Assembly (NCBI GenBank): GCA_904063045.1
Contig: CAJFCJ010000016.1
Span: 558,001 to 622,000 of the forward strand
Length of the DNA stretch: 64,000 nt
DNA from: Dimorphilus gyrociliatus
Taxonomy: Eukaryota; Animalia; Annelida
Reading direction: 5' to 3'
Position numbers and translations under genes: made by a program. Below, piece by piece: positions 1 to 64,000 of the stretch. How positions within the stretch are numbered: the first letter of the stretch is position 1; each line of letters begins with the position of its first letter. The notes beneath the pieces were generated by a model. That model was given only the letters and a program-made list of their open reading frames with translations, had not been told where the DNA came from and did not search any database.

Positions 1-753
1 TTTTCCTTTTTCAATTTTCTATTCAAAAAAGAAAAAAAGTTCTAAAATTGAAAAAAAGAAAAAAGAAAAAGAAAAAAGAAGAGAAGAAACTAGAATGAAA
101 AAGTAAAAATGTCAAAAACATTAATACAAAAGAAGCAAATAAATAACATTTTCATTTCGATTGAATTGTTAAAAATATGATCTTTTTTCGTATAAACACT
201 CTAATTACTGTATATAGTTTATATAGGTTGATTTTGGTTGAGAATAACGCTCTTTATATCGTTAAATACTATTAAATAAAATTAATTTGATTTACTATAG
301 GCCTTGAACTAGAAAATGGAATAAACATACATAAACTTACCACCAAGTTGATATCAGTGTATTCTTATTTATACTTGTATAAAGCACGTACCGGGTAAAG
401 TAAAGATCTTTAGAAAGAGACTGCTTTTCTTTTATTTTATTTCCCTTCTCTCTCTCTCTCTCTCTCTCTCCGTCAATAACATCAATCAATCGTTCTGTTT
501 TATATATAAAACGCCATCTAGCTATCGAAATACTGAGTTTGATATAGGTGGCGTTGTTTTCTTTTTTTGATTGAATAATTAAAAGCGGAAAAGAATTTAT
601 AATAATTAGTAACAAAGGCTAGAGAGGGTTAGATATTAAAATTTCATGACCTAATTATATGTGATAATTAAATCTTGTAAACAATAATATGAAATATGCA
701 TAATATTATGAATAAATATTAGTTATATTGTATACAAACTCCATATACACATA

Positions 754-773
754 TATACAGTATATACAGTATA
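754..773. mobile_element. Tandem TA-CAG-TA motifs, putative Tc1-family excision footprints (representative of at least 14 in the window)
   Basis: ATATATACAGTATATACAGTATATATA; CAG interrupts a TA array twice. No transposon body present. Confidence 0.45.
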
Positions 774-1461
774 TATATATATATATATATTTAATAGTTA
801 TTATTAGTTTAATATGTACGCTAAGCCTATAATTATAATTATTTGACGCTTTCAAAAATTTTTCTTATGAAAGGAATAAAGAAATGAAAAGAGGAGAAGG
901 GGAATAAAAAAGAAATTGAAAGGGAAAAACAGTGGAAAGAGAAGAAATATGAATATATATATATATATATATATATGTTTTTCAAGTAAGGAAGAAAGTT
1001 GTAGATAGTGTAAACAATTAATAATAAAAAAGGAATATATAGCCTTCTGGTTAACTTAATTGTTTACTTAACGGTAAAGTAACAAATATAGAAGTCAAAT
1101 GTTTTTTTTTCTTTCTTTCTCTCTCTCTCTCTCTCTCTCTCACTTTCAACTTCAAACGTATGTCTACAATCAATTTTTTTTCACGTTTACCTTATTAATT
1201 ATATGGTTGTTTGTACTCGTAATACAAAAGGTAGGAAAGGAATAAGAGAACACAAGGCTAATTAGTTAAGAGAAATTTGTTAAAATAAATATTAGAATAA
1301 CTATAGAAATAATGAATATTTATATAGCTGAACTATTCAGTTTAATAGTTAAAAATAAGGGTTTTCTTATTTAAAAAACAAAAAAAATGCAGCTAAAAGA
1401 GGAAAAAGTATATAGTATTAAAAATCCTTGTACCGTGAAATACTCTCTATTGTTTTGCATG

Positions 1462-1477
1462 CCCTCTAGATGGCGCT
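1462..1477 (+). promoter_or_regulatory. CTCF-like binding motif CCCTCTAGATGGCGCT
   Basis: Matches the CTCF core CCNCNAGRKGGCR; GC-rich word in AT-rich DNA upstream of ORF 1636. Confidence 0.55.
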
Positions 1478-1635
1478 CTACTCTTAAATTACGTTTAACG
1501 TATATTGATCATAATCTGCTGGAGACCTGAGAAAAATAGACCTCTATGTCCTATTTTAATATCAAATCAGCTTTTTGATAAAGTGAAGTAAGCTGTTAAA
1601 AGCAGTGAAAAAGATTTAACGTTTATTAAGAAAAT

Positions 1636-2052
1636 ATGAGGACGCTGCGTAAAATAAAGAACGTTGTAAAATGGAAAAACAAGCAGGATGATTGCCAGGT
1701 ACTAGTAAAGGAATCGATAAAACTTCACCAGGAACTAGAATTGGATAGTATCGAAACTTTAAATAATACTGAGGTTAGTAAGGATGGTAAATTTACTAGA
1801 GGAAATGCAGAAGATGAAACGGACGATGAGGTGGAATTAGATGAATTAATAGAGAAAAATGACAATAAATCGAAAAAACAAAAGCGTAAGGAGAAACGAA
1901 AAAGAATGAGAAAACGTTGTTGGAAAATGTGTAGAAGAACATTTAAATATTTAAGAATTGGATTTACACAATGGGCAAATATGACAAACTTTGGTTTCTT
2001 CCCAACAGATTTCAGATCGTACTCTAACAAAGAAAGGGCTTACTACAACTGA
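1636..2052 (+). CDS. Hypothetical 138-aa intronless protein (acidic middle, Lys/Arg-rich stretch, Cys/aromatic amphipathic tail)
   Basis: ATG-to-TGA ORF with protein-like composition, unlike the low-complexity ORFs nearby; CTCF-like motif about 160 nt upstream. No family recognised. Confidence 0.55.
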   Translation: MRTLRKIKNVVKWKNKQDDCQVLVKESIKLHQELELDSIETLNNTEVSKDGKFTRGNAEDETDDEVELDELIEKNDNKSKKQKRKEKRKRMRKRCWKMCRRTFKYLRIGFTQWANMTNFGFFPTDFRSYSNKERAYYN

Positions 2053-5000
2053 GATCATACCTGACTGAAAGCCTATACATATATCTAATATATGAGTTTA
2101 TTTTCCTATATTATCGTGGATATTTAAGTCTCAAAAGAATAAAAATTCTTTTAATGATATGTTTTCTATTATTGTTTTTTTTTAAATATATATTAAACCA
2201 GATGGCACTAAATGTCTATACGTCTATGCAATTGTATATATCCTCTATATATTTTTATGTATTTTTCAAGCAATAGAAATTCTTCTTGTTATCAAAACAA
2301 ACGAAAATTGTTATGTTTCTTTTTTCTATGTTTTCGTATATTCCGATATTAAAATCACTTAAAAAAATGATATACAGTATAAAACACAATAGATAAAATT
2401 GTATCTCCATTGTAAATTCATTTACAAATCAGTAAACACGTGTTTTAAATGAAAAACCATCAATACGGAAAATTTTTATTGATTTGTTCCAGTAGTTTAT
2501 TAATGCTTTACTCTACATTTATTCAATAGTAAACGTACAGTGGAATTCGTTAATAAATCATACTAATCATTTGTTTTTTAATATTAAAGAAATAAATTCG
2601 AATAGGCACTTTTTGTTTAATATTGCAGCGTATCTTTTAGATATTGGCTGCTGTTTTATTTATCTTTCCTAATCTATTCTTTTCCGTCTATTTTCTCCAT
2701 CCTCTTTCGTTGATTATCCCCACTCCACCTACTCTGATTTCAAATAAGGTAAGTAGTTTTAAACTGGACGGGAACCTATCGTCTCTAATGAACTCGAATC
2801 TTCAATTTAGTTTCATTGATTTCATTTTATAAGAATTCTTAAGTGTCAGCTTCTGAACAATTTAACTATATAATTGTTATTTGATTGTTTAATCGCCTGT
2901 CAATGTAGTTCGTGATAATATACCGTTTAATAGGAAATGTCGATTTATTTAATGACAATCAGTATTGGCCGAATGAGTTTATTTTTATTCCGTATCTAGT
3001 CACGTACCTATGGATAAAAACATCTTGAGCAATACATGTATAATTCTTAAAAGGGAGTAGACCTTCACCACTGGAAATCGTTTATAATAGAAACAATAAT
3101 AAAAATATATAAATACTATTACAAAGAGATGATTGCTAAACCATATTTAGGTCAGGAATATCAGCCAAGTTGTTAAAAAATAGCACATGTACAAAGTTTT
3201 ACAAGAGTACATAGATGGAAAGAGATATACGCTGCCTAACCATTTATACATAAATTGAGCGAATAGATTGAATTATTGACAAAATTGAATAGAAATTAAC
3301 TTTCTCTAGTACTCTAGTTTTAACAATTGGCTGTGGAAGAAAAACTTGAATTAGTTATATTAAACTCTTTTGTTCTATTTAATAAATTTATATTATATAA
3401 TTACATGTATTTATATATTTAAGATAATAATATAAAAGGTCAAAAGTTCAATAGTTAATTAATATTTAGTGTAAAAAAGCACCTATTAACCTTTCTATAC
3501 TATGTTTTAATATTAAAGGTTACGTATATAAATAGAAATCGTATTACATAACAAGCGTAATGTTGGTATGATATTAGATAAAGAAGAAAAGTACTATCCT
3601 TATACGCCACCTACCGGCTGTAAAGGGAAAGAAAAAATGAAGAAAAACTCTTATCAATATGAAAAATCTAATTCCATTTTCTCTTGATATCAAGAGTCAA
3701 GTATTGTAAAATAAATACTGAAAATATACTGTAAACTATGATAAATCTAATACCGTACCAGTCAGTACGGTACTATTGAAAGGTAATAGCATAAATAAAA
3801 TAAATACAAGTATTATCATATTCATGTAGAAATAATTGGTTAATAAATCTGAAAAGATAGTTGTTATTATTGATATAGTCCAAGCATAGTCAGTATATGT
3901 TTATATGTGATGCTAATACTGTATATACTATATATATATATATATTGTATATAGTATATTAATTAAGTTAAGAAATATACTTTTATTATATGAATAATCT
4001 ACAAAAGTATTTAAACAATTTAAAAATTGAGTTCTATCTCTTCTATTAAGGAATTTTTATGGTTAAAAGGTGAAGTTATTTCTTTTAGAAGAGCGAATAT
4101 ATTGGAATAAAAATATGAAAATTATTTAAAAATTACTCATCGAAATATTATTCTTACCTATTCTATACATTTTATTAATAAATTGTAATAAATAAACTTT
4201 TATTTAAGGGTTTATAGTCTAAAGACTATTATATATAGTTTGTATATTGCGTATTTATTGACTTAAATATGTAAATATACTGTATATACAAGAAACATTC
4301 TCAAACTATTATATTCGTTAATAAATAAATGAGTGTCGTAAATATAATATTATCTATATATTGTTTATATTATATATATATATATACTTTATACACAGTT
4401 TTTTCCTATAAATAACAAGATGGCACATATTAATAAAAAGAGGAGGAGCAGAAGAGTAAGAAGAGCGAGAAACAAACGAAAAGGTAGAAAAAGAAAGGTA
4501 TGTAAACTTTAACTATAGGAATTGAGTTGTTATATACATACAATATGGACATTCCATATATCATAGTTAAATAGCATTAAGAATATCTATTGCAATGTAA
4601 TACTGTATTACTGTAAAAGTTTCCTAAATCCGATTAGTCTAGAGCGGAAATATGAATGAAAGAAAAAGAGAAAGAAGAAAAAAGTAAGCCTTTTTCCTTC
4701 GTAATGTCGAGTATACGAGAGAATTGAATTCTTATCTTAAAGAATTCTTTCATTGCTAAAATTTATTTAACTCTTTTTAACATGGCTTTTTATATAAAAG
4801 TTGAAAGAATTTAGCACTGAATAAATTTTAGCATAAACTCACATACGGTTTATAACTACATGGGCACAAGCACAAACCGTTAACGTACGCACTCTGTCAC
4901 GATTACTATATGCACTGATTTCGTTCAAAGGAACATAATTATATAATATACTTAATCCGTAGAAGAGGATTATCTCGATTTGGGTTATAAGCAATAATTT

Positions 5001-5137
5001 AATAAATAACTATAAAGGAATAAACTATTCCTTCTACAATTCTTTTCTCAATTTTTTTCTTTTTCTCCCTCTCTCTTGCTCTCTATTCTCCGTATGTCTA
5101 TCTATCTATATCTATCTATCCATCTTCTCCCCCTCCC

Positions 5138-5173
<36 letters not shown>

Positions 5174-6346
5174 TCTCTTTTTACCAAGCTCGTTCATTCA
5201 CCTTCTCTCCAACACTGAGAAAAACTATTCCCTTATAACAGCTAGTAATCAGAATTTCTAACAAAGAGATAAAATCTGTGATCGTTTTGATAATTAATCT
5301 TTACTATTGGATTAGCATTAAGGTATTTTAGAGTATGATGATTAATATCCTTGTCGTTATATTTGATTGCTTTGCACTATCTGGGCCGTATCTAGACCGA
5401 TGCGAAGTAACCTTAGTAGTTGAAGGGTGTGGAAGAAAAAGCAAAGGAGGAATATGTCAATTAATTCGAATATCAAACTTTTCCCAAATGTAAATAAGTT
5501 TTATATTTAATGTTTCTTTAGCATTTTAGCAAGGAAATATCAATAAAAAGAGTTATGAGAATCTAAAATGGTTCATTTCTTTATCAAAACACTGTAAAGT
5601 TTCGCCCTCTTTTGCTCTTTCGCTCTTTTGCTCTTTATGTCTTTCCCTCTTTTTCTATCTGTTTATTAATAAACGTTAGAAGATGTTCGTACACAACCGT
5701 ATTATATTTCTAGTGCGTACGAGGCACGTAAAAGTTAGAGTTTGTTAAACTTTACAGCCCAGAGCCAGGGGTAATGTATTTGAACTCTTAAAAATGCCGA
5801 TTATTATCTAATAGATGTTAATATAGGCCACAATTCACCCAATGTAATGAAGAGGAAATTTGTCCTAAATATGTCATATAGTATATATATAATTCAAAGT
5901 TTATCTAAATGCTATTTATGACAATAGAAATATACAAATTTATAGAATATATACCTAAGTAATTGCATTGAAAATTTTACTATTATAGTGAATCACTTAA
6001 TACAGTAAAATTTAACCCTGCTGATAATATCGATTATTATCTGTCAAAAACTGGAAATTTCTCATTCAATAAAGAATAAATTCAAACAATATCAGACTTT
6101 TCTTTCTTTTTTTCTTCTTTCTTTCTTTCTTTTTTTTTTTACTTTAATTTTATTAATTCATAAAATTTTAACAACTTTCTCTTCTTTTATACTTTTTCTC
6201 CTTCCTCTCTTCTTTCCCTCTCTCCTTCTTTCTATCTTTCTCTCTCTAAGCCTCTCCATTTAATGTTAATGTGAAAACTCTAAATTCACTGACGCTATCG
6301 GTTTTTAAAAAATATGACAAATAGAGAAATTGAACAAAACTTCTTA

Positions 6347-6358
6347 CTAGATGGCGCT
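6347..6358 (+). promoter_or_regulatory. CTCF-like motif CTAGATGGCGCT
   Basis: Same 12-mer as at 1466; about 1 kb upstream of the cholinesterase ATG. Confidence 0.45.
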
Positions 6359-6626
6359 CAAATCTGAAAATAACGGAGCCCATTTATCTGCTCGTAAAAT
6401 TGATGTGTGCAACTGCATAAGAAGAGTTTAGCAGAAGTAAAATAAAAAAAACAGAAAAAATTACGTTTTTATCCCTTCTCGGATACTTTTACGCTTTATT
6501 TATATCTATATATCTGCTTAAAAAAGAGGAAAAAGGTATTTGTTTCAATTGAAATGTTGTACTTGACTTGTAGTTATTTAATTAGACAAGAGATTGAGAT
6601 AAAAAGAGTTTAAGAGTAGTGAGAAG

Positions 6627-6632
<6 letters not shown>

Positions 6633-6670
<38 letters not shown>
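6633..6670. repeat. (GA)n microsatellite (others near 448, 1120, 5142, 6866, 11881, 37900, 48258, 55058)
   Basis: Direct observation. Confidence 0.95.
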
Positions 6671-6674
<4 letters not shown>

Positions 6675-6861
6675 ACGAAGAATAGAGAAAAACAAGGGGA
6701 AAGGAGAGTAAAGAAAAGTGAACATTACTATATGTACGATTAAAAGAAAAAGAGGTAGGTGAAAGAAGGAAAGATAGATAGAAGGTGAAAGAGATAGATA
6801 GATAGATAGAAAGGAAAAGAGTGAGGATGAGTGAAGTCTTGAGCAAGTGAAAAAAAACGGA

Positions 6862-6892
<31 letters not shown>

Positions 6893-7369
6893 AGGGGGAA
6901 AAGAGAGAGAAAAAAGGGAGAGAGAGAAAGTCTGTGCATTTTTTGAGTGCGTGTATGAGTGAGTAAAATGAAAAACCTAATAAATTAATTAATAGTTTTC
7001 ATGTAATAAAACAAAAATTGATATAATAGTGTTTATTTGAACTTTTTAAATACAAGTATTTATATATAATATATTCATATTAATCTACAAAAGAGAAATT
7101 AATGAAAATATTACTGATAAACTATATAAATAAATGTAATCATTTTTTAAATGTAAAATTAAATAAAAAGAATAAAAAATCTATATTTTAACAAAAAAAA
7201 GAAACGATTTTCATCTAATTTCGTTTTCTTTTAGTAAAGAAAACGATTTTTTAGTTTATGCTATATATACTTATGTTAGTGTATATATATATATAAGAAC
7301 ATTTTTCTTTATTTTCTATAAAAGGAAATATGTAGAATTTGGGGATTTCAATACTTGAACAAGGAACAA

Positions 7370-8656
7370 ATGGCTAACGAACAATTTACAGTAACATACG
7401 TGTAAGTATTATCAAATTTCGATCAAGTCATTAATCATTTTAAGTACGTGAATTTTGTATAGACCTAATTCAAGCCAATTGTAAGTCTAGTTTAGGTAGA
7501 TGTAATTAAAAAATCGTTTAATTTCAGTGGGGGGTACCAATAAAATTAAAATATATAGTTTAAAGATGGAAAATATTATAGTTTCTTTAGAATTAAGCCT
7601 ATGTTTTTGTTTGCACTTGGTCAAACTTAGCCATCCCTTGGGTAAAATCCAAAATGCCAAGCGTATAAAGTGGCCTATTAAACGATTTAAGCCTATGAAA
7701 CTTGTTTATTTATTGTTTTAACTAGACCAGAAGAAGAGCGGAAAAAGAAGAAATTTGGTATTAAATCAAAAATTCTAGTTCTTACCGCTTTTGTCTTGGC
7801 CATTTTTTTGGCAGTTATACTCTACGTAACCCTAAGGAAAAGTACCAGTAAGTTTTTAAAAGGATTTTATATTTATGTCTCTCATTTCCTTTTTAAATTA
7901 ACTAATTAATTATCCAAAAGTTTTATTACTTAAGAAGAGGAATTATATTTTAAAAGAACTTATTCCAGCACAGTTACTTTCCTTTTAACACTTTTAATTG
8001 TTTTTGTACGTTTTGCAGTCTTTCTTCACTAATTTAATCATTAAAATTTATTTGTAGAGAATATCAGGAATGAATTTAAAGATGTTCATATAAAAACTGG
8101 CTCTTTACGGGGAAAATTAACAAAATCCAACTTAGGAGGGAATGTTATTGAATATTTAGGCATTCCGTACGCTAAACCACCAATTGGAGATTTAAGATTT
8201 TCCGATCCAGTTCCACCAGAGAATTGGAACGGTTAGTATATCGTTGCATACAATATTAATATATTTACTATATATATAACAGTAGTAATAATAATTCATT
8301 TACTGTACGCTATTCTTTTACACTCTTCCTTTAACCTATATCTAATAGTATGACCTATTTATATATTTATAAAAAGGTTTACATAAGCTGATTGTAAAAG
8401 GAAGAAAAAGGTGAAAAAAACATGAATCGGTGCGAAATCTTTTCACTTTCTCCCTTTTATTATCAATAAAGAGAAATCATTAATTAATTATTTAACGATA
8501 GTTTAAATGGTTTCATAAATATAACGAGCGAACTAAACAACCAACCAACCAACCAACCAACCAACCGACCAACCAATCAAACAAACAAGCAAACAAACAA
8601 CAGTTGTACTTTATTCCTCTTTTAGATTCTTTAATAAAGTTTGCCATACACACAGT

Positions 8657-8687
<31 letters not shown>

Positions 8688-9647
8688 TATAAGTACTATT
8701 TATAACATAGAAATAGGCCTACTTCTCTCCAGATTGTTTATTTTGAATATTAAATTAATTAATGATTCTTTTTACAGTATAAATTTTATCATCCTGTAGC
8801 GAATAATATGGTGAAACAGTCTTTAAACTAACACTATAACTAAGCTTACATAGGCTTATTATTTGTAATAAAAGTTTATAGGCTTAGTTTCTTTACCTAT
8901 AAATATTAAGACTTGTTTAATCTGTAAACAAATATTGATACTAGGGTATAATTAGGATTAATTCATTGAGCATATAGAGAACAGGTAGAATCTCAATTAG
9001 AACAATATTTAAAAAAATTCATTCGATTACGCAATCTTTTGATAAATAAAACAACTGAGGGGAGAGGGATGAAGATTGTTATGTTTTCAAGGTAGGGGGT
9101 CGACGGGAAGGCGGAATTGTAAAGGGAAAAGGTGGGATATAAGAAAAGAAAAAAATACACCAAAGGTGCGAACAAGAATAGTATTGAGAGAAGGTGAAAA
9201 GAAGACAATTAAAACGAAACTTATTTTTAAGAGAACGTTAGCAAGCGGTAAGATTAAGGAGCGGAAAGGAAAAATGACAAAAGTAATAATAATAAATTAG
9301 AAATTTCTATAGCGAAAATAGGCGGAGTAGAGATGGTGGCATAATTATATTTATTCAAAATTTCTCCTACTTATATAGTGTAAGATATCAACAAGTTTAT
9401 AATATATTCTTACAAAAGGTACACTTGACCCTGTCAATATAGAAAGAATGGAAAAAAAAGTCGATCTCTTCCACCGCCTCTTCTCTACCCCCTAGTTCGT
9501 TACTTTTTTTTCGATTTTCTTTTTACCCTTTCCACCTTCTTACCACCCACCAATGCTTCCCCCTTTTCTTTTCTATTATTTTTGTCTTCTATTTCTTACT
9601 CTCTCCATTTTCTTTTCCCTCTTCTTTTTGTCCTTCTCATCGCCGCT

Positions 9648-9686
<39 letters not shown>

Positions 9687-11562
9687 TTTTCTTATTCTTC
9701 GTATTCTTGGTCTGTTATTTTTCGCTCGGTAGAAATTGTGCTATTTAATTGTAGACTGTAAAATTATTAGGCTATTTATTTACTAATTAAATTTACTAAG
9801 TCGTTACATTTGACAATAGGCGTACTAGATGCTTTTGAGCATGGCAACTCCTGCGTTTGTTACATTGATAAGACTTTCGGTTCTTTCGTTGGTTCTAACA
9901 TGTGGAATCCATCGAATAGAATGAACGAAGATTGCTTATATTTAAACGTATGGCAACCGGAAACTACCTCAATCGAAAATGCTAAATTACCTGTTATGGT
10001 ATGGATATATGGAGGAGGATATTATAGCGGTAGTTCGCAATTGGAAGTTTATGATGGAAAAGTTTTAGCTGATTCTCAAAAAGTTATTGTTGTATCATTT
10101 AATTATCGACTCGGACCTTTTGGCTTTCTAACAACGGGTGACGATCGAATTAGTGGTAATTTTGGCTTAAAGGATCAGCAATTAGCTCTAAAGTGGGTTC
10201 ACGAAAACATTGCATCATTTGGTGGTGATCCTAACGAGGTAACGATTTTTGGTGAGAGTGCTGGCAGCGTTTCAGTAGGTCTGCATCTCTCATTACCTGG
10301 TTCGGCGAAATATTTCAAAAGGGCTATTATGCAAAGTGGTGCGCCCAACTGCTATTGGGCGATTTTAACTAAAGAGCAGGCGATTGCAAAAACAGAGAAA
10401 TTTCTCAAGATTATCGGTTGTAAGAATGACGCTCATTTAAAAGTTTGTCTTCGTTTCAAAGACGCCGATTTCCTAAACGATAAGATGTGGATGGAAATGA
10501 AATTTTTCTATATTCCATTCGCTCCGTATCTTGATGGAAAATTCATAAAAAGGGACGGTTACGATACTCTAGTGAATGGACTTTACCAGAATAAAAGCCT
10601 TATTGTAGGCACAAATATAAACGAAGGAACTTTTTGGATAGTTTATACACTTTTAGGCTTTTTTAAGTACAATTCAAGCGAAATCGATTACGAAACTTAT
10701 AAGAAAAACGTTAAGCTTGCACTATGGGATTTACATGGAGGTGAGAGGTTTTTGTTTATTTTTGATCCCAAATTAAGGAAATCTGCTTTTTAGGCCAAAT
10801 TTTAGAATTTGTTTCTAAATAATGTTGTCTTCTTTCTGGCAATAAAATTTTAGAAAGAATTCACAAACATTGCTTAAGCTGTGTAAACAGCTTACAGGTG
10901 TTGGTTAAAGCGCCATCTGTTGATTTTTTCTAATTTTCTTCTCTTTTAGATATTGTATATATATGTATATGTTTTTCTAAATACATATAGATACCTGGAA
11001 AGAGGCCGAACGATTTTACAGACCTAAAAATATCTCAGATAAAGCTGCTAATAGAGATGCCATTGACGATTTAACAGGAGATCGACTGTTTAAATGCGGA
11101 CCCAAATTTTGGGCTAATAAATACGCTCAGGCTGGAAATGACGTCTACTTTTATGAAATGCATTATAGAGTGTCAAACGAAGCCTGGCCTCCTTGGATGG
11201 GCGTTATACACGGTGCAGAAATTCAATTTATATTTGGTTGGCCATTTAATCGCTCGAAAAACTTTAACGACGATGATAGGAAATTTTCAGAACATATCAT
11301 GAATTATTGGGGAAATTTTGCAAAAACTGGGTAATTATAAATATCAATATACCATTATTTACGCTTATTCTAATCGAATACAAACAGAAATCCTAATCGT
11401 TTCCCCCCTTTAACACACTGGGAAAAAGTTCACGCGCACGGATCCGTTCACTATATGAAATTAATTGGCCCAAATAATTACGATATGAGTTGGAACGATT
11501 TTAAAACAGAACCCTGTCAATTATGGAATAAACTGTCAAAGAAGAAAAGTAATCTTGTTTGA
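7370..11562 (+). CDS. ache: Acetylcholinesterase-like carboxylesterase type B, 587 aa, N-terminal signal-anchor
   Basis: Exons 7370-7401, 7726-7847, 8058-8231, 9820-10740, 10991-11330, 11388-11562, all GT-AG, total 1764 nt in frame. Motifs [17 protein letters not shown] (Trp84 equivalent), EDCLYLN, YGGGY, FGESAG (Ser), NEGT (Glu), WMGVIHG (His). Confidence 0.92.
8538..8600. repeat. (AACC)n/(AAAC)n microsatellite in cholinesterase intron 3
   Basis: Direct observation. Confidence 0.9.
9648..9686. repeat. (ATC)n microsatellite in cholinesterase intron 3
   Basis: Direct observation. Confidence 0.95.
10909..10924 (-). promoter_or_regulatory. CTCF-like motif (TCAACAGATGGCGCT on minus strand) in cholinesterase intron 4
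   Basis: Motif match only. Confidence 0.4.
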
Positions 11563-11880
11563 AAAATTTTACTATTTTCTCTTTTGTTTATTTGTTTTGG
11601 TCTGCAAAAATGTGCCATTTTTGATTGTTACAAAACTCTGTTTGCTAATCGTTCTTGCCGTAGAAAAGAAGGAAAAAAAATCCCAATATAATAATAGATA
11701 CATTAAGAAAAAGCTACAATATCTTATTGAAAGTGGTTCATTTCTTCTTTTTGTAATTTTTTCCTTCTTTTAACATAATAAAAAAGAAGATAAAAGAAAC
11801 TTGTATTAAAGTTTTAGAAAACTTCTTTCTTTTTTTTTAAATAAATGAATAAACAGTGGTATAAGAAGTAAGATCGACTA

Positions 11881-11919
<39 letters not shown>

Positions 11920-12672
11920 TGTGTACGTGTGTGTCTGTTTTCAAAAAGAAAGAAAAGAACAAAAAAAAACACTTTAAACAACCAGTTTTAAAAGACAAAA
12001 TGTCGAATAAGGGAAGAAGAGAGATTTAGAAAGATACAAATAAATAATTTTTAAAAGAGAAAAATTTGGCAGCTGTTCGAAATAAATATTAAGAAGATCA
12101 CAACATTTTGACACTGTGTATATTTATGTTGTTCTATCCCTCGTTATTGGGCTATTCACCTGTTTTTTTCAATTGAATTATCATATCCCTTGTTGAAAAT
12201 TTAAATAATTAGTAATTTCTCAATTGTATAATTAGATAAGAAAGATTACTTTTTTTTTTTAAAAAGAATTCTAAATAAATTATTAAACACCAGGTGTCGT
12301 TTCTTTTCATTTTATTTATTTTCAACACGTTATTTATACTGTATATAGTGAAATTGAAATAAAAAGAAATAAATAGAGATGTTTTAACATTCCAAAATGT
12401 TTATAAAATGTAAAAGTAATATAAATTAGTGTAATTTTAAATAGTTTTTTTAAATGAATCTTCATATTTTGGCGGTTAAATTGAAAATAAAAGCAAGATT
12501 TATTGTTTAGATCAACTGATTTATTGTAACTGTTACATACAAGATAGCTTTCTTTTATTTTTTAATGGGTAGCGCTAAAAACTGTTATCTATTCTAATAT
12601 AAAACGATAAGAGAATTTCAACAATAGATAGATTGAATATCAACACGATTTACAAAGTCAAAATCCAAGATT

Positions 12673-14017
12673 ATGGAAGAGAAGAGCATGAACGATTTAT
12701 GTATTCATTTTAGAAGAGCTACAAGTCAAGATGAATATGATGTTTTGGCTTTAGGATCATATTATCAAGGATTAGATAGCATTTCATACGAATTTGGAAA
12801 ATTAATTAAAAATCCTTTTACTGTTTGTACTGTTTGTTTGTCTGGTGATAAGGTCAAGGTTTTCTTTGTTATTTACTTTTTAGTAGTAATAACTTTAATT
12901 AATATTTTATATAGATAGTAGCGTTTGATTGCGCTATTGTATCAAAATGTCAAACGTTTGTTAGCTATTGCCACGCTAGAACTCATGAAAATTTTCGCAA
13001 GTTTGGTATTTTTGGTAGTCTAAGAAGGTTTACAATGTTAAATGTAAGGATGAAATATCAAAATATTGCCGAAATTGGATTTATAACTCAAAGCGTTGAT
13101 TTATGGGAAAATTTAATTAAGACGAAAAAGAAACCTGGCCGTATTCAAGGTTATACGGTATATAATTAATTTCCAACTGTATTTATTCTACTGTATATAC
13201 AGTATTTTACTTACTTCTTAATATATTCTTTCTTTTTTTTTTAAAAAAACAAAATAAAGAATATTAATGCTGTATGCGTAAATTACTTGGACGAATTAAG
13301 GAATCAGGTGAATAGCGGAAATTTTAACGATTATCTCAATAATAAAATAATTGGAAAGTACGAATGTAAAAGAATTTACAAAATTGATGATTTACCCTAC
13401 GAAATACTGGAATTTCATCCTGAAATAAGGAAGAATCTATTTCCATTTAATTTTATCCAATATCATATGGAGCCTCTACCAATAAACAAAGATACTTTAG
13501 AAACGCTATTGGAGAGAGGAAATTGCTGTTTTCTTATTTCTAAGGATAAGGTAAACAACAATTAATGAAATTAATTAATTAACTTAATGAAATTTGTCTT
13601 TTTTTTATCATTTTCAACAAAACTTAGCAATTAAGTATGAGTGTTGGTGCAGTATACATACTAGAGGATAAGATACGATATGACCTTGAATTCTATGGTT
13701 TTGGTTCTTTAGATATTTCATTTATTCATCTATATCATCATCTCCTATACATATTGAATTATGAGAAAATTTTACCAAGAAAACCGTTGGTTTTATCAAT
13801 TTTTCACCAAACAACAATTAATAATCATGAATTTAAAGAACTTGCTTTAAAACTCAATCTAATTAATCGAGATTGTATAAAATTTCCAGCTATAATTATT
13901 GATAAGATACCGCATTGTATTGCTGTTAAAATGCAATTTTCAGATCATTGCGCAATTGTTGAAAAAATAGCAAAATTCAAATCAAATGAAAATATGATAT
14001 TCAAGAGTAATCTTTAA
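12673..14017 (+). CDS. nat16: GNAT acetyltransferase, NAT16/histidine N-acetyltransferase-like, 367 aa
   Basis: Exons 12673-12852, 12915-13157, 13260-13550, 13628-14017 (1104 nt). GLDSISYEF resembles NAT16 GLDYLPSRY; motif-A-like RTHENFRKFGIFG; C-terminal RYDLEFYG. Orthology not established. Confidence 0.7.
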
Positions 14018-14729
14018 CTTTTTAACGAATATATTAATCCCTTTTTTTATTAGTGTCTTTTTATAGATGTTTGCACTAAACAAGCTTATTATAATATATA
14101 TATATATAGTACATATAACAATATTTCTATATGTGCTTGATCTAGTTTAGATACAAAGGAAATAACAATATTTTAATTATAAGATATAAAAATTTATGGT
14201 ATTTTCCATCTTATATAACTAATTAAAAATATATTGAATTTAGGTTACGTAATGCTGAATACAAATATTCACTTAATATTGATATTTTTTCATTGAAAAC
14301 AACTCTAAAACATCACGAAAGAATGTAAGAATAAATATTAAAAAAATATGGCAAATATCTATTGAAAATCTTACATTTATTTGCTATTTATATATAGGAA
14401 AAACTATAATTTAACGCCTTATTTTCCCATAAAAACTTTTAAAATTGTTTGAACAAGTGATACTTGTTTCTTTTACTTTACATCTTTGATATAAAAAACT
14501 CCAAATGGTTAAAGAAGTTATAGAAATAATAAAATCGATGATTTTATTTATACATTTTTTTTTTAAAAAAACAAAACTAAAATATGCTAATTACTTATCG
14601 TATTATCAGTCAGATATGTATGCCTTATGAAAGAAAAGTGTCGCAAGAAAAAGGCCTAAACCTAAACAGTATTGAAAGATCAAGTTTAATATTCATTTTA
14701 CAACTTACTGTCATTTTAAAGCATATAGA

Positions 14730-15869
14730 ATGTTATACTTAATAATTCTAACAGTTATTTTGATAATTATCCTTGTGGGTTTATTAAAATTTGCTAGATC
14801 ATTGGTTATAAGCAATTTAAAAGATAAATGGGTATTAATTACTGGATGTGATAGAGGTTTTGGTAAAATTACAGCTCTTCAGTTAAATGATATGAATGTT
14901 GGCGTAATAGGTTGTTGTTTGACTAAAGAAGGTGCTGATTTCCTAAATAATAAAGGAATAAAGGCAATTTGTTTAGACGTAACAAACGAGGAAAGTATTA
15001 ATAATTGTTTTGAAGATGTTGTTAAAATTATTGGAGAGGATAAAGGTCTTTGGGCTATTATTAATAATGCAGGTATAGCTACAGTTTGCGGTCCAACTGA
15101 ATGGCTAAATGGAGATGATTTTAGAAAACTTTTCGAAGTTAATACGTTAGGCGTTATAAATATGACAATTAAATTACTACCATTAATTAAAAAGGCAAAG
15201 GGTAGAGTTGTTAATATGGCAAGTATGTTGGGTAGATGCGGTCAACCGTATGTTGGACCATACGTTGTTTCCAAATTTGCTGTAGAAGGTTTTACAGATT
15301 CTTTAAGGTATAGATATTCTTACCATTTCATTCTAAAAATAATCACGGAACTAAGTTAATATTTAAGATAAAAATAGCTACATACTGTATAATTATTACC
15401 AAGAATTCCGTTAATTCAGACGGGAAATGGCGATTTGGAATGTATCTGTTCATACCATTGAACCTGGATACTTTTTAACTAATATCGTTGATTTTGAAAA
15501 GTACGCCTATAAACAATTCAACATTCAACCGAAGGAGATGCAAGAAATGTATGGTAGAGATTTCTTGGAAGACTGTAAATATAAGATAATAACTTTTAAT
15601 TAAAATGAATTCATTAACTTACACCATTAGGGATTCAAAGTGGAAGACAATTCATCAAGGACAATTGTAAATCGGATCTTAGCCCTGTAATAAACGCCTA
15701 CGTTCATGCAACAACAGCCAAATTCCCAAAAAGTCGCTACGTTGTTGGCGGGGATGCGAAATTTTTAACATTTTTAGCATCTCACCTACCTGATTTTGTT
15801 CTGGATGCTGTTTATGAGAAAATTTTGAAAAGAGATGGCCGAATAAAACCAAAAGCTGTTAGAGAATAG
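14730..15869 (+). CDS. Short-chain dehydrogenase/reductase, SDR9C (RDH16/HSD17B6/DHRS9-like), 323 aa
   Basis: Exons 14730-15307, 15420-15574, 15631-15869 (972 nt). N-terminal hydrophobic anchor, TGCDRGFG, NNAG, YVVSK, IEPG, RYVVG. Confidence 0.9.
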
Positions 15870-16340
15870 ATCATAAAGTAAATTATGTATAGAATTGAAA
15901 CGATATTTTTCAATATTCAATACAAAGATAATGAATTAATAATTAGTTTGTAATAAATTAATTTTACTTAGCTGATATCTCTTGCTACTTTTCAAATAAT
16001 TTTTGAACGATGCTAAAAATTACGAAGCTGTTTCTTCAACAAATATTTACACAACTTCTCTTTCTAGACTTTGAAATGAATGAACAGAATTACAAAGATT
16101 AAATATTGAATTAATATAAAAGAGAATTTCATATATAATAAAAAAGTCTTTATAGACGTTTTTCTCTTTTTAAAGTGATGTTTGTTTAATTTCAATAATT
16201 ATGGGAATATTCTTATTGAATTGACTCTTATACACAGATAAAGCTTGTTCAGCTATTTCTACACTTGTATATAAGCTCGGAAAACTGGAATGAAAATTCA
16301 TTCCGGTGGCTGATAACCATTCAATCAGTTACCTGTAACC

Positions 16341-19300
16341 ATGAGAACAGTCTTTGTGACTTGCTCTCTTGCTTTACTCGTAGTATTCATATCGTCTGCT
16401 TGTAAGTTGTTCATTTTCATTCAATGGTAAAAAGATATTTATGAAATTTTCTATTCGTTTTAGGTGGTCTAACCTTCAAGAATGCATGCGAATCTTCGAC
16501 TATGCAGATAGCGTGTCCTGAAGGCACAGTCATTTCTATAAACCAAGCCCAATATGGAAGACCAAGATATGATTTGCATACGTGTTCCAATTCTAACTTG
16601 CGCTCCCGTTCCGTGATCAAAAGAGTGAAAAAAGCTCATTGTGGAGCACGATCTTCAATGTTCCAGGCACGAAGACACTGTAATGGAAAATCTTCATGCA
16701 GTATTAGGGCAACTAATAGTGTGTTTGGAGATCCTTGCCGAGGAATTTATAAATTTTTAATGATTGGATATATATGCAGACCAAGTTAGTTAGCTATTTA
16801 TTCAATTAATTAAGTCATACTTTTAAACTTTCATAACAAAAGGGCAACACTGGAGACGAGTTTGTGAGCATCAAAAACTTCGCTTATCATGCCCACAGGG
16901 CTCAGTCATTCAAGTTCATCATGCATTATATGGTAGAGCCAGAGGAGATATGACAACATGTGGAAATAACAAACATGTATCAAAAAAAGGACAAAAAATC
17001 ATGGCTGGTCACTGTAAATCCAGAAAATCTGTTCATAAAGTCGTAGTAGCTTGTAATGGAAAAACAAGTTGTAGTATTCGCGCCTCAAATGGTATCTTTG
17101 GCGATCCCTGTCGTGGAATCTTTAAGTATTTGGAGGCTTCATTCGTTTGTCTCGCTGGTATGTAATCCAAATCAAACATTCAATTGTTATTTAAACCTGC
17201 TTTCACTTTAAAGGTAACATCAGAGGATATGCAAAATTCGATGGCAAGGATTATACTGGCCACGATATTCGTCGAATTCCCAACTACAATATTCACCAAT
17301 GTGCTACTTTTTGCAATAGCAAATCTCGTTGTCAAGGTTTCGTAGTTATACCTAATACAAAAACCTGTTGGATAAAACGTGAAGCTAGAACTCTTGGATC
17401 ATCTTACAAAAGCCATTCAACTGCAGTGTTATACCTCAAACATCCACAATGTAAGTTAAAGTATTCTAGTAATCCTTTACTATAAACCTACAATCACTTA
17501 ATTGTATGCAGATGCCGTTCAAGGATATAGACAGATTCAGGGTAAAGATTATCCAGGATATGACATTCGTATGCACGAGAAATCTAATCCTCAAGAATGT
17601 GGTTTAAAATGTGACCAAGCATCAGGTTGCACAGGATTCTTATACCAATACACAACACGAAGATGTTGGGTAAAATCAAAAGCACGGTCAAATGATAGAA
17701 ATGTAAAAAATCTGTCTACTGGAGTTCTCTACATTAGACTTTTTACAGTCACTATTTCTGGTTATCGTCGTGAATTAGGCAAAACTATCCGAGGACACGA
17801 TCTTCACTGTTACGCAAATGTATCACCAATAGCTTGTGCTAACCGCTGCAGCGCTGAATTGAAATGCCAGGGAATAGCCTACCAGTGGCCTATAAAAAGA
17901 TGCTGTACAAAATTTTACGTAGCCTTTTCAGGATCAAACGTCAATAATAATTACAATACTGCTCTTTTTATGAAAAACTTTAACTGTAAGTATAATAGAA
18001 CAAGTATATCTTTTGCATACCGTAATATCTATCATTCAACAGTTAATATAAGGGGATACAACAAGATTAGCGAAAGGGACTATGTCGGTCATGATATTAA
18101 ACTCATTCCATATTCCAATCCTCAACTTTGCGGCCATGATTGTAATCTTAATAGTACATGTAAAGGAGTTGTTTATCAACATAGTACAAGACAATGCTGG
18201 CTCAAGTCTCAAGCGTTGACAACGGGATCTAATTATAAAAGATCATCTCGTAACATTTTGTACATAAAGAGAATAACAGGTTAATATATTATTACATGTT
18301 TTTAATAAGTCAATAATTCTTTACTTATGATTTTTCAGTATCCGTTAGTGGTTATACAAAATTTGATTTCAAAGATTCTACAGGATCTGACATTAAAGTA
18401 TTAAGAAATTCCAGTCCAGTATCATGCTCTGCCCGATGCGATTTCAATGCAAAGTGTAAAGGTTTCGTTTACAATTTTCATAATAGAAATTGTTGGCTGA
18501 AGAAGAGAATTAGAACTAGTGGATCAAACTTTAGATCAGTACGACACGGCGTAACTTACAAGAAAATTGTTAATTGTACGATTCTATTAAAATTCCTTGC
18601 GAATGATAAATAATCTAATGTTTTATTTTGCAGTGAGAGTTCCTACTTATGAAAGTTCTCCTAGAAAAATATATTCAGGTTTCAATATAAAATGCTACAA
18701 TGGAAAACTGCCACAAGCTTGTGCTCATGAATGTAATAAATTATTGGCTTGTCAAGGTATTTCATTCTTGATCGCATCTAAGCGTTGCTGTCTGAAAAGC
18801 GCTGTAAAATTCAGTGGACATTCATTTAGAGACAACGTAGATGGTGCAGTTTATATCAGACCAATCACTTGTAAGTGTTTTTCTTTCTATTTATTATTTG
18901 AAAATCATTAACTTTTCAACTTTATCTTTTAGACAACGTACATAGATTTACCAAATATTCTAATTCGCTCTATAAAGGACACAATATTAAACGTTTAGTG
19001 AACTCTAGTCCTCAACTCTGTGGTTTTGTATGTGCAAACAGTAGACAATGCCTTGGTTTTGTATATCAATCTAGTCAAAGATCTTGTTGGTTAAAATCAC
19101 AAGCAAAACTGTTGGATCCATACTACAAGAAGAACAACCGCTATGTTCTTTATATGAAACAAGTTACAAGTAAGCGTTAATGGAAGAAAATTATTTTAAA
19201 TAATCAAATAATACCGTTTTTTTATTAGTTCCAGTATCACATTATAAATATCACATGAAAAAGGATTATCCTGGATACGATTTGCAACACTATGAAGATT

Positions 19301-22300
19301 CTAGTCCAGCTTTATGTAAAGCAAAGTGTGAAGATAACGGCAGATGTATGGGTTTTGAATATGAAATAACCACTAGAAGATGTTGGATTAAATGGAAAGT
19401 TGCTGATAAAGGAAGAAATTTTAAAGCAATGAAAACTGGAATCCTTTACATTATGAAGAGTTAGTTTAATGATTATTCAATAAAAATGAAATATACTCAT
19501 GCTGTCTTATTCATTTCCAGCTGAACTTTCTGGATATGTACGCTACCCTGGAAAGGCTTATCTTCGACACAACTTAAGAGTATTACCAAACTCCAACAGA
19601 AGATCTTGCAGGAGATTGTGCAATAGAATGCCAAATTGTTACGGTTTTGTCTTTAAACTTGGAAACAGAAGATGTGAGCTTAAAGGAGAAATTAAAACAT
19701 ATGGACCAAGTTCAAGGACAAATTCTCTTGCAGAAGTTTATCTTAAGAAACGTACTTAACTAATTTGTAACTTTTTTGTTGAATATTTCAAAGTAATTTT
19801 CTGTTTTACAGATCTTACTTCTGGCTTTACTCGATTCCCTCAAAAGGATTTTCCAGGTCACGATTTGAAACATTACAAGAAATCAACCATTCAACTTTGT
19901 GCTCAATATTGCGAAAGCAATATACATTGTGTAGCCTTTGTCTATAATACTGCAAATCGTAATTGCTTTATTAAAAACCGAGGAAAATCATCAGGATCAA
20001 ACTTTGTTAATAGTAGAGATGGCGAACTTTTCATTAGAGAAAGTAAGAGCTTTTAATATAATATTCATTATTAAATTAGTTAATCTTCTACTTTTTCTCA
20101 TTCTAGACTCAGTTTCCGGTTATACTAGATACGAAAGAAAAGATTATCCCGGTTCCGATATTAGAAATTTCCCAAAAACAAACAGACAAACTTGCGGTAC
20201 TCATTGTAATAGAAATACTGCTTGTATCGGCTTTGTGTTCAATACTAAAACTAGTATGTGTTGGATTAAAAGACAAGCACAATCGTCAGGACCAAACTTT
20301 AAAGATCATGTGGATGGAGAACTTTTCATAGAGAATGGTATATTTTAGCTAATCAATTTTTATCAAATACATCAAAATTATCTTTTCTATCAATCCAGAT
20401 CTTGTTCATGGCTATAGACAATATCCAAGAAGAGATTATAGAAAGTCTGATATCAGAAAATTTACAAACTCAAACAGACAAGCTTGCGGAGATCATTGTC
20501 ATCGTAATAAACAATGTACTGCCTTTGTATTCAATATCCAAACTAGGAAATGCTATCTAAAGAAGAAAGGAGAACCACGCGGAAGAAATTTTGTAAGGAA
20601 TGCCAATAGTGAACTTTTCATTATGAATAGTTAGTAGAGAATCTTTATCTAATGTTCATTATAACATTATTAAATTTACATTCTATACAGATAACATTGC
20701 TGGATATGCACGTCATCCTAGAAGAGAGTATACAGGTTTTGCTCTAAGATCTTTTCCCAATTATAATAGATATGCTTGCGCAGAGGAATGTAATACAAAT
20801 TCTCTATGCGTAGCATTTGTCTACAATGTTCAAAATAGAAATTGTCACTTGAAATCTGTGGGAGAAACAAGAGGTACACGATTCATAAAAAGTGTCGCTG
20901 GAGAACTCTTTATCAAGACATCTTCCCGTAAGTCCTAACTTGCAAAATGAACTTCTTACTGAATTATAATCAAATCTATTAATAATTTTTAGGTTATGTC
21001 TCAGACTTTCGTCGTTACCCAAGAAAGGATTATGGTGGACATGATCTAAGATCATTCCCCAACTCCAATAGACAAACTTGCGCTCAGAACTGTCGTTTAC
21101 AAAATAACTGTGTTGGTTTTGTTTATAATGTTGCCAATAGAAACTGCTTTATTAAATACGAAGCAGAATCTCGAGGACCTAGATTTGCTAATAGTAAATA
21201 TGGAGATCTATACATCAGGAAATCAACTCGTACGAAAATTTAAAACTTTATATGAACATATGAATTATAAACAAATCTATTAATCTTTTTCAGGTAATCC
21301 CTTAGGCTTCAGTCGTTATCCAAGAAAGGATTATGGAGGATTCGATATAAAATCATTCCGTAAATCCAACAGACAGGCTTGCGCTCTGGAATGTCGTCGA
21401 AGATCAAACTGCGTTGCTTTTGTTTTCAACATCGTCAATCGAAAATGCTTTGTTAAGTACGAAGGAGAAGCCAGAGGATCTAGATTTGCTAATAATAAAA
21501 GAGCAGATCTTTACATAAGAAAAATCTCACGTTTGTATTTAAGTAGAATGAGAAAAGTAACAAAGTAGAATGAATTTTTGTTTTAAAAAATAGGTGAAAT
21601 ATCAGGCTATAAGAGATATCCATTAAAAACTTTCTCTACACGACAAATTGGAAGATATAACAAATTAAATAGAGCTAGTTGCGCAGTTAAATGCAATGGA
21701 AATCCAGATTGTGGATCATTCGTCTTTAATTTTGTGAATTTCCGTTGTTATCTCTTGGATAGTGGAGAAAATAAGGGACGTCGTTTTACTAAAAATAACA
21801 ACAATGATCTATTTATAAGGAAGTCTTCATGTAAGATTTTAGAATGTTATTTATTTTAACTAATTTCATTTTAATTTTTGAATAGACAACGTTCGAGGCT
21901 ATCATAAATTCATTGGAAGAGATTATCAAGGTCACAACCTAAAACACTACAGTAGATCGAACAGACAATCTTGTAGAAAGGCTTGTAATGCTCATATCGC
22001 TTGCGTTGGATTTGTTTACAATGTTGATAAGGGAGATTGTTGGATAAAAAGAGAACTGAAGACCACTGGACCAATGTTTACGACTTCTAAATTTGGTGAA
22101 GTTTATAAGAAATCAGGTGAGAACATTCAAAGAGGTCTATACTCTTCCAGAATATTATCAAACTTTTCTCTTTTTAACCTAGAATCCGTTTCCGGTTTTT
22201 CACGCTACCCTAGGAAAGATTTTCCTGGTTATGATATTAAAGATATTAAGAGAGCAACCAAACAACAATGTGCCACGGCATGTCTTGGCCTATCAAATTG

Positions 22301-25300
22301 TGCTGGATTCCAATATAACAGGACTGGATGTTGGCTAAAGAGACAAGTAAAAACCTCTGGACCCAATTTTAAACCTGCTAGAAATGGAGAACTTTTCATT
22401 TTAAATAGTATGCTATAACCTATATATATATACTATATTCATTAGAATTTCATTGTCTAAATTCTTTCTTTCAAAGCTCAAATCCATGGATTTACACGAT
22501 ATGTCGGAAGAGAATATTTACATAATACCATTAAGAACTTTGGAAATTCAAATAGACAAGCTTGCGCAAACCATTGTCATCAGAATATCCGCTGTGTAGC
22601 TTTTGTATTCCGTAAGAACAACCGATTGTGCCAAATCAAACGTTATGCATTGGCAAGAGGTAAAAACTTTAAACGCAACATCAAAGCAGAACTTTTCATT
22701 ATTAATGGTATGAAAGTATATTATTATAAATATTCATAAGGTGTTATTAAATTAAACTTTTTTATAAAGGTGCCATTTCCGGATATAATAGACATGCAAG
22801 AAAAGATTATGCACTATTTGATATCGCCAGGTTCAGAAACTACAATAGATATGCTTGCAGTAAACAGTGCGATAAAAGTCAAACATGTGTAGCATTTGTC
22901 TATAATATTGTCAATAGAAACTGTTTTATTAAGTTTCAAGGAGAATCAAGAGGATCAAACTTTAAGACTAGTAAATATGGAGAACTTTTTATCAAGAGAT
23001 CATCTCGTAAGTAATAGATTCTCCACAAAAAAACATTTAATATTAAACCTTTTAAACAGGAGCTGTCCCCCGTTACGCGAGATATGTACCAAAGGATTTT
23101 CCCGGATTTGATATTGGAAAATATTCAAAATCTACTAGACAGTCTTGCGGAAGAATATGCAATAGAAACAGCGCTTGTGTAGCATTTGTTTACAACGTTG
23201 AAAATCGAAATTGCTATATCAAAAATCGAGGAGAATCAAGAGGATCAAACGTTAAGACTAATAACCATGGAGAACTTTTTATTAAGAGATCATCTCGTAA
23301 GCAATGGATTCTCCAAAAATAACATTTAATATTAAACCTTTTAAACAGGTGTTGTGTCCCATTATGCGAGATATGTAGCAAAGGGTTACCCAGGATTCGA
23401 TATTGGAAAATATTCAAAATCCACTAGACAGTCTTGCGGAAGAAGATGCAATAGAAACAGCGCTTGTGTAGCATTCGTTTACAATATTGAAAGTCGAAAT
23501 TGCTATATCAAAAATCGAGGAGAATTAAGAGGATCAAACGTTAAGACTAATAACCATGTGGAACTTTTCATTAAGAGATCATCTCGTAAGCAATGGATTC
23601 TCCAAAAATAACATTTAATATTAAACCTTTTATACAGGTGTTGTGTCCCATTATGCGAGATATGTAGCAAAGGGTTACCCAGGATTCAATATTGGAAAAT
23701 ATTCAAAATCCAATAGACAGTCTTGCGGAAGAAGATGCAATAGAAACAGCGCTTGTGTAGCATTCGTTTACAACATTGAAAGTCGAAATTGCTATATCAA
23801 AAATCGAGGAGAATCCAGAGGATCAAACGTTAAGACTAATAACCATGGGGAACTTTTCATTAAGAGATCATCTCGTAAGCAATGGATTCTTCAAAAATAA
23901 CATTTAATATTAAACCTTTTATACAGGAGTTGTCCGTCATTACGTGAGATATATCGGAAAGGATTATCCCGGATTCGATATTAAAAAATATTCAAAATCT
24001 ACTAGACAGTCTTGCGGAAGAAGATGCAATAGAAAAAGCGCTTGTGTAGCATTCGTTTACAACATTGAAAATCGAAATTGCTATATCAAAAATCGAGGAG
24101 AATCCAGAGGACCTAAGTTTAGAAATACTGTCGATGGGGACTTATATATTAAACAATCATCTCGTAGGGACATATTAAATTTAAAGTAAAATCTTTTTAA
24201 ATAATAAATTTTTGTCAATTTAGGTAATCTTCCAAACTATGAGCGATATCCAAGAAGATATTACCGTGGCAATAATATTAGAACATTCCGTAACTTAAAT
24301 AGAAGGCGCTGCGGTCGTAAATGTGATCAAGAACCAAGATGTGTATCATTTGTCTATAATATAGAAAATAGAAATTGTTTATTGAAGCACGCTGGTAAAG
24401 CTTCCGGACCTCAATTTAAAAGACATTCAGATAGAGATTTTTATCTTCGTAAAATAAGTGGTAATAATTAGAATAGCGTCATAAAAAATACATATTAATA
24501 AAAAATATTTAATATTAGCTGCCAGACCTACAACTACTCCCATGCCAACAACAGAAGCTACCACGACGAAAGCTACTACTCCATCAGCAGAAAGTACAAC
24601 AAAAACTACCTCTCCAGAACCAAACAGTAGAGAAACAGAAACATCCACTCTAGAACCAGAGAGTACTGAAACTGAAGCTCCATCTGCAAAACCCCAAAGT
24701 ACACCAACAGAAACTGCCACTTCAAAACCAGAAAGTGCTGAAACAGAAGCTACCACTCCTGAAACAGAAACTACTGAAACAGAAGCTCCATCTGAAAACC
24801 CCGAAAGTACTGAAACAGAAGCTCCATCTGAAAAACCAGAAATCAGTGACACAGAAGCTACAACTCCAGCACCCGAAAGTGATGAAACAGAAGCTCCATC
24901 TGCAAAACCAGAAAGTACTGAAACAGAAGCTCCATCTGAAAAACCAGAAGTGAGTGGCACAGAAGGTACAACTCCAGCACCGGAAAGTGATGAAACAGAA
25001 GTTCCATCTGCAAAACCAGAAAGTACTGAAACAGAAGCTCCATCTGAAAAACCAGAAGTGAGTGGCACAGAAGCTAGAACTCCAGCACCCGAAAGTGATG
25101 AAACAGAAGCTCCATCTGCAAAACCAGAAAGTACTGAAACAGAAGCTCCATCTGAAAAACCAGAAGTGAGTGGCACAGAAGGTACAACTCCAGCACCGGA
25201 AAGTGATGAAACAGAAGTTCCATCTGCAAAACCAGAAAGTACTGAAACAGAAGCTCCATCTGAAAAACCAGAAGTGAGTGGCACAGAAGCTAGAACTCCA

Positions 25301-28147
25301 GCACCCGAAAGTGATGAAACAGAAGCTCCATCAGCAAAACCAGAAAGTACTGAAACAGAAGCTTCATCTGAAAAACCAGAAGTGAGTGACACAGAAGCTA
25401 CAACTCCAGCACCGGAAAGTGATGAAACAGAAGTTCCATCTGCAAAACCAGAAAGTACTGAAACAGAAGCTCCATCTGAAAAACCAGAAATCAGTGACAC
25501 AGAAGCTACAACTCCAGCACCGGAAAGTGATGAAACAGAAGTTCCATCTGCAAAACCAGAAAGTACTGAAACAGAAGCTCCATCTGAAAAACCAGAAATC
25601 AGTGACACAGAAGCTACAACTCCAGCACCGGAAAGTGATGAAACAGAAGTTCCATCTGCAAAACCAGAAAGTACTGAAACAGAAGCTCCATCTGAAAAAC
25701 CAGAAATCAGTGACACAGAAGCTAGAACTCCAGCACCGGAAAGTGATGAAACAGAAGTTCCATCTGCAAAACCAGAAAGTACTGAAACAGAAGCTCCATC
25801 TGAAAAACCAGAAGTGAGTGGCACAGAAGGTACAACTCCAGCACCGGAAAGTGATGAAACAGAAGTTCCATCTGCAAAACCAGAAAGTACTGAAACAGAA
25901 GCTCCATCTGAAAAACCAGAAGTGAGTGGCACAGAAGCTAGAACTCCAGCACCCGAAAGTGATGAAACAGAAGCTCCATCAGCAAAACCAGAAAGTACTG
26001 AAACAGAAGCTTCATCTGAAAAACCAGAAGTGAGTGACACAGAAGCTACAACTCCAGCACCGGAAAGTGATGAAACAGAAGTTCCATCTGCAAAACCAGA
26101 AAGTACTGAAACAGAAGCTCCATCTGAAAAACCAGAAATCAGTGACACAGAAGCTACAACTCCAGCACCAGAAAGTGATGAAACAGAAGCTCCATCTGCA
26201 AAACCAGAAAGTACTGAAACAGAAGCTCCATCTAAAAAACCAGAAATCAGTGACACAGAAGCTACAACTCCAGCACCAGAAAGTGATGAAACAGAAGTTC
26301 CAAATGCAAAACCAGAAAGTACTGAAACAGAAGCTCCATCTGAAAAACCAGAAGTGAGTGACACAGAAGCTACAACTCCAGCACCGGAAAGTGATGAAAC
26401 AGAAGTTCCATCTGCAAAACCAGAAAGTACTGAAACAGAAGCTCCATCTGAAAAACCAGAAATCAGTGACACAGAAGCTACAACTCCAGCACCAGAAAGT
26501 GATGAAACAGAAGTTCCAAATGCAAAACCAGAAAGTACTGAAACAGAAGCTCCATCTGAAAAACCAGAAATCAGTGACACAGAAGCTACAACTCCAGCAC
26601 CCAAAAGTGATGAAACAGAAGCTCCATCAGCAAAACCAGAAAGTACTGAAACAGAAGCTTCATCTGAAAAACCAGAAGTGAGTGACACAGAAGCTACAAC
26701 TCCAGCACCGGAAAGTGATGAAACAGAAGTTCCATCTGCAAAACCAGAAAGTACTGAAACAGAAGCTACAACTCCAGCACCCGAAAGTGATGAAACAGAA
26801 GTTCCAAATGGAAAACCCGAAAGTACTGCAACAGAAGCTCCATCTGCAAAACCAGAAGTGAGTGACACAGAAACTGCCACTCCAGCACCCGAAAGTGATG
26901 AAACAGAAGTTCCAAATGCAAAACCCAAAAGTACTGCAACAGAAGCTCCATCAGCCAAACCAGAAGTGAGTGACACAGAAGCTACTACTCCAGCACCGGA
27001 AAGTGATGAAACAGAAGCTCCATCTGCAAAACCAGAAATGAGTGACACAGAAACTGCCACGCCAGAACCAGAGACTGCGACTGCGTTTATCCCATCGGAA
27101 ACTGCTACTCCCCGTACGATAGAAACTACTATTTCAACAGAAAGAATTGTTGTAACAAAGGCAACTAATATCAATGATCCTGCTGAAGATGGTGCTGTCG
27201 AGAAGGGTGAAATATTTGTTGAAGGTGGTGATATCCATCGTCAGCCTTCAAAACCTTTAGGAATGGGAAATACTGTTGTTGCTGACGATGACATATATGT
27301 GTCTAGTTCGAGACGTGGACATTCGAAAACCGAAGTGAGACCCGATGGAAAGTCATGGATTCCTAAACGAAAAGATAGACAGCCAGCTATTGCTATTGAT
27401 TTTGGTAGTATTGTTGATATCACTAGCATGAAAATGTCTGGCGATGGTTCTAATAGATGGATATCTAAATTTAATCTCTTTGTGTCTATTAATGGTGATG
27501 AATTCCAACATTTGCTTAAGGATAAAGCAGGAAATTCTGATGGAACTTCATCAAAGCTGATTGATTTTACGCAAGAGACAGGGCAAGTTTTATCCACAAG
27601 GTGGTTGAAAATTATGCCAGTCGAATGGGAAAACAGTCCTGCTCTGAAAGTCGAGTTTTATGGATTCAGAAGAGAAGATGATCCCAATTTGTTGAGAGTT
27701 TTGAGAGAAGATGAATGGACAAAGAATATTACTGGGTGCCCTTGTGTAGGAGAAAAAGATCAAAATAAAAAGAGATGTGCCTGCTGCAATCCAGGTGGCT
27801 GTCAATGTGCTAATTACAAACATCAATGTGTCAGATGTGATCATCCAGATGAATGTGGAAACCCAAGAGCATTACCAAAAGACGAAGTAGACGCCTGGAC
27901 AAAATCACTTAGTGGATGTGAATGCAGCTTTGATAAAACTCGTAAGGATTGCGCTTGTTGCAAGAACAAAGGATGTCAATGTGGTAAAGAATCCCAACAC
28001 CAATGTGTTGCTTGCGGAGATGTATACTCGTGTGGAAGAATCCGAACTGATATATTCAAGCCAAATTATTGTGTTCAAAGCAAATGCAATAAGGATTCTA
28101 TGAAAATGCCAGGAAATTTTAGGTCTTGGTCATATACAAAGAATTAA
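16341..28147 (+). CDS. Giant secreted multi-lectin mucin-like protein, about 3398 aa: SP + 2 SUEL + 25 PAN/apple + PTES repeat stalk + F5/8C + 2 Cys-rich repeats
   Basis: 28 exons, all internal junctions phase 1: 16341-16401, 16464-16784, 16843-17157, 17214-17450, 17512-17985, 18043-18279, 18339-18575, 18634-18870, 18933-19169, 19229-19459, 19521-19751, 19812-20042, 20107-20337, 20399-20629, 20691-20927, 20993-21229, 21294-21530, 21594-21830, 21886-22116, 22183-22407, 22477-22707, 22770-23006, 23060-23296, 23349-23585, 23638-23874, 23927-24163, 24224-24460, 24519-28147. Sum 10197 nt with no internal stop found. Signal peptide MRTVFVTCSLALLVVFISSA; no TM or GPI tail. Confidence 0.88.
16464..17157 (+). 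other. Two SUEL (rhamnose/galactose-binding lectin) domains
   Basis: CE..(L/I).CP.G..I......YGR ... C.GK.SCSI.A.N..FGDPC.G..K(F/Y)L in both exons. Confidence 0.9.
17214..24460 (+). repeat. Array of 25 PAN/apple (PAN_4-like) domains, one per 225-237 nt exon (domains 2 and 3 share one exon)
   Basis: Repeated GY.R(Y/F)..KDYPG.DI....S...C.3.C.5.C..FVYN.....C.(I/L)K.....G......GELFI pattern. Confidence 0.88.
23060..24163 (+). repeat. Recent tandem duplication of exon+intron units, 289-bp period (PAN21-24)
   Basis: Exon starts at 23060, 23349, 23638, 23927; the 52-nt introns are nearly identical (gtaagcaatggattc...aaacctttta(a/t)acag). Confidence 0.93.
24851..27060 (+). repeat. Coding minisatellite, 108 bp / 36 aa, about 21 units (TEATTPAPESDETEVPSAKPESTETEAPSEKPEISD)
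   Basis: Unit starts at 24851+108n up to 26687, then one 72-nt unit and units at 26759, 26867, 26975. Confidence 0.95.
27245..27667 (+). other. F5/8 type C (discoidin) domain
   Basis: PLGM...SS....H....R.....W......P.I.IDFG......I....G.....W...F......G......GN.D..............R..KI.P..W......KVEFYG. Confidence 0.8.
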
Positions 28148-28907
28148 GTTAGAAGTTTTTGACGAATTTTCAATCTATTGTACTTCTTCAATTTATTGTT
28201 AACCATCACATATTTATTAATACAAAATGCAATTATTAAAAATGAATTTAGCGTTCAATTATTTCTACTATTGAAAAATAGAAGAAATTTTATCAATGAC
28301 AGATAAGGTAGTAGGTAGGAGCTGAGAAAGGACAGAGAGTGAGAGAGAGAGAGTTTAGAACAAGCAGTCAAAGTACATTTGTTCAATATGTAGCTCTTTT
28401 TAAAGGTGAATAAATAAGGAAGTTAGATGATTAGAACATAATTATTTTAACGCTTTATCAACCTAATAACAATTAACAATATTTTTAGTAATTAGTTTAT
28501 TAAAGTAGTTGATTAATTATTTTATCTGACAAATTATAAAGTACTATATTTAGGTATGGATAATTATAGTACTATCCTATAATAATAATAATTACAAATA
28601 TAATATAACACATTCTTATACCTTTAGCAATAATAATAAAAAAAAACACAGTCTACCCTTTTATCTACAGATTAATAGAGTAAATAGTTGTTAGTACTGT
28701 TATTGCAGAAAGTAATTGAATAGTATGAATAAACAATCTAGAAACACTATTCAATACAGCGTAGGTCTAAACCATTAAGAGAAATTAACAATGATAAAAC
28801 ATATAATTTATATAAAAATATTTATACAAGGCCATCATCATTTAAGTATATAACAAAGTGTTTAAATTAGTTGATGGTGAAGGGATTGTCTTTTATTTAG
28901 ACTAGAT

Positions 28908-30117
28908 ATGAGACAGATAGTGTTTTTATATTCAGTCCTTATTTTGATACAATACTTTAGTATACAAAGTAAAATATTAATTAATTATTACTAATGTTAT
29001 TGAATAAATTCTAATTGTTGATATAGCAATTTAAGAAACCAATTGAAAGTACTTTTTACATAGGAATTTATAATAAATCAATATAACAATTAGAAATTAT
29101 CCATAATACTAAAGAATCTTATCAATAGAAATGTAATGTTTCGAGTTAAATAGATGCTGAAGTAACGGATGAACTGGACAATGAATTACTACTCCAAGAG
29201 TTGGATCGTCGAAATGTGAAAAGATCGCCATGTTAGATAAAACAACTCTTCTATTTTCATTAATAATATCAAAGCTACTCTTTTCATAACAGATGACGTT
29301 CCGGGATATGATAGATATCCTAATAGAGATTATTATGGATTCGATATTCAGAAATTCGAAAATACAGACAGACATAGTTGTGCGGAAGAATGCAACGAAC
29401 TGTCAGAATGCAAGGCATTCGTTTTCAATAAGATAAATACTTGTTTTATAAAGACTAGAGGAAGTACAAGCGGTGCGCCATACATGAAGAATAACTTTGG
29501 AGAATTATTTATTAAAAGAACTGGTAGTTAATTGAATATTTCATGAATTCATTAATGAAAATATTACTATACAATCAACAGACGAAATTATTGGCTATAC
29601 TCATTATCCAAAAATGGATTATAATTTACACGACATTAGAAAATTAGTAAATTCTAATCCGCATGACTGTGCGGATGAATGTAATGATGAGCCGAAATGT
29701 AAAGGAATTGTCTTTAACATTTACAATAAATATTGCTATCTTAAACACGAAGCTAAACCGGAAGGAAAATACTTTCTTAACAATCACGCTGGACAATTAT
29801 ATATAAAAGATAGTATATGTAATTTATTAAATATCTTCATATGTCATCAGTTTAATTGCTCTTTTTAATATTCATTAGATGATGTTGATGGATTTAACCG
29901 TTACGAAGGTAGAGATTTTTGCGGAAAGAGTTTTGAAACATTTCACGAAATTGACAGGGAAGATTGCGGTGCTTTATGTAAAAGTTCTGTAAAATGTCAA
30001 GGATTTGTATTTGTTACAATGGTGCAAAAATGTTGCTTAAAGAGTGTAGCTAGAACCTATGGTGAAAACTTTAAAGAAAATCCAGATACAGACTTTTATA
30101 TTAGGGCAAAAGCTTAA
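28908..30117 (+). CDS. Small secreted pre-pro-protein with 3 PAN/apple domains, 279 aa
   Basis: Exons 28908-28968, 29154-29231, 29293-29523, 29582-29812, 29879-30117 (840 nt). Signal MRQIVFLYSVLILIQYFSIQ, acidic pro-piece ending RRNVKR. Confidence 0.8.
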
Positions 30118-30742
30118 GGAGAAGATATAAAAATGTGAAAATGAGATTAAAGTTTGAACGTATTTTATCAAAAAACAAAGAATTCTTAATATTTTTAATA
30201 CAGACCTCCTTTAAGGCTATTTATTTAATTTGTTATTATTTCGAATTGAATTATTCAGTATATTAATATATTCTTTATTACAATATTCATAAATATATAT
30301 TACTTTGTGTAACATATAAGATGAAAAGGTAAATATAAAGAGCTTTTTCATTATACACTATCAGAAAGTATTTAGACAAATGTTTTAATAGCTACGTTGT
30401 CAAGATTTAAAGCATACAATGTACTATTCATATATAATGTTATAGATTACCAATTAAAATGACAATCAATTCTAAAACATTGATCTTATTTAATTAGTAA
30501 TTAAATTTAATAGTTTTAAAGATATTTTGTACACGTTTGTTTATGTTATTTCCCAAAATATTGTTGATAATGCAGCAAAACCCTCTTTTTTCATCATTAT
30601 TCTTATTTATATTGATAACATTTTTAAAAGTTTATAAAAAGGAGTAATGCACTTAACTTCGAATAAATATTTAATGTAAATACTCGACTAGAAAATGATA
30701 ACAGACTCTTATGTAAAAAATGAAATATGACCTTTTAACCAG

Positions 30743-31215
30743 AAGAATCAGCAATACCCAAAGAACCCATTAAATCAGAGGAAACTTTAAAACCAGAAGA
30801 ACTAACTAAACCGAAGGAAGCCAATAAACCAGAAGAACCAACTAAAGCAGTTGAATCTTCAAAACTGAAAGAATTAAACAAACCAGAAGAAATTTTAAAC
30901 ATAGAAAAACCAAAAACATCCTGTTTTTTACAGATAAAACAAATATTTCAAAAAAATCAAGTTTTTCTATCGCTTTTGTTTGTTCACGTTTGATGAAACT
31001 GATTGTTGGTCTGAAGTTTGAAGATATTGTGAACGGAATTAAACATTTGAAGCAAAAAAAGACAGCTAGGCATTTTAGGAGAAGTAGAAGAATGAAAACA
31101 GTTTGTGAACATGATATATTGAAAATGAGATGTCCAGAAAAGAGTATTATCTTTATTTTAAGAGTCTTTCATGGAAGATAGAAGGAAGATTTAGACACTT
31201 GCAATCGAAAGTCAC
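30743..31215 (+). pseudogene. Degenerate lectin-gene relic: KPEE-rich segment plus truncated SUEL N-terminus
   Basis: KTVCEHDILKMRCPEKSIIFILRVFHGR*KEDLDTC parallels RRVCEHQKLRLSCPQGSVIQVHHALYGR; in-frame TAG; different frame from the upstream KPEE segment. Confidence 0.65.
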
Positions 31216-31514
31216 TTAAGATGTGACTTAAAGCTGTTTAAAATGATAGACGGATAAATTTAGATACTTTTCAAATAATATCAGAGGATAATTCTTTATA
31301 TATTTTTAATGAGCGCTGGTTTCTTTGAAATTGATGACATTTCTAATGACTAACAAAGTTCATATTGGCTGAAAAATTTTTGTGTTTAACTGTATTATTC
31401 AAAATTCAAGGAAAAAAGTTTAGCTATAGATTTACATTGTAGTTCCAAATCGTCTTTTCGCCAGTCTTCAAATGATCTTACTGGATGCAATTTGATTTAT
31501 TTAAAAAAAATGTT

Positions 31515-32511
31515 TTAATCACTGGATTCATCATCGTCATCTAATGAATATTAAAAAGAGCAATTAAACTGATGACATATGAAGATATTTAATAAATTAC
31601 ATATATTATCTTTTATATATAATTGTCCAGCGTGATTTTTAATAAAGTATTCTCCTTCCGGCTTAGCGTCGTGTTTAAGATAGCAGTATTTAGTGTAAAT
31701 GTTAAAGACAATTCCTTTACATTTCGGCTCATCATTACATTCATCCGCACAGTCATGCGGATTAGAATTTACTAATTTTCTAATGTCGTGTAAATTATAA
31801 TCCATTTTTGGATAATGAGTATAGCCAATAATTTCGTCTGTTGATTGTATAGTAATATTTTCATTAATGAATTCATGAAATATTCAATTAACTACCAGTT
31901 CTTTTAATAAATAATTCTCCAAAGTTATTCTTCATGTATGGCGCACCGCTTGTACTTCCTCTAGTCTTTATAAAACAAGTATTTATCTTATTGAAAACGA
32001 ATGCCTTGCATTCTGACAGTTCGTTGCATTCTTCCGCACAACTATGTCTGTCTGTATTTTCGAATTTCTGAATATCGAATCCATAATAATCTCTATTAGG
32101 ATATCTATCATATCCCGGAACGTCATCTGTTATGAAAAGAGTAGCTTTGATATTATTAATGAAAATAGAAGAGTTGTTTTATCTAACATGGCGATCTTTT
32201 CACATTTCGACGATCCAACTCTTGGAGTAGTAATTCATTGTCCAGTTCATCCGTTACTTCAGCATCTATTTAACTCGAAACATTACATTTCTATTGATAA
32301 GATTCTTTAGTATTATGGATAATTTCTAATTGTTATATTGATTTATTATAAATTCCTATGTAAAAAGTACTTTCAATTGGTTTCTTAAATTGCTATATCA
32401 ACAATTAGAATTTATTCAATAACATTAGTAATAATTAATTAATATTTTACTTTGTATACTAAAGTATTGTATCAAAATAAGGACTGAATATAAAAACACT
32501 ATCTGTCTCAT
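31515..32511 (-). CDS. Inverted paralog of the small PAN gene, 2 PAN domains (possibly a pseudogene)
   Basis: Exons 32511-32451, 32265-32188, 32126-31896, 31837-31607. The last donor is mutated GT>AT; the protein ends by read-through (stop at 31551) or via a cryptic donor and a short exon 31540-31515. Confidence 0.65.
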
Positions 32512-32662
32512 GTCTAGTCTAAATAAAAGACAATCCCTTCACCATCAACTAATTTAAACACTTTGTTATATACTTAAATCATGTTGGCCTTGTATAAATA
32601 TTTTTATATAAATTATATGTGTTATCATTGTTAATTTCTCTTAATGGTTTAGACTTACGCTG

Positions 32663-33091
32663 GATATCACCACCTTCAACGAATATTTTACCATTCTCTA
32701 CAGCACCATCTTCAACAGGTTCCTTGATATTAGTTGCCTTTGTTACAACATTTCTTTCTGTTGAAATAGTAGTTAATATCGTACTGGGATTAACACAGTC
32801 GTAGTCACTGATTCTGGGGTGGGAGTTGCTGTTGCAGTTCTTTCTGGTTGTGAAGTGGCAGTTTCTGTGTCAATCATTTCTGATTTTGCAGATGGAGCTT
32901 TAGTTTCATTACTTCCTGGTTCAGGAATGGCAGTTTCTGTGTCACTGATTTCTGGTTTTTCAGATGGAGCTTCTGTTTCATCACTTTTAGGTTCTGGAGT
33001 TGTAGCTTCTGTGTCACTCATTTCTGGTTTTGCAGATGGAGCTTTTGATTCTTCACTTTCAGGTTCTGGAGTTGTAGCTTCTGTGTCACTC
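32663..33091 (-). pseudogene. Diverged relic of the giant gene's stalk end (72-bp units plus TTISTER...EGGDI)
   Basis: Reverse complement matches about 26975-27237 with substitutions and a frameshift near LIPVRY*; no start or upstream exon seen. Confidence 0.8.
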
Positions 33092-34915
33092 TTTCCCTAT
33101 CCCTGTCGATTTATTAAAAATGATGATATATTTGTCCGTTCGAACACTATAATCTCTAAGCATCAATCATCTGACTTAGATTAATATTTCAGATATTGGA
33201 GTATACAGCTATAAGGTTTCCCTTATCGATTTTTTCTAAGAGAAGGAAGAGAGATTATCAAAGCCATTTTAAACACATGGTGTTTTTTTCAAACTTGGTC
33301 TTGCAAAACAAGTTCTTTTAATCTTCATCTTATTTCTCTATGGATTATACATTTAGACGTTAGGGGAGATACGAAAAATATGAAAAGTCTTTGATACGTG
33401 TTTTGTCATTTGCTATTCAATTGAATAAAAATACATTTTGCTTGATGATGCTTATAGTCCTTTACTTAACACTTAAACAGCGATGTTAGGAAATGACAAT
33501 TAAGAAAAGAATGTTTTAATTGAACATGTAACCTTCTCTTCATTCATTGTTGAATTATATTAATAATAGTTTAGTTTAATTAAATAAACAATTGGAAAAT
33601 TAACAATACTCTAATGTTTATAATACTCCATTTAAATATTTTTTTCTATTAAACATGAGAAGATAAGCTAAAAGATACAGTTGTTTTTCATAATTATTTA
33701 CTGTATCTTACCTGTTCAAATAGCGAATAATAACTGAAAGAATTTCATTTTTCGTTTAGTTGGCAAATTTCTATGTGTTTCTTTCTTTGTTCTCTCTCTC
33801 TTTCTGTCTCTTTTCTCTTAAGTATTCTAAGGATAATGCGCATTAAGCATTTATTTCCAAGGTATATAAATGAGAAAATTTCTTTTTATACTTTTTCACA
33901 AAATATATCACGAGGATATAAAAATAAAATGATTCTGATACTAATACATACCGCTAATATGGTCTGATTGAAAAACTAGCTGAATGCATTATTATGAACA
34001 GGGTAGCGATAATGTATTGAAATATCGACAATATAAATGAATTAGTTAATATCTTTGGATTTAAAATCCTAGTGAAGTTAGAGAGTTTCTTTTTTTATTA
34101 AATCGTTGCTGATCCTTTCATGTTCTCCTATATCAATTACATCCCGTATAGGACTATTCTTGCCTGGAAAGATTTTTCCGAGAAAAAGCAACAGAATTAC
34201 ACGAAGCAACAACAAAAGACCGAATAGATTTTTTTTCTTAATGATATTCTTACTAAATTACCAGTCACGTGGTATAAAAAAATCAATGTTAATAATAGTG
34301 ATTTTTAGAAGATTAGTTTTAATTTAAATAATAATAAGCTAATGCGAAGAAAAAGACAAAAGTACACATGTTTTGACTAAGGGAGATTAGAGAATAACAT
34401 AATAGAGAACTAACAGTGACAAGATAGGTGGAGAAAATATAGAAAGAGACGAGTGGAGGGAGGGATGGAGAGTGAGAGATAGAAAAGAGAGAGAGAGAGG
34501 GAAGTAGGGGATAGAAAGAGATAATAAGAAAAAAAAGAGAATGAATTGTATTAAAAATATGTCATTATAGGATCATAATGAGGCGAATAATCAGGTAAAA
34601 GAAAAACACAGTCATTACTCTTTTTCATGGCAAAGTAGGATTTAATGCATTCACTGTTTTTAGAAGTAAAAGTATATTGTTTTTGTTATTGCTTACAATA
34701 TTATCGAATCTTGCTAATGACATGAGTAATTTTTGCATTAATAACTAAGATCTTCCTGAAGTGGATGCAAAAAAAAAAGGCTCTTGCAATCTGTTCTTTT
34801 TCCTGAATGAGTGGAGACTGGAACTAAATAATTAAAGTATTATGAATAAATTATTCAATCTGATCTATTTTCATTGTGAAAAGAGAATGGTTTGACATCG
34901 CTAGACAATACTATT

Positions 34916-35818
34916 ATGGATGAATATGTACCATTAAATAATACTGAATTTAATATAATATTCTCAATTTGTAGCCTCGTTTTAATAATTCCGATAATAT
35001 TTGGCAATTCATTAGTAATTATTGCTATCAAGAAATTTGAACAATTACAAACTGCTGCTGGAGTGTTTGTTGCATCTTTAGCTGTGGCCGATTTGTTAGT
35101 TGGATCGTTTACAATACCATTTTATATTATTGTTCAATATATGAACGTTTCATCAAATTCTATTTCTCTATGTTCAGCCAGTTTCGCAAGTGTTATCCTA
35201 CCAACTGGCGTTTCTCTAGCAAATCTACTATGCTTAGCAATAGATAGATACATGCTAATACGTGATCCATTCCTATACGAGAGATTTAACACTTCGCGGA
35301 AGTATATTGTAATATCAGTAATAATTTGGATTTACGTTGGACTATTTTCATTTAGTTTGTTAAGTTATTTCAATAGCGCTGCAAAATGGGAAGGTATTTG
35401 TAAATTTAGCGTTATTTATCCAACATCATATCTTATGGCTTTACTAATTAAATTGTCAATTGTATTTGTTATCGTTACATATTGTTATATCAAAATCTTT
35501 CAAATATCTAATCGACAACATCGTCGTATTGCAATAATGGACGTGTCCTGTATGAGTAGCACAACGAAACATAATTTGAAAGCTGCTAAAGTCTTTGCAA
35601 GAATAATTGGCATTTTTTACCTATGCTGGTTGCCTTATTTAGCTTTTACTGGTATAAGAGTATTCATATCTCGTGAAACATCTATATTTAGCATGCTATC
35701 TCAATCAACTTTATTACTAAGTTTTATTAATTCTGGTTTAAACGCTGTCATTTATGGAAGAAATAACAAACAATTTAAGGAAGCTTTTCAGAAAATTTTA
35801 AGATTACATAAAAGGTAA
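34916..35818 (+). CDS. Intronless class A (rhodopsin-like) GPCR, adenosine-receptor-like orphan, 300 aa
   Basis: 7 hydrophobic segments; GN (TM1), LAVADLLVG (TM2), AIDRY, W4.50, CWLPY, NAVIY. First ATG at 34916 (the ORF track starts at TTG 34892). Confidence 0.9.
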   Translation: MDEYVPLNNTEFNIIFSICSLVLIIPIIFGNSLVIIAIKKFEQLQTAAGVFVASLAVADLLVGSFTIPFYIIVQYMNVSSNSISLCSASFASVILPTGVSLANLLCLAIDRYMLIRDPFLYERFNTSRKYIVISVIIWIYVGLFSFSLLSYFNSAAKWEGICKFSVIYPTSYLMALLIKLSIVFVIVTYCYIKIFQISNRQHRRIAIMDVSCMSSTTKHNLKAAKVFARIIGIFYLCWLPYLAFTGIRVFISRETSIFSMLSQSTLLLSFINSGLNAVIYGRNNKQFKEAFQKILRLHKR

Positions 35819-37916
35819 AGAATGAGAATAGAAGAAGAAAATCAATGATACTCCTCAACTACTTGATTGTTCAATTGTATTTAAGTTCTGTAGTGTATAG
35901 ATTTATTTTTTCATTCTTTCTTTAGTTCTCTTTCCTTCCCCCCTCTTCTTCCCTTCCTTCTTTTAACTTTTTTGTTCGAAAAATTTCTTCCTTAACGACT
36001 ATTATTTATCAAGAAAGTTCGGAAATGAAGAAAGCTTAATGGATATCAATTGCCTACTTTACTTTAATTAATACAAAAAAAATCGATGTTTCTGAATTTC
36101 TCTTTTCACTTATTCTCTTGTTTTATTCCTCTCCCCCTTTTCTCTTTGTAGGATAAACAAATTTGTTTAATTCTATACATTTTAAATATAATGATAGAAA
36201 GTGTAAATAATACTATGGAGAAACCAACCGAAAGTTTAGACTAGATAAACAATTTGAAGTTGATCAATGATTGATAAGAAGAGGGTGATAGGAACAGCGC
36301 ATAAATAGATGTCACTGTCCACCTCTTTCAAATAGGACAATTGATATTCCTTTATTAATTTAAAAAGTGCCATTTATGGAAATTATTCTGTAATAACCCA
36401 TTTACATATGTTATTAGTTAATGACTGGAATCTTAGTTCACCTTAGGCTTTAAAAGGAAACACAGCTGGTCTTTGTAAACCTCGTTATGCCGCCTACGAA
36501 GGTCTAGGCATTTTCATTTCCCATTGGGAAGCTCTCATTTCTGGTGAACCCTTCCCTAGACTTTTCCAAAAACATCAATGTCAATGTACACAAAGACTGT
36601 GTAGCAATACCGTTTGAACTACCCAGGAGAAATCTGACTGGAATGAACTACACGACAGGAAAAATAAGAGTTTTAACAGTTTAATGCAGGAAAGATAGTA
36701 CAAAAGGATAAGAGATAGTTCAGAATAATTCTTTCGAAACCATTGATATATATTCTTTTTTTTATAAGAAAACCTAATTAAGATTAAAGTTTTACTTTAT
36801 TTTTACCAAAGAAAAATGACTTGGCGAAAGATAAAGAGCAAGTATAATTGGAGTTTAGGACTAGTAGACGGTCTAAAATATCCTTTTGACAATTTACCGG
36901 CAAAGGAGGAAAGAGAAGTAATCGACTCTACTCTCTTGGAAACAATCACCCATATGGTAATTGATTTCTCTCAGAATGAAAATGTTCTACATAAAAGTCA
37001 TAGTTTTCTTATTTTTCATTTTTATGCTTTTATGTTTTCTATTACAAGTTTCGTCTCCTTTTATCTACATCCGTTCAATCCGTCTCTTTTCCCTTTTTAC
37101 TTCTTTTCATCTCACACTTTATATTGTGCCTTGGAACTATTGAAATATTGTATATAATAATATGTCTAGTTCTCAGTAAATACTGAAACTTTTTTTATAG
37201 CACAGCATCACTTCTCTAATACAACGTTCTCTCTATTGGGACTTTTAAAAGATTTATCAAAATAGAATCTTATTTAACTAAACAAGAAAATTATCGAGCT
37301 CTTAGGCCTACATAAATTTTATATGTAAGACTATGTGACGTCATTAATTAATATTTATATTCTGTCCAGTCATTACGTATTAATTAATGTTTCTTTTGTA
37401 GGGATATTTCTCATGATTTTAAAAGTAAGAGATTATTAGGTTTAACTATTACAGTTGGACTTTTATTTTCTTTTGCTTTTTTTAACCAACCATGGGAAAC
37501 TGTATATTAAAATCAAAGGCCAAGGTAAAAGAGTAAGGCATATCAATGATTAATATAAATTAATCTTAACCTTTTTAACTGATTATCAACGGTAGAAGGA
37601 ATACCTTCATATGTTTTTTAAAAAAAATCGTTTAAAAACATTCCTGACAGCTACTAAACTATGTCTTCTGACCTTTTAGCTGAGAATTTCTCCCTCCCAA
37701 AACAACCTGACACCTGCTTCTTTAATTAGTTTAATTGAGTATACGTATAGCCGTAGGTATTTTATGGTGAAAACATATGCTAAATCATCTTCCCGTACTT
37801 TTTCTTTAAACTTCTCTCATTAAAAAATAAATGCGTATGAAAATGAAACGAACGAAATATTGGGAAGGGAAGAGGGAAGTAGAGTGAGTGTGTAAGGGAG
37901 AGAGAGAGAAAGATAG

Positions 37917-37964
<48 letters not shown>

Positions 37965-40318
37965 GTACAGTATACAAAATGAAATCTAAAAAGAGATTGT
38001 TATTATATCTCATTATTCTATTCACGACAAACTTATTGAAAATAAAGTATTTTATTCCAACTAATGAGATTAATTAATTATTAATATTTTCTTAATAAAA
38101 TATCCTAAAATTAACAAGTTCTCTACTTTATTCATATAGTATTGATCTAGTGTGGAACGTGATCATTTCGACTTTTATTTCCCTTCAGGAAATAGTAATC
38201 CTGGAAGTTGGGCGATACCTCATGTTCCATATTTTTTTTATATTGGAGTACGTTATCTTAATTTTCTTTAGTAATCCTTGACTATTTTTTTTACCTCGTT
38301 TTACTCTCTTTTCTTATCTTCTTTCCAGTATTTTACAGAATTGTATTGGTTCAGAAAGATTAAATGAGTAAATAGAAAATGTATAGATTGTTCAAAACTA
38401 CTTTCAAAAGTAATTCATTCAAAAATGTGTAAATTAGATTTTTAGATAGATTGATGTATTTAACATTCAGTTAATTATATGCATTTGAAGGCATTTAGTT
38501 GTTCTTTAAATAGTATTTCATAGTTCTAAGGTTATACACTAGTATTTTTTTGAATAAGTACTATTTATTCTACTTTAAATAAACAATCTAAAGCCGCCAG
38601 GAAATTACTTTTGTAAGAGTTGAAGTTACAACCAAACACAAGTCGATTTATAGTTTGAAAAACAGGATCCCTATTTTCCGCTTCCTTTTAAATCTCTGGA
38701 AATTATATTCTTTACGGATTTGGAACTAAAATAACGTCTATTTTTAGAATACTTAAATAAAATCTCTGTTTAATATATTACATTCAGTTTTTTCTGTGTA
38801 ATTAGTATTAACATTTTTTTTATTGATTAATACTCCCTCTATCGGTCTGAATATTTGAAACTCCTTCAAGAAATCGATATAAGTATGTGCAAAACGGGTA
38901 GTTTTATAAAGTTATATGTTTATCTAAGACAGAGAAAACCAATTAATTAATAAAAATATGTAGAATAGTAAAGAGTAATATTAACATTAATAGGTTAAAC
39001 AACGAAATCAATTGTATATAAAGAAAATAGAACATATATGCATACTTCACTCTGTCAATATTTTTCAACTTTTACGCTTTTCTCATTGTCATCTTTTTGC
39101 CTCTTTAAGATAAAAGATATAAAGGGAGTCTTTTGTCAAGTAGTCTCTTAAATGAAAGTAAAAGAAGAAAGGAGTTTTCTTTAGTAATCCTAATGAATTT
39201 CGTTACCTTTATGGTACTATATAAACAAAAAAAATGAGAATTAAGATATGAATATAGGAAGGAAAAATTCCGAATTTCATTCAGGATATGTTAATATTAA
39301 AATATAGAGAAAGAAAGAAAAAACCGTTGAAAGTCTTGTAATCTTTTAAAAAATACCTTTCCTACAATCTCTGACTCTTGAGCATAAGATCAAAGAGCAG
39401 AGCAAATTTGTTATATGACCCGTGCTAAGAGTAGATTTTTATCCATTAATAATCAAGAGTTAACTCATTCCTATTAATAATGTTTTGGCGTCTTTTTTAA
39501 GTTCCTATTTTGTTATTATTATTATTATTATTATTAAGTCTGTGAAATAGAGTATGTATGTATATTCTTCCATTTTTCACTCTATTTATAGGCAGTAAAA
39601 CAGATGTTTTGTACTATAGAAGGAGAAATAATGCAACTTCTGAACATATATATATATATATAAATATATATATATTAAAGACTAAATAATTGTTAAGACC
39701 AATTTACAATGAATTGTTATTTGTAAACTAATGTAAAATATTCGAGAGTACAATAAGAAAAAGAAAGGAAAAAAAACAATTACAAAGAAATCTAAACATC
39801 TGTTAATTTATCAAAAATTAGATAGACGAACATACACCCATACATATATACATAAAAAAATATATATATATATATATAGATGTATATAGTTTAACTTTAC
39901 ATCCGGTTTATTTAACATTTAAATTTTTCTTTCTACTTCAAAAGTTATTTCCTATTTGTAGATAGAATATCTAATAATTAGATAAAATTCCAAAGTGTTT
40001 CTTCCTTTTTTCTTCAGATTTATCTTTTCTCTCTCTCTTTTTAGAAACAGTATTAAAGAAAGAAAGAAAGAAAAAACACACACACACACACGTATATACG
40101 ATTCGTTTAACTTTAACAGACTATAGGAAATACTTTTGACATCTGTTCATTCCCTTTTAGAAATGTGTTTTTTTTTCAGGATGTAACGATATAAAAAAGG
40201 AAGCTGCGTTTTTCTTTCTAGCAGACAGAATATTAATGTTATTCAACGGTTTTTTAACCAAATTAATTCAAGGAAGATAATTCGTTTAGAGAAAAAAAGG
40301 GAAATTTTAATTGAAAAG

Positions 40319-40822
40319 ATGAAGGTTACCTTAGTTTTTATCCTGGCTTTCATTGCTTATTCTGTGGCTGAAAAGTCTGGTAATTATACGAAAAGAATAT
40401 TAATTTTTTTATTAAGATAATTATTAGAGTTTTAACTAACTGAATAATCAATATTCAAAGTATTATTTTTTAACCAGATTGCTTCCCAAACAATCCTTGC
40501 GAAGTTTTGCAGGGAACCTGCTGCGCTTGCGTAGATGAAGGTTGTTTATGCTGTCCAGAAGCCAATGTACGCTTAATTAATTCTGAAATAAAAGCTTTAT
40601 TAAAGAAATGTATTTTTTAAAGATGCAATGCTGTGAGAGTGGAATTTGTTGCGCAAGTGACAAAAAATGTAGTCCTGACGGTTCTTCCTGCGTAGATTCT
40701 CATGAAGTCAGCTTCCAGGATTTTTTTGTAAGTTATAGAATTCTTTCACTATATAAAAATATTCAAAACACTACTTCAAAGCTTATATTTACTATTCTTA
40801 GAGCAAAGATGTTGCCTATTAA
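40319..40822 (+). CDS. Secreted single-domain granulin-like peptide, 91 aa
   Basis: Exons 40319-40379, 40478-40566, 40623-40727, 40802-40822 (276 nt). Signal peptide followed by C-x5-C-x6-CC-x8-CC-x6-CC-x4-CC-x5-C-x6-C. Confidence 0.75.
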
Positions 40823-41680
40823 AAGGAAATTGATAATAGAAAGAGGGATGAGAAATGTTGGATAAAATCTAAGAATATCCTGAATATATTCTATTAATGT
40901 GTTAATAGAAATACAATTCGTAAAATTGTGGATTCTGTTTTTTATTACCTAAAAAGGCAAACTTGAATTATTTAAAATACAATGATTAAATAATTTATAG
41001 AGAGAAGACTATTTTTGAATATGCCAAATATATATAAATTATAATAAAATACTACTAAATAGTATTCATTTAATCAATTTAAAGAACTAATAAAGTTTTA
41101 TTATAGAACAAATTCTGGTTATTAATTTAATATCAGTATGTGTTTTCTTGTTAATAATTCAGAATATTACTAAAAATATGCCTTACTAAGAATAGAAAGG
41201 TGAAAATGTTCTCTTTATGATTATCATTTAGCTTTTGTATATATTAATATTCATAAATCTAGTTACTTTGTTTTTTGGAGTTTTTCTTTACAATTGTATT
41301 GGGGAAAAAAAAAGAGAAAATGACGTTAATTAGACCGTTTATGTCATTCTTCGTTTTTTCTGATTACAAAATATGCCAATTAGAAGATAAAAGTAACTTT
41401 TAGCTCATTATGACTTTAATATTTACTGTAAATATAACATCATACTTTTTAAAGAGACATCAATAAGTAAATTTTATTGAGTTTTCTTCCAAATTTCTCT
41501 TTCTCTCTCTCTCTCTTCAACCGTGTGTCTGGAACGCTTATAATTAGCAAGAAAAGGTTAGATTTTCGTTCTCCGACAAGTGATTATTACTTATTTCAGT
41601 TAACATCTATATTCTTATCGAATTCTATGATAAAATGATATTTGTTTAATATCTGTGCAAATTTATTTATGTATAATTGA

Positions 41681-41683
<3 letters not shown>

Positions 41684-41736
<53 letters not shown>
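41684..41736. repeat. (TA)n microsatellite (many others, e.g. 770, 955, 8658, 48982, 49498)
   Basis: Direct observation. Confidence 0.95.
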
Positions 41737-41937
41737 TGATATCCAACAATTAGGTATTTATATTTAAAAAGTCTCTTTTATAAGAACCAATAGATGTCGC
41801 TTGACTAGTTCGTTGTATTTACAGGACAAAAAACAAAAACAAGAAAAAATATACATTTTGTATGTAGAAGTTCTTTTTTTCTTAAATAAATACTGTATAT
41901 ATTAATGTCTGTATATATTTATATAATGAAAGCAGTC

Positions 41938-44900
41938 TCAAACAGGCGTTTCGTATCCCATCATCATCGAGGGGGGTGAATCTAACGAAGACGGTCGTTG
42001 ATTTTGATACTTTAAACGTTGTTTTGAGTCTTTTGATAGTGTTGGATCACTACATCTCAATTCAATATTCGTATTTGGGTTATTTGGAATGTTCAAAGCG
42101 GGCATTGAATTAGATCTATCGTCTAGCATAATTTTAGGTACAGGTTGATGATGAGAACTTTTTAAAGGCGTCTTTGGTTCATCCATATCCAAAGATGTTT
42201 TATTACAAAATTTTATACCTCGCCTATGCATTTCTAAGCGGATAAATAATAGACCACACCCAAAAATCACTAGGGACGGCCAGAGCATGGAATGGATAAC
42301 TTCGGAACGAGTGTGCTTCTTGAATAAAATTACCAAATTACCTTCTCCTTCGTTATAGAAGCATTCGAAAAGAGTTTTCTTCTCCATCTTTGTCCTATAA
42401 GGTACTAATTGCTTCTCAACTTCTACTTTATTCTCATCAAAGGTTGATTTGCACGTTTTGTAAGGACACTTGAAAAGAAATAAAGAGAAACAGTAATAAA
42501 TATAATAGTTTTTATAATATTGCAAATATACATTATATATAAATATGCTGTAACCTTAACTACTGCAATAAAAGAAACTGGAATAACTAGGCCTATAAAA
42601 ATCAAGATGTTCTTTTTCTCTCTTTTTTTTTTATTTAAAAAAAAAAGGAGAATTCTAAACACGTTTTTGTAACTGACCTATTGGCATACGATTCGAAATG
42701 TTCTTATAGTTCAATAAAGGAGACTTGTGAGAACGTTTTCCGATCAACTACTTTACTTTACTGCCGTCTTTTACCATACTGTTATATTATATTACTTTTC
42801 TTTTTAAGCGGAAGAAAGCTCACCTTAAAACCGATTAGGAAAGAGAGCGTGCTTGGAATAACTAAATGCGCTAGGGACTTAGACACTATATATCAATTAT
42901 ACTATATAGTTTTTTAATCATTTTTTTCTTATATTAGATTTTACATTATATACATCAAAACTTTTTCCTTTTTTCCAAAATCCATTACTATTATAATTAC
43001 TATAATCATTCTTCTATTGATTTTATATTATATATACAGTATATATATATATATCATATGTGTTTTATTGTTCTAATTTTATAAATTAATTAGGCCTAAT
43101 TTTTTATTTTTTATTTAACAACTGCTATAAAGAATAATATATAAAAGTTTATCTTTCTCACATTTCTAACAAAGTATATATTGAAGAAAATATGCCAAAA
43201 GCATGAGAAACTTATTTTATTTATATTCATCAGTCAAAAAACTTGAGGAATTTTTGACCTGAGTAGTTTATATATATACTGTATATATATCTAAAATATA
43301 TATTATATAACTATATCTACAACTGTCTGAACATCAAATAACTTTATGTAATAATACTCTACATTTCCATCTAATTATAGAAGGATAAAGCTTAGCTAGA
43401 ACGCTTTCTTTTTCTCTTTCTTTTACTTTTAATAAGGAATAGATTTTACTTTGTTATTGTTGTTGTTCTTTTCTCTATGTTTTACAGTTAGTTGTATAGT
43501 ATAGTGTATACAGTTTATATAATGAGCAAATAGCAATGTTTGTATAAATCATCTTTTCCATTTGAAAAGGATTTAATTATAGAGTATCCATCTTTCGTAT
43601 CAATTTCCTATATTTTATTCACTACAATCTATAGTATAATAATAGAGATAGAAAACTTTGCTCTTTTTTGTCGCGTGTTTTTACTTTGTATATAAAGGAT
43701 ATAGGATATATATGAGATGATGCATAGTGTACAGTCGTACTTTCTGTCTCCCTCTCTCTCTCTCTCTCTCTAAAGACGTATACAGTATATATATATATAT
43801 ATACATATAATGTAGAATGCTCAGATTTTAAAAGTATTGACAAGAAAGGGAAAGAGAAAAAAACGTAATTTGATAAGTAAGAAAGAAAATGTGAAGTGGC
43901 CCTATGAAATAAAGGCCCCTCTTTTGTTATAGAACACTCAATTATTTATTGGTTTTTTTTTCTTCTACTTCCTACTTGGGCAACAAGATTTATAGTCGCG
44001 CAGAATGAAAAATTTCGCAATTATTCGATTCCCTGAAGCGAATATAGACCTAAATTGTGGACTCAAGTGTATTCTATATTATATTTTATTTTTGTCAGGC
44101 GCTTTAGTCCGCGTAGATTATTCAATTTCTGTATTTTTTTATTACGTTATATCTTTTGTCACCTAGAAAAAGAAGGGTAAATTTGTTAAATAACTTTTAT
44201 AAAGCGTAATTTATTGGGTTTACGTTCTTAAGATCAAGAGTTCTCAACAGTGAAATTATGTAAGAACCAATTTATTGTATATGGAAGAATCGTCTGCTAA
44301 ACTAAGCGTTAAACGGATGTTTATAAAGTTATCCGGAAATAATGTTTTAGAATTCCTTTGAAAGCAGATCAAACTGCAAATATGAATGATTTTGTTGTGG
44401 AAAATAAAGCAATTCATTTTCCAGCTCCTTTAAGCTCGCTTCGTTGAAAAGTATAGATAATAATCTTATATTGGTGACGTCACATACAAATAAGCTGTTT
44501 ATATCGGTTGTTGTACAATAAAAATAGAATTACAAGCACTAATGATACAACGTCCTATTATAGACAATAAAGAGAGCATGAAAAAATAGTGAAATTTTCA
44601 CGCAATGTTATTTTCCCTTATGTAGGAATAATATGATAAAAAAATCTCTTTTGTTGCCTTTTTAACGCAAGAAATATCATTTATTCGTTAACATAATTTA
44701 GGCCTAATGAGAAAAGAGTGGCTTCCCTCTCCCCCTCCCCCCCCCTCTTCTCATCTCTCCCCTCTCCGTAGAATTTTTCTATCCAACAGAGTTGTGTTGT
44801 TTACCTTCAAACAGTTGGTGCATCTCTTTTTTTAACTTATTATACAAAAGACTTGTACTCTTTTTTTTCACTACTTATCCAATCTTTTCTCTTATTTGAC

Positions 44901-47900
44901 GTAATTTTATTTAAATTATCTTTAATCTCTCTTTCTCTTCATTTCTTCTCTCCCTACCCACTCGTCCTATCTGTTGTTTTTATCTTTCCCTCTTTTTCTT
45001 AACTGACTTACTATCTTGTTTCCTCTTTTCTTGCATATATTAGTGGCTTGGCTATGGTTTACACAAAAGGGTTTTAGAGGCAGGATATTATTCTTTTATA
45101 GTAATATATTACACAATCTACATCCTATATAGATTTCCAATTTACTGAAAGAAACCTTTAATACTTTTCCTCTTTACCTACTGCCCCTTTTCCATCTATT
45201 CTATAGGAAAATACCCACAATTTCGTGTCAAAATTTTGTTAATAAAAGCTATCAACTAGTCTGGAATACAGTGCAGAAAGAGTTGCATTTTTTCTTATCT
45301 TATTCGTAATGTCTTGTTAATATCATATTATTAGTTTAATAGAGAAAAGTATATTGATAGTCTTCTTTTCTTTTTACATTAGAACTTAAAGGTTCATACT
45401 CGTGTTTATTTTTGTTAAAGATGCCTTTAATCTAGAATAGAAAGGAATAAAGAGAAAAGAATCGTGTTGAAACTGGCTTTCTTTAAAAAAAAAAAAACAA
45501 TCTATAGTTATTCAGCCTATTTAAATCCTTCTATTTCTTAGCTTATTTCTTGTTTTTACATCATTCTGTTTTGTCTTATCATTACTATCTTCTTTTCCTA
45601 TTTTTTTGCACTCGACAACTCTTCAATTTACATTGTCTAAATGACTAAATAAATTAAGCATCAGTTTACAAAAGGCAATAAGGCAAACTGTTAACCAATT
45701 CCCAAGGCGTTAAGCCATTACCCTACTGATTTTTTACCTCGCACGTCTACCGAGGTAACGCTATAAGCTTATATTGCCGTTAGGAATATAGATAATAAAT
45801 TTTGAATAGATATAAAATGGCCATTAAATTTCAAAGTCTATATGCATGAAAAACCTTTTAAACAAACTGTCTGTACTTGTATTTTTAATATATTACAAGA
45901 AGAAATTAGTTGACCTGTTATGATAAAATAAAAGTCTCTTTTTTATCATAGACAAAAGAGGTGTCTAAAAGGAGGAGAGCAACAATAGACTAATTCTCAG
46001 AAGAGTGATTTCATAACTTGCAACCGCTTCCGTCGACCTCCCCAAAGCGCAATTTATAGAAAAAAATCTAGCGAAAAAAACGCGAGATTATTCGATTTCC
46101 GGCTGCAAATACCCCGTAAAGAGACGATTTTATGCGCGACGGCGTAAGGCGGTCAAATTTACGGCCAACCTTTTTATAGTTTGGCGGTAAGAAGGGAAGA
46201 TATAGAATAGAAAAAAATACAAAAACTGTAGAAGACAGATAGATAGGAAGAAAAGAGAGAGAAATAGAAGCGGACAGGAAAGGGTGGGGAAGAAGAGTCA
46301 TGAGAAAGGCGGGCGGGAGGGAGGGGGGGAAAGGGGAGGGAAGATGAAATGAGACTGAGAATTGAAGTAAGAATGCAAAAGAGAGAGAACGATCCATGAC
46401 ATTGCATAGATTTATTATATCTCTATATATAAAGAGGTATTCTATTTATGCAGGATATTCGTATGTATAGTATATAATATATTCTGTACATATTCACCAT
46501 AATGAAAGTATAAAGAGATGGGAATATCTATACTGTGCATGAATTAAATGAACTGATTAATTGCTAAATCTAATATATTCAGAGATTTATATTTGGGGAC
46601 GTAGAAAGGAATAGCGCAAAGAAGAAAGTTTAGACGAAAAAAATTAATTATAGACGGCTTGGTATCGATTTATTGGCGTTGACTTGTATAGGCCTAATCG
46701 AATACAAAAGAATAAATCCAACACTAACCTGATTCTGAACGCCCGCCGCTTCTAGACTATCCGAATAAAGGGTGCCGCTTCTTTCCACCTGATTTTTTGA
46801 ATATTTAACGCCTATCGTATAGCAAGGAAATCTAACATCTTTGCAGGCATTTTTCTCTTTCTCTTGCTCCTTTTTACGATCGCAATAGCTGCAAAAGAAT
46901 AGAATTAAAAATATTATAAAGTTAAATAGTATGAGAATAAAAAGAATAAAGAAATAAAATAAATGAAAGAAAAAGGAATAAGCCAGTTAGGGTCCCGTAA
47001 ACGGCGTTACTCATAAATATTATTGATTGATTCGTCGCCATTTTTATAGTGAAAATTACAGTCGTATAAATATTTATTACAACTTTTTTCGTAAAGATTT
47101 ATAACGAAATTGTATTCTAAATAAAACGGTTGAATATTATCTGTTGTTCTATGCCTTTACATTAAAGGAATATATATATATATACCATATGAATTTAGCC
47201 TATAATTTTATGATAAACTTTTAGGTATAGTTAACTATGTAAAAATATAGATACACAAGATATTAGATGATATTCTAAATTCCATCGTTTTTCCATCATT
47301 TGTAAAACTTATTAAGCGTTTACATCCCATTTTTATTTATAGCTACAAAAAAAGGGTCAAGTTTAGGGACAATAAGGTTCATCGTCTTTAATATTTTTTC
47401 ACTTTTCTTATATAAGTCTTAGGGCGTTTCTTTCAAATTGTATGATAGAAGTTGATTATCAGAGGAAAGGATGAAAAACAACTGGATAGAAACCGGTGTA
47501 AAAGATTAATGACAACTTTCCCATTCGCAGTACATCTAAGTCTCTAGAAAACGCCCAAGGGAATTCAAATTAATAGACAGAAAATAAGGCGTGTGATTTG
47601 TAAACAATTGCCGGGTGTTTATATGTATCTGTTTGTTATTTTCTTAATAGTTTATTGAAAGAAAATTCCAATAGAAAATAATATTAAAAATGATATTATC
47701 TGAAACTTTTAGTCTTTTTTTCCTTCCTTTTTTTAAAACTAGACTATAAAAAAGAAATAAACGAAAATGAACAGAATCAACAAAAAAAAAGGATTTTAGT
47801 CTTTCAAGTTCCTCTTTCCTTTTCTTTATAAGCTCAGAGATGTCACAAAACAGCATTTACTTATACTTTTGACTATAATTTTAAAGAAAGAGATGTATAT

Positions 47901-48254
47901 TGTATATATATTTATAGGTCTATTATATGCAGTACATGAATAATATAATTTAAACGAAAACAATTACAGTATTTGTAGTTAAGGGGGAAGGAAAGGGACT
48001 TCAAGTGATAACTAAAATTGTATATAATCGTAAATTAATAGGCCCGACGGAAATATTTTGTCTTTTCTAAAAGAAAATTATACTTAAGCTTGCAATATAA
48101 AATATTTTAGTAAAAGAAAGTACCTATATAACGACTAAGAATTGATCGGAGTGGCGGAAAATAAGACAGCTTCAAGATTAAACACTTAGCATACTATCAT
48201 TTCCCTTATCATGATAGGGATAATTATTAAATTATTAAAGGCTTTTCTCCACCC

Positions 48255-48309
<55 letters not shown>

Positions 48310-49464
48310 TAAATACACTCTTTTCTTGTTATTCCGTGTAACATATAGACAAACAGATTTATCTATAAATACCCTAGTCCCTCTCTCTTTCTTTTCCTTT
48401 TTCTATCTCTCTTTTAGGTTGTGTCTTATTTCCTTTCATAATAAGAAAATTCACTTAGATTATTAGATAAACACGTAGCATAATAAAATAAATATTGGTT
48501 GAGGAATCAACTAGATTAGTGATTGTTATTAATAAATAGGTTTATAATTTCCTGCTTGAAAATGTTGATGACAATATATTTCGACTTTTTAACCTTATAT
48601 ACGACAGGAATTAGTTCTTGTTGAACTTGTTAATTATGTTTTCGCCTCTATACTATTTGCTCAATGACCGGCTGAGAGATTATTTGCACACAATCCAAAG
48701 CCAACTATCCAACGTATTAAACACTTAGCACCGCTATTTCTTCATTTTCTTTCGATGGACAATATAAGAGAATAAGGGTAATGATGACTAGGAGGTTGAC
48801 AATACTAGTGAAAAGTTTTATATACAACTAAATAAAAAAGATAGACGTTTCGACGGTCAAAGAGCAAATATTTGATTAAAAACTTGTACAGAATCCATAT
48901 TAGAGAGTATTGTTTGTAGTAAAAGAAGATTATAACAGTGTTGGAGATAGAACGGATGAAAAGATTGCTTAACATATACAGTATATATATATATATATAT
49001 ATATATATGATATTATATAGTATTACATATTGTATTATTTATGCTTAGACTTTACATCTTTCTAACGACATGATTGTTGATAAAAAGTTTTCTTTTTACC
49101 ATGATTAACCTAGATGATATTTTACACTTTCAATCATTTTAACTCTAATTCAACTTCAACTTTGATTATTGAAATTATATGCATTATAAGTCTATTTTTA
49201 GTAAGGAACAAATTTTTTTTAAAAGAATCTACAAGCGATTGTCACCTAATAGAAATAACGTTTATGAAAAAAATTTCCCCCTTATTTCGCGTATGATTTG
49301 AGACGAAACGGCTGTTATAAAAATCTGAAAAATAAAGCCTAAGGCGTATAGGGTTAAATGCACAATCTCCAGTGTGGTTCCTGTTAAATTTCGCGGAAAA
49401 CTTCTTTAAATTGCGTATAAAATCGATTCAGAAACTGACATTTCTGCAATTATTCTATTTATTT

Positions 49465-49532
<68 letters not shown>

Positions 49533-50834
49533 CTCTCTCTTTCTCTCTCTCTCTCTTTCTATTTGCCAGCCTGCCTGTCTGTCTATCTGTCTGTCTCTCT
49601 TTCTCTCTCTCTATCACTCGTCTCATATTTTAATAATTATTATAAAATTTAGCTTTTTCTCAAAGATAAAATCTGTCTAATTTAAGCCTATACAGAAAAA
49701 AATATGAAAGTAATAAATCACGATTTAAAAAGGAAAAAAGTATAGAAAAAAAAAACGAACAATAAAAACAGATTTTAACTATTAGAAAAAAAAAGATGGA
49801 GATGATGGAAATATTACAAAAATGGAGAAGAGAAAAAATACTAGTTGGCTGTTTTTTAGTATTATTTTTTATTAAAATATGATTAATAAGGGAAATATAT
49901 TTCCTAATTCTTTAAAAATCTCTAATAATACATTATTGAGCAACGAAATTCCTATTGGGATAATATTAGAGGAAAAGGAACAATAGGGATAAGTCTAATT
50001 ATTCAATATTAGCTAGATTTACAAGAAAATAAGGAAATAATACAAATATACACTACGAAGAAGTAAGGTTGCAGTTTGTAACGAAAGAAATCCTTGTAAA
50101 GAAGTATCTGATAAGCTTTCCTCTATCATGGACTAGTCGACCTTGTAAATAAATTTAGAGTGGAAACAACTTTGCCCTAGCATCTCCTCGGATGAGAAAT
50201 GATTGGAAAAATGTCTCTATTCAACTTGAAAGTTTTTAGGATTGGTTTTGTTGTATTTCTATTGTTTATTGGATTGATATTTTTGTTGTTATTTTTGTTT
50301 TTTTCCCTTCTTTTTTGTTGTATTCTTTTGAAAGTAATAACAAGCTCTTATTAGGCTTCTTCCTTGTTAATTAACAAGCGTGTAATAATCAAAGTGGAAT
50401 AAATAGAATGCCATAAATATTTAGTAGTTATTGTTATAGAGAAGCAAATTAAGGCATGCACAAGGTTACTTTAGTCGAATAAAAGAAGCTTATAATAAAT
50501 AAATAAATAAATAAGTTAGTGAATAAATAAATATGTATACGATGGATAAAAAGTTACTTTAATATTTTCTACTAAATTTACATAAATAAAAAAAGAAATT
50601 GACAATTTGAAAGTATTACGTGCAAGTTCCATGACCTGACTTTTGTATTCCTGAAATCCGACAGGACGTTTTTAGGTAATGACTGGAAAGCGAATACTCC
50701 CTCACGATCATTACACCACAAGCAACCATAATGCAGGAGGCAACAACCGCAACAGTCAGAAGTAAACAATTTGACGCCCTCGTCCTGAAGACGCCTGTTT
50801 CCGTTTGATTTCTGGGTAGGCCGAGCAAGATCAT
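41938..50834 (-). CDS. Two-TM BK channel beta-subunit (KCNMB)/TipE-like protein, 301 aa
   Basis: Exons 50834-50620, 46888-46729, 42468-41938 (906 nt; phases 2 and 0 match). TM1, loop with 8 Cys including FPC..I.V.Y and FEC.Y, TM2 IHSMLWPS, cytoplasmic tail. Confidence 0.78.
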
Positions 50835-53800
50835 CGTCTGGAATGATGCTGAGTAAAACTTACTCGAAGACAAAACGCCTCCTGGCGGACACCTGCCTCA
50901 GTAAATCGATCGCTTTGCAAAAATATCTACTGCAATATATATTGCAGTGTATAATGCCGAGATTTTCAGTATAGGCTGGTTGGCAGGTGACCGTTAAGGT
51001 TGTGTCTTGAATCCACATGTCACGTGATACGAATAAAATAAAACTGGAGAATAATAATGAAAAGCAGCATGCTAAATTCATAATCAATGAACATTAATTT
51101 AAAGGTGATTGTATATGGCAGGGTAATGGTGGTTGTATGATTGAAATATTTTTATCTAACTTAATTGATTCTACACGACACGTATCATCACGTTCATCAC
51201 GATAGTTTTCTTCCTATAAAATATTTATAGGGAAATGCATATTTAAAAAAGAAAAATCAACTTCTCAAGTGACGAGCAAACTTTCGAGTACTAAATATTT
51301 TCTTCAACGTCCGCCTCTTCTCCCTTGATTATTAACTTAGTTAACATCGTCCCATACTTTCGTTACAATTACAGAATACAATAGCCATTGTAATTAACAG
51401 TTGACACTATAAATAACCTGGTGCCTAATAAGAATATATCATTATTCTATTAATATTTATAAGGTATTAATTATTAAGGTAACATATTGTTTGTAGATAA
51501 GAGAATAACGTAAAAAGTAAATATTAATAAGATATTTTAATGTTTTTCATTTATTCTAAAGTCTCCCCCTCCTCTCTCTCTCTCTCTTTCTCTCTCTCTA
51601 TCTTGTATACTGTTTCTGCAAACTGTTCACTATAAATGCTCTTTATATTGTATATATAATATATTTTTCCTATATCATGTAAACAGATGTATATATCAAT
51701 CTCTCACCTCTAAATATTCAAAGCTGATTGGATTTATTTTAAAATAATCTGGTTATAGGCTGAATCTCAGTTCTAAAAGTATAATTTATGTATATCCTTG
51801 TTATTCAGAAGTTTATTATAATTTTTAAACAGATGTACAACATATAGTATATTATTCTTATTATTGAACTACATAGATGTCGCTGTTTTACCTAATTTTA
51901 GCTTGGAAAGAAAAGCAGTTTCTTTTGAACTTTTCTCTTTTATTAATTTCATGAATATTCATATTTCTAGCAGTGAAAACAAAACATATAAATATATATA
52001 GAAAAAGCTATCAATCTTCTTTATACATTTCTTTAGTATTTATTGTAGTTTATTCAAGTATAAACTCATACATAACTCGTCCAGGTGATAGAATATTCCT
52101 TGTATTTTCTTTAAAGGCTTTACCTTTAGTGTATTTAGAGTACTAGACACTTGAAAAAGTCACGAAATGGGGATAAAGAGGGAAAACTTTTTTTTGTTGG
52201 CTGTTTTCTCTAGTTGTTTCAATTTATTTTCTTTTTCATTTCTGATAAACTTGGTTTGTCTTAAAAGCAAACAAAATTATATATAGGTCAATGAAGGTAT
52301 GAGTATAATGCGAAAAAGTTACAAGAAGGTACTTATACAATATTGATTGTCCATGGAGTGTCATGTTACAGAGGAATATACGCAAATAAATCAATAGCTA
52401 CCGCAAAAATCAGTTTAGGGATACTAAAATGCAAACATTTAATCTCCGAAAATCACGTGACAACTCTTTCATTCCTCTCAATGAAATAACAACCTCCTCT
52501 TTTACTTTTGTAAATTCCTAAACGATATTTATAAGCAAGAACGACCAACCGTAATCAGCTATATATAGGGCTCATTAAGTTTACAGTACTTGAAATCTAA
52601 TCAACTTTAACAAGTATATACAATTCTATGTTAATGAAGGGAGCAATCTGGCCCTTAAAGAATAAATAAGGGGGGGAAGGAAAAAAGTGGCGTACAGGAA
52701 ATAATATCCAGATCTGGATAGAGAGATAATATCTATTAGAAGATTTAGCAAAATCGAGAATATCTATTCGAGGAGCTTATTGTAAGATATAAAGAGTAAC
52801 ATAGGAGAAATATTGACACTAATTATTTAAAATTTAGACCATCGTACGTTATTGTTGTTAGCATATTTTCCTGAGAATATACAGTATATGTATATATTGA
52901 TATAAAATGGATAAATTACTCTTTAAGTTAGTCTAATGATGCTTTCGAGTGTTAAAAAATGTCTTTTGAATTATTTGTGCAAAAGAAGATTGAAAATAGC
53001 CATAAAAATGTAATCGTTTAATTCCTTGGTATTTTCCAGTTTCGTTTTAATTCAGTCATTAATTAATCGGAGGCTGACATTTCCGTTTATAAAAATGGCA
53101 AGACATTACTCTAATATTATACAGAAATATTAATCTAACTGTTATCCTTACTAATAGGCCCATTAGAGAAAAAAATCCACAACCTTCGATCGACAATTCT
53201 TCAAACTGTTAATCCAGTTAATGCTGTAATCGTTCCAATTTCTCGGTAAATCTCATTCTTATTGATTAAAAAAAGCAGCGCGACGGAAGAGACCAGTTAG
53301 CGAAAACGTTCTCTGGTGTTCTTTCCATTTCGTTCGCTCATTCTATTCCCCTCTCCTTTCCGGCAAAAATATCTGCAATGACTGCAATTGTTCCGGCCGA
53401 GTTTTATGCATTATTTTCTGATTTGGATTCGGAAACAGAATTAGTTTAAGTATAGTATTTGGAATGGACATTCAAAATATCATTCATATAGAGGAGATAG
53501 ACAAGATATTCCCTTGGATTTGTTGGAAAACAATATATAAGAATAGTATATTTTACTGAAAAGAGTATTTGTAAACTAGTATAGTATGTAGATACTACAA
53601 TCTTATCTCTTCTTTCTTTTCTCATACATTTAAAGATTGTAATAGATTGATTAATTAGTTTTTCTTTCAAAATTCAAGAATAGACAGATATTTAATAAAG
53701 TATATTTAATAGGAAAAAAATTAGGAATATTAAAGACTTGTTGTTGGTATAAGCCTCTTTTTCACCCTTCCTCCCTTTCTCGCTCCCTCCCTCTCTCACC

Positions 53801-53849
53801 TACGTATGCACCATCTCGCGGTGAGTTTTTTTTTCCAAACATAAACCAG

Positions 53850-53857
53850 TGACGTCA
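53850..53857. promoter_or_regulatory. Full CRE palindrome TGACGTCA (also at 37336 and 44475)
   Basis: Exact CREB/ATF site in non-coding DNA; function untested. Confidence 0.3.
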
Positions 53858-56800
53858 AGGAAGGGAATAAAAAGGGAAGTGGTTTTTAATAGAAATCTTT
53901 TCCAGTTTTTTTTTATTCAATTGACGTAGTATTCGCTTTATTGTCGAGGGTTAGACGCTTTTGTTTTGAAAACAGAAGAATATATCTAATCACTTTCATT
54001 GTTAATGAAACATTTTACAATAGAATAAAATACTGGAAGTGTTTGTGCAAGCATTTATCTAGAATATACAGTATATATATATATAAATTTATGTATATAT
54101 ATACATATATTTAGTTCTTAATTATCTATTAAGTTTAATAAATAAATGAATATTATAAAGAATTATGAAGAATTAATAATATATTTAAGTCTATTTCTAA
54201 TTAGAAGAATATCTTATATTAAATATTAATATTTGTATATTTTAAGATTCTTACGTAAGTTTTGACGTAAAACTTTCGATAAACTAAAAAGTGCGTTAAT
54301 TTTTTTAGACACTATAAAACAAGGAAAAAGTTGATTTTACTACTAACCTACGAGGGTTTCTAAAAAGGTCTACTTCCGGCAGGTTGACTACCATGAGGAT
54401 GGAAAAGGATACAGCACCTATTTTGATTATGAACTCGCCATCAGACATTATTTAGTTATTGATCAATCATTTAATAAATATTTTATAGTTTTAAACATTT
54501 TATCAATTCCAACCATATTTTATATATAAAATGTTATATTAAATGTGAAAGTAATAAATTCATAAATTGATATTTGATAAAGAAAGGAGATGAGGGAAAA
54601 CAGAAAAAGGATAAATAATATTTTTATCAGCGTACAATTAATCAGGTAGAAAAGTAAAATGAATACAATTGTTTCCTTCTAAGAGAATCTTCTAACTGAA
54701 TTTCTCTTGAATTAAATATTATAACGTTTAAAAGAGAAAAGAAAGAAACGAATGACCATGAATGAAAAATTTAATATAGAAATTTAATATTAAAGCATAG
54801 AGCTCGTGATGAATATCTTGATTAGTCATTATTCAATTTTCTTTTTCATGTTTTTCCCTTTGTATAGAAAAGAGGTCAAATATTAATTTTCTAATATTCT
54901 CTCTATTCAAATAAATTTTATTTTACTTATCAAAAGAAGATGGTTTACTTTATTTTCAAATTAAGATAAATCGTATATTTTTCCATATTATTTAAATAAT
55001 TTCTATTTCAGACACGTAAACTACTCGATTTTCATTTAATATCAATTGTTTTAAGACAGAGAGAGAGAGAGAGAGAGAGACAGTATACTGTATATATAAT
55101 ATCTTGATTATAAACAGTACATTTTGCTATTATTTTAACCTTGGAGATTGTTTTATATAGTCTTGTTTATTTTGCAAAAAAATTGATTGATCTTTTAAAG
55201 AAAATAGATTAATTGACTGAATAAACTAAGCAAGTGTTGTTGGGAAAAATCGTGTCATCTCCCTTTTAATTATGCCTACTTCTAACTGATAAAGTATCAT
55301 ATACTACTTGATAATAATAACATTAATAAGGAGAAGAGATGAGATACATATGGTGTACAAAAAAAAAAAGAGAAAAAAAAACACTCTAGGTTCCTTAAGA
55401 CTATTTTGTAATTTGCATAATGGAGAGATTTTCATTTTGACTAAAATATAAAATCTAGGTCATTTAGAAAATAGCAAAATGTAGAATCTTTATTAGTTTT
55501 TGTTTTCTTCGTAATAGCTCTATGGCTAATGATTTATTAAGTTTTATGTTTAATAAAGCATCTTAATGAATTGTATTAACGATTTTCATGTCTTGTCATA
55601 TATAGACCGATAAAAGAACAGTCGTCTCAAATTTACCTCTTTTATAGGCTGACGTCTTTTATGAGAACTCTACTCAAGAATGCTTATGATGCATTGCTTA
55701 AAGTTACTTAGGACGCTTAATTACTTATAAATATTCGGTATATAGACACATTTCAACTAGATAAAGTGAATCGTAGATCTATAGGTAAGCCTTTTTCGTT
55801 GTAATCTTTAACTTTTCTGTTTGTCTATGCGTGTTTGAAGAAACTAGACGCCACTTGCAAAGCAATTTCATACATCTCTAATAGACTTTAATAAATTTGA
55901 ACTCTACTGAACAAGAGTATTTTGCTAATAGTATTCGATTTTTGAAAGATTTTCAATATTTAACTTGGCTAAATTCTGAATAATAGCACTCGTCAGCCAA
56001 GTCTGGTAAACTCTAGAATTAAACGTGACTTCGGTAAGGAAAAAAATTCTATACAGGCCCGTTCTCCTTTTCCTATCATTTCCAACTCCTGCCTCTTTCT
56101 TCTCCTATCACCTTACTATTCTTCTTAATTAACTTAGGAATAAGTAATCTCTTTTCTAAATCATTTTCAATTCCTTAAACAAATTTAGCTTTTTTTTTTC
56201 TCAAGTATTCATTAATAAATGTTAAATGTTATCGTTTGAATAGATTAATAACAATTTGCCATGGGATTTTTAATTGAAATAAACATTAATTATCTCTTTT
56301 TAACCTTAAATGTAGATTAATAATGAATACTTAATGCAGTATTATAGACTTTAAATGCAGTCAATTCTATCTTTACTATAGTTGGTTAACTTAAGTATTA
56401 GTATATGTATTTATATATCTACGTTTTCTGCTTTCTTTCCAGAGATTAAAACTTATTAATTTTAAGAAAAGTGTCGCCATCTGTTGAATCATACTATCAA
56501 TTAGTTATCCGCCAACTTTGCTTTAATACAATTGATGACATGAGAAAATAGGCCTAGGATATTTTGAATTAGCTTGCTAATTCTGTCTGGAAGACGAATA
56601 TAACTTTACTAATTTAATGAATTAAAGATTGTTTATTAAAAAGAAAGAAAAACATATAAAAGCAAAATATTACTAAAATAATTAATTAATAAGGAAAGTG
56701 AACTGTTGAAAATATAAACAAATGTATTCTTATATATATTATCTTATTATAGGCCTATATATAATATATAGGTCTACTCATATTTACTGTATATACAGTG

Positions 56801-58345
56801 TACAGTATATAGATATGTCATTTCTCTGTCAATATAATTATTTTTACCAAAAATTTTTATTGTAAATTATATAATTGTTACAGTCAGCCATCTTTTTTTA
56901 TTACAAATACTGTAATTTTCACAATAAATAATCCATTAGTTCATCAATAAATGGCAAATAGTTTGGCACAAAGAAGCACTAGAAAAATCAATCATTTTAA
57001 TTAAAAAGTCAGTTCGATAAAGAATTATCGACTTTTCTCCAACCTTTTTCATTCAAAGCAAAGGCGACCATTTTCTTCGGTAATGAACAAAGAGAAAGCG
57101 TTTTAGACCACTTTTAAGGATTTTTGTGTTTTAAAACGTTCTCTTAAGGTGACTATTGTTATAATTAGTAGGATGTGTTAGTAAACTGTTGATATTATTT
57201 CTAAAAACAGGATAATTAAGAAATAAAAGAAAACTATCGAAATTGAACCTACTATAGTAGAGATATTTGAACAATAATATAAAGTATCCATAGCAGCAAA
57301 CAGATAAATCTATGAATTGTAATTAATATTTTATAGTTAAATCTTAAAAAGCAAAGAGTAAACGATATTCAATAATTTCGTAAGTTTTAAGTGAGAAAAT
57401 GAATAATGAATTAAATTCTGTTGATCTTATTTCTTCTCTTCACGCAATTTTCATATTACTTTTAGTAGAACAATGAGAAATTTCTAAAGAAATCAGTAAT
57501 ATAATATAGAATATTTAATAAATATGATGTATGATCTGTTAATAATATATTATAGTTGTTTAATGGTTCAAAGCAGAATTTAATTTAACCAGGAGTGTTT
57601 TGCAACAAGGAAATTTAGGTTAAAATCTCCTTTCTTTTTACGTATATACAGTATATATTGTTACATAACACATCGAGATAGCTTAAAAATTAATTCATAA
57701 GTTAATTCAATATAAGAATTCTCTTATATTCATAAACAACTTTCACTTTTTATACTTTTAGTATTTAAATATTTATACCCACGTTTGTATAGATTATTCT
57801 TTTAAGCATATCTATCTATCTATTTATATACATTGTACATTATCAGTTTGTACGGTTATTTCGAGTTAACGTTTAATGATGTCCTAAACGGAGGTAGTCG
57901 CTTTATAAATTCTGATTTGACGACGGTATTGATTTGTTTCCGCAAATATTCATAGGCTTGTTTTTAAGTGCAAAATAATGTTGTGTGCCATATGATTCAT
58001 CACTAGCAAACTAAAAGTATCTCAAAAGAGACAAAGTTTTTTTTTATTACTGTTTTCAAGTGCTTTCGGAAATTATTTTTCTTTATGGAGTAACTTTTCC
58101 AAAAAACTATTATCATTCAATATATTGACATAAACCGAAATATATCTTTAAAAAGATGCCTAAGAGTAATAAATTAGATGAGGTTTGTCTAATGTTCTAT
58201 TATTAAATTGTATATACTATATATATACGTATCGTTTGTTGGAGTCTTTTTATATTAATAATAATAATAATAGTAAATACTTACTTACTAATTAATTCCT
58301 TTGTTCGTTTAGTTTTCGAAAGAATGGAATGAAAGACTTAAAAAT

Positions 58346-61300
58346 ATGCCGGGACCTTTAAAGAGGCAGAAAAGTAGATCAAAAATATCTCCCAGTGGAG
58401 GTAATAAACAAGAATCAAGTGGACCAAACTTGTGGAGTGAAGTAAGTATCAATTAATTATGGGAATAGCAAGATTTCTTTTTATAAACTACAATATGTAC
58501 TTTATATATTTATCTTTGACTAGGCTAAAACAAAATCAGCCATAACCCGTCTTAAAAGAGCTCCGCCTTCAACGGCTGATTCTGGATCGATAAGTAATGG
58601 TAATGTATTTATGCGATATTTATAGTAAATAAGATTCACTCTTCACTCTAATGCACACAGAAAAAAGTGCACAAACTAAAAATAATATTAGATCGACTCC
58701 TGATAATCAATACAAAATCAATGCACAAATCCATCAGCAAGACAGCTCATCTAGCTTGGCTCTAAGTATAGCCACAACGATTGGTAAGAGTTTTTTCTAA
58801 AATATTCCAAGTCATTCATAGTATCTTTATCTTATCTTATATAATAAACATAGATAACATTTTATTACTGGGCAGGAAGGAGAGAGAAGGGGTAAGGAGT
58901 GATAAACAACTATAAAAGATATACATTTAGATTTTAGAATAATAAAAATATGATATGAAAGAAATACTTGTCAACACTTTTTTGTTTTATATAAAACTTA
59001 TATAAGAAAAGATGGTCATTTATAAGAAATTGCAGAGTTTATTAAGCACTTTTCAAGCTAAAGAAGACAAGCAAGAATATACAATATTTGCAATAATTCA
59101 CTACACTTTAAAAAACTACACGCCTGCATAAATTTTAGACAACATTTGCAATATTGCAGACGCAATAAACACTGAATTATGCCACAGTAATAAATTAAGT
59201 CAAACTTTGTAAGAAAGAGAATATTGAACAGTTTCTTTCAAGACTTAATTAATCAATATTTCGATAGATGAGAGTGAAAATGTTATGGAATCGAAGGAAA
59301 GGGAAAATGAACTACATCATCAACTCAAAGATACTTTAGCTGAATGTTCTAGGCAGAGGTTGAGAGCTTTACATATGTCTTTAAGGAGACAGGCGAATTC
59401 GGAGACTAGAATTAACCAAAAAGACTTGGATAAAGTTTTTCAGGAAAATCAAATTAAAGTATCATCCAGAGCCTTTCAGTTATTATGCGAAGTTTTTGGT
59501 GATTCTTATGGAATTAACTTTGATAAGATGTGGAAATCTCTTGTTACAGCTCAATGCCAAACTGGTACAAATGGAGACATTTATTTGTTATATATTAGAC
59601 TGGTTTTAATGGAAACCACTCGGAGAGTTATCATTATTTATTATATTTTTATTTTACTCTTTATAGGTAGAGACAGTGTCTTGGCACAAGAAAGGAAGCA
59701 TGAAATTAATTCTGATGCCTTCTACGTTACCCCGGAACAAAGAGATGCTGACCTAATCAGTAGAATCGAGAAGCAATTAACCAGCAGTAGAATTCCTTAT
59801 AACATTGATAAACTAAAAAACGCCTGTCAAAAGAAAGATAGCGATAAGGTTGGAAAAGTTCGTCAAACTGAGGTAAACAAAAACTCTAGGCCTATTAAAT
59901 GAATTAATATTATCCATTGATGCCGACTATGAATTGTGCTATTTTCCTAAAGCTCCACAATATATTTATGGATCAGAATTTTCCAGTTTACGGAGCACTT
60001 TTGAACTCTTTATTAAAGCGATGCGACGACGAAAAATCTGGTAATGTTAGTTGGCCAGAGCTGATGAGCTTTATTGAGACGGCTCATCAAAATTTAAAAT
60101 CTGGAAAGAGCTCAACTGTTTCGTTAAATGCATCTTTAGCCTCTTTAAAAACCCTCTCATCCTCTCAGAGTGGGAAGAAACCCAGTAGGCAAGGCTCTAT
60201 TAAGAGCGTTAAAAGTTCAGCAACTAAAAAGGGTGAGACGAAATCACCGGCCACAAATATTAAATCAAAATCTCCTAGGCCAAAATCAACAACTCCATTG
60301 CCAAAGAGTGACGCTCCTAGAAAAATTGAAGACGTTCTCGAAAAGGATGAAAAAGCTGAAGAATCTACTCAAAAAGAAGTAAAGGAAACAAAAGTAACGA
60401 ATAATTATTTCAATAAAAAGAAATTGTTCATTCAATTTATATATATATGCAAATCTTACTGATCAGCCTGAAAAGGTTACGGATAAAGGAAGTTATCAGT
60501 CGGACAAGCTATCTGACAGACAGAGCGTGTCAAGCGTCCAATCAACTATTTCTCAGGCCGATAAAACTAAAGCTGTTGCAGTTGCGAGTAAGTTATTTAC
60601 AATTATTATTAATTAATTAACTAATTAATTAATTAATATAAAATCCCCTACTAAAAAAACCGAACCTTTAAAAATAAAAAATTCCAAAACTTTATCAAAG
60701 AAACAAAGATGAGAATGAAATAATTTAGAATATTTATTTTTCTTTCATTCTCTCTCTGTTTATCTTTACTCTATCTATTTCTCTTCTCTCTTTTTTCTAT
60801 ATCTATAAGCTATTTTATATAAATATTATATTTATCATAAACATTATTATAGCTATAAAAAAAATATCAATGTTCTTTTTATTCATAATAGATGTTTTTC
60901 TACATATTCAAATTTTTTTATCTATATATCTTTCTCTCTCTCTCTTTCTCTATTTTTGCTGTTTAGTACTATTAGACTTAATTTCCAGAAAAAGTTCTTT
61001 CTCAAACCCAATCTAATGTGAGCCTATTGACATCTATAAAACAAGAAGGTATATTTTCGAGGCAAAAAGAGAAAAAATATCTGGCATTATTTATCAATAG
61101 GATATATATTTTCTAATTATATAGTTATATATAATATATAGATATGCTTATTTATTTACAAACTGTATATAAGACTTTTAATATTCCCTCTAAAACAATT
61201 ATATACAGTCGAGTATTGCGATGCATCAAATAATGCCTTAAAAAAAACAGGCCTACACTTGGCGAGCACTCTTTTTCATCAGATTCCTTAAGTAAACTGC

Positions 61301-64000
61301 AAAATCCTTTACTCATTGATCACCTTACTGAAGATGATAAATTTATAGGGCAAAATTCTAGTGGTTTTGCTGTTGTCTCTTAGTTTTAGAGCTTGATATA
61401 CTTTAAGTAGCATCAACAATAAAAGAAGAAAATCTTAATAATACAAGACTTATTTTAAAATTAAGTATTTTCATTGATTCTAAATGTTGTTTGTTTTTTT
61501 CTTCTTCTTCTTCTTCTTCTTCTTCTTCTTCTTCTATATTTGAAAGAATTTCGAAAGACGACTGGAAGTATTCGCGCCGCATCTGGATTTCTAAAATCGA
61601 TGAAAAATTTAATTGGAGGTGAACTAATTAACCCATGACAAACTAATTTAAGCTATAAAAGCAAAGAATCAAACACTTTGTTTGGATTACTACCCCTAAC
61701 CCAATAATTAATTCTATAACTGTATATGTACATGTATATACTGTTTATATGAACTTATATACAGTTATATTTTTGAGACTGCATATAAAAGGACACTATT
61801 TAAAAGTAGCAAACAATTGCACTTAATTTTCTTTACTTTCCTGGTTGTATTATTATCATTGTACTATATTTATATATATAAAGGTTTTATATAGAACACA
61901 TCTTTGGATTTGTTTCTCCATTTTCCCTCCTATTTTTTATAATATTTGTATTCTACTTAACGCATAATATTTTTGTTAGTAGAAACACATTCATAAAAAA
62001 ATCCATAATGTAAATATATAAACTTTACTAGAGATATATCAACTAACAATTCAAGTAAATATAGATAACCTCCTTTTTAGTTGACTTCCGGTTCATAACA
62101 AGTCGATATGAGGAATAATTCATATTAATTTAATTAATATCTCAGGTATGAAGACGCCATCTGCTGGAAGTAGAGCCGATTCTGAATCTTCTGTACCATT
62201 AATTCAAGTCGACCGAACTTCCGACACGATTATTGAAGAGGCGGAAACTGAATCTAAAAGTTGGCTTTATTTTAAATTTTCTCTTTTTCATTAAAAATTC
62301 CTTTAAAAACCCAAAAAAAAACAACCTAAATAAAACAGAAGAAACGCCAGTCTCTTCCCCTAAACCATCACCAAAACAGAAAAAGCCAGAGACGTCAAAG
62401 GAAATTTCGACTGAGATTAAAGGAAAGAAATTAAAGTATTGGCCGTCCGATGACGTCAAAAGCCTTAAGATATCAACAGATCCCCCAAAACAGAGATTAA
62501 AACTGGAATGGATGTAATTATAATCAATATTATAAACTCGTTCTGCATTGTGCATCTCATACTAATAACAATTTAAACAGATACGGTTACCAGGGAAACA
62601 CTTGCCGATCAAATATACATGTATTAAAAAGCGGAGAGATTGTATATTTTATAGGGACATGCGCCGTTTTATACAATAGAGATACAGATGCTCAGAGACA
62701 TTACAGGGAACACACAGAGGCAGTGACCTGGTAAAAATTAAAAAGATCTTAAATAAGAGCAGAGACTCATCACTATAATTAAATCAAAATTACTTATTAC
62801 AGCATGGCTCTACACCCGAATGGTGTAACCGTGGCGACCGGCCAAAAAGAAGATGCTAAAGAGAAAGTAAGCTTACTCATTAGTTTTACGACCGTCATTT
62901 AGGTCTAATTGCATATATTCAGTCGGCATTGATAAGAGTATGGAGATCGGATACTTTACAAACCCTTCACATTATTGGGAATGGAATTCTGAAAAAGAGC
63001 GTACTAGCTGTTTCCTTTTCAAAAGGAAAAGTAAATATTACATTGGTCTTAACAGTTTTCTATTTCTATCTTTAGAATAAAGTTGGCATGACCTGTTTTC
63101 TTTTCTTTTTTCTTTCTTCAGGCAGCATTTGTAAATCCTAGAACCGCAGTATTACAGGTTTATGCTTAACATATAAAAAAAGACAAAAACAAAAATCAAC
63201 CAACCAATCAATGAACAAACAATATTATAATCCAATATACTTTTCGTTTTGTTTAATTTATCAAATTAATTAATTAATTAATTAATTTTATAGTTTCACA
63301 CTTACTTTTCTACGTTTTCAAGCAAAAATTATTCCTTGAAATTCTTTTTCACTATTCACGTTTTGAATGAATTAGCTGTATGGATCGGTTTTACTAATTT
63401 ATTAATTTTTTCTTAGGAAAGGTTATGCGGACTAGACGCTAATCAGAATCATAATTTGGGCGTATGGGACGTTTCAACTGGAAATATTCTTGTTAAAGTT
63501 GAAACTGGAATAGAAAATTTGTTAAATCTTGATTTTAATCCAAAAAATTCCGATATTATAGTAACTATTGGTAAAGAGCATATAGGGTGGTGGACAATTT
63601 ACTTAGAAGGTAAAACCATTCAAATGACAACAAAACCAGATTATCAGGTAATTCCTAATTTTAAATATTACTTTCAATTAAGCTAATATGATCTAGTTTT
63701 CTTTTAAATAGAACTTTTTAAGAGCGAGATTTATAACAAGTATGTTTCATACTGAGAAGGGAGACTTAATTACTGGAGATTCTAATGGAACTGTATATAT
63801 TTGGGGTCAAGGTGGAAATGTGATAACGAACTTCCTAAAGCATATCCATGATGTTAGTAAATAGTATATTAGTCCTTTTTTATCCTTCTCTTCTCTTTTT
63901 TTTCAATTTGGAAGCATATAAAACTCATTCTTTTTATTCTTCCTCTTTAAGGGTTCGGTTTTCTCAATTCTGACTGTTAGAGGTCATATTATTACTGGAG
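58346..64000 (+). CDS. eml: EML/EMAP-like protein with N-terminal EF-hand-like region, HELP motif and WD40 repeats (3' partial)
   Basis: Exons 58346-58441, 58524-58599, 58661-58783, 59268-59564, 59667-59872, 59953-60393, 60467-60587, 61547-61618, 62146-62259, 62339-62513, 62581-62730, 62803-62866, 62923-63030, 63417-63647, 63712-63852, 63952->end. PPKQRLKLEWIYGYQGNTCRSN...GEIVYF...QRHY..H, then ITGDSNG..YIW. The start codon is uncertain because the frame is open a little further upstream. Confidence 0.85.

What the first reader, a model, noticed from the sequence alone, without database searches (positions are those of the whole stretch)
16341..28147. Giant 3,400-aa secreted lectin-mucin carrying three different glycan-binding folds and 25 apple domains
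Seen: signal peptide, 2 SUEL, 25 tandem PAN/apple domains, about 900 aa of Thr/Ser/Pro/Glu stalk, a discoidin domain and two Cys-rich repeats, with no membrane anchor. The ORF track shows only fragments because of 27 tiny introns. Known: SUEL domains bind rhamnose/galactose (the E, YGR, N, DPC and K motif residues are present); 4-Cys PAN/apple modules are glycan-binding adhesins in apicomplexan MICs and oomycete CBEL; discoidin and SUEL domains occur in echinoderm adhesive and lectin proteins. I know no described protein with this architecture. Inference: a high-avidity polymeric mucus, adhesive, cocoon or microbe-trapping component.
Basis: partly seen in the sequence, partly recalled or inferred. 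Interest (0 to 1): 0.9.

Follow-up and report, generated by a model that had tools for sequence, protein, structure and literature searches.

The report
Giant secreted lectin-mucin of a miniature annelid
This is a real, expressed 28-exon gene of the tiny marine worm Dimorphilus gyrociliatus encoding a 3,398-residue secreted protein that strings sugar-binding modules onto a long acidic mucin stalk; it is already in public databases as an unnamed predicted protein, is probably a matrix, mucus or cocoon cross-linker, and is unusual in its make-up rather than new in kind.

Summary
An independent splice model gives 28 exons, 27 GT..AG introns of 52-69 nt and 3,398 aa. It is letter-for-letter identical to the public protein DgyrCDS10690 of Dimorphilus gyrociliatus. 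Order of parts: signal peptide, 2 SUEL lectin domains with the Glu/Asn/Asp sugar ligands kept, 25 PAN modules, about 820-875 aa of acidic Thr/Ser/Pro/Glu repeats, a discoidin domain without its usual disulfide, and two 10-Cys modules. There is no membrane anchor.

Spliced contigs from two runs use the predicted introns. One 5.6-kb contig runs from the 5'UTR through at least 17 PAN modules. The PAN-to-mucin joint was not seen in RNA here.

The mucus, cocoon or microbe-trap reading is plausible but untested. "Polymeric" has no support: no VWD, CTCK or ZP domain and no odd cysteine.

Additions:
- The N-terminal 2,190 aa carry net +277, the stalk -175.
- Discoidin plus the 10-Cys pair is a conserved C-terminal cassette. 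The 10-Cys pair also ends nemertean and mollusc proteins and matches no Pfam family, PDB sequence or solved fold.
- A SUEL-PAN paralog and small PAN genes exist in the same genome.
- Comparison with a related lineage gives pN/pS of about 0.8.

No other protein with this architecture was found, and no paper mentions the gene. It is a new variant of known kinds, of moderate interest.

The parts
16254..16340 (+). 5' untranslated region (minimum extent)
   Evidence: The spliced X2 contig begins at or before 16254. The upstream dehydrogenase-like gene ends near 15869.
16341..16401 (+). Exon 1: start codon and signal peptide (aa 1-21), ends in phase 1
   Evidence: hydropathy 1.9-2.3 over aa 1-27. 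Intron 16402-16463 is confirmed by X2.
16464..16784 (+). Exon 2: SUEL lectin domain 1 (8 Cys)
   Evidence: Pfam PF02140 E 5.9e-19. Best solved relative is sea-urchin SUL-I 5h4s. Glu, Asn and Asp ligand positions are conserved (with PMC10377782).
16843..17157 (+). Exon 3: SUEL lectin domain 2 (8 Cys)
   Evidence: Pfam PF02140 E 4e-20. Joints on both sides are seen in X1 and X2.
17214..24460 (+). 24 exons encoding 25 PAN/apple modules (aa 234-2190). One module per 225-237-nt phase 1-1 exon, except exon 17512-17985, which holds two.
   Evidence: Twelve of the joints in the 5' half are listed for X2, and most also for X1. Net charge +248, pI 10.
22886..24111 (+). Recent tandem amplification of the exon-plus-intron unit (289 nt x 4.2, 92% identical) covering PAN 20/21-24
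   Evidence: TRF. Introns are nearly identical. pS is 0.03 between PAN22 and PAN23 and about 0.2 between PAN21 and PAN22/23.
24519..27145 (+). First part of the last exon: acidic Thr/Ser/Pro/Glu mucin-like stalk (aa 2190-3065), no Cys
   Evidence: Single 3.6-kb ORF. 36-aa repeat x22 at 24667-27052. 278 Ser+Thr in 875 aa. Net charge -175 over aa 2191-3010.
27299..27655 (+). Discoidin (F5/8 type C) domain, aa 3117-3235, lacking both flanking Cys
   Evidence: Pfam PF00754. Aligns to neuropilin b1 and factor VIII C2, with Ser and Phe where their Cys lie. No Cys in aa 3066-3249.
27710..27859 (+). 10-Cys module 1 (aa 3254-3303)
   Evidence: Model pLDDT 87. No Pfam, PDB-sequence or fold match.
27890..28036 (+). 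10-Cys module 2 (aa 3314-3362)
   Evidence: Same evidence as module 1.
28037..28147 (+). Hydrophilic C-terminal tail with a conserved PN-YC-x4-C motif (2 Cys), then the stop codon
   Evidence: No hydrophobic or GPI-like end.
28409..28414 (+). Candidate AATAAA polyadenylation signal
   Evidence: Read from the sequence. Not verified by reads.

Best explanation
One gene of the annelid Dimorphilus gyrociliatus (public id DgyrCDS10690) is transcribed and spliced into a single mRNA. The product is a 3,398-aa secreted protein with no anchor.

I read it as a long multivalent cross-linker of a secreted extracellular gel: the surface or trail mucus, or the egg-cocoon matrix.

Proposed working:
- The two SUEL domains bind terminal galactose- or rhamnose-type sugars.
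- The 25 strongly basic PAN modules bind matrix or polyanionic glycans with high avidity.
- The roughly 850-aa acidic, probably O-glycosylated stalk acts as an extended hydrated spacer.
- The C-terminal discoidin plus 10-Cys cassette gives a second attachment or assembly end.

Shown: the gene structure, splicing of the 5' half, the domain content, conservation of the lectin ligand residues, and the absence of an anchor. Inferred: O-glycosylation, the ligands of PAN, discoidin and the 10-Cys modules, the gel-cross-linking role, and the tissue.
For: - Model and annotation are identical.
- Spliced contigs from two runs use the predicted introns.
- Pfam domains lie above their cut-offs.
- The SUEL Glu/Asn/Asp ligand positions, YGR and DPC motifs and 8 Cys are kept in both domains.
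- The stalk is 47.5% Pro+Thr+Ser in 22 repeats.
- The signal peptide is the only hydrophobic segment.
- LET-653 gives an experimental precedent: its PAN domains tether a mucin-like protein to a loose fibrillar luminal matrix in a region rich in chondroitin proteoglycans (PMC4970718).
- SUEL-type and FA58C lectin-domain proteins occur together with glycosylated mucin-like proteins in sea-star and Hydra secretions (PMC9382459; PMC5080974).
- The C-terminal cassette recurs in secreted proteins. One from a nemertean follows VWD-C8-TIL. The 10-Cys pair alone ends mollusc VWDE-like proteins.
Against: - No expression site or stage is known.
- No glycan binding has been measured.
- PAN ligands are heterogeneous across families (protein, heparin, galactose).
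- No recognised polymerisation domain is present.
- pN/pS of about 0.8 against a related lineage fits an immune or reproductive protein at least as well as a structural one.
Confidence: 0.6

Rival explanations
1. It is a humoral or mucosal immune agglutinin. The lectin modules recognise microbial glycans such as rhamnose-containing LPS or LTA, and the giant chain traps or agglutinates microbes instead of building the matrix.
For: - The SUEL domains are closest to rhamnose-binding lectins of sea-urchin venom and fish eggs.
- The genome paper says the few expanded families in this species are mostly locally duplicated immune genes (PMC7854359).
- There is a local cluster of paralogs.
- Protein evolution is fast, with 30 nonsynonymous against 10 synonymous differences.
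Against: There is no effector or signalling module. An 850-aa mucin stalk and 25 PAN modules are not typical of known recognition lectins. This reading also overlaps with mucus function, so the two are hard to separate.
Confidence: 0.2
2. It is a temporary-adhesion or egg-attachment glue protein. The oppositely charged blocks and the lectin ends give cohesion and surface binding, as in duo-gland adhesives.
For: Lectin-domain proteins (D-galactose-binding, FA58C) combined with glycosylated mucin-like proteins are found in sea-star footprints, and rhamnose-binding lectins are enriched in the Hydra basal disc. The charge blocks are +277 and -175.
Against: No adhesive organ expression is known. 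The protein lacks VWD/EGF, DOPA-type or Lys/Gly-rich motifs of known glues. The neuromuscular-development paper I searched mentions ciliary-band, flask-shaped and pharyngeal glands but neither 'mucus' nor 'adhesive'.
Confidence: 0.1
3. The single 3,398-aa product is an annotation fusion or a precursor. Either the mucin-discoidin exon belongs to a separate transcript, or the chain is cut at basic linkers (KRSSR-type, between PAN 13-25) into smaller units.
For: - The 24460/24519 joint was not observed in RNA here.
- Several linkers fit a minimal R-x-x-R motif.
- Small PAN-only genes exist next door.
Against: - The intron is only 58 nt and keeps phase 1.
- The last exon has no start codon with a signal peptide of its own.
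- The same run X2 holds 70% of the words of the 3' half.
- The public annotation is identical.
- The basic linker motif is missing from PAN 1-12, and the array is 19% Lys+Arg anyway.
Confidence: 0.07

Closest known systems
SUEL-type rhamnose/galactose-binding lectins (sea-urchin SUL-I, PDB 5h4s; salmon egg CSL3, 2zx0)
   Same: Two tandem domains with 8 Cys each, the YGR, DPC and KYL-type motifs, and the Glu/Asn/Asp residues that hydrogen-bond rhamnose in SUL-I.
   Different: Those lectins consist only of 2-3 SUEL domains (195-284 aa). Here the pair is the tip of a 3,398-aa chain, and each domain has a basic insertion in the variable loop.
C. elegans LET-653 (PAN domains + mucin-like linker + ZP domain), an apical extracellular matrix protein
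   Same: It is secreted, has N-terminal PAN modules followed by a mucin-like region and then a C-terminal assembly or attachment domain. Its PAN domains tether it to a loose luminal matrix (PMC4970718).
   Different: LET-653 has PAN domains (2, from memory) against 25 here. The protein here has no ZP domain but adds SUEL, discoidin and 10-Cys modules.
Gel-forming mucins (MUC2, MUC5AC, VWF-like)
   Same: A large secreted protein with a long tandem-repeat Pro/Thr/Ser domain flanked by Cys-rich globular ends.
   Different: No VWD-C8-TIL assemblies and no C-terminal cystine knot. The stalk is unusually acidic (24% Glu). The C-terminal end is a discoidin plus 10-Cys pair instead.
Multi-apple adhesins of apicomplexans (MIC4-type) and other PAN-array proteins
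   Same: Tandem PAN/apple modules in a secreted protein. The comparison is from memory and was not tested here.
   Different: 4-Cys modules in 23 of 25 cases. The array is far longer, strongly basic and combined with other lectin folds.
Sea-star footprint proteins and Hydra basal-disc lectins
   Same: Galactose-binding (SUEL-type) and FA58C modules in secreted material that also contains glycosylated mucin-like proteins.
   Different: In those systems the lectin and mucin parts sit on separate proteins and often come with VWD and EGF. Here they are on one chain and joined to PAN modules.
DgyrCDS14582 (P0154), paralog in the same genome
   Same: Signal peptide, SUEL and PAN modules, 29% identity over 81% of the first 1,000 aa.
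   Different: Only 893 aa, arranged SUEL-PAN(about 7)-SUEL-PAN2, with no mucin stalk, discoidin or 10-Cys modules.

Membership tests
SUEL / rhamnose-binding lectin domain (PF02140) | Profile match above the curated threshold | tested here: met
   68.7 and 72.4 bits against a cut-off of 31.4.
SUEL / rhamnose-binding lectin domain (PF02140) | Eight Cys per domain, with the YGR and DPC motifs | tested here: met
   8 Cys in each of aa 23-128 and 129-233. The motifs are aligned to SUL-I and CSL3 for domain 1. For domain 2 they are read from the translated model.
SUEL / rhamnose-binding lectin domain (PF02140) | Sugar-ligand residues (Glu7, Asn71, Asp76 of SUL-I domain 1) | tested here: met
   The aligned positions keep Glu, Asn and Asp in domain 1 (residues from PMC10377782). 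Domain 2 shows the same CE...SNGIFGDPC pattern in the translated model.
SUEL / rhamnose-binding lectin domain (PF02140) | Measured rhamnose or galactose binding | not testable with these tools
   Needs recombinant protein.
PAN/apple domain (PF00024, PF14295) | Profile match and conserved Cys core | tested here: met
   PAN_1 496 bits in 22 stretches. All 25 modules have the 4-Cys core.
PAN/apple domain (PF00024, PF14295) | Six-Cys 'apple' pattern (three disulfides) | tested here: not met
   Only modules 3 and 6 have 6 Cys. The other 23 have 4.
Gel-forming mucins | Long Pro/Thr/Ser tandem-repeat domain | tested here: met
   820 aa with 47.5% P+T+S, in 22 repeats of 36 aa.
Gel-forming mucins | VWD-C8-TIL assemblies and a C-terminal cystine knot for polymerisation | tested here: not met
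   No such Pfam hits in P0002 at E <= 0.001.
Membrane-tethered mucins | Transmembrane helix or SEA domain | tested here: not met
   No hydrophobic stretch apart from the signal peptide. No SEA hit.
Discoidin / F5/8 type C domain (PF00754) | Profile match above threshold | tested here: met
   37.9-41.3 bits against 28.2. Neuropilin and factor VIII hits.
Discoidin / F5/8 type C domain (PF00754) | Disulfide joining the N- and C-terminal ends of the domain | tested here: not met
   Ser and Phe sit at the aligned Cys positions of neuropilin-2. There is no Cys in aa 3066-3249.
ZP-domain apical matrix proteins (LET-653-like) | ZP domain | tested here: not met
   No ZP hit.
Spiralian 'discoidin + 2 x 10-Cys' C-terminal cassette (unnamed) | Discoidin, a conserved linker, two modules of pattern C-x-C...C-x-C-C...C-x-C...C-x-x-C...C, and a PN-YC tail at the C-terminus | tested here: met
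   32-42% identity to six of the seven other cassette proteins in the alignment, and 25% to P0045, which keeps only the first module. The module pattern is present in 65 of the 150 best hits, mostly within about 40 aa of the C-terminus.

The most novel reading that the evidence does not exclude
The protein may be a single-chain block polyampholyte. A +277 lectin/PAN block and a -175 mucin block would condense on each other (self-coacervation), allowing dense packing in secretory granules and rapid swelling or gelation on release. Under this reading the conserved spiralian 10-Cys pair, a fold with no solved or catalogued relative, would be the assembly or dimerisation module, taking the place of the cystine knot of vertebrate mucins. 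That would be a new way of building mucus or glue, and a new extracellular assembly domain.
Probability: 0.15. Interest if true: 0.7.

Novelty: new variant of a known kind. Interest (0 to 1): 0.45.

Why it matters
Invertebrate mucus, cocoon and adhesive matrices are poorly understood at the molecular level. This protein places on one chain what other animals spread over several proteins: lectins and a mucin.

It comes from a laboratory-culturable annelid with a compact, well-annotated genome, so in situ hybridisation, knock-down and proteomics are practical.

Its C-terminal 10-Cys pair matches no Pfam family, solved sequence or solved fold that I could search. The same pair also ends nemertean and mollusc secreted proteins, so its function is of wider interest than this one gene.

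The exon-per-domain, phase 1-1 array with copies 92% identical is also a clear example of ongoing domain amplification.

Tried and rejected
- Literature. A first search on 'SUEL, PAN, discoidin, mucin' was swamped by pancreatic papers. Searches for the gene ids found no paper. The supplements held for the genome paper and the annelid life-cycle paper do not mention the gene or its Pfam ids. No expression stage or tissue could therefore be obtained.\n- The ESM Atlas look-up of the Cys-rich end gave only weak, unrelated rows.\n- Fold searches of the 10-Cys pair gave nothing significant: Foldseek PDB best E 0.7, AlphaFold clusters best E 0.12 with TM <= 0.24, VIA-align wide with no match at Z >= 2. 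A tandem two-module query may hide a single-module match.\n- The whole-cassette model was mediocre (pLDDT 66) and was not searched.\n- Spliced PAN25/mucin junction. A 30-mer had no match in metagenome contigs. A 20-mer hit one contig of a rodent-associated metagenome, but its flanks do not match, so it is a chance hit.\n- The 915-aa antisense ORF at 24427-27174 is a by-product of the repeat. Its translation is low-complexity Ser/Gly/Val/Ala, so I rejected it as a gene.\n- Polyprotein cleavage at basic linkers: considered and judged unlikely (see rivals).\n- The Pfam accession PF26386, listed among the precomputed hits for P0002, could not be identified. It is not in the local Pfam copy, and it is absent from P0001, which has the 10-Cys pair, so it is probably not that module.
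Full report
**What is there**

The bacterial-style ORF list shows only fragments between 16.3 and 24.5 kb, followed by one 3.6-kb ORF at 24542-28147. The sequence has GTAAGT...AG introns of about 60 nt between the fragments.

A splice-site script starting at the ATG at 16341, refined for two in-frame introns, gives these results:
- 28 exons and 27 GT..AG introns of 52-69 nt (median 60).
- A stop at 28145-28147 and a protein of 3,398 aa.
- Every internal exon starts and ends in phase 1.
- All PAN exons but one are 225-237 nt and encode exactly one PAN module.

The model is identical, residue for residue, to a protein returned by the library search, P0002. Its sources name it DgyrCDS10690 of Dimorphilus gyrociliatus. 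It is annotated at the same coordinates on contig CAJFCJ010000016.1. The window therefore comes from this miniature annelid, whose genome paper reports a 73.8-Mb genome with a median intron of 66 bp (PMC7854359).

**Transcript evidence**

Two runs hold spliced copies.
- X2 (coded organism A, 2017) contains a 5,558-nt contig identical to the window. It starts at 16254, upstream of the ATG, and skips the predicted introns, including 17986-18042. It runs past the end of the laid stretch at 22240. This is signal peptide, both SUEL domains and at least 17 PAN modules on one molecule.
- X1 is a coral-tank metatranscriptome with contigs mostly 95-99% alike. It has a 761-nt contig joining SUEL2, PAN1 and PAN2, and others joining later PAN exons at the same joints.
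- The DNA run X3 carries the stretch unspliced.
- X2 also holds 70% of the sampled words of 22300-28200.

I infer that joint from four points:
- the 58-nt intron;
- phase continuity across it;
- the lack of any start codon with a signal peptide in the last exon;
- the identical public model.

**Domains**

- SUEL_Lectin x2: 68.7 and 72.4 bits against a cut-off of 31.4.
- PAN_1/PAN_4: 22 scored stretches. Exon structure and Cys pattern give 25 modules, 23 with four Cys and two with six.
- F5_F8_type_C at aa 3117-3235.

SUEL domain 1 aligns best with the three domains of sea-urchin SUL-I (5h4s) and with salmon CSL3. The residues reported to hydrogen-bond rhamnose in SUL-I are Glu7, Asn71 and Asp76 (PMC10377782). 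These are conserved, as are YGR, DPC and eight Cys per domain. Domain 2 shows the same pattern in the translated model.

The discoidin domain aligns to neuropilin b1 and factor VIII C2. It has Ser and Phe where those proteins have the disulfide-forming Cys, and there is no Cys at all in aa 3066-3249.

The stalk is a 36-aa unit repeated 22 times at 92% DNA identity. Its composition is T 18%, S 13.5%, P 16%, E 24%, with no Cys.

The only hydrophobic segment is the signal peptide, and the C-terminal tail is hydrophilic. The product is therefore secreted and not anchored.

First, the chain is a charge block copolymer. Residues 1-2190 carry net +277 (pI 10), and the stalk carries net -175 (pI 4).

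Second, the two Cys-rich repeats belong to a widespread but uncatalogued module.
- A search of 1.84 billion representatives with the last 333 aa gave 302 hits.
- 65 of the best 150 carry the pattern C-x-C...C-x-C-C...C-x-C...C-x-x-C...C. It usually occurs as a pair and mostly within about 40 residues of the C-terminus.
- The whole 'discoidin + linker + two modules + PN-YC tail' cassette is conserved at 32-42% identity in six of the seven other proteins I aligned. The seventh, P0045, keeps only the first module, at 25%.
- One cassette protein is from the nemertean Tubulanus, where the cassette follows VWD-C8-TIL.
- The module pair alone also ends VWDE-like proteins of Haliotis and Ruditapes.
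- The pair models confidently (pLDDT 87).
- It matches no Pfam family, no PDB sequence and no fold in PDB or AlphaFold clusters.

**Relatives and evolution**

- With the first 2,190 aa as query and candidates of 1,870-5,950 aa, only the protein itself was found.
- With the first 1,000 aa, the only hit was a paralog in the same genome, DgyrCDS14582. It has 893 aa, arranged SUEL-PAN(about 7)-SUEL-PAN2.
- The large hits of the C-terminal search have other architectures.
- Downstream in the window lie two small annotated PAN-only genes in inverted orientation, a SUEL fragment with an in-frame stop, and a partial antisense copy of the stalk-to-discoidin boundary.
- PAN modules 21-24 with their introns are a recent tandem amplification: 289-nt unit, 92% identical, pS 0.03 between PAN22 and PAN23.
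- Among paralogous PAN exons, pN/pS is 0.3-0.8.
- Of the 40 listed differences between the reference and the X1 lineage, 30 are nonsynonymous and 10 synonymous, giving pN/pS of about 0.8. There are no stops, and both changes at Cys codons are silent.

The protein is constrained in frame and Cys scaffold but evolves fast. The sample is small, and it is the subset the tool chose to display.

**How it probably works**

The anatomy is two sticky ends separated by a long, probably O-glycosylated spacer.
- N-terminal end: 2 SUEL plus 25 basic PAN modules.
- C-terminal end: discoidin plus the 10-Cys pair.

This fits a multivalent cross-linker or tether in a secreted gel. Precedents:
- LET-653 uses its PAN domains to bind a loose luminal matrix in a region rich in chondroitin proteoglycans (PMC4970718).
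- Sea-star and Hydra secretions combine SUEL-type or FA58C lectin-domain proteins with glycosylated mucin-like proteins.

D. gyrociliatus lays its eggs in cocoons and has ciliary-band, flask-shaped and pharyngeal gland cells (PMC5101659). No data link this gene to any of them.

Rival readings are an immune agglutinin and an adhesive. The genome paper says the few expanded families in this species are mostly immune. The fast evolution fits immunity or reproduction as well as structure.

'Polymeric' is unsupported. No VWD, CTCK or ZP domain is present, and every domain has an even Cys count. Cys21 could stay unpaired if signal-peptide cleavage falls after Ala20, which I could not test.

**Novelty**

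The gene is publicly annotated but unnamed, and I found no paper that mentions it. I found no other protein with the same combination of domains. All the folds except the 10-Cys module are well known, and giant mosaic secreted proteins are common in invertebrates.

Unchecked notes of this scan describe many other PAN and SUEL arrays in the same genome. One of them, a 'SUEL lectin fused to a 25-domain PAN chain' on another piece, may be this same gene read again.

I rate it a new variant of known kinds, interest about 0.45.

The most novel reading still open is self-coacervation of the two charge blocks, with the 10-Cys pair as an assembly domain.

Noticed in passing
window 28908-30117 (+) and 31515-32511 (-): Two small annotated PAN-only genes (281 and 210 aa) lie in inverted orientation just downstream. 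They are paralogous to the giant gene's PAN modules and form the inverted repeat noted by the scan as s1-082827.
   Followed up: partly
window 31095-31220 (+): A SUEL-like coding fragment with an in-frame stop right after the degenerate YGR position (reads FHGR). It is probably a pseudogenised exon.
   Followed up: no
window 32642-33021 (-): A partial antisense-strand copy of the stalk repeats, followed by 37 aa that are 78% identical to the stalk-to-discoidin linker of the giant gene. This looks like segmental duplication debris or part of a chimeric paralog.
   Followed up: no
window 16708-16748: A 41-nt piece of SUEL exon 1 (the CNGKSSC...FGDPC motif region) has a word depth of about 7,100 in DNA run X3, against about 240 for its flanks, with different flanking sequence. 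It is shared with one or many other SUEL genes or with a repeat.
   Followed up: no
window 24427-27174 (-): A 915-aa antisense ORF across the stalk repeat, translating to low-complexity Ser/Gly/Val/Ala. It is an artefact of the repeat, not a gene.
   Followed up: partly
run X1 (coral metatranscriptome) on window 16450-22240: A lineage mostly 95-99% identical to the reference D. gyrociliatus is transcriptionally active in a coral-associated sample. The worm, or a cryptic sibling, evidently lives in coral tanks or on reefs.
   Followed up: no
P0001 (711 aa, NCBI), P0019 and P0022/P0152 (mollusc VWDE-like), P0005 (Tubulanus): The 10-Cys module pair is a recurrent C-terminal end of otherwise unrelated secreted spiralian proteins (fucolectin-type F5/8C, D8C+VWD+EGF, VWD-C8-TIL). 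It matches none of the Pfam families I could search.
   Followed up: partly
window 13.4-15.9 kb and 7.4-10.8 kb: The upstream neighbours are a short-chain dehydrogenase-like gene (492 aa) and a carboxylesterase/cholinesterase-like gene (433 aa) on the same strand. They are unrelated to the lectin family.
   Followed up: no
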